The translations under genes and the position numbers were made by a program. A stretch of DNA of 63,433 bases, filler included, from Folioceros fuciformis (Eukaryota): the NCBI GenBank assembly GCA_049999805.1. It is 6 parts of 6 records of this genome, joined end to end, with 100 filler letters (N's around TTAATTAATTAA, not from the genome) between each part and the next. Parts side by side here need not be neighbours in the genome. Positions count along the whole stretch, not along the records: positions 20,090 to 29,034 come from JBNGIO010004151.1; 5 more parts are not named here. One strand, given 5' to 3'. Below the pieces are notes generated by a model. That model was not told where the DNA came from. It saw only the letters and a program-made list of their open reading frames with translations, and ran no database searches. Position 1 is the first letter of the stretch. Each line of letters begins with the position of its first letter. Of the stretch, positions 1 to 63,433 are shown piece after piece.

Positions 1-1560
1 AGTGAAGGGCCCGACTGGAAAGGATTGCTGAAGTGGAGCGTCGCACACACCGATGGCACGAGGCCCGCTCGGGAGCTCAGGTAAGCCAGCTCTGGCTCTG
101 GCTCTTTCGTCTTAGGCATGACTGACCCCTGCAGTTGGGTGGGTTCAGTGAGGAGGACAGACGATGGTTTATGGAGGCGGTGCAGTCCCAGGCAATTGAT
201 GTGATCAAGCGGATGAAGGAAATATCGACGGTCATGCATGTTCCCCCCCAAGTGCTGGAAGACCAAGGTGTGACTGTGGAGGAGCTGGAAGGTGCGGTGG
301 CCGAGTCTTGTGCCTGGGCTGTTTGAGCTGCTGTAAAGATGCTGATTTCTGTCTGTGAGTGGGTGCAGGGATGCTGGAAGAGCTGCAGGAGCACGTGGAG
401 TCCATTGACATGGCTAATGGTTTGTATGGCTTGTCGGGGTCTGTGTTGATTGTTTTTCTTTTTTTTTTTCTATGTTGGGTGAAGTGGTTGAGGTTTGTTG
501 TGCTGACGAGGGAGTGGTTTTGTGTTTGTTTGTGAAGATTTGCATGCCATAGGCGGGCTGGTGCCTCTTCTGGAGTTCCAGAGAAGTGTACATCCGTCTC
601 TGCGTGCACGGAGTGCGGAAGTTATCAGCACGATCGTGCAGAATAATCCCAAGAGCCAGCAGCAGGTGTTGGAGAATCATGGGCTGGAGTACCTGCTCGC
701 GAACGTCACTCCAGACTCGGATCTGGTGGTCAGAACGAAGGCCTTGGGTGCTATCTCCTGTGAGTTGCAAGTGGCTTTGAAACCCATGAGTTTGCTGTGT
801 GCTTTTTTTCAGTACTTTGGCATCGCTGATGGAGTAATTGATGTGTAGCATGTTGGAATTGATGCAGCTCTCATTCGACACAACAAGGGAGCCACCGCTG
901 CTTTCCGTCTCTCTAACGGCTTTTCTAGGTTGAAGGATGCGCTAGTGGTAGACGACCAGAGGTTGCAGAGGTAGGAAGCTTCTGCAGGTTTGGCCACTCG
1001 CATTCATGTTGCTGACCCGGTTGCGGTCTCGTGTCTTGTGTCGGTTGCTCATTTCCCATTCTTCACTGTGCAGGAAGGCGTTGCAGGTGTTGCTCTACCT
1101 CTTGCAAGATAACCCTGACGACTGCTCCGTCGCCGTCGAAGATCGCTTTCCTAGGATACTGGTTAGGCTTGGGGAGAACGCAGATGCTGATGTCAGGCAA
1201 GCTGCACTCCATGTTTTGTTGGAGGTCCTTCGACGTGAATCTGCTGCCTCCAGGCTTCCTGGAAACGACAAAGAGCAACTCAAGAACCTGGTGGCGCGGA
1301 GCATAGAGCGGCTGAGGCATCTTTGTTCCAGCGATTTGGTGAGCGTGAGGGAGGAAAGGCATCTGCTGGATGCATTGTGGAATATCTTCTTTCACGATCC
1401 ATCTCCCTTGAGAGAGGAGGGCTTGTTGGTTCTTCCCGAAGATGAAGCCCTGCCCCCGGACGTTGCTAGCAGAAGGTTTGAGCCTCCTCTAAGAGCTGTT
1501 GCAGCCTCAGCCGAGTCTGCCCCGAAAGCCCCCTTGCTTCTGGGAGCGCCAGGGCAGTGA
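1..1560 (+). CDS. FES1: Hsp70 nucleotide-exchange factor Fes1/HSPBP1 (multi-exon; start codon just outside the window)
   Basis: Spliced reading gives GPDWKGLLKWSVAHTDGTRPARELS|EEDRRWFMEAVQSQ..ELQEHVESIDMAN|DLHAIGGLVPLL..IVQNNPKSQ..KALGAIS..SLREEGLLVLPEDEALPPDVASRRFEPPLRA, colinear with plant Fes1A. GT-AG introns, e.g. 81-148. Stop at 1558-1560. Confidence 0.93.
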
Positions 1561-2021
1561 CCCTGAACTATTCGAGGTTGTGTGCAGTTGTGAAGTACAA
1601 ACAATTATCGGAATCATTTTTTCAAAAAACTCTCCTGTCATGAGCAGCATGTATTGTATTAGAGATAGCAGCAACAGTAGGTGATACTAAGTGCTAACAA
1701 AACTTTGGATCCCACACAATTCTGCAATGTTGGAGACATGCAATGCATCCACACCAACTGCTATCCAGGATTTCTTATCCGGCAGTGGAAAAGCAAAACC
1801 AACAAGGTACCCACTTTGAGCAGTCAATTGTACCGATAACTGACACCAGCAAATCGAGTGAAGTTTTCCCCCGACCCGCGCACGACCACAGCGTTCAAAT
1901 TATGCTCCTCCAATTCTCGGGCCAACTCCAAATTGCCGTTGGAACTCCTGAATTGCAATGGCCGCGTCCTCACCCCCTGCACCTGTACTGTCTGTACCCT
2001 GGGCCTCTATCATTGCTGGCT

Positions 2022-4346
2022 CTACTCTTGGGTTGGCGTCTGTGGACGACCTTTCCTCATCGCATAAACCTCCACCAGCTCAGAGAAGTTGATGCGCAGT
2101 GAGCCATCTGGGGCGTAAGGCGGGGGGAACTGAAAGACCTCAGAGGCATCGGCGTCCTCATCATCGAGATTTCTCGGGAGCAAGGTGTCCGTGAATGTAT
2201 CAGTGAGAGGATAATCATCCACCTGCTCCAAAAGGATAGTACCCAGAGCCTTATCAAGATAGGCAACCTTGCCCACCCTTATAGGAGAAATCACAGGAGT
2301 CCAGATCGACGACACCTCCAGAACACGATACGCCAACAGTTGTCCTTCCTCAATCTTGGCAAACACACAGGGAAGGGATGCCATCATCCAATGGGATTCA
2401 GGAGCAGGGTGACATCCCACCGGGGAATGGGGTTCCAGAGGGGTAACAATAGCGGCAGTGTCACCCTCGTCAAGGCTGATTCTTGAGCTTCCGCGAGAGG
2501 AGTTCCTCTTTTCATGCTTACGGCCCCCAGCCTTCTCCTGCCCCCACACCTGGCCTTGCTTCTTGCTCTTCAGGGCGCATCCAAGTTTCAATTCTGGGAA
2601 AGGACGCCGATCCCCGCAATCGTTGTCGTCTAGAGGCTCGAACCTTATGTGGCCAGGTCTAACCACGACAGGCAAACACTTGGGCGAATCAGGCTGGAAT
2701 TCTTTGTCCTTTGCGGCATGCTCTGCTCCTTCATCTTCACCATTTGTCAATGATATTCCTTCATCAGATGGCTGGTTGACAACATCACTCATGGACACAG
2801 CGGCAGCTGTCCCATTCCCATTCTCATTCACATCACCAACTGTTAGCTGAAGATCGGCCGCTTGCTTTCGTAACCAGAGCCTCTTGGCCTTCTTCCTGCG
2901 GGCACTTCTGCTCGGGATTGACACGGTTCCTGAGTCATCCAGCTTCCGTTTACCCTTTCCAATACCCTCGTTCCCGTTCTCGCCATTAGCATGGGCACGC
3001 TCCGTTTCCCGTTCATCCACCCCCTCTCCACCACGGGGCTTCCCTTCCCCTTCCTCGTCAGCGGCAACAGGAGACTCCGGCTTCTTCTTTCTCTTCTTCC
3101 TTGGCTCCCCCTGCACGCTTTCCGCTGCTGCCAGAACATCCTCCGACCGTCCACGCAATTCCTCAGCTGCAGAGTCAAGCTCAGGCTCCGTTTCCCGTTC
3201 ATTCACCCCATCAAACCCACGGAGCTTCCCTTCCTCTTCCTCGTCGGCGGCAACGGGAGACTCCTGCTTCTTCTTTCTCCTCTTCCTTGGCTTCTCCTGT
3301 ACCAGGTGATTCGCAATCTCCAGCTCCGGTTTTTTCTTCTCCCTCTCCTCCCTTGGCTCCTCCTGCACGCTTTCCGCTGCTGCCAGAACATCCACCGACC
3401 GTCCACGCAATTCCTCAGCTGCAGTTTCAAGCTCAGGCTCCGTTTCCCGTTCATCCACCCCTTCTCCACCACGGAACTTCTCTTCCCTTTCCTGGTCAGC
3501 GACAACGGGAGACTCCGGCTTCTTCTTTCTCTTCTTCCTTGGCTTCTCAATTTCAAGCTCACGCTTCTTCTTGCTCTTTTCCCTCCGCTTCTCCGGGTAG
3601 TGCTTCAACGCTGCCACATCAACATCGAACACTCCCGGCAAGATCTCCTTCACTCGAGGCCGCAAATACAACTCCAGACCCTCTTCCTCCTGGTCCTCTT
3701 CCTCCTGCTCGCGCTGCCTTCCCTCCTTGTTCACAGGGCTCGTATGAGTATCCGGGGAAATCCTGCCCGTCCTTCGTTTCCGAAGGCCAGCCCGAGACTT
3801 CTGCGCATCCACCGAGCCATCAGCGCTAGCATCCTCCCCAATCTGCGCAGTAGTGCGATCACCTTCCCCATCCTCCAAGACCCGAGCGAGAGCCAGAGGC
3901 GCACGTATTGCCTCTCCCTCCTCCACGATGTCATCTCTGCGAGCATGAGGAGGTTCATCCTGGACATGCAGGGCTTGGAGACCCTGATTCTCCTGATTCG
4001 TCCAGCCCGACAGCCAAGGAAAAGCTGGCCAACAAGAGGGAGCAACCGTCTGCACACGGCCCGCCCGCCGCACGTTCACGATGTCCGCATCCCGGAGAAC
4101 ATTCGCTGGCTCTCGGCTGGGCAGCACAAATCCATCCATGTCCAGGGAGATGCCCTCAGGACAGGTAGCATTTAGTCCAAGCCTGTCGGATATGTAAGCC
4201 GCAACATGCCCCACAGTGGAGCCATTTGCCGGCACCACGATCCACGAAAATTGCAACCCCTCTTTCAAATGCTCCGAGCTCAGCATCTGCTGGGGCTCAG
4301 CGAACACCAGCTTGATCCGCAGCCATTCTCTTCCGGCAACATCCAT
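2022..4346 (-). CDS. COIL: Coilin (Cajal body scaffold), single-exon ORF of 774 aa
   Basis: Coilin N-terminal domain (RIKLVF..CPEGISLDMDGFVLP..VLRDADIVNV), plant motifs SRSARRKKAKRxWLR, PVVVRPGHIRFEPL and KKQGQVWGQEK, and a Tudor-like C-domain (LAYRVLEVSSIWTPVISPIRVGKV). Confidence 0.9.
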   Translation of the reverse strand: MDVAGREWLRIKLVFAEPQQMLSSEHLKEGLQFSWIVVPANGSTVGHVAAYISDRLGLNATCPEGISLDMDGFVLPSREPANVLRDADIVNVRRAGRVQTVAPSCWPAFPWLSGWTNQENQGLQALHVQDEPPHARRDDIVEEGEAIRAPLALARVLEDGEGDRTTAQIGEDASADGSVDAQKSRAGLRKRRTGRISPDTHTSPVNKEGRQREQEEEDQEEEGLELYLRPRVKEILPGVFDVDVAALKHYPEKRREKSKKKRELEIEKPRKKRKKKPESPVVADQEREEKFRGGEGVDERETEPELETAAEELRGRSVDVLAAAESVQEEPREEREKKKPELEIANHLVQEKPRKRRKKKQESPVAADEEEEGKLRGFDGVNERETEPELDSAAEELRGRSEDVLAAAESVQGEPRKKRKKKPESPVAADEEGEGKPRGGEGVDERETERAHANGENGNEGIGKGKRKLDDSGTVSIPSRSARRKKAKRLWLRKQAADLQLTVGDVNENGNGTAAAVSMSDVVNQPSDEGISLTNGEDEGAEHAAKDKEFQPDSPKCLPVVVRPGHIRFEPLDDNDCGDRRPFPELKLGCALKSKKQGQVWGQEKAGGRKHEKRNSSRGSSRISLDEGDTAAIVTPLEPHSPVGCHPAPESHWMMASLPCVFAKIEEGQLLAYRVLEVSSIWTPVISPIRVGKVAYLDKALGTILLEQVDDYPLTDTFTDTLLPRNLDDEDADASEVFQFPPPYAPDGSLRINFSELVEVYAMRKGRPQTPTQE
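3003..3545 (-). repeat. Coding tandem repeat inside coilin (~3 imperfect units)
   Basis: PRKKRKKKPESPV.AD.E.E.K.RG..GV.ERETE occurs three times; near-identical DNA blocks are visible at ~3003-3100, ~3110-3290 and ~3360-3545. Confidence 0.85.
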
Positions 4347-4573
4347 CTCACCTTACCTCACCGGCTCGACAAGAGGAGACGACAGACTGGCTGTGCTTCG
4401 ACCCTCGGCCTTGAAGAAACCCCTAAAACCTCATTTCAAACCCTAAAGCCTAGATCTCCAGCCCATGGCGCTTGATCTTCCGACGTCATAAGGTTATGCA
4501 TGAAGATGAAGCGCAACCCGCTTCATTCAGAAAAGGAAGAATGAACATATCTTCGAGCAACTAAAGCATGAAT

Positions 4574-5812
4574 CTACTCTGCAAGGGAGATAGCTATGGC
4601 TACAACAATTCCTAGGCTCAGGGATGCCAGCTGCCGTAGAGTGGTCTTAGGAGACGAGCCTTGGTCGTGCATCCCAGGAATGACTCCAGCCAAAGAGATG
4701 TATATGAATCCCCCGGCCGTGAAGGCCTCCACGAAGGAGGAATGCCCAGGGTTGCCCCCCAGCACCAGCGCCAGGGCAGTTCCTGCCACGGCTGCCAGAG
4801 CAGAGAGGAAATTGAGAGCCAAGGCCTTGGACACGCTCAATCCTGACCTCACCAGGATGCCGAAATCTCCCACTTCTTGAGGAAGCTCGTGCGCGAGGAG
4901 GAAGAGGGTGCGGGACCAGCCTCCGACTCCGCCGTGTAACAAAAACGCGGATCCCAGGGCCATGCCGTCTGTGAAGTTGTGCACTCCGTCAGAGAAGAGG
5001 TTTAGGTAAGCCAACACCCAGCCTGGTGCATCCTTGGAGTCTCCCTTGCCCTGCTGAGCCGGGACCTTTTTTTCCTTCTTTCCCTTCTTCACCTGCTGCG
5101 CATTGTCGGAGTCATCTGCATTCGCATCTCNNNNNNNNNNNNNNNNNNNNNNNNNNNNNNNNNNNNNNNNNNNNNNNNNNNNNNNNNNNNNNNNNNNNNN
5201 NNNNNNNNNNNNNNNNNNNNNNNNNNNNNNGAGGCCGATGGAGAGGTCCTGGATGGCATGCCCGTGTCCACCGTGGTCGTGGTCTTGCCCGTGCCCGTGA
5301 TCGTGATCATGAGAGCGGCCTGAGCCGGAGAAGGCATGAGGCAGCTGATGCAACAGTGCGTCACCCAGCATGGCCCCTGCCCCGAATCCGGCAAGGGCAT
5401 CAACCACTGCGGCAGAGGGCTTCCCGTCCTTGAGAATGAAGGGCAGCAGGAGGAGGCAGATGAGGGACGCTGTGCTCACCAGGAGAGCGCAGCCCAATGC
5501 AGTGAGCCACACAGCTGCAGCCTGGGGCTGGGCTCGAGCCTTGGAGTGTCCCGCTTCACCAGCAAGGAAGCCATGGCCTGCTAGCTCTTCTTCCTCGGCC
5601 AGCTCTTCGGGAAGCTTGCTGAATTCCTCAGGAGAGTGCTGACGGACATGGTGAGCTCCGTGTCTTGCAGGACTCTGTTGCTCCGCTGCGTCGTGCTCAT
5701 GCGCATGGTGGTGATGCTCGTGGCTGCAATGCTGGTGATCTTCGTGAGAGGAAATCTCGGCATACGAGCACATGAACAAGAGCAGCAGCAAACATCGGCT
5801 CCAGTAGCCCAT
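4574..5812 (-). CDS. IAR1: ZIP/LIV-1 metal transporter, IAR1/ZIP7-like (spans a 100-N gap)
   Basis: Signal peptide, His-rich N-terminus, KLPEELAEEE, GAGAMLGDALLHQLPHAF, YLNLFSDGVHNFTDGMALGSAF and the HELPQEVGDFGILVRSG signature. Confidence 0.93.
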   Translation of the reverse strand: MGYWSRCLLLLLFMCSYAEISSHEDHQHCSHEHHHHAHEHDAAEQQSPARHGAHHVRQHSPEEFSKLPEELAEEEELAGHGFLAGEAGHSKARAQPQAAAVWLTALGCALLVSTASLICLLLLPFILKDGKPSAAVVDALAGFGAGAMLGDALLHQLPHAFSGSGRSHDHDHGHGQDHDHGGHGHAIQDLSIGLXXXXXXXXXXXXXXXXXXXXXXXXXXXXXXXXXXDANADDSDNAQQVKKGKKEKKVPAQQGKGDSKDAPGWVLAYLNLFSDGVHNFTDGMALGSAFLLHGGVGGWSRTLFLLAHELPQEVGDFGILVRSGLSVSKALALNFLSALAAVAGTALALVLGGNPGHSSFVEAFTAGGFIYISLAGVIPGMHDQGSSPKTTLRQLASLSLGIVVAIAISLAE

Positions 5813-6308
5813 TGTCGCCCAACAGCTTCTCTCGTAAAAGGCTCTTTAGTACTCGGGATGTAGAACTTCCGAGTCCACGGATCTTCGTCTACATTGTAAT
5901 GGACAGACTTTAGTAAACAGCCTCCAGCACTAGGGAATGGGTCCTGGTCAAGTAAACTATGAGTTTGAGTATGGCGAACAAAAGACATTCGTAGCTCTTT
6001 GAGCTACATTCACTCATGTTATGCTTTTCGGAAGTCAAGTGTGCCAAACTCTGCTCCAATACTTGGAACCTTGAGTGGGACAGGAGTAGATTCTACTTCT
6101 AAAACTAATATGGAGTTGACATAGCTATCATCTTGCTAGAAGAAACATGAGAGCAATGCAAAACACCTTGGGGCTCTCCACAGCTCTTGTGGTGTTAGGA
6201 GAGCATGGTTCAAGCAATTGCTGAAAAAAAGTGAAGGAATCCTACACAAGATATTCAATTTTGACATTCTTGGGCAATGTTAAGATCTGGGTTTTGATGG
6301 TAGAGTGG

Positions 6309-6448
6309 TATGGGCTTTGATGATAGAGTGGATGTGAATGAAGATTACAAAGAAAAGACAAGATTGCTTTTGTTTGCAGTATGGGCTTTGATGATAGAGT
6401 GGATGTGAAGGGAGACTACATAGGAAAGACAGAATGCTTTTGTTTGCG
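6309..6448. repeat. Two ~71-bp direct repeats
   Basis: tatgggctttgatgatagagtggatgtgaa...gcttttgtttgc starts at ~6309 and again at ~6380. Confidence 0.7.
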
Positions 6449-6990
6449 TGGTTCCTTTCGTAACCCAACTTCAGATCATGCAAACCCAATGTTAGCTCCC
6501 AAGGTGCTAATTGCAAAACCTTGGTGGGAAGAAAATCCATCTTGGAGACACTCAGAAATAGATGACGTGTATTGTTGCATAAGGACATTCGTCCCGAGTC
6601 ACCTCGTCGAATAGAATTCTTCCTGCTCTTCTAAATCGAATTCATCATAGATGTAGAAAGAAGCACGACTCCAGGGCGTTTCAATCTTTGCTGCGTACTA
6701 TTCTTTCCATTCGCCGTGTCCTTTATCAACTATGGTTCCAGACGCTTGGGCCATTCGCATTTACCTTGGACACACAGACTCTCTCTCTCTTCTTTCTCTC
6801 TCCTGAGAGAGGGAATAATCTTTCCCAAGGCTGGAGCTCAGTGAACCATTTGATCAGGCTGGTGTCCTCATCGTCAGTCACCACGCTGGTTATCCCACAG
6901 CAGGAGCGCGGAGGCGGGGAAGGCTAAGAAAGGAGGCAGCGGAGGCGCGCGTCATTCCTTGGGCTGACGATTGCAGCCTTTAGCGCAGGG

Positions 6991-7206
6991 ATGACGAGGG
7001 GGAAGCAGAAGATCGAGGCGCAGAAGCGGAATGCTGAGAAGAACCAGAAATCCAAGGGCTCGCAGCTGGAGGCCCGAGCCGCAGCTCTCAAGACCATCTG
7101 CGCCATCTGCAAGAGCCAACTGGCCAATTACAATCAACTTGTGGACCACTACGCGTCCAAGCATCCCAAGGAAACCTGTCCAGCGCCTGCAGCTGCTGCA
7201 TCCTGA
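6991..7206 (+). CDS. Small 4F5/SERF + C2H2 zinc-finger protein (ZNF706-like), 71 aa
   Basis: MTRGKQKIEAQKRNAEK N-terminus followed by CAIC-x12-HYASKH. Confidence 0.88.
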   Translation: MTRGKQKIEAQKRNAEKNQKSKGSQLEARAAALKTICAICKSQLANYNQLVDHYASKHPKETCPAPAAAAS

Positions 7207-8008
7207 CCACAGCGAGTTTCAGATTTTCTGCTTTGTATGGCGCAATCTGCTGGATGGTGTTTGCATGTACTCGGACGGCGTTGCCGTGTGAACCTAGCCG
7301 TAGCATGCATTGCGTTTTGTTCCATTCCGACTGAACTGAAGTTGTTGTACCGGGAAGCTGCTTTGCTCCCATGGCGCCGTGCTCTGCACGCGCACACCTG
7401 TCCCCTGTAACATGTTTGTCCCTTCTTAACATGCCTCGTTCTCTTGTGTATGTATGTGACCAAAGTCTGCTGGCTTCTTGCAGAGGTGAACAATATCTGC
7501 TGCCTACGCACTCAGATTTGTCGTAGCTCGCTTTCTTTCTCGACAATCCTCCTCCTTGTGTCAAATCTCTCAAAGGCACTTTTCAGCGTCTAGGTACCTC
7601 TCTTTGACGGAGTTTGCCGTGAGTGGGTTTTGCGGTAAGTGGAAATCGGCTAAGTGGGTGGCCCGCAGACAAAGGCAAGTAATGCCCGAGCTAGGGTTGC
7701 GGTTGCATTGCAACGCATGACGTAACTAGGGTTGAGTTGACCGGAGTTGGGGTAAGTAAAGAGGCGGTGAATGACTCCAGAACGTTCTGACAGGACAGGC
7801 AGGGTGGGTGCAAATCCTACTTCTCCTCCTCTCCCATTTCTTCTCCATTTCCCTCCTCGCTGCGTGCCGCGAATCTGTTTTTGTTTGCGGACCATACACC
7901 AGCAGCAGTAGCGCATATCCTTCTCCCTCCCCTTGTGTCTCTCTGGGCCTAGAATTCGCAATTGGATTGATTCCCAGGAGAGGGGCAGCGAGATATCTCT
8001 TATTGAGC

Positions 8009-9827
8009 ATGCAGAATCCTCCGGGCCGGGACGCCAGCGGGCGGCGGCAACAGCAGGGCCGACCCACAGGGCCGCGCGGCTTCCCAGACCCATTCGCGGG
8101 CTTTGGTGGCCGCAGCTTGTTGCACGATTTCTTTGGGAACGATCCCTTCAATGATCCTTTCTTCACTCAACCGTTGGGAGGCATGTTCGGCAACTCTAGA
8201 AGTCTCTTTGGTGCTGGATCATTACTTGATGCCCCGCGCTTGCCCTTCTCGTTTGGAGGAGGATTCCCGAGCCAGCAGGACGCCCGTGGCGGTTTTCTGG
8301 AGCAAAGGTCGTATAATCAGCAGCCGGTAAGCTGTCCTGTCCACCAGGCGCCTGCGCAAAATCTCATCGGGTAGAGTAGAATTGGGCTCACTCTTGTGGC
8401 TGCCTTCAGCTCAACTGGAGTGGACACCATTGCTGCCGCCATTGTGTTACCCTGCAGCACCATCAATATCGTAGGGTTTGCACAATTTGCTTTCCCCGAG
8501 GACTCCATTGGGTGGGGAAGCTGTAGAGTCAGTCTCGGTAGTTGATGAGTCTTTGTTTCCTTGTTTGGATTGTGGAACACGGCGTAGAAGATTGCGCTAT
8601 CCTTCTGCTTGCCGGGACTGAGGCGCTGATAATTGCTTGTGTGTCAAATGATGTAGGAAGCTCGCAGGGGTCCTTTGATAGAAGAAATAACTGGGGACCA
8701 CGACGAGATTCCACACGCGCGTTCGAACAATGAGCCTATTATTGAACACCCAGATGACGACGTCAGAGGAGGTTGTCATCTATAGATGCTGCCTTGCATT
8801 GGAATGATACAAGCGTTACACAACACTTTTCATATTTTGGCATGGTCATGCCTGATGGAGGTTGTGGCTGCTGCTCAGGGGACAGGCAAGTGAGTCACTC
8901 TCAGTCTCAATCCAGGAGCTTCACGCCACAGTTTGCAACTGGCTTTGGCGGTGACAGGGATGGGAATGCTCGTAGCTACACCTATCAAGCTGCTTCAGTA
9001 ACGTATGGTGGCACTGAGGGACCTTACCATTCATCATCTATGAGACGTAGGGCAGCATCTAACGGGGTACGTTTCTCAGCTTATTAAGAGGCCCCGTTTT
9101 GTCCTTGTGGCTGGAAAATGTCTACTGTGCTGTTGAGATAAAACTTGTGGTTACATGTGTGCCAGGTTGTAGAGGAAGAGTTGGAGGAGAAGGACTCAAC
9201 TGGCAGGGAAGAGTATCGCCACTCACGAGGGCTTCGAGATAAGGTACGAGCGATGAAATTGTGTGACATAAATTCAGTGTCCCCTTGGCCCTTGGAGATA
9301 AACAGCTTTGAGCTAACTACTGACGAAATGGTCAGGGTCGTACCGTCACTCGGAAGAGAAATGCCGATGGAAGGGAGGATCAGTTCCAGACTTTTCACAA
9401 CCTTGCGGAGGGTAAAGCTAATGTGTACCTTCTGTAACTGGATGTTTTAGGTTTGTTTAGTAGGGTGCTGTGTCTGACTCGGGTGCTTGTTGCAGCTGAG
9501 ATACAAGATTTTGATAAGGCATGGGAATCTCACGCCGACGAAGCCCTTCCTGGCTGGAGTGCACGAACTCGAACTGCTCCTCTACCGAATAGCCAGCCAG
9601 GTGAAAAAGTGGAAGTGCATCTTGCCACAAGTTTCATATCAACAGTTTAATCTCAGTCTAGTGTTTAGACGCCACCAGTGCGTCTTGCTACCAGGAAGAC
9701 TTTCAAACGCAGCCATAGCTTGCCCTTACCAAGCTTGTTTTGAGGTGCAGGGTCGAGCAGGGCAAGACCGGCTTTGCCTTCTAGTGGCGGTGGTTCATCG
9801 AAGTGGACGGGGGCGAAACGGGCGTAA
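8009..9827 (+). CDS. Myeloid leukemia factor (MLF)-family glycine-rich protein, multi-exon
   Basis: DPFAGFGG..FFGNDPFNDPFFTQPLGGMF, EPIIEHPDD, SYTYQAASVTYGGTEGPYHSSS, EEKDSTGREEYRHSRGLRDK|GRTVTRKRNADG..HNL, FDKAWE. The last exon (9751-9827) is a best guess. Confidence 0.8.
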
Positions 9828-10720
9828 GACGTCTTCTCTTTGCATGTCACTGTAGAAGTATCCGAGCTGCGTGTCAGGAACTAGGACATATCTTCTCATA
9901 GCATGAGCGGACTGTCGTCTGCTGCGGTAGATGGCCCTTGAGCGGCTCAGGACGCAGACATTGCCCTGGCGATCTATCTCGCCTGAGACTTTTAGCGCTG
10001 ATGGTCAAACGCATGAGTTTCTTTTGCTTATTTGCCTTCATTTCCTGCTGTCTTTTCTTTCTTTGATGGTGTGTCTAAGTCGCAGATTTATCTGCTTACT
10101 CATGTGTGTGAACTCCCGACAGCTCCTAGCCTTGTGGCTGTGAGTGAATTATAATCCAGTTTCTGGGGTCGTGAATGTTTCAGTCGTGTCGACCTTCAAA
10201 CTCTCCAGAATTCAGAAACCTGCTGAGGTTGCCGACTCGACTCCCTTGCACTGAGTTGGAGGATCACAGAGGACGAGATGTAAATAGGATAGAGTGGTCG
10301 TGGGGGAAGGTGAGGTACACAACTGGGAAGGGTAGTGTGGATTGCCCCCTGCTGGCAAATGATCACTCCATGTCAGTGCTTAACAGTGGGGGTCATTGTG
10401 CAGTAGGATGCACCCATTGCTGTCATGGGGTGATCCTGCTCAAGGGTCTCCAGAATAGCGGATATTATTTGTAGGCGTTAGGATCAGACGACGATGGGTG
10501 ATTCAAATTGTAGGAGGGGCGGTTACTGGGGGACTGCAGTGTGTACATGAGCCAGGCTTCACCTTTTTTGTCGGGTAGGTACATCTTGGCGACTTGTGCG
10601 ACGTGGAGGGCCAGCAAGTGAAAGCAGCCAGCAAGCTGGATGCAGTCTCGGCCCGTGGACGAGCAGGAGCTTGGGAAGGCAGTTGGGCTACTTGGTGCAT
10701 TCTACTCTTGGCCCGTTTCT

Positions 10721-10728
10721 TTATAAAG
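10721..10728 (+). promoter_or_regulatory. TATA box of the invertase gene
   Basis: TTATAAAG ~200 bp upstream of the ATG, followed by a pyrimidine-rich leader. Confidence 0.5.
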
Positions 10729-10927
10729 CTGTAGGGCCTCGTCCGCCACTCCTCTCGTCGCAATCATGGGCCACCACGCCTCTCTCTCATCTTAAAACCA
10801 CCGCGTCCGCGCCTCCGCCCACGCTTACGCCTCGTCTCGTATTTTCGTTGCCTCGCTCGCCTCCATCTTCCTTCCATGGCGGAGGCCTGAACCTTGCCCG
10901 CTCCACCTTCTTCCCGCCTATGCCATC

Positions 10928-13564
10928 ATGGCGCTCAGGCAGAAGCTAATTCCGAGCGATTTGGAAGCTGGAGCTTCTGAAATTACTGTTGTGGAAGAAG
11001 GCATCCAAACCAGATGCTCTCCCTTGAAAATCGGGGTTACCACAGGCGTGCTCCTGCTCTGCTGCGCCATCGTCGTCGTCACGCTCGCTTATTTTTCGTC
11101 TCCTCCTGCAGGATTTGTCTCCTCTCCAGGTGCCCGTTCTCTCAATCTCTACTGAATGTACCCTCCTGCTCCGCGCAATTCTTTGCTCATTCGGTTTTTC
11201 TTGCTCCCTGTTCCCATCAGATCGGACTGGCTTCCACTTCCAAACTTTCGAGAACTGGATGAATGGTACGCCTTTATGTTCTCCTCCCCGTTGTAAGAAT
11301 TGTTCAGAGTGATGGATGCGCGATCAGCTGATTGCAACTCAGTGCCTTCATGTCGCGTCGGTTCCGTCCAGGTGGAATTTTGCGCTGAGTGTTCGTTTGT
11401 TTGATGCAGATCCAAACGGTTAGTGCACTGTGCCCTCCTGTCTGTCTCTCGACCGCGATGTGGCAGTGCATGTCACACGTTTTCTCCTTTTCTTTGCGAG
11501 AAGGCAGCTGGATTCAGCTGTCTTGACGCGAGCCCTGTTTTCGATACTAGAATAGCTTTTATCTTGTCACGCACACACCATGTCAGACCATGTACTGGGA
11601 AGGTGGAGTTGGCTGGCATCCTCGTCACCCTCGGCTGACTGTATGCAGGGCCTATGTATTACAAGGGATATTATCACGTCTTCTACCAGTACAATCCGTT
11701 CGCAGCTGTGTGGGGTAACATCACCTGGGGCCATGCGGTTTCCAAGGACCTCATCCAATGGGCTTTTCTCGATATTGCGCTGAAGCCAGATGTATGGTAT
11801 GACCTGAATGGCGTGTGGTCCGGCTCTGCCACGCTGCTCACCGATGGGACGCCGGTAATTCTCTACACTGGGTCCTCTTTTGAGAAGGAGCAGGTTCAGT
11901 GCATGGCGTTGCCTGCAAACGCATCGGATCCTCTTCTGCGGGAATGGATTAAGGCTCCCGAGAATCCTCTCATCCGGCATCCTGCAGGAATCGATGACGA
12001 GGATTTCAGGGACCCCACGACCGCCTGGCAGGGCCCTGACGGTTTGTGGCGGATTTCCGTCGGCTCCAAGCTTAACACCACAGGGCTCGCTCTTGTCTAT
12101 AGAAGCAACGATTTCAAGGAGTGGGAGTTGCAGGAGCAGTATCTGCATTCTGTGCCTGGCACGGGGATGTGGGAGTGCGTGGATTTCTATCCCATCAGTG
12201 CGACTACAGGCTTGGACACCTCAGCCAATGGACGTGCCCCTAAGCATGTGCTCAAGGTGAGCTTGGACGACCTCAAACACGACTACTACGCTCTCGGATC
12301 CTACTCCCTTGAATCCCACACGTTCACACCCGATGATCCATCCAAGGATGCTGGCCTCGGCCTCCGTTACGATTACGGAAAGTTCTATGCCTCCAAGTCG
12401 TTTTTCGATCCTGTGAAGCAGCGGCGGATTCTGTGGGGCTGGGCTAATGAGTCCGACAGCGAGGACATGGACATCGAGAAGGGCTGGTCTTCCGTTCAGG
12501 TGTCCGCTGTCTCCCTGCCACTGTTGCTTGCTTCCCCTCCTTTTCAATGAAGTACTGTTCTCACCCCGTCTCGTCATGGTTCCAGGTCATCCCTAGAACT
12601 GTATTACTGGATGAAGCCACCGGTGCTAACCTATTACAGTGGCCAGTTGAGGAAGTTGAAGCACTCCGGAGTGACAAGATTTTGTACGAACAAGTGCAAT
12701 TGTCTCCGGGTGCTGTCATGGAGGTAGATGGAGCCATTGGCACTCAGGTATGGATACACATCGTCTCAATATCTAACTGTTCAATACCAGCGCATCGTCA
12801 GGACCGTGCTCCAATTTACAAGATTATTTGGCAATGCAGCTGGACATTGAAGTCACATTCACCTACCCTGATGTGGCGATAGTGGATGCTGGGAAAGGAG
12901 AGACATTTGACTGTGCCCAGGGAGGATCTGCTCAGAGGGGTCTGTTTGGCCCGTTCGGACTTCTTGTCCTAGCTGACGATTCTCTGGCAGAGCAGACGGG
13001 AGTGTTCTTCTACTTGTCGCCCAGAGGAAATGGGGTCTGGGACACCCTTGTGTGCAGTGACCAGAGCAGGTAAGACTTGAGCAGCCGGCACGATATTTCC
13101 CGGTCCTTAAGCGCATATGAACTTATGAAATGCATTGTCGTTGTCCTTTCTTTCTGTTTGCAGATCGTCTTTGGCACCCAATATTGACAAGACAGTCTAC
13201 GGCACTTACGTGACCGTTCTCCCCAATGAGGCCAACCTCTCTCTACGTGTAATTGTAAGTGCTTCCTCCTCCTGGTGTTCGTTAGTTCTTGGCATCTTGC
13301 TGGGTTGTCGAGACCCCAGAAACTGTCTTAACGTGCACTGTAAAGGCAAAAAGGATCTCACATGGTTGTGCTTGGCAGGTGGACCATTCTGTGGTGGAGA
13401 CCTTTGCCCAGGGAGGCAGAACCTGCATCACCTCCAGAGTCTACCCTACCGTGGCATTAGGATCGTCTTCCCATCTCTTCCTCTTCAACAATGGGACAAC
13501 ACCGGTCAACGTTGAGAGACTTCAAGTATGGCACATGTCGAATGCCAACATGGAGTATTTGTGA
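10928..13564 (+). CDS. GH32 acid beta-fructofuranosidase, vacuolar-invertase type (about 8 exons)
   Basis: N-terminal signal-anchor, RTGFHFQ..NWMN|DPN|GPMYYKG (9-nt mini-exon 11410-11418), FRDP, WECVD (vacuolar-type rather than WECPD), YASKSFFD, and C-terminal [23 protein letters not shown]. Confidence 0.95.
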
Positions 13565-13600
13565 TCTACAGGTCTGCCCCTTCGTACCATTATTTTTGGC

Positions 13601-13700
13601 NNNNNNNNNNNNNNNNNNNNNNNNNNNNNNNNNNNNNNNNNNNNTTAATTAATTAANNNNNNNNNNNNNNNNNNNNNNNNNNNNNNNNNNNNNNNNNNNN
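13601..13700. other. Artificial contig linker N44-TTAATTAATTAA-N44 (also 19990-20089, 29035-29134, 40587-40686, 61902-62001)
   Basis: Identical 100-nt construct carrying stop codons in all six frames, present five times. Confidence 0.95.
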
Positions 13701-14007
13701 TTGATTCTTCAAGTTGTCCACCTTGCAAACGAAGTAATTCTCAAGGTATTTCAAGTCGATAAATATAAGAACTTATTAAAATTCCTTGGATGTTACGAAA
13801 ATTTTAGTTAAAGTTTTTTAAATGATAAAATATTATTAGTCAATAATGATATTTATTACTTTTTTTTGGAGGCAATGTTCATTATTTTATTTGAATGAGT
13901 TGTAACTAAGCCACTAATTTGATAGCTAAATATGAAGTAGGTTAACTTCTAATACCGTCCTTAGAAAGAATTGACTACAAGTTCATTAATAATTAACAGA
14001 GGACACA

Positions 14008-14156
14008 TGACAAGGCTTGCTACTTGAGTAAGCATGAAGCAAGGTGGACCCTATTTCCTTTTGTATAGTAAATTCAAGTATTGACAAAGCTTGCCACTTG
14101 AGTAAGCATGAAGCAAGGTGGACCATATTTCCTTTTGTATAGTAAATTCAAGCATT
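14008..14156. repeat. Two 74-bp direct repeats in AT-rich intergenic DNA
   Basis: tgacaa.gcttgc.acttgagtaagcatgaagcaaggtggacc..aattcaag at 14008 and 14082. Confidence 0.8.
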
Positions 14157-17100
14157 GCTATAGCTAACCAAGATACTATACATGTCTCGCTAGCACATAT
14201 AAATTAAGCTAAAATAAGTAATGCATGTTCAATGACAAAGTTAATGGTAATCTAGGTTGGACAAGCATCCACTTACCATTGAGGCATATGAAATCCAAGT
14301 AACATTACATCACGCATACTAGTAGCATTAAAGCTTAATGGACATGTAGAATTGTGGCAAATAAGACATAAAATTGAACTACGATTTATTTAGAGGAGGG
14401 GTAGGTTGCTTCTAACTTGACCCCACATTGCACAAGCAACATGTCACATTGCTACGCCTTCTTGCCTAGTTTTGGTCTACCTAGCTTTCAATGCAATCTT
14501 TAGGCTCCCCCTATCTAGCACAATTTGTTGCTTTCTTCTGGTAGACATGTTCATCGGTCCTCTACGAAGAGTGTTGTGCTATAATAGATCTTGCCACACA
14601 ATATCTCAATCCCCCAACACTCTAAACATCTATGTGTCCTATCTACCTCTTAGTATGTATATCTATACTTATATGGATATGGGGTGACTAGTCCTCATAT
14701 TGATATACGTGTATATTCTTACAATAGTGCACAAATGATGCCTTCCCTTGGGTACTTCGTCTCTTGCACACCAAGGTTAGTAATCATCTTTCCACTCTTT
14801 GGTGGCTCACTTCATATGAGTGGACAAACACATGTATTCTCCGGTTATCACCTAATAAGTTGTGTAACGTCCGTATGACCACATCTTGAACCACACCATT
14901 GCAATCTCCTTATAGGTATCGAAACATGTTGACGCAATTTCGTGACTCAAGGGCTTTGATTCAATTGTTCAGTTCACCATTAGCTTTGCAAACGACCTGC
15001 ATGTTGCAAGTCTCTACTCAATTAGTCTTGTCTTCTCTTGTAAAATCTCTTCATGAGTGAACTATCAAAAGAATGTCTAGCTACCCCCCTACAAGCAGCT
15101 TTGTAGTTACTACGTAACCATTTTAACTGCCTACACTAGTCTTCGGTAATGTAGCCAACCGCTCGCAAGGCTAATCTTCAAACGTTTGTCCTCCAAGAAA
15201 TCGTTCCCCTTTCGTAACTTTTTGCCTCTTTACCAATTTCNNNNNNNNNNNNNNNNNNNNNNNNNNNNNNNNNNNNNNNNNNNNNNNNNNNNNNNNNNNN
15301 NNNNNNNNNNNNNNNNNNNNNNNNNNNNNNNNNNNNNNNNGCAGGTTTTATCTTCAACGTATACCTTTTCTTTCCACATGTTCGCTTGCAGAATGTCCGC
15401 CTGCAAAATAAGTTCAGTTGGACACCACTTGTTAAGGACCCTTTGAGTCATAACAAGAGCCTTGGCCAACTCAATATGTAGAACAATAAGAAATAAAGGG
15501 TTCATGACTCTTTGAGAGGGTTCGGGACTCTTTGAGACATGACAGGAGCCTTGGCCAACTCAATATGTAGAACAACGAGAGACAAAGGGTTGTGGCTTCT
15601 TCGACACCACACTAGGTATACCCTTTTACATGCGTAATTATGAAGTTCTTCAAGCTCTTGATAGTACTATTTTTAAAATTTGTGATTATGAGCTAGAGTC
15701 TCCTTCTGGAATGAACTTTTTATTCTTGGGTTGTGCTTTATCTTTCTTAGGGTAGATGAGTTTCTCTTCTCTTTTCAATGTTGTTTTACGAATCCTGCAT
15801 TTCATAGTTTCAAGGATAAGCATTGTGGGTTGCTCTTATGAAGAATATGTTGTACTTGAATGAAGAGAAAGTTAGTAAAACTGCAACCTTTCTATATAGC
15901 TTCTAATACTTATGCCATAGCCTATGAGTTTTTATATTGAGTGTATATAATAACTAAAATTATAAAATAAAAAAAACACCAAATTCCAAGGACTATGAGT
16001 CACTTAGTAAGGTACTCATAGGCTTGATCTCACGTCATAAGAATTTTTTGCAGCTTGAGCTTTCAGAAATCTTCAATGTGTTTCAAAAGGCTCTCGGGTC
16101 GTAAAAAAGAACAAAAAAGTACCGTGAGGAGGTAACCTCAAGTGAAGGTGTATATGCAATCCGTATGCCCGACTGAACCATGGTGGTCTTCGGTCTGAGA
16201 ATTGCAAAATTTCAACGGAGGGCTTCTGCTTCAAAACGGAGTTCAAGCGAAGTGGACCGCCAGTAACGGGGGGTACGACCACCTCTCCTTCTCATGGTTC
16301 AGGAGAACAGTGAGATTGGGAACACTGGTCTGGCACGCCACAGATGTACATACATAGGTTGCACATACCTCGGTAGCGAAATCATGAACTATTGGGCAGA
16401 TCGGAATGCGAAGGTCCTCGTTCAATGAAACTCGCATCGCGAAATTGTACTCCCGAGATGTGCCTTTGTACCATGTACATTCAGTGTTGTGGCGGCACGC
16501 GGTTCTTAAGTCATGGTACCCCACAGCAATGCAAAGCACAGCACAGCACAGCACAGCCTGCAAAATGCGGCAAGGGATCCACCATTCCCCGCAAGGCAGG
16601 GGGAGATTTAGCTCATCTATGCTTTGATAAATGCCGAGATACTCTCGTCGAAAGCATCAACCGCATGATATCAGTGCCTATGTGTGCTGTAAGTAGCGGC
16701 CTAGTAATTCCAGGATCCTCATCTGGTAGCACACACGACAGCATCGTTCAAAGGCTGTACGACACTCGATTGTAGTGCAGTCCAAGTGACAGACCATATT
16801 AAGGCAGCTGTGCGGCACACAGTCCAAGAGTTTCTTCCATCAGTCGAGGAGTAGCGCAATAATGGCCACCTTGTTTCCAGCACTCAACCTGGATTTATTT
16901 GTGTGAGCGACGCTAGTTCTCAATCAATGTGGTCGGAGATTTGTACCTCCGGCGGTTGTGCCACGTTCTGTGATTGGACGGGAGGGGCATCCTTGTCACA
17001 CAATGTCATCATGGACTCGCAGCTCCCTTCGCTTTGCGATCACCTTCACGCTCTGCACCGACGTATGTGACATGTACCGGGATGGAAGAACCCGAGGAGA

Positions 17101-17848
17101 CCTCAGCCGGCGGGAGATTTGCGAGAAACCGCTCCTTGTGCGGTACTGGTAACCTGGTTCCGGTGCCTGAAAGGCAACGACTGTTTAGCAACGTCTGCGC
17201 ACCGGACCGGTGCCTCCTTCGCTCAAATTGCACAACTGTGCAAGGGCAGGGCAGGGCGAAGCGAAGTTTGGGATGAAGTGCAGCCGTGTGCAGCGTGCAC
17301 TGCATCGCACTGCAATGCACATTGTACACAATACAATACACCATGGACGATTACGCCAATAATGGACCTGCTGTCGCATATTGTAAGATGGTTGTCCATG
17401 CCCACCGGTGCAAAAAATGGCCTTTAAACAAAAACACTGGCGGGGCGGGTCTAGCCATCCCTCATGGGCCGCTACAGCCTAATTAGGCCACGCTCTCTAC
17501 CAAAAATGCTGACCATCATCATGTGGAGTTGCTGACAAAAAAATGGGGATGTTTCTCATTTTCACCTCTGCCATCTTCACAACTGCTTCACCACACCAGC
17601 AGCACGCAGATGGCCTTGAATGAGCTGAGCTGATATGACGTCCCCGCTGGAAGAGCTGAGTGGCCTTCTCTTGTATCTCCTCCTATACCCTGGGAAGTGA
17701 CGTCCAGGCAAAAATGAAAGCACCACATCCCTTCTCAGGGAGCAAGAAGCTTCTACATGTACAGTACGCCGTGTGCACAGGAAAGGAAGGAAGCGTGACG
17801 AGAGCATGTGCTCGCATCATCAACGCTGCTTCCCCGGCGAGCCTTCGC

Positions 17849-19375
17849 CTATCGTTGCTGAAGCAATTCAGCCATCCTAACAAAGGCGGTGGCAACGTTG
17901 TTCAGAGCCGAGGCCACCAAGCCCATGGCTTCCTTGTTCGCCACCAATTTCTCCCTCTCCAAGGCCACCAATTCCCGATGACGAGCATCCTTCCTGTCCT
18001 CTGCTGACGGAGCCTGTTTGCCAGGCAGGCCAGCATTCTTTTCATCACCGCCTGCTTCCCCTAGGCCTCCACCACCCTGCAGCCTGACGTTGCTGTCAAC
18101 ATGATCCCTTCCTGCCTCCGATTGCCCATAATTAAGTGTGCTGCCGTCTACTCTCAATAGTAGCTCCACGGCACCTACTGCACCTGCGACCTCATCACTC
18201 ACCCTACCTGCAGCTGGAATGCCCTCTACTTCCTTCACCCCCTCTGCTGCTGGTGGGGCCTGCAGAACCTGAGACTCACCCTTAGCTAATTCTTCTGCCT
18301 TGCTATCCACTACCCTTCTCCTCTTGCGCCTACCCCCTCCCCTGCCCTCTGCTTCTCTTGATTTCTCATCCGCTTGCTTTGATTCCCCTGCTTTGTCTCG
18401 TTCCCCCTCTACCAAGGCGGCGTCGCCCGCAGCAGCCTCCTGATTGTCTCCTTCAGGCACAGATACCTGAGACTGAGAAGATATTCCTAACCTTGACGCC
18501 ATCCTTTCACGCACCTCCCTTTTGGCACTACCCAGCACTCTCCTCGTGGTTCCCCCCGCTTGGAAGGAATCCATGATGGTGTACAGCTCCTTGCTGAGGT
18601 TAGGTGGCAGATGCTTCTCTTTCCTTTGCCAGTTCTCCATCTCAAAGTAAGATTTGTCAGTTTCGGCTTTCTCGTACTCGTAGTCCCTCACCTTCTTGAA
18701 GTCTGGCATGGTGTTCTCCCACTTGAAGCGACACTGCTCCTTGGAGCGGTGCACTCCGTGGCTCCAGCAAAACTCTGCCACCGCCTTCCACTTCTCGTCA
18801 GCAGATATGCTATTCCGCTTGGAGCCGGACAGGATTTCCCGCTCCCTCTTCTTGGCATCAAGCAATATGATGCTCTCATTCAAGGACCAAACTCCCTGGC
18901 GGTAAACCCTCTCCTCGGCCTTCCCAGGACCTGGGTCGGCCACAGTCACAGCAAACTCATCTCTGTCAATATCATCTCCGTCAGCTGGAGCAGCCTCGAC
19001 GGGCTGGCTACTTCCTTCACCAGCGCCTACCCCTCTAATTCTTGCGTCGCCCATGCCATCACGCATGGGGTTGTCAGCAGCATCCGGCTTTCTCAGAAGT
19101 GCAGCTGCCCTGTCCAGCTCTATTGCCACCTGGTGAGCATCAGACACGGCTTCAGAATGTTCGTCATCACCAGGGTCTTCCTCCTCCTCCTCAGCGAAAT
19201 TGGTGTTGCGACTCACTTTGACCAGGCCAGGGTAGTAATCAAGAACAGCGTGACCGTCTGGTGCTGCTGCGAAGCTCCCTGGCAGAGTGGGGTTTAACTT
19301 GGAAGATGATCCTGCAAACCCCTTGTAGCGAGGGCTGTTTTCCCCTGGAAGAGAGCCAGGTATCCTATCCCCCAT
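17849..19375 (-). CDS. Trihelix (Myb/SANT-like) transcription factor, ASR3/SH4-like, 508 aa
   Basis: YRQGVWSLNESIILLDAK..KWKAVAEFCWSHGVHRSKEQCRFKWENTMPDFKKVRDYE..SYFEM..RKEKHLPPNL; C-terminal helix with GLVASALNNVATAF. Confidence 0.9.
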   Translation of the reverse strand: MGDRIPGSLPGENSPRYKGFAGSSSKLNPTLPGSFAAAPDGHAVLDYYPGLVKVSRNTNFAEEEEEDPGDDEHSEAVSDAHQVAIELDRAAALLRKPDAADNPMRDGMGDARIRGVGAGEGSSQPVEAAPADGDDIDRDEFAVTVADPGPGKAEERVYRQGVWSLNESIILLDAKKREREILSGSKRNSISADEKWKAVAEFCWSHGVHRSKEQCRFKWENTMPDFKKVRDYEYEKAETDKSYFEMENWQRKEKHLPPNLSKELYTIMDSFQAGGTTRRVLGSAKREVRERMASRLGISSQSQVSVPEGDNQEAAAGDAALVEGERDKAGESKQADEKSREAEGRGGGRRKRRRVVDSKAEELAKGESQVLQAPPAAEGVKEVEGIPAAGRVSDEVAGAVGAVELLLRVDGSTLNYGQSEAGRDHVDSNVRLQGGGGLGEAGGDEKNAGLPGKQAPSAEDRKDARHRELVALEREKLVANKEAMGLVASALNNVATAFVRMAELLQQR

Positions 19376-21418
19376 TTAGAAGTGGCAGAGCGGGCCAAGC
19401 GTCTACATCCTCGAAAGCCAGGAGGAGAGCTTGTGCGAGAAGAGGGGGTTGAGACACAGCAGCAGACGTTAGTACGCAAGAGATGGTTGAGCTACACAAC
19501 ATTGACCAAGTCCTTTGTACGTTTCTTGAGGTAGAACAGATTCCAATACGCCTCTACTCTGGGTTTCTGGGAGCACCTCAGATTGACCCATTTGCCGCGC
19601 GTTGCTGCTGGAAACTTGGCAACTGCCACTAGGGACATTCCTGAGAAACGGAAGCCAAAAAAACCGAGACTGCGGTGAAAATTGCTACAGTGCACAGGCA
19701 GAACACAGGTGGAATGACAAGAATGTTGTTTGCCAAGGCGTTAGTTACCTTGCGGCTCGCCTTGGAGAGAGCGGTGACAAGTGCCCCGTTTTCAACACCA
19801 GCGCTCCTCGTCACTGCCCCACCACTGCCGTCGCCACAACCTGCGCAATTGCGAAAAACGGAAAAGCTGAAGAATCTTGGCAGAGCCCTAAACCCCGGAC
19901 GACTGAATGCGGAGGGAGCGGGAGAATGCGAGCGCGAGGGCGAGGCTCCGGAGCGACTCCGGCTCGGGACCGGGTTCCGGCCTCCGGGGNNNNNNNNNNN
20001 NNNNNNNNNNNNNNNNNNNNNNNNNNNNNNNNNTTAATTAATTAANNNNNNNNNNNNNNNNNNNNNNNNNNNNNNNNNNNNNNNNNNNNCTCTCTAACAC
20101 ACACCGATTCACAGAGAGAACATATATAGCCTAGCCCTTCTCTAAACAATACGATGTAGACTTTGTTTAAATAGCTAAGCCTTCCCCTTTACTTTTACCT
20201 GCTCTTCGTATTTTCTAAAATCTTGTACGATAAACTCTTTTGTTCTATAAAAAAAACATTCTGTCCTTGTTTGCAACTAATATGGAAACTCATCTACCTG
20301 AAAGAGGTAGATAGACCACCAAAGGTGAGTGGCCCACTAGGGGCTAGACCCATACGAGAAAATTTCTTTACTTGAGAATAATAAGGTGCGAAATCCATCT
20401 ATCCCAAAAAGGGTGAGACAAACCACCAAATAATAGGATGGGAAATCCATCTATCCTAAAAAGGGTTAGACAATATACCAAAAAAAGGCAACTATTGTAA
20501 ATTTCTCGTGCTCATGATTTCTACCCCATGAAAAGATGTTATGCTCATCAGCCAATGGATACATCTTCATGTTTATGATTTCTGAATTGGACTAGAATGG
20601 TTTAGAGCTCTTAACCATTAAGAATATTTATTCACCATTCATCATAAGAACCCATTCATTAAGAATACATTTCCACACCCATCTTATCATTGTAGTGTAC
20701 CTTGATACTCTTGGAGCAAAACTATTTAACCTTAGTGCACGTTCACAACAAAAGAAACAAAGAGGAAACATGAGTAAAAGATCACATCATACATAAGATA
20801 ATCTCAAATATGCTAAGAATGATCAATATGTATTTTAACTTATAATCTACAAATAAGTTACGAAATGAATGGATATTGCAAGATTATCATGGGGTGTGTA
20901 ATTGATTCAAGTCATATGAAGTACTTAATACAAGTTATCTATCTAAATATTCTAAAACAATTAATATATATATGATGTTCATATATCCTCACTTTCTTCT
21001 TTTTTTCCCTCATGCTTAGGATAAATAGGATGTCCCATGTTCTCTTTCAATATAAATATGATTAGTATAACAAACTTAAGAATAACAAAAAAATATTATA
21101 ACTTGAGATAATAATAAGACATCCAATAACTTGAACACATTATCATATAGGCCAACAAATATAATGACCTAAGAACTTAAAACGCAGCATAAACCAACTA
21201 CAGCCTACATCTTGGTCCAAGCTCGGTTGTCGAAATGAATTAATGTATATAGTACAATCTACGGGTCCATAGCTGGCCCTGTCCCAACGTTGGAAAATCG
21301 TTAGTCACCTTTTCAATGATCTAAGGCCTAATAGGAATACAACACAATCCGTCCCTCAACCTCAACGTCTTCCTACATTCCGAGTTATTAGCAAAATTGG
21401 CTGACAAAACAGGTAGTA

Positions 21419-22848
21419 TCAGCTTGTTGACTTCCTTTTCCCACCAGAGACACGACGTTGGCTTGTCCTCGTCCTCTTGTTCTCGGCTGCATTCTTCTCC
21501 TCGCTATCCTCTGCGAATCTCTTTCTTTCTGTTACTGGAGATTCTGCAGTTGCCTTCTGAGTTTCGGTTCCTGCTTTCAAGTCTGCTGCTTGCTTCACTT
21601 CATCCAGGCTGTGGCGAAGGATACCTGTCACAACTGCATACTGAACTGCGAGGCCATTCCTCTAGGCAAGTCAATCGCATCCATTCTTGCAACCTGGCCG
21701 CAAGAACTGTCTTTGGTCGCTTGAGCCGCAACATCTCAACAGCTTTATCTGTATTTTGAGTCGCTTCTTCCTGCTCAGATTCCTGCCAGTCATAGATTGG
21801 TTAGAACGACCACAAGAGACCCCACCATATGCTGATGAGACTTCACATCGCATCGAAATCCCCTCGGTTGCTGCGCACCTAGAGGAGCCTCGCACGGGCT
21901 TCTGGGATGGCGACCTGATCCAGATACCTCAGTTCGTCTTCCGCCTCTTCGGCCGTCCACAACCAGGGACCTCCATCCAAGAACTGTAGTACCGGTATCC
22001 CGGCCGGGATGCCGAGGTCGCCGACCAGAAGCAGCACGCCTGCTTGCAGGCGCACCGCCTCCTGTGTACAGGATAGCGAGTAGGCTTGGTCCAGGTGTTG
22101 GACGGCATCTTGCTTGAGCCTAGTGATGTTGTCGTGCACGAAAAGGCAAACGGTATATGAATCATGGCTACACTCCTACAAAATCCACACTCAAGATCAG
22201 CTTGATATGATCTAGCATGATATGATACGGTTGCGCCTCAAGTATAGTACCGGCGATGCCATGACCTGCTCCAGTGTATCGAGTAGTCGTGAATACTCGG
22301 CCACCTCCGACCAATGGTGGTGGATGTTTAGGACACTCGACGCAGCTTGCCGTCGCTCGAGAAGAATCTCCAGGCGTCTTTGGATCACCGTTGGCTGCCG
22401 TCATAGCAACCCTCTTACAACCTCGCACGCCACTTCGGACCCGGTCGGCTGCTCCTGGGCAGCGGCAATTGGAGCTCGCACTTGGTTTCAATTCCGATCT
22501 TTATCAAACGTCTCTCCACTGGCTGGACAAGGCACCCTTACCTAGCCAGGGATGGGAATGGGAAGGACAATGGTCAGATGCTAGATGCTAGCCAGCCTTT
22601 TGAATCCGCCTTTGCATCAACGTTGACGTTACCGTGTGCTGGAGGTCTGGAGGCAAAGCGCTCCACCTCCGTTGCAATCCGTTGCAATCTTTTCTCGTTT
22701 CCGGCCCGCTCCGCATCACGCTATCGGCCATGGCAGAGCTCTCAACCAGATGCACCAGAACTGGTTGGACTCCAAGCGGCACCTCCGTACAACCATCTCC
22801 GCGATCCAACAGGCTTCTCTTTTTCACGACATCATCTTCCAGCCCCAT
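21419..22848 (-). pseudogene. Putative spliced gene of unknown family with in-frame stops
   Basis: Phase-consistent GT-AG exon chain (..WSALPPDLQHT|VRVP..LDTLEQ|ECSHDSY..EARARL*|ESEQEE..) with TGA at 22488-90, TGA at 22401-03 and TAG at 21879-81. Family not recognised; 3' end uncertain. Confidence 0.35.
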
Positions 22849-23038
22849 CAAACATGTTGTGCGACTCTTTGAATAACTGTCGACCAGAACTGACTGGAAG
22901 ATAAGCCACAGAGTAATAAGAAAGCTCTACAGCCTTTGAACACTCTTGTCTGCATGTAGAGAACAAAAACGCTGTTCTCTGGCCAACATTGTCGGTATGT
23001 ACTCAATCAGATATCCCTCGGCACGTGCCTGGTAAGAT

Positions 23039-23850
23039 TTAGAAATGCTTCTCAATTCGCTTGGCCTTTTCTCCTGACTTATGGTCATAGTACTCCACCA
23101 GAGCAGAGCCAGCAAGGGCTGCTAGCGTGAGTGCCTGTGCATGCAACCTGTGAGCCATGACAAAAAGCTGCGTGAGTTGTAACGCTCAACTCCGACTGTG
23201 GTACAACGTGCACACACACTGCATCAAGACTTCCCGAACCAAGATAACCACACCTTGCATGTATGATCTTCACACTCAGTGACATCCCCTTCTGTGAGAA
23301 ATTGTACGCCAGAGAACTTATCAAACCACCGGCCCACAGAGTTCCTGACACCAGAACCGTGTAAGGTGAGAAACCCTAAAGACCAGCCTCGTCAATCACT
23401 CTCAGCAGCACACATGCAGCGCAATCGGAGATACCCAGCAAGGCAAGTACCACAAAGTTCGGCTGGGAATCAATCCAGAAAGCTGTCACTCCAGCCACAA
23501 CCTGCAAGGCAGAGAGAGCCATCATCTAGGCTTGAACCAGATACACCTCTCATCAAAGCCTACCCCCCTCCACAACTCTCACGTGCAATTTAACATCACT
23601 TCGGCGAGACCTCCCACAGAAGTCTACCAACCTCCACCACTCTGGCGTGCGTGCAACTCAACATCCGTTCAGCAAGACCCTCGAAAATCTTCACATGTCA
23701 ACCTCCAATGGATTCCTACCAAGAAGACAAATCAACAGCAATGCTTCAGGTCACCCTACCTACTGCCTGAAGCTTATGCTCAATCAGCCATGATCTCATC
23801 GAATCGTAGGCAGCACGACTGCCAGTCTCACTCTCCGGCTCGACCGCCAT
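23039..23850 (-). CDS. HIG1-domain (hypoxia-induced, RCF1-like) membrane protein; exons 23850-23760, 23344-23254, 23147-23039
   Basis: MRSWLIEHKLQAVG|TLWAGGLISSLAYN..SVKIIHAR|LHAQALTLAALAGSALVEYYDHKSG matches the plant HIG1 family. Confidence 0.92.
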
Positions 23851-24491
23851 GGCTCCAGTACGCAGGCAGCAGAAGCTGCAAACACCAAGAAATCCTCCAC
23901 AGAGCTCCCCCACCCAATAAGTTCAGTCGCTCCAATGTCCACTCCCTCCTCCAGACCTTCCGCTTCTCAAGGCGGCCAAAGTTTCACAGCCAGCAATCTG
24001 AATACAGAAGCCACGCAATTCGTCCTTCCTTCCTTCCTTGCAAAGCAGCGGATGGCGAGCCACGCTTCAATGCAAAAGTCCGGGCCCCTATTCCTCCAGT
24101 GTGAACTGTACTACTGTATATCGACGCTCAGGGAACCAGGCTAGCCAGATCATCCGATTGTAGGGCAACCTATCCTTCACTAAAGGAGCCATGGCTGCTC
24201 TGCGACTGTACGGAGGGATCTTGGCCAACAGGGTATGGGCTATAAGGTCCAATAATAATTGGTGAAAAAACAAATTAAACGGAACGGAGTTAACCCCCGT
24301 TCCCATCGGGCTGCCTCCCCGCTCGACCGTCCCTCGGCTANNNNNNNNNNNNNNNNNNNNNNNNNNNNNNNNNNNNNNNNNNNNNNNNNNNNNNNNNNNN
24401 NNNNNNNNNNNNNNNNNNNNNNNNNNNNNNNNNNNNNNNNTTTTGCTGCATGGAGTAGGATTGGGTTGCGGCTTGGAGGGCTGTGTCCGCA

Positions 24492-27400
24492 ATGAATCCT
24501 TCTGCAAGTTGGTGTGGCACGGCGTTGCGCGCGCTCGTATGCACCCTTGCAGTCTCCTCGCTGTGGAATGTCCTCGCTGCGGGAGCCGGAAGTGGTGCTA
24601 GTGGCCCAGGTTCGTGAGCTTTCTTATTTGGTTTGGTTGTCGTGTGTGTCAAAACATGTGTTTTGCATCTGGGTTTGGCTTGACTGATCAGGAGTTTGTG
24701 TCTTCTGCAATTCTGGCCTGACAGATGTTGTTGCCTGCGTTTTTGGCTGAGAGATTGCCCCCTCCAGCTGGTCGCAGCGTGACGTACCTTTGTTGGCGGG
24801 TTGACACTGTGCTCTCAGACTGGTAGAGAACATGAACCGTATGTAGGACGTGTCTGGCTGCGGTGTGCTTGAAACTTGTGGTGGGATGCATCCGCGGCGG
24901 ATGCATCCTGACATTTAGTTCAATTTTTCCGCATCCTCTAGGAACTCCTAAAGCAATACTGTTTTCCTTGGTCCGCCAGGTCGAAGAGCAGACGATCTTG
25001 TCTTGACCTGATCCTATTTTGCTTTCGACCTACCTCTTCTGTCTCTGACAAACGTGTCAATTTCCCTAATCCTGAGAAGATCTGAATCAGGAAGCCGGTG
25101 ATAGTTGTCCCTGAAAGGCAGGTTGTATTGCCTCCATCCGATATTTTCCCATACCAGACGAAGCAGAAATCTAAGGCGTGCCTGTAACCCTTGCCCATGG
25201 TCGCTCGATGAAGGACCGGTGGGTAGTGGCTCTGCGAAGAGTTGCCCAGAGTGCCCCGATGCAGCGCTTGCAGGAGCGCCTCTGGGGTTGTTCTCAGACG
25301 AAATGGAGTGCTGCAGCAGAGGCCAATTCCGGCAGTGTCATCTGGCTACTGGGGGTCTGCTACAAAGTTCCTGCAGTGGCTGAGGGTGGGGACAAGTCTG
25401 TGGCAGAGAAGGCGCTGTCGGAGTTCTTGGAGGACTTTAGTTCCAGACTGTGGCTCTCCTATCGCAGAGGTTTCGAGGCTTTAGGTGAATCCAAGATTAC
25501 CTCCGATGCGGGGTGGGGCTGCATGGTCCGAAGTGGCCAGATGCTGGTGGCCCAGGCTCTCATATTTCACCGCTTGGGGAGGTCGTGGCGGAGGAACTCC
25601 CAGAAGCAAGCATCACAAGATTACTTGGAGATAGTGGGAAGCTTTGGAGATTCGTTTGCTGAAAGTTGTCCCTTTTCTCTACATAACATACTGGAAGTTG
25701 GACGCCCCCATGGGTTGACCGTGGGCTCATGGATGGGACCTTATGCTCTTTGCAGGGCTCTAGAGGCCCTGGGTCACGCAGACAGGCTGAGGTGTCGTGC
25801 AGGACAAGGAAAGCGTTCCTTGCCCATGGCAGTGTATGTTGTTTCCGGTGAAGCAGAGGGTGCACGAGGAGGAGCTCCAGTTTTATGCATTGATGATGCT
25901 GCCGATTGTTGCCGGGCTGAGCCTGGCACGGAGTGGGCTTCGCTCTTGGTGCTTGTTCCCCTTGTCTTGGGGCTGGACAAAGTGAATCCCTTGTACCTGC
26001 CTTCTTTGCAGGCGACGTTTGAATTCCCCCAGAGCCTTGGAATTCTGGGAGGCAAACCAGGTGCTTCAACTTATATTGTTGGTGTTCAGGATGATCAGGT
26101 TTTGTATCTGGATCCCCACGACGTGCAGCCCACTGTCAAAATCGACCCAAGCGTGCCTGATGCAGACTCTAGCTCTTACCACTCTGGTTTGGTGCGCCGG
26201 ATGCGTTTGGATGCGATTGACCCATCATTGGCGCTGGGGTTCTATTGTCGAAATAAGGAGGAGTTTGATGACCTCTGTAGGCGGGCTTCAGATCTCGCAG
26301 GTCATTCAAATGGTGCTCCCATGTTCACAGTAGCTAAAGAGAGAGGCAATGGAAATCAGGTCGCGAGCCTCTGTCTGGACGAAGATAAGTCTGCAGTGAA
26401 TGTACAGGCAATCACGGCTGGAGACAGAAGTGTAGATAATGTTGCCGAAGAGGACTGGCAGATTCTTTGATGTATTCAGATAATCAAGTTATTCTTCATG
26501 CTCGTCTTCCAGTTCAGATTGGATTGTTTGAAGATGCTGCCTTGCTTCATAGTGGCGGAGCCGTATTAGCCAGGGAGGATACACTTTCCTGGACTAAAAG
26601 CTCTCTCCCCTCCCGGGGCCAAGGTCTGCAGATGGATTGCAGCGACTGTAATATTTGTTTCTTGACAAAAGGCTGGGGAGTCTAGTCACCAGGAACCAAC
26701 ATAGATTTGGTTGCACATAAGGAAGCAGGAGAAGGCACATCTTCAGAATCATGGTCACTTCTAATTGGTCCTATAGATTGATATTGCCTTAGGTTCAGGA
26801 ATCAGACGGCAGTATAACATTTTGTTTATTTTGGCCTGCAAAGGACCTCTGTTTTGGAATATTACGAAAGGAGCAGATTTACCTGTCAAACAGTGCTGTG
26901 ATTTCCTGGACTGTCATGCTTGTATCTTGGAATTTGTTCAGAGTTGTCTGCTCGGCTAACTTGTCTACAACTTTCTGAACAACTCAAAAAGTGGGTTTTG
27001 TTTGTTTTCAACTCAGGAGTTTGCAATTCCCAGGGTGGCAGGTTCCCGAAATTCTCCTTCGAAGGGCAGAGTCCAAGGAAAGCCTCCAAGGGTCCGGGTG
27101 ACTTGACTTTGTGCCGGGTCTACCACAAGAAGACCTGCTGCACAGCAGTGCAGACTCGGGCTGCTCTCTTGTCATTAGCTAAGTTGGCCTCGAATGGGGA
27201 GGCGAACAAGCAATGTCTAGAGTTGTGGGAAGTACTGGAGTGTTCAATATGTGATCCGCAAGTGGGAGTCAATCCTGGTCCTCCATTGCTGTGCTCTTCA
27301 TTTTGTGAGGGGGTGTATGAGGCTTGTGGTGATGCCTTCTTTTCAGCAGATCCTTCGACTCAGGTACTTGCTTTGCCCACATTATGGGCTTCGTGGAAAA

Positions 27401-28015
27401 TGTTCGTTGTCTCTTCTCCCCAATTTTTGAAATTATTGGTTTCTCTCAAGCAGGTGTTGATCCCCTGTAAGGATACTGTTTGTGCGCGGGGACGGGAATG
27501 GGCGTCTAGCAGCACAGAATTTTGTAAGCTTGCTGGGTTCTCTGTTCCAATTGCAGAAGAGGACCTCAAGAGTCTTCCTGCTTGTTATGATGGGAAAGTA
27601 CACCACATCGACACCGAACCCCTTTTTGAGAAGCGCCAATCCACTGCTAAAGGTCGGTACAGATTTAGCTACCTCAGATATCTGAGAAAAATTTTCAGAA
27701 GGATGACATCTGGTGAAAACGTTTCTTGGGCCGTCGGTGGCTTAGTCTTGACCGGGGGCGCCCTCTATTTGTTTAGGTACGTGTCAGCCTTGCTCTCTCC
27801 TATCTCCCAATCATCCCGTCGCAATTCGTACTCACTTTTGTAGGGTCGACCAACTCACAGGCGGAGGGGTTTTAAACCCAGGAGCAGGCAAGAATTGGCA
27901 GCACGTCGCTCCAAAATCTATCAGGAAGCCCCAACTCGGCAGTCTCGAGGTAGTAACAGTATTGCCCAAAGATCTTGGGGAAAGGGGACCACCAAGGTTC
28001 CTGGAAGTTGAGTGA
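24492..28015 (+). CDS. Folate-receptor-family Cys-rich membrane protein; exons 24492-24609, 27017-27363, 27454-27776, 27844-~28015
   Basis: GVCNSQGGRFP..DLTLCRVYHKKTCC..CLELWEVLECSICDPQVG..PLLCSSFCEGVYEAC, C-terminal TM SWAVGGLVLTGG. The signal-peptide exon (MNPSASWCGTALRALVCTLAVSSLWNVLAAG..) is phase-compatible with the 27017 acceptor. Last exon uncertain. Confidence 0.8.
25208..26470 (+). CDS. ATG4: Autophagy cysteine protease ATG4 (peptidase C54), intronless CDS
   Basis: IWLLGVCY, catalytic TSDAGWGCMVRSGQML, FPQSLGILGGKPGASTYIVGVQ, YLDPH, DPSLALGFYC, and C-terminal AIM/LIR EEDWQIL. Confidence 0.96.
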   Translation: MKDRWVVALRRVAQSAPMQRLQERLWGCSQTKWSAAAEANSGSVIWLLGVCYKVPAVAEGGDKSVAEKALSEFLEDFSSRLWLSYRRGFEALGESKITSDAGWGCMVRSGQMLVAQALIFHRLGRSWRRNSQKQASQDYLEIVGSFGDSFAESCPFSLHNILEVGRPHGLTVGSWMGPYALCRALEALGHADRLRCRAGQGKRSLPMAVYVVSGEAEGARGGAPVLCIDDAADCCRAEPGTEWASLLVLVPLVLGLDKVNPLYLPSLQATFEFPQSLGILGGKPGASTYIVGVQDDQVLYLDPHDVQPTVKIDPSVPDADSSSYHSGLVRRMRLDAIDPSLALGFYCRNKEEFDDLCRRASDLAGHSNGAPMFTVAKERGNGNQVASLCLDEDKSAVNVQAITAGDRSVDNVAEEDWQIL

Positions 28016-28726
28016 TGGTGAGTTTAGATGTCGTGGGAGGAGAAGTTGTGACAAAATCTCTCCATAGTTTATATAAACTCTGCGAACTTTTCTTTGTATT
28101 TACCTTAAACTTCGGACGCAGTTCAGGGACTTCCATTCACGAAAGGTTTTGTTCTGGCCACTGTGACAAGATTTCTATTGGGGTCCACCCTAAGCATTGA
28201 CAAGCATTGCTACTTTCTCAACCGTGTCTACTCACTTTTGGAAATACTAACTCCTCTTGGAAAGACACAAATTGCCTGAATGCAGTGGACATTCTGAGAG
28301 CTGGGAGGATCTTCTTGGAAGTCAAAATCATGACTTGGAAAATGTACATTGCTACAGCTCTTGTGCTGTCTGCCTCTCAATTCTCCCAGGATTACGCAGG
28401 GTATGCTACTGAATGGGGGCTCCCTAGTACTACACAAAGCCATGAGCCCCGAGTACTACCCAAAGCCATACTTGAATAAATAGGGGCCCAGGGATCCGAT
28501 TTCCCAAGCCGTCCTACTGATATGGGGATGTCCTGGCTATCAGGCCTCAGATGGCAAGTCAAGACGACGAAGTCTAGATATCTCACCTACTACAAAAATT
28601 GAGCAAAAATAATCTTAAGCTACGGCGCAAGCAAACACCAGGGCCATTATCACGCTATTCGGCTGTACAGTGTGCCGAATTGGCACATTAGCAGATCAAT
28701 GTCGCACTGAGATAGCAGGATGAGGC

Positions 28727-29034
28727 TCAGTCTCTACTTGGAGGACTGTGTAGGGCATCGACACTGCCAGCATAAGACCAGGGTTTATACTTGGGATTGT
28801 GACTGGACAGATCATACTTGGGGCTGTACCTCGGGCTGTCATACTTGGGTAGGCTATCATACTTGTCTGGCAAGGGTGGCTTCCCATGGCTTTCCATCTC
28901 TGGTTTCTCATCCTCTTCCTCTGCATCCTTAGCTACGATGTACTCAGACAGAGCTTTGCCCAGAGTAGGACCTAGTTTGTAGCCCTTCTTCCCAAGATGC
29001 GGGCTGGGGGCATAAGGAGGGGTCATACCAGGAC
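28727..29034 (-). CDS. 3' fragment of a Pro/Tyr/Lys-rich protein (PKY repeats, cell-wall-protein-like), cut by a linker
   Basis: Open frame running into the gap: KYDSLPKYDSPRYSPKYDLSSHNPKYKP. No family recognised. Confidence 0.35.
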
Positions 29035-29135
29035 NNNNNNNNNNNNNNNNNNNNNNNNNNNNNNNNNNNNNNNNNNNNTTAATTAATTAANNNNNNNNNN
29101 NNNNNNNNNNNNNNNNNNNNNNNNNNNNNNNNNNT

Positions 29136-29516
29136 GGGCTTGTGGCGCTACGGGATATGGCAGGCCGGGTCGGGGCTGACAATGGGACCGCGCGGAGGCT
29201 CGGGGCTGCGCTCGGGGTGCTTGCGGGACTGCGGGTGCTCGGGCCCGTGGAGACCAATATCGTAATCGTGCAGATAACAGGCGACCAGAGCGCAGGCGAG
29301 GTTTGCAGGAAGCTTCGAGGAAGCGGGGTGTTGTGCTCGCACGCGGAGGACAACTGCGTCCGCATGCTCACGCATTACCATGTCGGATTGCAGGATGTCG
29401 CCTGGGTCGCGCTCTGCTTCCGTGATGCGCTCTTGTCGCCTGTGGATGACACTGTGTCGGCCAAGCCGAGCGCAACGGTGCAGCTCGCGTCCAAAGTTCA
29501 ACCGGTTGCAGCGTAG
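29136..29516 (+). CDS. THA: Low-specificity L-threonine aldolase, C-terminal part (5' end lost at the linker)
   Basis: LVALRD..D...ARRLG..L..L.GLRV..VETNIV..LRGSGVL..VRMLTHYHV..DV....CF, colinear with the plant THA1/2 C-terminus. Confidence 0.8.
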   Translation, partial: GLVALRDMAGRVGADNGTARRLGAALGVLAGLRVLGPVETNIVIVQITGDQSAGEVCRKLRGSGVLCSHAEDNCVRMLTHYHVGLQDVAWVALCFRDALLSPVDDTVSAKPSATVQLASKVQPVAA

Positions 29517-29783
29517 AAAGTGTATCCAGTAGGCTCAACGACAAATGTAGATCTGCGAGGGTGGCGAGCTCGCTGGCCGGGTTCTCGACACAGGAGTGTG
29601 AGCATTGAAGTGGAACTGAAGTGAGGATTTCTCGGGAAGAATCCCGCAGAAGCAGGCTTCCCACAGCCTTTCCCACATGCAAGATGGACTTCGTGTCTCT
29701 TCTGTACCTACCACCTACAGTGTGCACTTACATTTTTGTCTCCCTTGTTGAGACATGCAGAACAAACTTCAGGCTTACATGAA

Positions 29784-31802
29784 TCACGCGACTTGTCTCA
29801 GTCTCTTCTTCCTCGCAGGCTTGCTTTGGTCTTTCCGGAACTCCGAGAAGAGCTGAAAGACCTGCACCAGGCAACAACAGAGAGGGCCAAGTGAAGCGAT
29901 CCCTAAACCCTAAATTATTGTAGAGGAGGAGTTTACGGCAAAGTGCATTTCGTCGTCTGTCTGCGCACCTTCTTTACGCCGGATGTCAGGCCTGTGTCCT
30001 GGAGTTTGGTGCCGGTCACCCACTTCAGGCTGGAGCCATCTCGTGCCTTGGATTCCGATGGGAGGTTGGATGCATCTGGGCAGGTTCCAAGGCGACAGGA
30101 TCGCTGTTAGGGATGCTCCTGTGAATGAGATATCATGGAGGGATGGATTTTGGGGAAATAATAAACTTTACTTGTGGAGAACATGCATGAAACGAGAATC
30201 TGCACATACCTAACTGGAGCCACTCGATAGACATGTGCAGTTTGATGTGGGAGAAGATGTGAACGTTCTCTCCGATCTCCTGCCTGGCGCTCACTGCGTA
30301 GCCTTTCCCTCCGATCTTGAGACCCAGTTTGTTCTTCAAGTACAGGTCCATGGCAGCCATGCGGGTCCGTGAGGATTTCTCCGGCTTGCCCAACATAGCG
30401 GAAGGGAATTCCCACAGACCTGCCAGCAGGCCCTGCTCTGGCCTCCGGACCAGCAGAAATGAGGAGTCGTCGTGGGCAGAGGATGGCCTCCTCTCGACGA
30501 CACACACTGCCACATACTCGTTCCGGGGCACGGGCTTGGAAACCTTGGTAGGGAAATCGGTGACCGTCGCACTCGGTTGGGGCTGTGAAGCCAAGGACAG
30601 AGCGTGGCACTGGCTTGAAATGGGACAGGTGGAACAAGAAGGGGATGTGGATGAGCACAGAGTGGCTCCCAGCTCCATCAAGGACTGGTTCAGATCACCA
30701 GGCCGATCGGCATCCACCAGCTGCTCTGCCAGTGCCCTGCATCGGTAGCCAGCATGTCAGACAGTACTGCTTTTCCTCTCTGCTCCAAAGCAAAGATACC
30801 CAGGAAGAGGTGGCAGACCAGAAAAGCTTGACAGACGTGGACGCCTTTGGATTTGCAGAAATAGCTCGAAGCCTGCAAAGCACCCGTACCACATTCCCAT
30901 CCACCAAAGGCACCGGCTGGACACCACGAGGATGGGGTCAGCGCCGCACATGCCTAGCACAACAGCGGACACCTTTTCCTGCCAACACCATTCATTCATT
31001 CATTCATTCAGGTACCACCAACCTGGTTGAATGCAATGGATGCAATGGCCCCAGCTGTGTAGCTTCCAACGCCTGGAATTTTCTGCAGCTCAGACAGTGA
31101 CTTCGGAAAAGTTCCACCGTGCGCTTTCACAATGTGTTGGGCGCCCTAGAGGTTGGGTATCACATGCTGCATGAGCTGCCGCACTTGCTGAGCCGTAGCA
31201 ATCGCAGACACTGAGGGAGACAAGGGAGGGCCACACCACCTCAAGAAGAAAGCGAGCCCGCCTGTAGTACCCCAGTCCTGCCCACATGCTATTCACCTCC
31301 TGCTCAGAAACCATTAAGGACGCCTCAGCCAGCACGGAAGAAATACCCCCAACCTGCTCACAGCAACAGTTTCCCTCGGCAGGCTACACCCAGCATTTCT
31401 TGACGCTCAGCTTGCAAAGCACAAGTAAAATCCAGAGAGGACAACCTCCTGCGAGGCCTGAGCAAGTAGGTGCAGAGTAGGCCACTTCTCCATCCACCGC
31501 TGGTAGTACTGCACCACAGTCGCCACCCTCGTTTGCTGCAGCATCATCTCGGAGACCCACACAGCATACGCCTTCTTGTCCTCCGATGACCGGGCGGCAC
31601 ATCCAGGTTCTGCTTTTCTGGAGAAGGGGTTCTCCCGCCATGGGAGAACTCGGTGGTTGCTGTCGTACCAGGACAGCAGACCGGATTTGATGCTACCTAC
31701 CTCTTGGTTGCTGAAGGTAGGCAGCTTGCCATGGACAAGCACAGTATCTTCTATGTCGGGCTCAGAAATTGCTCCAGATCGCTTCTTCCTGGTTCCGACC
31801 AT
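29784..31802 (-). CDS. MUTYH: Adenine DNA glycosylase MutY homolog, multi-exon
   Basis: [44 protein letters not shown], Hh[30 protein letters not shown], 4Fe-4[23 protein letters not shown]-like [10 protein letters not shown] and HIFSHI. Confidence 0.96.
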
Positions 31803-32840
31803 CTGACTTGGCCTACACCCGCACCCGGTCGCGGCAATCAGAAGTAAGCACCCGGGACGCTCATTTGAACAGCCCAACGACTACCTACCTTGAGATGAAA
31901 CACGCGCCTGAACCCACAGGTGGCGCTGATAGTCCAGATACTTTTCCGTGTACGGGAGCTTTAGTTCTTCGACTGCCTAAAGCATCTTCGACGACACGAC
32001 GTTGAAGTAACCAGGTTTACAGTACGTAGATGAGAACAAAAAACAATCCGTCAGGCTTACGTAAGCCCAGACCAGGCTGGATGATCTTACATTTTGCCAG
32101 AGGCTCCATTAAAAAAGTTCGCAGCACCAGGTAGGTTTGGAAGTTGTTGCTGCTAAATTGCTGCTGCTGGTGAGATGGATGGATGATTGGATTACAGTAG
32201 ACAGGTAGTGACGAGGGAATGAACGTTCTTCATAGAAGAACAGAGACGGATGCATACCGGGTGCTGCCCACTGGTACTGCACAAGCTGTACAGATTAGAA
32301 TTTGATGATCTACACACCTGTTCAATATTACCACTCCTGTAGGTTGCACAAAAGCCTCACCTGATACGAAGCTTGCCACACATCTGCAATAGCACCTTAG
32401 ACTAGACAATAACAGAGCAAGCAAACCAGTGGAAGGTCTACAAGGCCCAAGAACTGGGTGCGAGTACAACAATTCCCACAACCTACTCTTCCCGTCTCTG
32501 CAGCGCGTGGAAGGATCCGGATCCTTGCTCGACCCGTTCTCCGCCAGCAAGAATAAAAGACTTACGGACATGATGCCGGCTTCGGAGTACATGGACCAGC
32601 CGGATAATGGCCCAGCCGATGTTTGACCAACATGCATCTTCGGTATTGTTCCACAATCCCGATGTTCACATCTATGGCTACAGGACACAGAGCCTAAGAA
32701 AGCAGGAAGACATGACAGCACCTTACTCTGCCTTCCTTTACCTCGAGCAGAAGCTCTCGTCACAAAACTTCAGCCCCAACCTTAGAACACCTGTCTTGAA
32801 ACAAACCTCCTGAAGCCGCGATTCTCCTTCATACAAAACC

Positions 32841-34119
32841 TCACCTATCCCTCTCCCGCTCCCGCTTGTGCTCTCTCTCGGGATGATCCCGCTCGCGCTC
32901 CCGATCACGTTCATGGTACCTATCGTAGTCTCTGTCCCGCTCCCGATCCCTGTCCCTTTCGCGCCTGTCCCTGTGCGGGCGTTCATAATCCCTCTCCCGT
33001 TCACGATCCCGCTCCCGCGACCGCTCACGGTCTCGATCGACCCTTTCCACTCTCTCCGTCCTCTCCCCCCGGTCTCCCCTCTCGCCTCGATCTGGCCTTT
33101 CTCCCCGCTCTCGTTCCCGATCCCGATCATGCCGCTTCTCGAGCTCCCTCTCGTCTCCGTGAGCCCTATCCATCCGAGGCTCATCAAGCCTCGGAGGCCC
33201 CCCCACGGCTGGCGAAGCAACAACAACCAGAGGCCGCTCCCTTCCAGACTGCTTCTGGTTCACATCATCTCCTCCGACGCGAGTGGAGCCAAGCCCTCCA
33301 CCCAGCCTCCGTGGCCGCCAGTTCGGCACCGTACGCCCTCGCTCCACATCCACCAGCACTCTCCTGTTGTCGATCTTGCGGCCATCCGCCTGCTTGTACG
33401 CGTTTTTCATGTCCCTCATGTGATGATACTCTATGAAGGCGTAACCCCGAGGGACATTGGACACCTTATCATGCACCAGCCGAATACGCTTGATCGGCCC
33501 GTATGCTTCAAACTCTCTCTTGATCTTGTGCTCCGTCGTCTCGTAGCTTATCCTAGCTACAAACAAAGTTTTGTAAGGATCACCATCCACATTTGGATCG
33601 CTCGCCGGCTCGTACTTCAGCAAATCCTCCGCCGCTTTCTTTGCACCCTACGTTACCACCATCACACAAGCCCTGCAGGCCATGAGAACTCTCTCGCACG
33701 AATACTCACACACACACACAACACAAGAACCACCCACCGACACAGAGGAACAACTTCGAACAGGCCAAGCAAACAAGCACAACGAACCACTCCCTCCTAA
33801 CCTTCTCCAGCCTGATCTCATGCACACGGGCTCTCCTCTGCGCAGGAGTCTCAGCCTTGGTGACGGGAGGCGCATACTCGGGGTCTCCGGGCTCAGCGAA
33901 CGCATTGATGCAGTCCCCAACGCCCACGTAGGGTCGGCTCTTGCGCTTCTCCAGCGGCGGCTTGTACTCCAGCGGCGCCCGAGGCTCGAAGAGCTTGAGA
34001 AGATTGGAAGTCAGGCCGGTAGGATGGGCCTGGCCAATGAGCTTCAGCTGCTGGATGGTAGCGCGGTTTTGCACTTTGAGGTCCTTGCGCATCTGATGGA
34101 TCTCGCCGTAGTCCGCCAT
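32841..34119 (-). CDS. U1-70K: U1 snRNP 70 kDa protein; exons 34119-33802 and 33647-32841
   Basis: [41 protein letters not shown]1 [34 protein letters not shown]-rich tail. One GT-AG intron at 33801-33648. Confidence 0.96.
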
Positions 34120-34376
34120 GACTGCCTCACACCTTCCGGTGCCGCCGCGCTCCGCTTGCCTGTAGTGCGAGCTGAAATTCACTCCCAAACACGCCACGAC
34201 CTAACACAGCGTGGTTGTCATGTACGTATATATGGACTACCTCTAATCAAACTAGCGTGCTCGATTTCACAAATATACTATCTCCTTCTCCTCTCTTTCT
34301 TGCACCAGCCCGAAACACGCTGCAATTAGAACTCGCCGTGCTTGGCTGGGCCTGTGTTTTTCCGAGGCGAGCTGCG
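34120..34376. promoter_or_regulatory. Probable bidirectional promoter U1-70K / EMC3
   Basis: Head-to-head ATGs only 257 bp apart; site-II-like TGGGCC at ~34347. Confidence 0.6.
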
Positions 34377-35877
34377 ATGGCGAACGATTTGGTTCTGGAT
34401 ACCGCCATCCGCGACTGGGTGTTGGTGCCGCTCTCGGTGGTTATGGTGCTCATTGGTGTGCTACGGCATTTTGTGTCCAAGCTGATGCGCACCTCTCCTA
34501 ACCCTGATCTCAAGAGCGTCAGAGAAGGACAGGTGGTTATCAGAGCCAAGACTCTGAGAGCTGGGGCCAACTACATCCCTGCAAAGTCTTTTCGGCAGCG
34601 TAGAGCGTACTTCAACAACGAGGTGAGGCACTGACGTTCTGATGAGCAACAATTGATGTCGTTCCACTCCCATGCTTGCAGAAATCCCTAATTCAATCTC
34701 TTGCTTTTTTTTCCTTTCATTGCAATGCGTGAAGTTCAGCTTTGCCTTATGTCACTAAACCTGTGGTGTTTCTGAACATCAGGAGAATGGTTTGCTACAT
34801 GTTCCGAAAGGCCAGGGCCAGAACATGCAAGCGCAGATGTTCTCGGATCCCAACATGGCTATGGATATGATGAAGAAAAACTTGTCAATGATCATCCCCC
34901 AGGTGTGCAGTCTTTTGAGCTTGGATCTAGTCTTGCTGTAGGCGTTGATACCAATGTGAAATATCGTATCTTTGGAAAGCATTTTTGGTCTTGAGAGCTG
35001 AAAGAAATGTAGAAGTTACTCTACTATACATAGGGCTAGATGTTGCTGTCGAGAATTCCAATGCTTTCACTGTGGCTTCTCATAGCTGACGTTTTTGCTT
35101 CAGACTCTCACGTTCGCATGGGTGAACTTCTTCTTCTCAGGGTTTGTTGCAGGTATCCATGTGTACCTAGGATGTAACTCATTTGAACATCTTACTTGGA
35201 GAGAGGTCTATCTAATTCAGTAATCGTTGTTGACAGCTAAAATACCGTTCCCGCTTACACAGCGGTTCAGGGGCATGCTGCAGAATGGTATCGATCTGAG
35301 CGCTGCGGATGTGAGTTACGTGAGCAGCAGGTCCTGGTAAGTACTGGAACTTCGTAAAGCTCATGGTTGTTATGTATTCTTTGTTAGTCACTCGAGGAGG
35401 TTTTAGGACAACTGACCTAGTATGCATGCAATGTTGGCAGGTATTTTTTGAATCTCTTTGGTCTGCGAGGCCTTTTCAGTCTGATCCTCGGTGAAGAAAA
35501 TGGTAAATGGCAGGGCAAATTGCGATCGCCCAACACTCTGGGTGAAAGAATTGTATGATTTTAATCTTACTTACCTTCTGTACAGCCACGGATGATACGA
35601 CAAGGCTCATGGCAATGCAGATGGGCGCGTTTGGTGCAGATCCTGCCAAGGTCTGGTCTTTCGAGGGCCAAAATTTTTGTCTTGTCTGATGCACAGCAGC
35701 AATTCCAATCATTGTACTGCTCTCCTTTTCTCTCACCCAATTCTCTGGCAGATTCTTGGAGCAGAGAAGGATGGCTTGGACTTGCTTCAACACGACTGGG
35801 TTCTGCCTAAAATAGAACAGAAAGCAGCAGACGTTTTAAGGCGACAACTCGAAGCGGGCGCTCCTTACACTGTATGA
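34377..35877 (+). CDS. EMC3: ER membrane protein complex subunit 3 (TMEM111), multi-exon
   Basis: [117 protein letters not shown]. Confidence 0.96.
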
Positions 35878-36139
35878 GCCAATTCCCCCCTCACTTCCCA
35901 TCGAATGCAGAGTGTCACTCGGAATACCTGGCTCGTAGACTTCAGTTATTTAATTGATGTTAGAAGCAATTGCCGGCTCGTTTTGGCGGAAAGAAATTCT
36001 AATAAAGCGTAAACTAGTGTTTTGTGGCACATGGTGCAAGGGACTCTTGTCGTTGTAGTGGCACCTCTCACGTCTGTTGTGCATTTGTGTTGGATGCACC
36101 ACCCTTAGGAGGTTGACTGGCTTGTCCGTGTGAGATCAG

Positions 36140-36644
36140 TCAAAAACGAGGAGCTTCACAGCGGAGGAAGTGGCAAAGCACAACTCGGCTCAGGACTGCT
36201 GGATCATAGTGAAAAATAAGGTAGCTTTCTGTTCCACCCGATGCTGTTCCACCCGATGCCTGTGTCCAACAGACTGGAGTTGATTATCAAACTCAGCCTT
36301 GGGCCAATTGAAGGTGATTCTCGACACCGGCAGTTAGTTGACCCCCAAGGCACCCATGTCCGTCATGACTCTATGACAGGTGTACGATGTGACTCCATAT
36401 GTCGAGGAGCATCCCGGAGGTTATGCCATACTCAACAACGCTGGAGGAGACTCCACAGTCGGTTTCTACGGGTGAGTGAGACTGCTCTGCCTCCTCGCGC
36501 AATTGCGCTTGGCTGTCACTTCCATATCGCTATTATGCCATGCCGCCGTCATGTTCATTTCTCCGGTGCTCCTGCAGAATGCAACATGCCAGCAGGGTCC
36601 ACGAAATGGTAGACGAATTCTACATCGGCGAGTTGGCAAGTTGA
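36140..36644 (+). CDS. Cytochrome b5-like protein (CB5LP type) heme domain; exons 36140-36220, 36380-36471, 36578-36644; 5' exon unresolved
   Basis: SFTAEEVAKHNSAQDCWIIVKNK|VYDVTPYVEEHPGG..NNAGGDSTVGFYG|MQHASRVHEMVDEFYIGEL; both heme-ligand His present. The ORF track does not recover it as one ORF. Confidence 0.9.
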
Positions 36645-37060
36645 AGTTGGGTCCCCTCTCTTCTTACACACAGTAGTCATTGCTGGCGCTTTAAGTGTGG
36701 TGAACACGCTCCGGAACCTATAGCCCTCAGGGCCGCAGATAGCTTTCTGTGGATAGTACGGTACCTACTGCTTCTGGAGCCTACAGTGGATCACATATCC
36801 TGATCCTTTTGATGGGCCATGTCTGCTCTGCTGATTGGAAAGGGACGTGAGTGTGGATTGAAGAGCAGAAAACGACACCACTGGATTTGAAGTACGTGAG
36901 CTCGTATGGCATGGGCTCGGAAATGGAAATCTGCGATGCGCGCCTCATGTCTGCTGGCCGACATTGCACTTCACCTTGCCTTGCCAGAGTGTAAAATAGG
37001 GCGTTGACATCAAGAGGTTAGAACCGTTCTGATCCGATTTCCTGGTCTTGGGACCATGCA

Positions 37061-37120
37061 GGTGTCAGGATTCCTGAACCGCTTGTCTACCATATCTTTG
37101 ACCGTAATTACATCATCAGC
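37061..37120 (-). ncRNA. Candidate box C/D snoRNA (25S rRNA guide)
   Basis: Minus strand TGATGA (37118-37113)...CGGTTCAGGAAT-C-CTGA (37068-37065). The guide is complementary to ATTCCTGAACCG, which I recall from plant 25S rRNA. Short and lacks a terminal stem, so boundaries are uncertain. Confidence 0.5.
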
Positions 37121-37362
37121 TCATGGACTGCCCGGAATTGGAGGGGGGATCATTGATGAGACCGTAGCGAAAGCAAATGCAACGCAGTGAACAGCACACA
37201 TGGACAGGATGCCACACGGTAGATATTTTACACAGCTCCGGCAATAAAAAACTAGAGGGGCAACCCGGATCACTCATAGTTCGGGCCAAAGGTCAGCACA
37301 CAGTAGCAAAGCACGGATGTACATCCTCATATCAGCTCGCAACTCCCAGCCCTAGCGAGTTT

Positions 37363-37444
37363 GGCGGTCAGAAATCTCGTGTGTGGAATACTTGGACTCA
37401 GAGCACTGTACATGCTGTCCTTTCGTTTTCGTCATCACACCGCC
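37363..37444 (-). ncRNA. Box C/D snoRNA (25S rRNA guide), ~82 nt
   Basis: GGCGG-T-GTGATGA...CTGA(D')...CACACGAGATTT-CTGA-CCGCC: box C, D', D and a 5-bp terminal stem. The 12-nt guide is complementary to the conserved plant 25S sequence CAGAAATCTCGTGTG. Confidence 0.8.
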
Positions 37445-39085
37445 GCACTTCCCTCATCACGGTGTCTCAAGAACGCAGCAAGAACATCCTTCTGCACTTC
37501 AGATCACTGAAAGAAAAAAAGACGCGCACCCTTCCGAGACACCTCATCCTTCCTTATTCCACTCCACACGCATAGTATGGTATGACGCAAGGCAAACGAC
37601 AACATCAAACACGAACGACAGCCGATCTGAGCACACTCCTGATCCACCCTATCCGCAGGCCTGTCAACTCTCAGCACAAAACGAAAGCTGCTGACACCAC
37701 AACCAGCAAGACCTTCAGCAACAGAACAGAACTCCTTCGAGGCAACAAGAACCGGGACAGACAGCAGGCGCCGCCGAGCTCCGCAAGGCAAAACACAGTC
37801 GAGCTTGGCTATGGCGATCCCGACTACAACATCCATCGGATCGCCATAACCAAGCTACGTATTCGCAGGACTGATTCCACGCCTTCCACGCTGCCTGAGA
37901 GACGCCTGAGGCTTCAGACTCGACTGTGGCCATTCAAGCAGTCTCGCACATTCGCGCACCCTAGAGCTTTTAGACCTAACAAGTTTCTTCGCTGACTCCT
38001 GTCCCCGAAGATAGCATAAAACTAAGCCTCAGCGCGACTCGTTCATTTGCCTTTATTCCCGGTCTGGGCTCAGTGAACAGAGTAAAGGCTCATCCACTCC
38101 CGGGACCCCGGGCCCGACCTATGTCTGTACTGTACTCTATGTTTCGCGTCAAAATTAGAACCTTTTCTTGCAGCCTCCATCTCCCTGGTTAGACAAGCCA
38201 CAAACTTTTCAATCCAGAAGAACCAAGCATGGTGGAGGTTCATAACATGGTCTTGGTTCTAGTTTTGGGTGTTGGTATTTTTAACGTAATTATTTTTTTA
38301 ATTTTCATTCTTAAGAGATTCCTTGAATCCAATGAACACATAGTACGAGAACCCTCTCTTTAAGCTCTTGTGATTTTATTTTTCTCATATTGAAAACATG
38401 CATGAAGAAGCTCTACAAATCTACATATCAAAAGCATGTGATCAAAAGCATGTGAATTACTCAGTAGGATTCAACCTCATGACAAGAAAATTTTCTATCT
38501 CTTTACAACAAATGAAGTAACAACACATCAGGGACAATGTGATGCTTTGGCCTCTTTGCATTAACAAAGCTGTTAAAAGTGGAAAGAAATGAGGTACAAT
38601 ATTTCTTTCAAAATATGAGACTCAACATCACACAAAACAACAGCAAGGATATTAGCAATGCATATTCGAATTAGTGGCTAATCCATGTAGTGATAAAGCT
38701 TACCTATTTATCCAAGAACCTTACAAGTTAAAGAAATGTTTATCATGTTCTTATGTCATTGGAGTTTGTCAAATTGGTGTCTTCTATGAATACTTACCAT
38801 GAGTCTCATGTTATGATAATGGTGAAATATAGAAATAAAAATTGTAATAATCCATGCAGGTTTATCACGAATTATGAGGCAATAATATGTTTGTGCACAT
38901 TTTCAAAGGTATGAGACAAAAATCTTGAATGTCTATTTCTTACTACACTTTATTTCTCTATTCCAGTAACCAAGGGTTGATAGAGNNNNNNNNNNNNNNN
39001 NNNNNNNNNNNNNNNNNNNNNNNNNNNNNNNNNNNNNNNNNNNNNNNNNNNNNNNNNNNNNNNNNNNNNNNNNNNNNNNNNNNNN

Positions 39086-39265
39086 ATTATCTCTCTTGTT
39101 TCTGAGCACAAGCACATCATTTAGTGTCAGATTATCTCTCTTGTTTGTGAGCACAAGCACATCATCTCTCCTGTTTGTGAGCACAAGCACATCATCCCTT
39201 GTTTGTGAGCATAAGTACATCATTCCGTGTTAGATTATCTCTCTTGTTTGTGAGCATAAGCACAT
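39086..39265. repeat. Tandem repeat, ~30/45-bp units
   Basis: atctctcttgtttgtgagcacaagcacatc repeated ~5 times next to a gap. Confidence 0.85.
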
Positions 39266-40169
39266 ATATGAATCCTTTTCAACATAGATTAATAATTTCA
39301 CAAAGAAAAAGAACAAACAAGCATAATAGTGACTCAATTTTTTAAACCAATAAAAATTTAAGTGAATTAATAGAACTTAATATCTCCAAGTAAATTATGA
39401 TTTTTTAATCCCTGGAAACCTTAAGCACATTAAAGCATGTTCATTCTTATGCATTTAACTACACCAAGAGTTTTAAAAAGTTGACAAGGTCAAAAAAAAG
39501 CAGCAATGGCTTGCAAAGATTTATGAATAACATTTAGCATAGGGTCTTCATCTTATTTCTTGTATACAAAATGATTATAGGTACTATTTTTTTCTTTTTT
39601 TTTTATTTAATTTTATGTAATTTATTTCTATAGAATTAATATCTTTGGATGAATACTAATTTGAAAGGCATGTAAGTTTTGAATTCATGTTTTAGTAATG
39701 AGAGGTGTAAAAGGAGTATAATGAATGATAGAGGAATTAGGCTATTGAAGCACTAATCACTAATCTCGTCCATTTATGGTATCATAAAAATATTATAATA
39801 ATATGTATTCATTATAATTAATCACATCTATCATAGATTATTGTCATAACCTTGAATGGTATGAACCCATTTAAAAACTATCACTATTGGCAAACCCATT
39901 TGAAAATTATCTTCCCAAGGAAATGTCGCTTATCAATGTTCCTTGTTATTATGGCCATTGTTAACAATATTACATACCATTGTAACTATTTCTTTTGCCA
40001 AATCCCATGGAAGATTTATGGCTGTGTAACTCTTAAGGCAAGTGTTAGTTGCTCATGTGGTTGTTCTAAACATCATTTTTTTCAAAGCTAATTATTTTCA
40101 ATGCTTTGATGGCTTTCCCATTCTTGGGCTAGAAACCAAAGTTCTCAAGTAGAATGAACTTTGTATTTC

Positions 40170-40560
40170 AAGTCCTATCAATCAAGTCGAGTTGAATACA
40201 AGCCCAGCCTGTAATTAAGGTCAAGTCACTACAAGCCTCTCGATCAAGTTGAATCCAATCTAAGCCTATTAATCTAAGTTGAATCCAGTGCAAGCTCATT
40301 AATCTAAGTCTAATCCAAGTCGAATTCATTGTACGCCTAATAATCTAAGTTGAGTCCAATACGAGGTTCTTAATTTTAGTTTGATGCAAGTCCATCACTT
40401 GAAGTCAAGCCCATTGTAAGCCATACATTTAAATTTAGGATTAGGCACGTGAGGGATTCTTGGTTCTTAATTTTAGTTTGACGCAAACCCATCACTTTAA
40501 GTCAAGCCCATTGTAAGCCTACCCATTTAAGTTGAGGGATTAGGCAAGTGAAGGATTCTT
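40170..40560. repeat. Degenerate tandem repeats (~30-bp units, then a ~100-bp duplication)
   Basis: Recurrent aagttgaatcca..caagcc.attaatct; ggttcttaattttagtttga..aagtcaagcccattgtaagcc occurs twice. Confidence 0.65.
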
Positions 40561-41499
40561 TACCTTTGGAGGCTTGTGAGGCGCTANNNNNNNNNNNNNN
40601 NNNNNNNNNNNNNNNNNNNNNNNNNNNNNNTTAATTAATTAANNNNNNNNNNNNNNNNNNNNNNNNNNNNNNNNNNNNNNNNNNNNATTCCCGATACCAG
40701 CACAACCAACCATCCACACCTTCCAGAACCGTACCCAGAGCCAGGCAGCCGAGAGCAGAGCGCCCAGAGCAAGGCAAGGTCAGGCAGAGGCGAAGCCCAA
40801 GACAGACGCAAACCAGCAACAAAGAAGCAAAGCAAGAGAGAGTGAGAGAGGAGGGCAGTACCGGACCAGACCAGGGCGGGGCCTTGGATCCAGGCTCGGC
40901 GCCGCAGGCTCGGGAACAGGCTCGGGCAAGGCTAGCGCTTACTCAGTCACCAATTTACGCATCCCGGATGGCTGAGGAGGAAGCCATGTGATATTTCGGG
41001 GCTGCGGCCAACCCCACCGTCGTGTCGGAGCAAGTCCCGCGGCCAAAGCCCAAGCCCAAGCCACAGGCAGGCCCTCCCGGCTCAACTATCCGGGGCCCGG
41101 GCCTTATCCGGGCGAGGTCGGGATATGCCAGGCAGCCTGCGTTTTTATGCCGGCACGCCAACCCCCCATTAACCCAGGGTCAGACGGGGATGCAACATTA
41201 TTGTGGAGCCTGGATGTGAATGAAAATGAAGGGGGTTGGTACGCCAGTAGGTGTGTCCAACCTAACCTTTCTCCTCATCCCGTGTCTCACCTCTCTTCGT
41301 ACTAGAAAAAGGCCGCCTCCCTCTATGCGTGCCATCCACTTTAATTTTCTTGTCGTTTCTACGTTTTCAAATTTCTTAGACACAACTTCATTATACAACC
41401 CCTGGGATAGACCAGACCACCTTTCTGCCCACTGTCTAAGACCATGAGAAGAAGACATAAGGCCTCATTGGTTTGGCACCAGTTGTAATTCCATCTTTA

Positions 41500-42710
41500 T
41501 TCCGGGGTCGGTCAAGAGGGATAGGGCTCTGTAAGGGAGCGAGCCGAATGAGAAGGAGAAGATGTGTGAGCCAGTCAGTGGCAGCGCTGCCTCCCACTCA
41601 AATTCGAAGCTGGAGAATGGAGACTTTTTATTGAATGAAGGGGGTTTGAAGCCGCAGGAGGACAGAAATGGAAGATTTGAGGAGAGATCACCATGAGTGT
41701 TGGAACTCTGGAGGAGATTATTGGTCAGAGCTATGCAATTATGGTCCCTCTCTGTCGGGCCCGAAGATTATTTATGCCTATCCTCTGACATGTCTTGATA
41801 AGGCACAGGCACAGGCACAGCCCGAGCGGGCTGTGCCACTCTTATGCTTGTCTGCTTACCTTACCCCTCTGCAGGTATGGTTAGGAATGGAGACTGTGTC
41901 TCCACAAGAAGTTTTCACTGAAGGATTTGTCGGTTGCCTCCGCCTCCGAGTCGCTCCGGCATTTGTCTGCTTGGGGCTGTGTTAGGTGTAGGTTTTCCTG
42001 TAGGGTACTTGTTTTGGAGGTCTGACATGGGAATGGGGCCTCACGTCGTCGAGTTGTATGGGACAGGTTCTGTCAGTGCTGGAACTTCTGCAGAACGAAG
42101 TAGGTCGGATGGTGTGCATGATTGCAGTGGAGCATGCGTATGTCGAGGACTCGATGCGCGGATGTTAGAGATCCAAGGGGCCGTTGAGCTTCCCCTCGCG
42201 TGTCCAGAGCTGTATGAGGATACCGAGCTCCAGCGTGATATGGAGTTATGATGATGTATGGAGAGCTGGGGACAGGAAATGCTCTGGTAGTCAAGGTAAG
42301 CGGCCAGCGACAGTGGTTGCCTCTTACGTTGAGTTCAGCTGAAGCCATTAAACTGAGCACAACTGCATAGGTGCGTTGACAGGGCATGTCTGTTTTTAGG
42401 CTGTTGCCAACTGTACCTCAGTAACTTATCTTCGAGTGGTGGGAAGTGAGATCGTCCAGAAGTACATGCCGGATGGATCTCACCTAGTAGACGAGGTTTC
42501 TGGATTGCGGATGAGCTCCTACCATCGATTTTGTTTATTGATGAGATTGACCCGGTTGGAACCTAAAGTGCGCCATGTTTTATTTACGGGGTGGCTCTGA
42601 TCCACTTTTTTAACATTTGTCTCCGGTTATGGTTCTCCGGTCTCCGAGGTTGTCACGGGGTGTGGTTAGTGGATGCGTTGTTTTCTAGATAAGATGCTCA
42701 TTCAGCCATT
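41500..42710 (+). pseudogene. RPT2: Unprocessed pseudogene of 26S proteasome AAA-ATPase RPT2
   Basis: Frameshifted fragments in RPT2 order: EKEKMCEP, LKPQED, MSVGTLEEII, VLSVLELLQNEV, GLDARMLEIQGAVELPLACPELYED, broken Walker [33 protein letters not shown], Walker [19 protein letters not shown]. Introns are still present. Confidence 0.88.
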
Positions 42711-43099
42711 AAGGCAGGTAACAAGGTGTGGTATCCGTAACTTACAATATATTTATAATTTATGTGGTCCATATATCCAATACATCTAATGTATATTGAA
42801 AAAATTTAAATTTTAAGTAGGTATGTGTTCGTTAGATCTAAAAAAATATTTAAATAAAAGTTTACTCATTATTTAAAGAAATATGACAAATTTAGTTCAG
42901 CCTTCATACAAGCCAAAACATGTACCTCTTAATCTTAACCTACAAAGTCCAAGTTGATTTTTGGAAATTTTAAGCTTCAAATCATTATACATATATAATT
43001 AGATTTTATATTTATTTTTATATATAATGATTTTTTATTACAATTATGATAAACTTCTTATTTACTTATATAAAAAAAATAAATCTGTTTAATCTATTT

Positions 43100-46000
43100 T
43101 AGAAAAATAAGATGGAAAACCCTATCTACCCATAGGCACCCTAGGAGCTAACCCCATGGAGCCTAATGACTACCAATAGCACCTAAAACATTATGGTCTA
43201 CGAGGAGACAAGGTCTGCCTACCACAAGAGTTGTTGATGCCACCTCTCCTACCACATTGTTGTTCTATATATGACATCAGCCAACCCTTCTTGCAAAGCA
43301 ATGGAAACCCTCTACCAGGCAAACGCTACAACACATGAAAGAGGAAGACTAAGCCCATTTTTCTTGTTATGAACCGTCTTGGCGCAAAACTTCAAAACTT
43401 GGAAAATGCCTTGCACATGCACTCGTGGGTCTTAATGGCAAGGGGGATAGTGGTGTGTCTAGTTTGTAGAGGGGTGTACTTGTGAACCTTGGCCAATGCG
43501 CTCCCCTCTACTGCCCAACACATGAAGTTGAGAATAACATGATTGCAAACCACGACCCATATGGGGTTAATTATGATCACGTCGGCAATGGAAACTTATT
43601 CCTTGGATGAGGAAAAAGATCAACCTAAAGGGAAACACTATTAAGTAGAGTGTATGGACATTGCCTTAAGGGCAGAAAGCCAACCTCCTAAGCCAATGAA
43701 AGCATGATATCCCGCACAGCATCGTGCATAGCAATGCATTGACCCCCAACCGGTCAATGGGCAAGATAAGTTCTAGAGTTATCTAGTAGCACCCAGTAAT
43801 TGTAAGAGGAGAGAGAGCAAGCCAAAAGTTGGACCAAACCAAAGCGAAACCTAATCGATGTACAGAATGTGGTAGGTACGATTGGAAAAGCTTGGATGCT
43901 AGGTCAATCCAAGAGCCTACACCTTTTCCCAAGTATGAATGGAGCCGTGCCCAAAGGGACCTAGAGAAAGAAGAATCCCGAAGAAGATTGAGCTACACCT
44001 TCTCATATTTCTTCTCGAGAAGAGAAGCTTGGAGCCCCCAAATTCCCACTACAAGAAGATAATTATTAATGCATAGTAACCCTAGCCACAAAACAAAGAG
44101 AGTCCCTAGTTGATCTTAGGGACACTTACAAAGGGAGAGCACCCTTCTCAACACAATGACAAAAGATTCCAAAATGCAGGCATCACAAACAAGAAATAAG
44201 AATCCAAAATAGAAACCGAAAGGACCCAACTCCTCATAAATGCCATTGGTGCCAATATTTCTGTTACCAGCAAACCAATACCTTCAAATAAGGCAAAAAG
44301 AGACGCTTATAGCCCTACAAGGTCTCCCACGTTATACTCAAATGTACAACGGCCAATTATATCACCAAAAACCTACAAGATCCTATTGTCAAAGCTACTT
44401 ACACTTGCTAGAAATGTCAACGAGGGGGGACCTTCCAAAGAAGGTACTCGGGATGACATGCGAAACATAAGTAAAGAATCCTGAAAGCCACCTATGGGTC
44501 CCCTAAGTTAGCAAGGTCATCCGCATGGGCTAGGTGCTCCTTAAGAGCCGCATCCTTAAAACCTTGGACAAAGGCTAGAGGCCCCACTAAGACCCCCAGA
44601 ACCCAAAGGCCTTGTGNNNNNNNNNNNNNNNNNNNNNNNNNNNNNNNNNNNNNNNNNNNNNNNNNNNNNNNNNNNNNNNNNNNNNNNNNNNNNNNNNNNN
44701 NNNNNNNNNNNNNNNNAGGCAATCCCACGAAAGCAAACCAAACTCTGTACTTAATAAACTTCACTTTCAGGCCCATACGAGCTAAGTTTAAGGAAAAAAG
44801 CTCAAACTTTTGCAATCATCTCGCCTCAAAATATGAGTACCCTTCACCACAAAGGAATATAAGCAATCAAAAATTGACGAGGCAATAACAGAAAGGGCAT
44901 TAAAGAGAGCCATCACAAAGAGGTCGTTCTCCCCCTAAAGATTGCCCTGCCTTATACCTTTCACTAAGTCAAGCACCGAAACCCCATTGATTGCCGACCC
45001 ATACTAGTAGTAGAGAAAGGAAGGCGAGCAGAAGAATGAACGGACAAAAGGAATGAGGCTCGCCAATTGCCCACTAACGTTCAAAATCTCATCAAAGATA
45101 GCTGCCATGGATATTGTGTTGAAAGCATTTTCTACATCCACCTATACATCAACCTAGTTTGAATGAATCTCAAGAATTGTTGATACCTCAAACGTAACTA
45201 ATTTACAGCCTAAAGGAGTCACAGTCCAAAATTGGTGAGGATTAAGATGAGATTGAAAATGATTCCGAAGCTGAATAGCCAATACTCCAATTGATGAGCC
45301 ATAAGAGTGTCTCTCCCATAGCAATCACTTGCACCCCAGCAGTAGCTTTATTTATGACTAGCAATCTACGACCGTGTGAAGTAGTAACAGTCACCTTGGA
45401 AGCCGAAGCCATTGGCTTAAGATGGAGAGCCAAGCTACCTGAGCATACTCTCCAGCACAACCAAGCAAAAGGCTCCTCTTTAGATGCGCCTTAGCAGGTC
45501 TGAGCGGACTCCGTTTGTTTTAGTAGAATTCAACTAAGACCTAACGACACAACTAAACTCTTCCTGAAGGCCCTACCAATGTCTAGAACGAAAATTGTGA
45601 AGGCAAGAAACCACCTCCCAATGGCCTAAGACACCTCTTCGAGCATTGAAGATACTAGCTAGGAAGGAAAGGGAACAAAGACCAAGTAGCCTCTTCCTTG
45701 GAGTCTAGTGCTAGCCACTCCAAAGGAAGCCGATAAGCCAAACAAACATCATCATGAAGGCATTGTGGAAGGCACCGGAAGATATGGTGTCCTAGAAAGG
45801 GCGGCTCAAAGAATGCTAAGAGGTTACCAAATTGAGGCGTCAACCATTGGTAGGATTTAGGAGAAGGGGAATGAAGGTTACCCATGCCTACGACCCTAGG
45901 GACCACCAAAGTAGAAGAAGCTTGTCTAAGTTAGGCCTCCTATGTAGATCAATCTAAATTCTTGTGTATCAAACCTATACAATGACGAACACCATGAGAT

Positions 46001-46140
46001 GTGAATAGTTTTTCACACATAGGACAAGGAGCATCCTTGGCAGAAGGTGACAGAGCAGGACCCATGCCTCTTAGCTTGCTATGAAACCTTTGCTCTTAGG
46101 CCCGCTCCGAAACTTGCTCACTCCGAACCTAATCCATGAC
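43100..46140 (-). mobile_element. Degenerate non-LTR retrotransposon of the restriction-like-endonuclease class (CRE/R2-group-like)
   Basis: In order on the minus strand: N-terminal finger CPMCEKLF..H..H (~46030-45965); RT motifs AGVQVIAMGETL, PHQF..TPLGC, VDVENAFNTIS, GIRQG; GLWVLGVLVG..L.NLGDP; CCHC-region remnant GGQCIAMHDAVRD; RLE-like ADVIIINP..AKVHKY..IPLAIKTH. Many stops and frameshifts. Confidence 0.75.
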
Positions 46141-46549
46141 ACTTTTAACCACAAAATAATACCTTAAAAGTAGAAAAGCAAAAAAAAAGGAAAAGAAAAT
46201 GAATCCAATTTTTATAAGTCTAAACCTCACAGCACTCCATGGAAAATGGAGAAACCAATCATTAGTGTCAAACCCTCACCCTAATAACGGCCCCAAACAT
46301 AGCGGAGGTACCACACTCACCGCACCCAAGAAGGGCCTTACTATGCACCCTCTAGTTTTACTCCGTATTGGCCATATGTCCCCATACTAGCCTATGAACG
46401 TACGAAAGTAATAAACTTGTAATTATATTATTGTGTACCTATACTAACCCCACACACAATTGTATCCTACTAATGCCTTATACTCCATAATAGCAAAGTA
46501 AAATAATGCCCTTAGACTACGATCTAATACTCCTCACACTCCCTACTCA

Positions 46550-47790
46550 TGCGCCATCATTGCACACCACCACTCACACCCCCATCACCACACTTTAATA
46601 ACCCACCTACTCCACCACACTCCATTACGCATACCCCATCACCACACGCCACCACCCACATCTCCATCACTACCCACATCTCCATCACTACGCTTTTATA
46701 CCCCACTTGCTCCACCACGCTCCATCACCCATACCCCATCACCACACGCCACCACCCACATCTCCATCACTACGCTTTTATACCCCACTTACTCCACCAC
46801 GCTCCATCACCCATACCCCATCACCACACGCCACCACCCACATCTCCATCACCACGCTTTTATACCCCACTTGCTCCACCACGCTCCATCACCCATACCC
46901 CATCACCACACACCAGCACCCACACCTCCATCACCACACACCACTACCCACACCCCCATTACCACGCTTTAATACCCAACCTACTCCATCATGCTCTATT
47001 ATCCACACAGCATCACCACACGCCACCACCACTTACGCTTCATCACCACACTTACTCCATCATGCTCTATCACCCATATCACCACACGTCACCACCACTT
47101 GCGTTTCATCACCACACTTACTCCACCACGCTCCGTCACCCATATCACCACACGCCACCACCACTTGCGCTTCATCACCACACTTACTCCACCACGCTCC
47201 ATCACCCATATCACCACACGCCACCACCATTTGCGCTTTATCACCACACTTACTCCACCACGGTCCGTCACCCATATCACCACACGCCACCACCACTTGC
47301 GCTTCATCACCACACTTACTCCTCTACGCTCCGTCACTTATATTACCACACGCCACCACCACTTGCGCTTCATCACCACACTTACTCCTCCACACTCCGT
47401 CACCCATATCACCACACATCACCACCACTTGCGTTTCATCACTACACTTACTCCACCACGCTCCATCACCCGTATCACCACACTTCATCACCCATGCTCC
47501 ACCACTTACACTTTATTACCACCTACTTCATGACATTCCATCACCCACACCCCACCATTCACACTTCATTACCACACCTACTCCACCACGCTCCGTTACC
47601 ACATGCCACCACTTGTGCTTCATTACCACACCTACTTCACCACACTCCATCATCCACACCCCAATACTTGCACTTCATCACCATATCTACTTCACCACTC
47701 TCTATCACCTACACCCTATTAGCACACGCTACCACCACTTGCGCTTCATCACCACATCTACTCCACCATCCTCTATCACCACTATTGCTC
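46550..47790. repeat. CA-rich minisatellite: ~4 x 82 bp, then ~7 x 66 bp, then degenerate copies
   Basis: 82-bp period (46741, 46823, 46905). 66-bp unit caccacacgccaccaccacttgcgcttcatcaccacacttactccaccacgctccatcacccatat (47146, 47212...). Confidence 0.92.
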
Positions 47791-50449
47791 ATCCAAAACC
47801 CTTAGAAAACTATTTACAAAAAGACCCCCTAAACCTTAAACAAGCTACTATGACAAGGCAACCGCGACAAGAAATTCATACAAACTTTTGAAGTTTCTAC
47901 ATGACTTTCTTAGTGCAAACTTTGTAAGCAATCGAAGATTTGAAGTTTCTTAATGACTTTCTTAGAACCAACTTTACAACCAATGGAAGATCACAACGAG
48001 GAAGTTGTACAAAAGATAGTAGAATGAAGATATGAATAAACAAAGCAAAGAAGTTGAACATTGTTTTCTATTCATGTTTGTGTCCTCCTTTGCACAGATT
48101 GAACGAGAGTATCCGAAACGTTCAATGCCTATGGACATCACTAAGTTTTAGCTAATCTTCAATCATCTTATAAGTGACTTGTTTAAAGTTTATAAGAAAT
48201 TGTTGGGACTTAATTATGGCACCTACAACTCTTACCTACCCTACTCTTACTATATCTTATTACCTATGTAGAAAATTGTTGGACAAGCGCCCTATGCTTG
48301 ATTATCTTCAACCATTGGATCATCCAATTCCACAACAATATCCACCTTGTCTGCTAACATCCCAGATAACTATGACCTTCTACCAAATAACAACATGTAG
48401 GGTGAAAACTACAAGGAGAATGTGATCACAAATAGCTTCGAAGAACGCATCAATGCTACAAGGAACTGGAAGCAAGTTGAACACGTGCAACGCTAATTGG
48501 CTAAGACAGACAACGATATAATGTCCTCTAAATTTCATGTGCCAAACAACAAGCAAAAAATAAAGTAGCAAATTGTAATTGGAGATCTACGAGAAATGGT
48601 TGCTTATCTGGGAAGACAAGACTACAAGTTAGTAATATTGGACTCGCTAAGGACAAAGTATGCTGAATAAAATGGCTTATGTAGAATGGGATAAAGGGTG
48701 CGAATTTTCTTACACATTGATCATAGTAGGCCTCTTGTGCATGATGCAAAGGTTATGTAGCATCATGCAAGCTACTACAGTTTATGACACATGAAGGGAG
48801 ACCCAAATTTAGTCCTTCAAAATATACCACCTATTTTTCAAATTTCCAAATACATTTTCAATTTTCATCCTCCCTTTACAAAGACTTTTGTTGAACCTTC
48901 GTTTGTTTGATTAAAATGCTATATCATATGATTTCATGAGAAAAGGTATGATTGGATAAACACTATTACCAGCAATAAAAGGCCAAATATTAATGTTGCT
49001 AATCAATATCGTGGGACTTGCGAAGGGTCGATAGTTAGCATGTCACTTGCTTCATGCTAGACTTCTTATACGTGCAACGTGCCTCTTCCGCTTGCAGATT
49101 TAGGGTTGGGATGAAGATCTTACAAGAGAAGATCTCAAGAAGATCATAAAAGGAATCTTTAAAGTCACTGATAGTCGAACCTTCAAGATCAGAGGTATAC
49201 ATTGGCCAAACCAAATACAAGACCTCAGAAAAGAGTTTGCGAATGTGGTGTTGGAAGGGTGGATTCTACACGATGCTCTGGGCAAAGGAGAACCTTGTAG
49301 TAGATGATATACTTTATAAGAACTACGAGTTTATGATAGTTGGGTATGTATTGCATACTTTAAACTATTCTAAAAAACAATGCTCTTAGCAATAATACAG
49401 CCAAGCTCTAAGGAGATTGGATAAGGAGCTTATCCAAACTTATCCAAGGAGATTGGAGCTATGCTTAGTATCATAAAGGCCGTATTCAAAAAACTAACAA
49501 ACTTCTTAAATGATGGTCAAATTGTGAACCCATATCAAACGCTACTCGGTTAATAGTTCTTTGATGCGAGCAATTCAGTGATCGAGGTGAGTGGGTTATT
49601 AATGGTTGTTCAAGTAGCTATAATGGTATTCTCGCAGTTGTTCAAGTAGCTATAATGGTATTCTCGCAGTTCTTCTAAAGGGGCATATATCACTATGAAC
49701 TAGGAGCAACAACACACAATTTTTGTCGAGTAGCGAGTAGCAGAACGTAAAATTTTCACTCAGATGAGGAAAAGCTAGCAACCAAGCCACACACATGTGA
49801 GCATTTACACGTTTTTTGCAAGAACGGTTTGAAAATGAAGGTTCATATAACCTGGAGCCCAAACATTAGGGATAGAAAAGGAAGGTTCATATAACCTGGA
49901 GCCCAAATATTAGGGATGGTGCATGGGAGCGTAACTCCAATGGATCTCTTGAAACTTAGTCAAAGAAAGGAACATCTGAAAAAGAAAGAAAAGAAAAAAG
50001 GTTGAATAATAGTAAGAATAACAGAGGGAAACTCCACCAGCAAGACGCATACTTATTCGTTCATAAGACAACTCTAAATTTAATTTTTACTTTTTTTTAT
50101 TTTTAACTTTCATCTTATTTCACTTGTGCCATTACTCATATATAGAATCAGGTCCTCTTCCATTAAATGGCGAAACAAAGTCTAAACTATCACGTTGTAA
50201 CTTTTGTTAAGATGACGGCTTTTGACGTGCGGGGGAGAAACACAAATTGTCAAGCATCGCAGGGGTCGGTCGGGAGCTTAACATTTCACGGATGCATGTA
50301 CAAACGCTGAATTTGTTCACCGAGCCGTGAAGCCAGTTGGGTTGTTGGCACCCCGCGCATCAGGGCTGAGGTGGGGTGAAGTGTGCTAGGAAGGTGTCAG
50401 GTTGTGCTCAGGCGTTGGAAGGGCTCGGTTGCCCAGGACGGTTGGAAGC

Positions 50450-53400
50450 ATGGATGCAGAATTGTTGGCACTGCAGAAGCTGTTCGCAGCTGCGCAGGAG
50501 GCTAAGTCGACTTCAAGGCTATCTGAACGGAACGTTGTTGAGCTAGTTACGAAGCTTCAACAGCTGAAGCTCCTGGATTCGGATTTGTTGTACACTCTAT
50601 CGGGGAAGGAGTACCTGACGCAGGTACTTGTTGGTGGTTTTACTGCATGAATCACGATACAGAAGGATTGTGGAGCGTGAGATGGTCGCGGTTGACGGAT
50701 GTCTTGATTGGATAACACTTCTGACTGACTACTGGGAAGAGCTGCGTGCCGCACATGCTGCGAGATGCAAGTTTTGCCCTTTGTTGAAATAACTCTTGTG
50801 GTTTTCTGCAGCAACAACTCAGAAAGGAGGTGGAAGGAGAAATCAATCGGCTTGGTCGTGTCTCCTTGGTCGATCTGGCAGCCACCTTAGGCGTTGACCT
50901 TTATCATGTTGAGAAGCAGGCTGAGCTTGTGGTGGCTAGCAATCCTGAACTGTCATTAACACAAGGGGAGGTCTTGTCCTCCTCATTTTGGGACAATCTA
51001 GCAGAAGATGTTAACGAGACACTTCAAGAAGCTGGGCACATCCCTCTGGTAGACCTCGCCAAACGTTTTAGTGTCGGGGCTGAGCTCTTATCTTCTGCGT
51101 TGGAACCACGCTTGGGCAAGTTGGTACGCGTTCTCCAGCTTTTTCCACATGGAGGGCTCTGGTTTTCTCCAATTGTGGGCCGACTGATCTCTAGAGTCAT
51201 ATTGCTCGCGATGCAGGTAAATGGCAAACTTGAAGGTGGTCAGCTGTTCACTCCTGCCTTTGTTTCCCGTGTTCGAGCTATGGTCAGAGGCTCTGTCAGA
51301 GCTCTGACAGTGCCAACCCCTTTATCCACAATTTGGGCATGTGTCCAACAAGAGCTCCGAGAGGGAGACAAATCTGACGGAGGATCTCTTGGAGAGGGTG
51401 GTCTGTTCCACTCTTTGCTCAATAGTCTGGTTGATGCTGGGGAAATCTTGGGAACGCTTCGTGGAGGTGGGGCATCTTGGACACCTTTGGTGAGGACTAG
51501 TTCTTAGGTTAAGAACTGTAATGCCTTCTTCTTGTCGATGTTTCATGCCAGGCACATCCCGACTCTGTTCAGCACTTTAGTAGCGGAAACTTGGAATTGT
51601 TGGTCATCATACTGCGATTTGGTCCGTTTCTTCATGTCCCCCGTGGATCCTGCAGGTGTTCTCCAAATCGCAACGTGATAGTATTGGTACGTTCTTTTCA
51701 CAGGTCAGTACCTATCAATGATAAGTGTTGGTTGCGACCAATATGTGCTTTCTGTAAGATCCCTTTCCCTGAGAGGGTGGGTATAAGGAATCTTGTCTCA
51801 TTGTTTTCTAAGGTGTCCCACTGATGATATGGAAACAGAATGGCTACATCGGTTATGATGTACTACGGAAGCTGGCTGTACCTCAACCAAAACCTTATCT
51901 ACAGGTCTGCTGTTTCTTGTGGAACTTCTTTTCACTCTTGAGGCCAATGGAGTCAGACGAATGAATGAAATTCGTCCTTGTGCATCCCGGCATGTCAACA
52001 GACTACTTTTCCAGAAGGCGTTGCCTTACCTTCTGTGTTTGTGCATCCAACATTTATCAATGTCATAGATGCTGCAGCGGAAGAAGCTGTGAATGGAGGT
52101 GTATGGTAGGTATAGAATGCAGTGCACCTCAAAGTCTTTCCAAAGTAGTCTGATTGTTGTTGGCTCTTGATTTATTCTGGGAGTTGGTTGCAGGTTTGAT
52201 GCACTTCCTTTGGTGCCATCTTCCTTTGGGACATCTGACGCCGCAAAGTTGTTGGCTGTGTGTCCATCTGTGCAGAGAGCACAGAAAGTAAGTTGTTGAT
52301 ACCATAATGCTAATGCTTTCTTAACATTCTTGCAACAAGCCTCAGCTCAATCTAACTGCTTGCATTCATAACTTTGGCAGGAAGGAACTGCAGAAATAAT
52401 GTCAGATACTTGTGTCGTGAGCAGCCTTTTCTTTAAGGTGACTCGGAGTCCTCAAGAGTCGTCACATTTAAGGCGCTCCAGCATTTGCTTGACTCTCCAT
52501 GTAGGCTTACACCTGCTCAGACATCTCAGACTACCTTCAAAGCTCACTTTTGTTGTGTCCTTGTACTTGCAGGGTTTACTGGAAAAGTTCGAAGCAGAGG
52601 TCAGGAAAACGGCTTACCTTAAATTGGCAGCAATACAGCCCTTGGCTGAAGCTGCTGAAAATGGTAGCTCTCGCCATGATACAGATAGGGTCGATGTTCA
52701 AAATGACAAGAGCGGTAGACAAAGCAGTGGAAAGTCTGCACATTCTGCACCGAAATCAAAGGTTGGAGCAGATATGAATGTGGAGGAAGGTGGCAAAGCA
52801 GTCAAAGGGCGAAAGAAAGGAAGGGCGAAAGGGGGTCCCGTCAAAAAGGACAATGGAGAATTAGATGTCTCAGATAAATCTGTCCCGTCCAGATCAGTGG
52901 TTGAAGAGGACACAGCCATTCCCTCTGCGCAACAAATTGCAGAGAAGTTAGTGGAATGGTATCCTGATATGGAAACTGCTGGAGCAGGTAGTATTACACA
53001 CTTCAAACATATCCCTCTTGAAGTCAATTGTTGATCCGTGCCATTGGCTCCTCAACTTTTGTGATCGGGGTGCAGACGATGCGGATTCTGGTTATCTGTC
53101 TAGTGCTCTTGCTTCTAGGCTAAGGCCAAACCTCATGTTATCCTGGATAGAAATTAAACGTGTTATTTTCACTGCACGGGCTGATGAGAGAAGACGCAGT
53201 CTGGATGCTTTACAGCAGCAGATTGGGGAGGTAACTCATGTTCTCAGCATGTCTTGTTCAAGAGCGGTGGTTGTGTAGATTCAAAGCTCTCATATATCAC
53301 CAGATTTTGTTGATTCGATTATGGCATTTTGCATGAATGCAGGCCTACGCTAATCTGCAGCTCTATTCGAAGGCAATAGAGCTGTTTGAAGACGACAAGA

Positions 53401-54906
53401 CTATATCTGTAAGGTTCTTAGATGTGTATCACAGACTGCTCATGGGAAGCCTTTGGAAAGTTGTCTGTCCACTGTTTTATTCCGTGTTTCCTCATTGCCT
53501 TATTCGTGATAGCCTTTCACTTCTATAATCGTCAGGTCGTTTTGCAACGGCATTTGTTACGGACTATTGCCTGTGAGATCACCGACATGTTTTTGACGAC
53601 TCAGGTTTTCCATCCATAGCTCCATTTTTGTGTATTTGATTGCGAGGCTCAGCATCGCTGTAGGATAATTCTGTGCCGAATTGCAATGTGGATGGCAGGT
53701 CTTGGAGAATAAATTGGATCAGGGAGAGGCAGCTCAATCATTTTCACAGCCTTTGACCACATCTCAGCGATTATCCATGGTGTGTACGAAGCGCTTAGCA
53801 CAGTTTGCCGCCCATCGGCATTCGGCGATGTACAGTTGTTTACTTTTGAAATCCTGGATTGTCGTCCCATGTACTGTGGTGCAGGCTAAGACCCTGCCCG
53901 CCGCTTCACTTTCAAGGGCAGCAACCTCAATGGTGGAAGCTTTGGAAGGGAAGGTGAGATGGCTGACAATCGTTATCGTTGTTACCTTCGCTTGTTTTGC
54001 TCACAGGGTATTGAAATGAAGTCACTATGTCTTGTGACAGGAGGTCGATGCTTTTGATGCAAGCTTGGAAGAAGTTATGAGGGAGAGGTAAAATAACTCA
54101 GAAACAGCATGAGATAAATGCAAACGAAACCGATGTTACGGCCTTCTTATCTCCTGCCTTGATGCAGTGGTCTCCGCCTAAAGAAGATGGACAAGAAGGG
54201 AGAAAGAGCATTGCTGCACTCCTATGGCAAGGTTGGAACATGGTCGGTCTGCGCTGCAATCCAAGTAGTAAATCAAAGGTGAACCTTCTTGCTGATACGA
54301 ATCATTCTAACGAGTGACTGCAGATCCTTCAACAACAAGTAGAGGAGGAAACGGATCCTGTGGCATTGCTCCCCAATGTTGTTGGTCTTCTCTTCATCCA
54401 GGCAAGTTTCTAAGGTGCCGGTTGTGATGCATCTCTGATCTTGGACCCACATGGTATCGGCCATGACACTGCACAAGCAACATGCAGGTCCACAACAAGG
54501 CTTTGCAGGCACCAGGCAGGGCTATTGCTGCAGCAATAACTCGCCTAGAGGTTAGTGCCTGCAGTCACATCCATCCCATGGCGGACAGAACTTACTGCGT
54601 CTAACTGCTACCGTTATACGCCTTTCCAGAAGAGCATCCCAAATAACTCGTTCAGCGCCATACAAGTTTATCACGGAGACATCGTGCGCTTTCTTTCTAT
54701 GACTGCATCAAAAGTAAGTGCCCCATTCACACTTTTCTGTACCATCACGTCAGCTGCCACAAACTTGCTCATAGATTTGTTCACAGAGTGGACAGGACGA
54801 TCCTGGCACGTTGGAACAATTGGAAGTAGAGCGAACTGCATTGAGAACTAAAATGGACACTGTGAAAGCTCTTGTTTTAAGCATTGGGAAACCCGCGTCA
54901 TCTTAG
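50450..54906 (+). CDS. UFL1: E3 UFM1-protein ligase 1, many short introns
   Basis: MDAELLALQKLFAAAQEAKSTSRLSERNVVELVTKLQQLKLLDSDLLYTLSGKEYLTQ, GRVSLVDLA..GVDLYHVE, GKLEGGQLFTPAFVSRV, LQRHLLRT, LKKMDKKGERALLHS, VHNKALQAPGRAI. Stop at 54904-54906. Confidence 0.96.
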
Positions 54907-56060
54907 CACCAGAGCTTAGAACAGGCGAAGCACTGCTTAACATATGTAATCTGGTCACATTCTGTGCACCGGAAACAAAGTACCTTGGGTGAACCTTCTG
55001 AGGTCATCAGCCCACCTCAACGAGCCACTAGTTCTTAAATTCGACAAGAGAATTGCCTTCCATCCACCTCTTAAGTACCGAAACTTGCTATAGAGCTTGG
55101 GCGCCTAAGAGACCTTGGTTGAGAAGAGCGCGCGCAAGTGAGGCGTGTTCAAGAGAGCTTGGATGAGAAGAGGAGCTCGGGCGAGGAGAAGCGCGACCAG
55201 AGCTGGCGGGAGTCGGCACATGAAACATGCAATCCCGCAACGAGTGATGGCAGGACGCGGGTTTAAGTCTAATGTAGGTGGTTATTGATGCTGCGTCTCA
55301 ATCTCCGATCCAATAAATACTTCTTACGTGGGGATTATCTCCCTGGCATGGCGTCCCCATCCTCCGCCATGCAGCTCTCTTCACCCATCTTCTTTAGAGG
55401 AAATCACATACTGCGATCGCCTGTTAGAAGAAATCACATACTGCGATCCCCTGTACGCCCAGTTCTGCGACGTCCTAGTCTAAGCCGTGAAACTATGTTC
55501 ACCCCGTAAAACCGTGCACGGTCTTTTGAGCGGAGTAGCTCGCTTGTCTTTTGAGGTATGGGCGTGTGCCACGACACACACGCCTTGGGCAGGTTATGGA
55601 GAAAAGAAGCCCACGGTTTGATGTTTCTCGCCAGGGCCTTAGTTGTTGCAGGCGTTGTGAACCAGGAGGCCACTCTATAGGTGCTGTTGCCTGTTAGGCT
55701 GTTTTCGTTTCGTTTGGTTGGCCATGACGATGAAACTTATGAGCAGTTCACAACATACGCTAAATCGTTGTCAGACAGGAAAGCCGAAAACTTTTGATAG
55801 AAGATTTTGAAAAGTCCAGTGGTAGAGCATATATAGTGTCCCTAATTATATTTAAACATAAGTGCTAGATAAACACAGACGAAACGGCACGACGTTTGAG
55901 GGAAATTGGTTAGGCGGATAAACTGCTATTTAAGCAGTAACGCCGTTGTAAAACTTGATTTTATTATTCAATTGTAAAACACATAGAGAACTATTTCAAT
56001 TGTAAAACACATAGAGAACTATTCCAAGAATTGTTATGCTCCCTAATCACTTTGTTCTCA

Positions 56061-59000
56061 TGGTATGAGAGCCATGCTGAAACTTCCAGAGGAATCCTAG
56101 AACCATGCCGAGCCAGGGCGCTCCCAGTAGGGGCATATTCGAGTGCGCGCCTAAAAGGGCACTCACCGCCGCAGGCTGCCCACTTGATCGCTTGGCGCAC
56201 CTCTCAGCAGAAAGTGCGCGCGTCCCTAGGAGAGGGAGAGCCCGACGCCCGCGGTGGCAGTACTCTCCTCCCCAGTGCCAGCAATCCCCCCTACAACGCG
56301 ACCGCACTTTCGGCACCCATTGTTCATACGAACACTCCACGCTGGTGCGCTACTCGCTCAACGGTTGGGGGCCCTTGCCAACACCTGGAACACCTGCCAC
56401 ACACTAGCGCAACGCAGACATCAACCCACACCAAGGGCTGAGGAAGATTCTCGACAGGTCCCACAGCATCCTAAGCTGCGTGGAGGGATTGCTGTCTAGT
56501 TTGCTCTCGTATCAAGCTTCCTCCAGAATCCACGCCCAACGCTCCGACCCTGAACTTAAGACCCCTGAATCTCCCACCTCTAACAAAATCCGTGAGAACA
56601 TCTGCCAGGTTGAAGATTTCCTCAAGAACCTTGATCAATAGAGGCGAAATTCAAGGGGTTTGCCCACCAAGTCGGGATCAGACAGCCTTGCACCCTAGAC
56701 ACTTCCGCTGCCAAGGAGCACCGACTCGGATGAACGGGCAGGTTCGGCGTCTCACACGCGAACCAGCGCGATGCGCTCCATGCCCCTCGCCGAGATCGAC
56801 CTCGACGCCTCCCCATTGGGCCACCTGGTGAACCTCTTTACGCTGCTGGGACATGACGGTTAGTAACGGCCCACCTAGACTCAAACCCTAGGGCTCACCC
56901 CTTCAGTCCGCCCCCTTGAAAATAATAGCAATAAGAACATTATTTCCCCATCCGGGCCTAACAGGCTGCATTAGCTCCCTCGTCACCCTAGGTGTACCCA
57001 TGCTGCGGTCGTCAGTGGCGAAGCCTTCAACTAGGCGCAAGACTCGGAAGCCACCACCCCGATGGCACTCGAACTCTGTGCCGAGCTAGGCTCCGCCACC
57101 TACGTCCCAACATTAGCTAATAAGGGAATGAGAGTACAATAGCAAGAGTCACATGTGCACCTACCCCCTCATACTACCGTAGCCAGAGCTCCCTTGGTCG
57201 GTGTAGGCGTACATGGTCACCCTTGCACAACTCAACTCCCTCATCAGTAGCTTCCATTACCTTTCTCTACATACCCTAGCCCAACAATCAGCAATGGCAG
57301 CATCGTTAAGCAAACATACCTTCACCTCATAACTCAAGGAGAAGGACAGGTTTAAGGGGTCTGGCTACACTGTATGGAGAGTCAAGATGAAGGCCACCTT
57401 GCTAGGCAGGGGAGTCTAGGCCGTCGTTGATGGCTCCTACCCCAACACGAGTCCTACCCCCACAGCCGACGAAATTACCAAGTGGGAACAACATAATGCC
57501 ATCGTTGTTGCCCTAATTATAGGTGGGCTAGACGTAGACTTGGTCCCAGAGGTAGAGTACCTCACATCTGCGCATGGCATATGGGACCAATTAGAAAAGA
57601 AATACAAAATCCAGAACATGATGACACTATGCACAGTCAGGCAAGAGTTCTTCTCCCTTCAAATGAAAGAGGGAGAAAAGGTGGTCTCACATGTCAGCAA
57701 GTTCTGGCACCTACGTGCCCAACTCACTACGATGACAGGAGAAAAGATGTCAGAGTGGACGCTATCACCCAACAACTGAGCAGTCTTCCTACCTCCTACC
57801 ATACCTTTGTTACGAGCCAAAACGGCCCCATACGCGCTGCGGCAGCTGCCTTTGGCCAGACAGCGACCATCACCTTGGAGGAGGTGATTGGTGCGCTATT
57901 CTAGGAAGAGCAGAGTTGCGCCGAGTGCAGGAACTGCGTGTGTCCAGAAGTCGGTGGAGGCATAAGGTGGCTCCCTCCATTCAGATGGGGGAGGTCTGTG
58001 GCGCATGGAGCGGCGCGGGGGGCCAGGCCTGGGCGCGGGCTTGGAGGCAACCTGGGTTGGAGGCTCAGGAGGGTCATCTAGCTCAGCTACATCGTCAGCC
58101 ATCCCCAGGTCAGCTGTTCCCAATTCCCCCTCTGCATTCAAGACAGGTTGATTCGCGGCTACAGCAGGGGCTAAGGCAGTGGGATCAGCAGGGATGTCAT
58201 CAGGTGGTACCGTAACATGAAGTGGTGCTGCCTGTGCAGGTTCGTCGTCGTCAGCGGGGAAGACAAAGGGTTTGTCAATTGGCTGGATTGGAGCCACTGG
58301 AGGAGGTTCCCCTTAGGCGGGAGTACAAGGATCTATAAAGGTAACACTCTTTGCGAGCACAATGATGTCGGCGTCAGGGTTATATAACTTGTATGCCTTA
58401 GAGTGCTTGCTGTAGCCGACCAGGATAAGTGCCTCTGAGCGGTTGTCCAACTTGTGTCTTTTCTCTGAGGGATATGGGCATAGGCGCGAGATCTGAAGAC
58501 TCAGAGGTGCATAAGGCTAGGCTTCTTGTTCCAGAGTACCTCAAAGGGGGTCTTGGTCGGGACAGTACTGGTAATGACACGATTAAGGTTGTAGGTCGTC
58601 GCCACTATGGCCTCGGCCCAATAGCCCTTTGGTAAGTTTGCCCATAAGAGCATGCTTCTTGTCATTGAAAGCAGGGTTTGGTTCTTCCGTCCTGACACAC
58701 CGTTCTGTTGCGGTGTGTAGGGCACTGTAAGCTGGCGCAGGATTATTGAAGCCTGCAAGAGGTCATTAAAGGATGAGTTGACAAATTCAGTGCCGTTATC
58801 AGTTCTGAGGGTCTTCAGGAGCTGTCTTGACTGCCTTTGGGCTATGGTAAGCCATTCCTTGAAGCAGGCACAGGTGTCACTTTTCAGCTGCATAGGGTAG
58901 GTCCACGTGTAGCGGCTGTAGTCATCAGTGACTGTTAGAAAGTAACGAGCACCTCCAAGGGAGGGCTCATGAACTTTGCCTAAGATGTCTGCGTGGACTG

Positions 59001-61901
59001 AATCAAGGACTCGGGTGGCCCTCTGTGCAGGTGAATCAGGGAATGGTGACTCCTTCTGCTTAGCAAGGATGCATGATTCGCACACAGGTAACTGCTTGAA
59101 GCATTCGGGCAAAGGTTCTCGGTGGCACTCTAGGGCTAACATGTTAATCAGCTTCGACCTATTAACGTGCCCTAGGTGGGCATGCCATAACAGGGCCTGC
59201 TATGCCTGACTTAGGTTAGGACCTGTAGTTGAGTGGACGGCCTCTATGTGTGGGTATGAACTGTGACAGGTGATGTTAAGCCTGTATAGGTTGCTCTCGG
59301 GCAGTCCCTCAAAAGCACATGTGTGGGGAGACGACTTCCTATAGTAGCAGCAGTGCTAAGAGTCTACATGCATGTAGAAGACCCGCTGTCTCATGAGCTG
59401 GCTCATGGACATGAGGTTCTTGGCCATGCTTGGGATATAAATGACATATGTCAGGGTTAGTTCAGTGCCATCGTGGAAGTAGAAGACACAGGTACTCTTG
59501 CCCTCAATGCACAGAGTTGTCTTGCTCTGCTCATCTGCAAGAAATACCTGACCACCTTTTTGTGTTAGGTCAAGGGTACTAAAGGGGTCCCTTTTCTTGC
59601 AGATATGGGTCGTCGCCCCGGAGTTGAGGTACTAGCAGCTGTCATCACTGAGAGTGCTGGACAAGCAGATTGTCAGTATCTTCACGGGAGCCTTCGAGTT
59701 TCCTAGTTGGTTTTGCCTCACGGCCACGTTTGCGGCTGGTTTTTGCTGCTTGGAGGGCTCACCGGCCCTTCTTTTTCGGCATTCTCTGGCCCAGTGGCCG
59801 GGGAGGCCACACCAATTGCAGTTGCCAGGTCTCTTGACAGGGCTTGAAGGTTCCCCCCTATGTCCCTGCATTGTTGTACAACCCACTACACTCACTCAGG
59901 CATTTAGTAGCCCTGAGTGTGAGCAATGACGGTCAGCAGTTGAGGACGAGTACAAATCTCTGGTAAAGAACAATACCTAGACCCTCGTCGACCTCCCACC
60001 TGGCAGGAAGGCCATATCCTGCAAGTGGACATTTAAACTTAAGCTAAATGCCAAGGGAGCAGTTGCTAGATTCAAAGCACGGCTAGTGGCTAGGGGGTTC
60101 GCTCAGGTGGAGGGGCTGGACTGCCAAGAAACATCCTCAACTGTAGTCCAGAGCTAGTCTATCTGCCTCATCCTCGCCTATGCCACAAAATTTGACCTAG
60201 ACCTCCGACAAATGGATGTATGCACAGCCTTCCTGTACGGGGCCCTTGATGAGGAACTGTACATGATCCAGCCCGAAGCTTACCAAGACCCTGCACACCC
60301 ACACAGTGTTAAGGCTACTGAAGTGTATCTACGAGTTGAAATAGAGTGGGAGAATATGGTACCTCACCATGCACGAGTACCTGTTGAGTATTAACTTCAC
60401 TCAGAACACTGCCGACACTAATGTGTACAGGCTGGTGGTAGGATCCTCGGTTGTGCTACTAACCCTGTACGTGGACGATTTGATACTTGCCACAAACGAC
60501 CACAAATTGTCAGCAGAAGTGAAGACACAACTACACAAGAAGTTTGACATGAAGGACATTGGAGAACTAAAATATTGTCTAGGCATTCAACTCCTACGCG
60601 CACGAGATGCTGGTATTATGTACATCCACTAAAGCAAGTACATCAGCGAGATACTACTGAAGTTTCATCTCGATCAAGCCAGACTTGCCACCACACCCTA
60701 TGCTGTGGGCACCAAGCTCACTCGCCAGCAAAGCCCACAGACACCTGATGAATTAAAAGACATGGAAGGAGTACCTTACAGACACGCCGTTGGCAGTCTG
60801 ATCTTCGTTGCCAACTGGACCAAGCCTGATATACAGTACTCAGTTAGTACTGTATCACAGTTCCTAGACTGCCCTGGGAGAGTACACTGGACAGCAGTGA
60901 AACGGATTTTCTGCTACCTCAAGGGCACAACACATTACGGTCTCATGTACCAGAGGAGCGGAAATCAGCAGCTCAACTTATCTGGCTACTCGGATGCAAA
61001 CTGGGCGTTTGACTCTGACTCTAGACATAGCATCTCTTCCTATTGCTTCTTGCTTGCATCTGCAGCAGTCACATGGAGCAGCAAGAAACAAGCCACTATT
61101 GCTCCATTGAAGCCGAATACAAGTCACTAACGAAAGCAGCCAAAGAGGTAGAGTGGGAGAGAGGGTTTCTTTCAGACCTCGGTCACCCGCAGACCGACCC
61201 AACTCCCATCCTATGTGACAACACTTCAGCCCTGGTGCTAATAGCAAGGCCAACCTTCCACGCCAGAACGAAACATATAGAGATACAACACCACAACATA
61301 CGCGATATGGTGTCCAGGGGTATCATCAAGGTCAACTATACCAGCACAGAGGCAAACACAGCGGACATATTCACTAAAGGCCTACCAAAGCACGCTCACT
61401 ACTTGCACATGAGAGGGCTGGGCCTAGGTGACTTCTCTGCCTATCTTGAACCCTGACAGGATACAGCTGATGAGAGGGGGAAACTTGGGGTGCCCCCCAC
61501 TGGTCGACTCCCACACTGAACACGCCTACCGCCCTCTCACCGGCCAAGGCAATGCGACCTTGGCACTCGCTAGCAAAGAAAAACATCAGACCACAAAAAG
61601 AAGCTAGGGGACATACAAGAACACCAGCGCAGTCATCCACTCACCGGGCGGATGAAGCTACGACGCCAATACAATCGTCCCGAGCACACATCAACCAGTT
61701 TCCTCAAGCCACCGCTCACAAGTCTACGAAGGAGGAAGTCGCGTCGCGACATGAGCATTCTCTTACAGGCACTACGACACTGTGCGCCCCACACCGACCT
61801 TCACAAATCGTGACGCTCGAGCTTCAAAAGGCAGGCGCCCACAAAACGACTTTGGTCGAACAGTGACGACACTGCCTTGGCGCCATCCCGCAGCATTAGC
61901 T
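56061..61901 (+). mobile_element. Degenerate Ty1/Copia LTR retrotransposon with an internal inversion
   Basis: PBS-like TGGTATGAGAGCC directly after CA (56061-73); gag on + from 57294; CNWCGLPGHWAREC, YLNSGATTHIC, WHAHLGH and integrase (LRTDNGTEF, PYTPQQNG) on - (~57930-59865); RT (QMDVCTAFLYG, LYVDD) and RNase H (YSDANWA, CDNTSA, HARTKHIEI, ADIFTKGL) on +; PPT-like GAGAGGGGG at ~61472. A matching LTR pair was not found. Confidence 0.92.
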
Positions 61902-62001
61902 NNNNNNNNNNNNNNNNNNNNNNNNNNNNNNNNNNNNNNNNNNNNTTAATTAATTAANNNNNNNNNNNNNNNNNNNNNNNNNNNNNNNNNNNNNNNNNNN
62001 N

Positions 62002-62712
62002 TGATGTCAGATTGCTTTGCAGCAATCTGGCAACAGATGCGTTAGATCTTACTCCTAGAAATGCAGAAATTTCTATATAAAAACCAAGAAAATAAATTAA
62101 AAGCAGTTTTTTTGAAACATCTTCTTGATTTCTTTTTAGAAACTTAATTTCTAATAAAGAAACAAACACAAAAACATATTTATGCACACCTTAATGTGCA
62201 TTCCTATGAATGCAATCTGCACCTAGTCACGGCTCTGATACCATGACGAAATATAGAATTGGTGCAGATCAATTACGTATTGAGTAATTACATTATATTG
62301 TTCATAAACATAAAAGCATATTAATGAAGAAAAGAACTAGACTTAATCTAGAAAATGTAAAGGCATTACCTTTAACTAGAGACACAACCCTAGCGAAACG
62401 GTAAGTTGCTATATAAAAACTACATGCACATACACACTATATATGTGCTGAATAATAACACGAAACCCTAAGCAATGATTCAACACACTATCTTCTATTA
62501 TCCCTCCTGCACCTGCACAAACCATAATTAGATACTGAACAAAAATAATTAATCAAGTTGAACTTAGGGTTTGTCTACTTACCTGTTCAGGTCTTAACCG
62601 TCAAGCTATGCAGTGAGTTCCCTGTTAGCTTGCAGCACTCTGTCTCCGCTTCATGCTCAAATACTTCTTTGATAGTGATAGTGATAGCGACATAGATGAG
62701 GACCCTGCCACA
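62002..62712 (-). mobile_element. 5' end of an LTR element: LTR 62712-62244 (TG...CA), tRNA-iMet PBS 62243-62231, leader
   Basis: GGCTCTGATACCA is the reverse complement of TGGTATCAGAGCC and directly abuts a 469-bp TG...CA segment. Confidence 0.75.
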
Positions 62713-62722
62713 NNNNNNNNNN

Positions 62723-63433
62723 TGATGTCAGATTGCTTTGCAGCAATCTGGCAACAGATGCGTTAGATCTTACTCCTAGAAATGCAGAAATTTCTATATA
62801 AAAACCAAGAAAATAAATTAAAAGCAGTTTTTTTGAAACATCTTCTTGATTTCTTTTTAGAAACTTAATTTCTAATAAAGAAACAAACACAAAAACATAT
62901 TTATGCACACCTTAATGTGCATTCCTATGAATGCAATCTGCACCTAGTCACGGCTCTGATACCATGACGAAATATAGAATTGGTGCAGATCAATTACGTA
63001 TTGAGTAATTACATTATATTGTTCATAAACATAAAAGCATATTAATGAAGAAAAGAACTAGACTTAATCTAGAAAATGTAAAGGCATTACCTTTAACTAG
63101 AGACACAACCCTAGCGAAACGGTAAGTTGCTATATAAAAACTACATGCACATACACACTATATATGTGCTGAATAATAACACGAAACCCTAAGCAATGAT
63201 TCAACACACTATCTTCTATTATCCCTCCTGCACCTGCACAAACCATAATTAGATACTGAACAAAAATAATTAATCAAGTTGAACTTAGGGTTTGTCTACT
63301 TACCTGTTCAGGTCTTAACCGTCAAGCTATGCAGTGAGTTCCCTGTTAGCTTGCAGCACTCTGTCTCCGCTTCATGCTCAAATACTTCTTTGATAGTGAT
63401 AGTGATAGCGACATAGATGAGGACCCTGCCACA
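62723..63433 (-). repeat. Apparently identical 711-bp copy of 62002-62712 (LTR 62965-63433, PBS 62952-62964)
   Basis: Same sequence offset by 721 bp, separated by 10 N. Confidence 0.9.

Follow-up and report, generated by a model that had tools for sequence, protein, structure and literature searches.

What relation does an ATG4 gene without introns bear to the folate-receptor-like (FR) gene in whose first intron it lies in Folioceros fuciformis? A preliminary description of this locus had proposed that an ATG4 retrocopy captured the host promoter, and that one transcription unit chooses between an autophagy protease and a secreted or membrane protein by alternative 3' splice sites and intronic polyadenylation. 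We examined the locus within the window, the whole stretch of 63,433 nucleotides that was analysed, together with protein homologues and contigs assembled from four runs (X1, X2, X9 and X16). The proposal is partly supported: the nesting and the common donor stand, a retrocopy is likely, and the acceptor position does not hold.

ATG4 is nested in the first intron of an FR gene

The ATG4 open reading frame lies without introns inside the FR gene's first intron, and this nesting, with both genes on the + strand, is confirmed (Table 1).

Table 1. Features of the ATG4/FR locus, in window coordinates
Feature	Position	Strand	Evidence or remark
Assembly gap, 100 N	24341..24440		just 5' of the shared first exon; conceals the exon's 5' end and promoter
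Shared first exon, visible part	24441..24609	+	X1 contig record 4, 0 differences
115-nt intron, cut out on joining exon 1 to the ATG4-bearing exon	24610..24724	+	X1 joint
FR intron 1, host of ATG4, 2407 nt	24610..27016	+	X1 joint and X16 loose end
ATG4 leader	24725..25207	+	RNA contigs and sequence scan
ATG4 CDS, intronless, 420 aa + stop, peptidase family C54	25208..26470	+	Pfam PF03416
ATG4 3' region, the remainder of FR intron 1	26471..27016	+	X1, X2 and X9 contigs
FR exon 2, Cys-rich, Folate_rec domain	27017..27363	+	Pfam PF03024; joint 27363→27454 in 4/4 runs
FR exon 3, including C-terminal hydrophobic segment	27454..27776	+	joints 27363→27454 (4/4 runs) and 27776→27861 (3/4 runs)
FR last coding part, stop 28009-28011	27861..28011	+	ORF scan and RNA contigs
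Head-to-head upstream gene, CT..AC introns	22629..24203	-	X1 records 2 and 3; joints 23145→23252 and 23343→23759

The complete ATG4 coding sequence that the preliminary description had placed in this intron is a single ORF of 420 codons (25208-26467 plus stop) that matches Peptidase_C54 (PF03416) over profile positions 2-276 of 276 (E 6.8e-90, 301.7 bits, cut-off 25). The protein is 72% identical to its nearest relative, P0001, and 56-61% identical to bryophyte ATG4s; its top matches cover 96-99% of the query. C105 (in GWGCM), D302 and H304 (in LDPH) and W417 are invariant in 14/14 aligned sequences, and the conserved C-terminal tail (..DWQIL) is present; C105, D302 and H304 correspond to the catalytic Cys, Asp and His of the family. 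In a tree of 22 rows the protein falls among land-plant ATG4s, and its end branch (0.26) is not long. Judged by its sequence, this ATG4 appears to be an intact and conserved member of the C54 family, predicted to cleave ATG8. The window holds only one ATG4. ATG4 is a core autophagy gene, and this one may be the principal or sole copy in the lineage.

The FR exon at 27017 has no start of its own nearby, as had been noted: its reading frame is open from 26902 only, following a stop at 26899-26901, and contains no in-frame ATG 5' of 27017. The start proposed for it, an ATG at 24492, opens 118 coding nt that run to the phase-1 donor 24609/24610 (a slash marks the cut; GCCCAG/GTTCGTGA, with CAG/GTTCGT at the donor itself), provide 39 codons and 1 further nt for a hydrophobic N-terminus resembling a signal peptide, and join TCAG/GAGTTT at 27016/27017 in frame. 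Splicing 24492-24609, 27017-27363, 27454-27776 and 27861-28011 gives a CDS of 939 nt and a product of 312 aa with one terminal stop and 16 Cys, which bears the proposed in-frame join out. The 3' UTR reaches past 29020 in an RNA contig.

The product has hydropathy peaks at residues ~10-29 and ~245-262, and FR exon 2 on its own matches PF03024 (Folate_rec; E 4.4e-14, 53.2 bits, cut-off 29.8). Among 1321 candidates, 242 are homologues at E <= 0.001, and PF03024 is present in 120/120 of those listed. In these homologues a leader of variable length (~25-60 aa) precedes a conserved VCxSQGGRFPKF block; the spliced product lines up with them from the signal peptide on, and proteins of Marchantia, Riccia and Calypogeia have the same layout of N-terminal hydrophobic leader, Cys-rich part and C-terminal hydrophobic segment. 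The signal peptide is predicted from hydropathy and the layout of homologues. The protein is folate-receptor-like, by its Folate_rec domain, and folate binding is putative.

A separate FR first exon was sought downstream of ATG4. The stretch 26470-27016, including the 26470-27000 interval in which the preliminary description had allowed for such an exon, contains no in-frame ATG. In another frame, an ATG at ~26917 begins a hydrophobic ORF of 20 codons that, by eye, lacks a convincing donor; a first exon near this position is rejected because of the observed 24609→27017 junction described below.

At 2407 nt, FR intron 1 is, as previously remarked, far longer than the other introns found in RNA across 22000-29020 (84, 90, 106, 115 and 258/415 nt). 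The 5' end of the minus-strand gene faces the shared first exon, which leaves a short promoter region that may be bidirectional. Fragments of the minus-strand ORFs on either side, upstream and downstream, matched no family in Pfam. According to the RNA contigs, the genes around the locus retain short introns.

One donor is joined to two acceptors

The RNA evidence consists of assembled contigs, with one contig per junction per run and a short side of 27 letters; such contigs give no read counts, transcript starts, ends or levels. Run X1 provided 13 aligned contig records, each at least 99% like the window. X1 is taken as RNA because its contigs have spliced joints, four of them GT..AG on the + strand and several CT..AC in the adjacent minus-strand gene. 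It contains 0.90 of the sampled words of 24441-28300, and the tenth that is absent roughly matches the three small introns and their edges in size.

The predicted junction 24609→27017 is present in X1 (GT..AG, 2407 nt skipped, depth 51.6, side 27) and again in X16. A second X1 joint, 24609→24725, also has GT..AG ends and removes 115 nt (1 contig, side 27). These joints are listed as 24606→27014 and 24606→24722 (cut +3), three letters (CAG) being common at the cut. Record 5 of X1 (2349 nt) starts with 27 nt of exon 1, continues as 24722-27043 at 0 differences and 0 gaps, and passes unbroken through the entire ATG4 ORF and on into FR exon 2. Because the two joints share one donor, exon 1 is common to both transcripts. 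The idea that ATG4 shares the first exon of FR therefore holds as to the donor, with a different acceptor from the one proposed. At the latter, 24941/24942, an acceptor-like sequence (...CCGCATCCTCTAG/GAACTC) is indeed there, but it is unused in the 15 joints listed out of 26, among which 24609→24942 is absent, and the X1 contig crosses it unspliced; the acceptor in use for the ATG4-bearing exon is 24724/24725 (CCTGACAG/ATGTTG, that is, ACAG/ATG).

Across the runs, 24609→24725 is explicit in 1/4 (X1) and 24609→27017 in 2/4 (X1 and X16). The X1 exon-1 contig has a depth of 86.5, near the total for the two junction contigs (47.2 + 51.6), depth being a mean over a whole contig and a poor measure of transcript level. 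The start-codon exon extends 5' of 24492, to 24441 and by at least 79 loose letters into the N gap; contigs of X1, X2, X9 and X16 have 79-164 loose letters reaching into 24341-24440. The span first given for the locus, 24492-28015, thus falls short at its 5' end, and the FR stop lies at 28009-28011 rather than 28015.

Upstream AUGs and the 3' end of the ATG4-bearing RNA

The spliced shared-exon leader of ATG4 is at least 652 nt long and contains 10 upstream AUGs, including the FR start codon; 6/10 fall in 24725..25207. The FR AUG has a purine at -3 and, in the ATG4-bearing RNA, opens a 47-codon uORF whose frame stops at 24748, and a 4-codon uORF overlaps the ATG4 AUG. The number of upstream AUGs, with the FR start among them, argues against the shared-exon RNA as an efficient ATG4 mRNA; such a leader is ill suited to a housekeeping protease.

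The suggestion of intronic polyadenylation fares less clearly. In two relatives, from different studies, contigs end at 26698 (X2) and 26731 (X9), a weak hint that the 3' end of ATG4 may lie near 26698-26731. The X1 contig, on the other hand, runs on to 27043; since it continues past ATG4 into FR exon 2, X1 does not establish an intronic poly(A) site. A search of 26471-27016 for poly(A) signals found no AATAAA and only AATATT, at 26650 and 26858, a kind of search that is uninformative for plants.

Related species carry the same arrangement

RNA contigs of four species (X1, X2, X9 and X16) are colinear with ATG4, and the arrangement is shown to be conserved in three related species. In X16, from another organism and another study, a loose end at 27014 agrees with 24581-24604 but for 2 mismatches, and 0/100 shuffles matched; this is the same exon 1 to FR exon 2 joint as in X1. 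An X9 contig (26707-27043) links the ATG4 3' region to FR exon 2. Another X9 contig begins at 24722, which, reasoning from k-mer overlap, would be expected if two upstream paths met at that acceptor. Contigs of X2 and X16 keep the 115-nt intron, so use of the 24609→24725 junction is not uniform among relatives.

Pieces of the ATG4 CDS align with 0 gaps in X2 (881 nt) and X16 (373 + 538 nt), against 4-9 gaps in each piece of the adjoining leader and 3' sequence (337-408 nt), a difference that suggests constraint on the ORF. Within the leader, the 161 nt directly 5' of the ATG4 AUG are the least conserved part among relatives; 25044-25204 is too diverged to align at 82%.

Origin of the nested ATG4

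At seven Sphagnum-like genomic loci (a label given for ~85-94% identity to named Sphagnum ATG4s), ATG4 falls into 5-6 tblastn coding pieces over ~3 kb, and it is split into more than one piece at 13/14 genomic loci examined. ATG4 and FR lie on separate contigs or chromosome tags in Riccia fluitans, Calypogeia fissa, Diphasiastrum, Adiantum capillus-veneris and Cryptomeria, a comparison in which Marchantia was left ambiguous, and no FR match was found at any of the 9 ATG4 loci listed. The split ATG4 of the Sphagnum-like loci and the absence of linkage in five plants make a retrogene origin likely, in keeping with the retrocopy first proposed. Sequence comparison further indicates that the nested ATG4/FR arrangement is probably lineage-specific rather than ancient.

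The host intron itself looks ancestral. In Marchantia FR, the protein read through from genomic sequence (P0121) and the one derived from mRNA (P0122) diverge just before GQEGVC, at most ~4 codons from the FR intron 1 junction here; given so similar an intron position there, the most economical target for ATG4 is a host intron that already existed. Clear direct traces of retroposition did not turn up: no A-run of at least 6 follows the ATG4 ORF, and the sole A-run of at least 5 in 26471-27016 is AAAAA at 26986. A poly(A) remnant is expected to decay in an old retroposed insertion. The only flanking repeat, an 11-nt direct repeat (TCAGGAGTTTG) at 24688 and 27013 that spans the FR exon-2 acceptor, is at most a candidate target-site duplication and does not stand clearly above chance, its score being equalled or beaten by 18/500 and 56/200 shuffles.

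Discussion

We hold it probable, with moderate confidence, that ATG4 is a retrogene in FR intron 1 that is co-transcribed with FR. Transcription would start 5' of 24441, either within the assembly gap or ahead of it, in head-to-head orientation to the minus-strand gene, and the resulting exon 1 would carry the FR start codon and signal peptide. Joining donor 24609/24610 to the distal acceptor 27016/27017 would yield the FR mRNA (signal peptide, Folate_rec domain, C-terminal membrane segment); joining it to the proximal acceptor 24724/24725 would yield an RNA with the entire uninterrupted ATG4 ORF in the next exon. A spliced ATG4 mRNA may have been retroposed into, or beside, an ancestral short FR intron. 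The ATG4 exon would reach a few hundred nt past the stop codon, to a poly(A) site, and ATG4 protein would be made at least partly from the shared-exon RNA. Because the FR start opens the 47-codon uORF in that RNA, ATG4 translation would need leaky scanning or reinitiation.

The same uORF and the nine other upstream AUGs would fit if ATG4 were instead an independent nested gene with its own promoter within FR intron 1, and we regard this as possible, if on the doubtful side. RNAs joining exon 1 to 24725 would then be unproductive, arising by forced exonization or a cryptic acceptor with intron retention, probably decayed and yielding little ATG4 protein; the unspliced 115-nt intron in the X2 and X16 contigs agrees with this. 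There are precedents in animals: PMC3192792 describes host-transcript exonization and cryptic polyadenylation upstream of nested genes in human cells, and PMC3053374 describes VAChT-specific promoters inside ChAT's first intron. Against a separate promoter, no transcript start is visible inside the intron, in contigs that would not reveal one; the X1 depths, poor measure as they are, fit all ATG4-bearing RNA starting at exon 1, and the 161 nt directly 5' of the ATG4 AUG, as the least conserved stretch of the leader, speak against it too.

Other readings dispense with retroposition or with the junctions. ATG4 might have shed its introns without moving, for instance through recombination with a cDNA copy of itself, or been intron-poor from the start, FR exon 1 being split off later by DNA rearrangement or insertion. 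Neither a poly(A) remnant nor a significant target-site duplication was found, and P0001 is likewise encoded by one ORF, on a contig of 11 kb, so that intronlessness of ATG4 may be old in the clade. We nevertheless think this account improbable: at least 5 intron positions of the Sphagnum-like loci are all missing at once, ATG4 and FR are unlinked in the five other plants, the Marchantia FR intron sits at nearly the same place, and adjacent genes here keep short introns. More improbable still, to the point of being very hard to credit, is that both junctions arose artefactually, through chimeric contigs, template switching or DNA present in the run, and that FR has a first exon in 26470-27016. 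The RNA nature of the runs is only guessed, and each joint has one contig with a 27-letter side, but both joints have GT..AG ends with only the three letters CAG common at the cut, X1 has its four + strand GT..AG joints and several minus-strand CT..AC joints and lacks the small introns, and the FR joint recurs in X16, in a different organism and study. Further, there is no in-frame ATG from the stop at 26899-26901 to 27017, and the spliced FR product aligns with its homologues from the signal peptide on.

A nested arrangement of this kind is familiar from the cholinergic locus of nematodes, Drosophila and mammals, in which VAChT lies in the first intron of ChAT. The exon that these two genes share is non-coding, and Eiden reportedly described, in 1998, a common 5' exon spliced to either gene. 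According to PMC3053374, multiple promoters and alternative splicing yield the mRNAs of both genes from one locus. As there, the nested gene lies in the first intron of its host, on the same strand and with its ORF in one exon, and splicing links exon 1 to the ATG4 exon or else to FR exon 2. The cholinergic genes, however, serve one pathway, acetylcholine synthesis and packaging, whereas ATG4, a protease, has no evident link to the Cys-rich secretory or membrane protein FR; the shared exon here has the host start codon and signal peptide, and hence a uORF for ATG4; and the ATG4/FR arrangement appears lineage-specific, not ancient.

With its intronless CDS from an intron-bearing family, ATG4 also resembles retrogenes that recruit host or nearby exons or promoters. 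Described cases come mostly from mammals and flies, and Wang et al. are said to have surveyed plant retrogenes in 2006. Unlike chimeric retrogenes, ATG4 gains no residues from the FR coding exon, the frame stopping at 24748. Orphan retrogenes, in which a retrocopy replaces its parent, have been described in humans (PMC5470649). This ATG4 is like them in being intact and conserved and in representing its clade with a normal branch length; parental loss is only conjectured. In interference of the KTI12 in TXNDC12 type, as described in PMC3192792 and PMC7290577, host transcripts exonize intronic sequence 5' of a nested intronless gene and may end at its poly(A) site; in this model the host transcripts are interference products and the nested gene has its own promoter. 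The present locus shares with that pair a nested intronless gene and host transcripts that exonize sequence upstream of it, here ATG4. A literature search on intronless ATG4 returned nothing on plant ATG4 gene structure in titles or abstract openings, and one on nested plant genes with a shared first exon returned no such plant locus among its best matches.

Combining these comparisons, one could suppose that the lineage's only ATG4 is a promoterless orphan retrogene expressed solely as an alternative terminal exon of FR. The FR start with its 47-codon ORF, together with the other upstream AUGs, would then act as a translational gate, and output would be set by 3' splice-site choice with intronic polyadenylation and by stress-dependent reinitiation. 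We consider this combination unlikely; were it true, a core autophagy enzyme would be tied to the promoter of a secretory-pathway gene.

For annotation, the locus is a warning, since gene finders are likely either to overlook the exon with the FR signal peptide or to merge ATG4 with FR. For the biology of these plants, it would be an RNA-supported example of a retrogene gaining a promoter through a splice to exon 1 of the gene in which it landed, a plant case of a nested arrangement known from animals, and one that is conserved across at least four related species. The locus can be used to study how an essential gene copes when it depends on a host gene or is disturbed by one, and whether autophagy capacity may be regulated by splice-site choice and upstream ORFs.

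An intact ATG4 gene within the first intron of a folate-receptor-like gene

The autophagy protease gene (ATG4) located in the first intron of the folate-receptor-like gene (FR) covers its Pfam profile end to end (E = 6.8e-90), and so bears out the preliminary description, which had placed a complete ATG4 coding sequence there. A protein search (553 proteins with E <= 0.001 among 8000 scored candidates) returned plant ATG4 proteins as nearest relatives, with identities of 72% to P0001, the closest database protein, 61% to Sphagnum, and 56-60% to other bryophytes and a lycophyte; the top relatives cover 96-99% of the query. Across a 14-sequence alignment no variation occurs at the catalytic residues C105 (in GWGCM), D302 and H304 or at W417, a Trp near the C-terminus, and the N-terminus agrees with those of the relatives, many of which begin at the second-Met position (25259). 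A 22-row tree pairs the window ATG4 with P0001 (support 100), separate from mosses, liverworts, lycophytes, ferns and seed plants and without a long branch; the lineage may be a bryophyte group that has no named proteins in the database.

FR is recognized by a Pfam Folate_rec match over 27017-27363 (E = 4.4e-14) and, from exon 2 onward, by 48-51% identity to FR proteins of 290-320 aa from Marchantia, Riccia and others (242 proteins with E <= 0.001 among 1321 candidates). The receptor exon had been said to lack a nearby start, and its frame indeed contains no in-frame ATG from the stop at 26899-26901 to 27017. The signal-peptide-like exon proposed to supply one does so: its 118-nt coding part, which begins with ATG 24492 and runs up to the donor GCCCAG/GTTCGTGA at 24609/24610, joins the acceptor TCAG/GAGTTT at 27016/27017 in frame. 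Hydrophobic stretches mark the N-terminus (~residues 10-29) and the C-terminal part (~245-262) of the product, which contains 16 Cys. FR homologues carry a variable N-terminal leader followed by a conserved VCxSQGGRFPKF block, and the window splice falls at that boundary.

That ATG4 is nested in FR intron 1 is, in our judgment, nearly certain. The preliminary observation and its sequence statements hold, with small corrections to boundaries (27363 for the end of exon 2, 28009-28011 for the stop, and a first exon that reaches upstream into a 100-N gap); its interpretation is supported in part. The window contains five uninterrupted gaps of 100 N, a single gap of 10 N, and at five places an odd, regular pattern, of masking or of gaps, in which two 44-N blocks stand exactly 12 bases apart.

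Table. Positions of the two coding sequences, the short FR introns and the paired N blocks
Feature	Position	Strand	Remarks
ATG4 coding sequence	25208-26467 + stop	+	Single 420-codon ORF; Pfam Peptidase_C54
FR spliced coding sequence	24492-24609 + 27017-27363 + 27454-27776 + 27861-28011	+	312 aa, one terminal stop
FR introns	27364-27453, 27777-27860	+	Visible in X1 FR mRNA contig (3204 nt)
44-N double blocks	13601-13700, 19990-20089, 29035-29134, 40587-40686, 61902-62001

One first exon and one donor serve two acceptors

Sampled words of 24441-28300 were present at a share of 0.90 in one sequencing run, X1, and at <=0.08 in each of the 21 other runs listed. We compared contigs of X1 and of three low-share runs from three other organisms and studies (X2, X9 and X16) with 22000-29020. 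Each of the 13 X1 records shows a likeness of 99% or more to the window, and among them are GT..AG joints on the plus strand and CT..AC joints in the minus-strand upstream gene; X1 therefore contains spliced RNA of the window organism.

The donor 24609/24610 is used by two X1 joints, both GT..AG. One, 24609->27017 (listed as 24606->27014, cut +3), skips 2407 nt at a depth of 51.6 and is one of the two junctions that the preliminary description had proposed to look for. The other, 24609->24725 (listed as 24606->24722), skips 115 nt and is borne by a 2349-nt contig of 27 exon-1 letters followed by 24722-27043 with 0 differences and 0 gaps, which therefore spans the ATG4 leader, ORF, 3' region and the opening 27 nt of FR exon 2. 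Since the 27-letter sides plus 3 shared letters make up the 30-letter overlap of 31-mer contigs, the junction words must exist in the reads; we regard the exon 1-ATG4 junction as very probable. The contigs show a single first exon and donor leading to either the ATG4 ORF or the FR body. The idea of a common first exon thus stands, in that ATG4-bearing RNA uses donor 24609, with its acceptor moved to 24724/24725: the site first suggested, 24941/24942, is not among the joints listed (15 of 26) and is crossed unspliced by an X1 contig.

The X1 FR mRNA contig runs more than 1 kb past the stop (28012-29020) and then 1371 letters beyond the examined stretch, so that FR either has a very long 3' UTR or overlaps a convergent neighbour. 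The head-to-head upstream gene (22629-24203, minus strand) is alternatively spliced in X1, where joints 23343->23450 and 23499->23758 compete with 23343->23759, implying a cassette exon at ~23451-23499. Among the joints listed, X2, X9 and X16 have only the cassette-skipping form; Pfam assigned no family to ORF pieces of this gene.

The nesting is shared with related species

Matched pieces of X2, X9 and X16 diverge from the window by ~5-11%. All three contain ATG4-colinear contigs and spliced FR contigs starting at 27014 or 27017, and an X9 contig (26707-27043) connects the ATG4 3' region with FR exon 2; the nesting is therefore older than the divergence of these species. X16 has a 26-letter loose end at 27014 that matches 24581-24604, the end of exon 1 (24-letter test: 2 mismatches, sole match in the window, 0 of 100 shuffles matching), which places the FR junction in a related species from another study as well. 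The 115-nt intron is retained in X2 and X16 contigs, and an X9 contig starts exactly at 24722, as would be expected from a merger of spliced and unspliced paths at that acceptor. ATG4 coding pieces lack gaps over 881 nt in X2 and over 373 + 538 nt in X16, whereas leader and 3' pieces of the relatives (337-408 nt) have 4-9 gaps each, a pattern that fits selection on the ATG4 reading frame.

In X2, X9 and X16 the 161 nt just upstream of the ATG4 start (25044-25204) could not be placed at a likeness of 82%, unlike the leader that precedes them and the coding sequence that follows; this is the fastest-evolving part of the unit. At the ATG4 C-terminus and stop, lower-depth X2 and X16 contigs have 32 different letters in place of 137 nt (26362-26498) and so are shorter by 105 nt, which is a multiple of three. 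A colinear higher-depth contig over the C-terminus is listed for X2 only (record 16, 26291-26698), and the variant may stem from another allele, a second copy or an isoform of ATG4 in the relatives. An X9 contig joins 26801 to 27039 with 17 other letters between, which may mean that the 5' end of FR exon 2 is divergent, or an alternative one, in that relative.

Origin of the intronless ATG4

Scanning metagenome contigs with the ATG4 alignment gave 509 confirmed loci, of which 80 were kept; from these, 14 were examined, picked for long contigs or high identity. Seven are ~85-94% identical to named Sphagnum ATG4 proteins and have ATG4 split into 5-6 tblastn pieces across ~3 kb, with breaks near window-protein residues 88, 119-136, 267, 307-329 and 350; six others have 2-4 pieces, and the remaining one (L001), which may be a transcript, is uninterrupted. 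The window ATG4 has none of these introns, and its neighbouring genes retain short ones. ATG4 and FR lie on contigs of unequal length, or bear distinct chromosome tags, in Riccia fluitans, Calypogeia fissa, Diphasiastrum complanatum, Adiantum capillus-veneris and Cryptomeria japonica (Marchantia is ambiguous), and none of the 9 ATG4 metagenome loci listed contains an FR match. A Marchantia FR protein predicted from genomic DNA (P0121) diverges from its mRNA-type counterpart (P0122) at two points, shortly before GQEGVC and again following ..TQ. Each point lies no more than a few codons from one of the two splice sites used in the window, so that FR intron 1 is probably ancestral. Given the missing introns, the unlinked genes of other plants and this probable ancestry, the most likely origin is a spliced ATG4 mRNA that was retroposed into FR intron 1 or next to it, a reading we hold with good confidence.

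No A-run >=6 that might be a poly(A) remnant occurs downstream of the ATG4 ORF. An exact 11-nt direct repeat, TCAGGAGTTTG, lies at 24688-24698, within the 115-nt intron, and at 27013-27023, across the FR exon-2 acceptor; it is not above chance, being equalled or bettered in 18 of 500 and 56 of 200 shuffles. Were it a target-site duplication, the ancestral FR intron 1 would have measured ~82 nt.

Expression of the proposed shared unit

A single promoter upstream of 24441 would drive both ATG4- and FR-bearing RNAs; it would lie opposite the minus-strand gene, whose RNA reaches 24203, and may be bidirectional. Use of the proximal acceptor would be followed by cleavage and polyadenylation beyond the ATG4 stop codon. 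Contigs end at 26698 in X2 and at 26731 in X9 (different studies), with lower-depth contigs following, and faintly hint at a possible poly(A) site there; the X1 contig is continuous past 26698-26731.

Translation is the weak point of the shared-unit model. From 24441 to the ATG4 start the spliced leader measures 652 nt and holds 10 AUGs ahead of 25208, among which the FR AUG opens a 47-codon ORF ending at 24748; a 4-codon uORF overlaps the ATG4 AUG. ATG4 may be translated inefficiently, after leaky scanning or by reinitiation, and this could have a regulatory role. Alternatively, a second start site within the intron would give a shorter ATG4 mRNA, leaving the exon-1 fusion RNAs as by-products like those reported for nested genes in human cells (PMC3192792). 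We consider the chances about evenly balanced that the shared-exon RNA is a genuine source of ATG4 protein.

In architecture the locus matches the cholinergic gene locus, where the whole VAChT ORF is one exon located in ChAT's first intron, both mRNAs arise through multiple promoters and alternative splicing, and the arrangement is kept from nematodes to mammals (PMC3053374). It also fits the gain of 5' introns and promoters by retrogenes through fusion transcripts with nearby-gene exons, and possibly the pattern of orphan retrogenes (PMC5470649; PMC7290577). A narrow full-text search of the literature turned up no account of a plant ATG4 that is intronless or nested. The present locus differs from the known systems in that the two products have no evident functional link, in that its first exon is coding for the host FR and a uORF for the guest ATG4, and in that it involves a core autophagy gene in a bryophyte-like plant. 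The type of locus is already known, and ATG4/FR is a further example of it.
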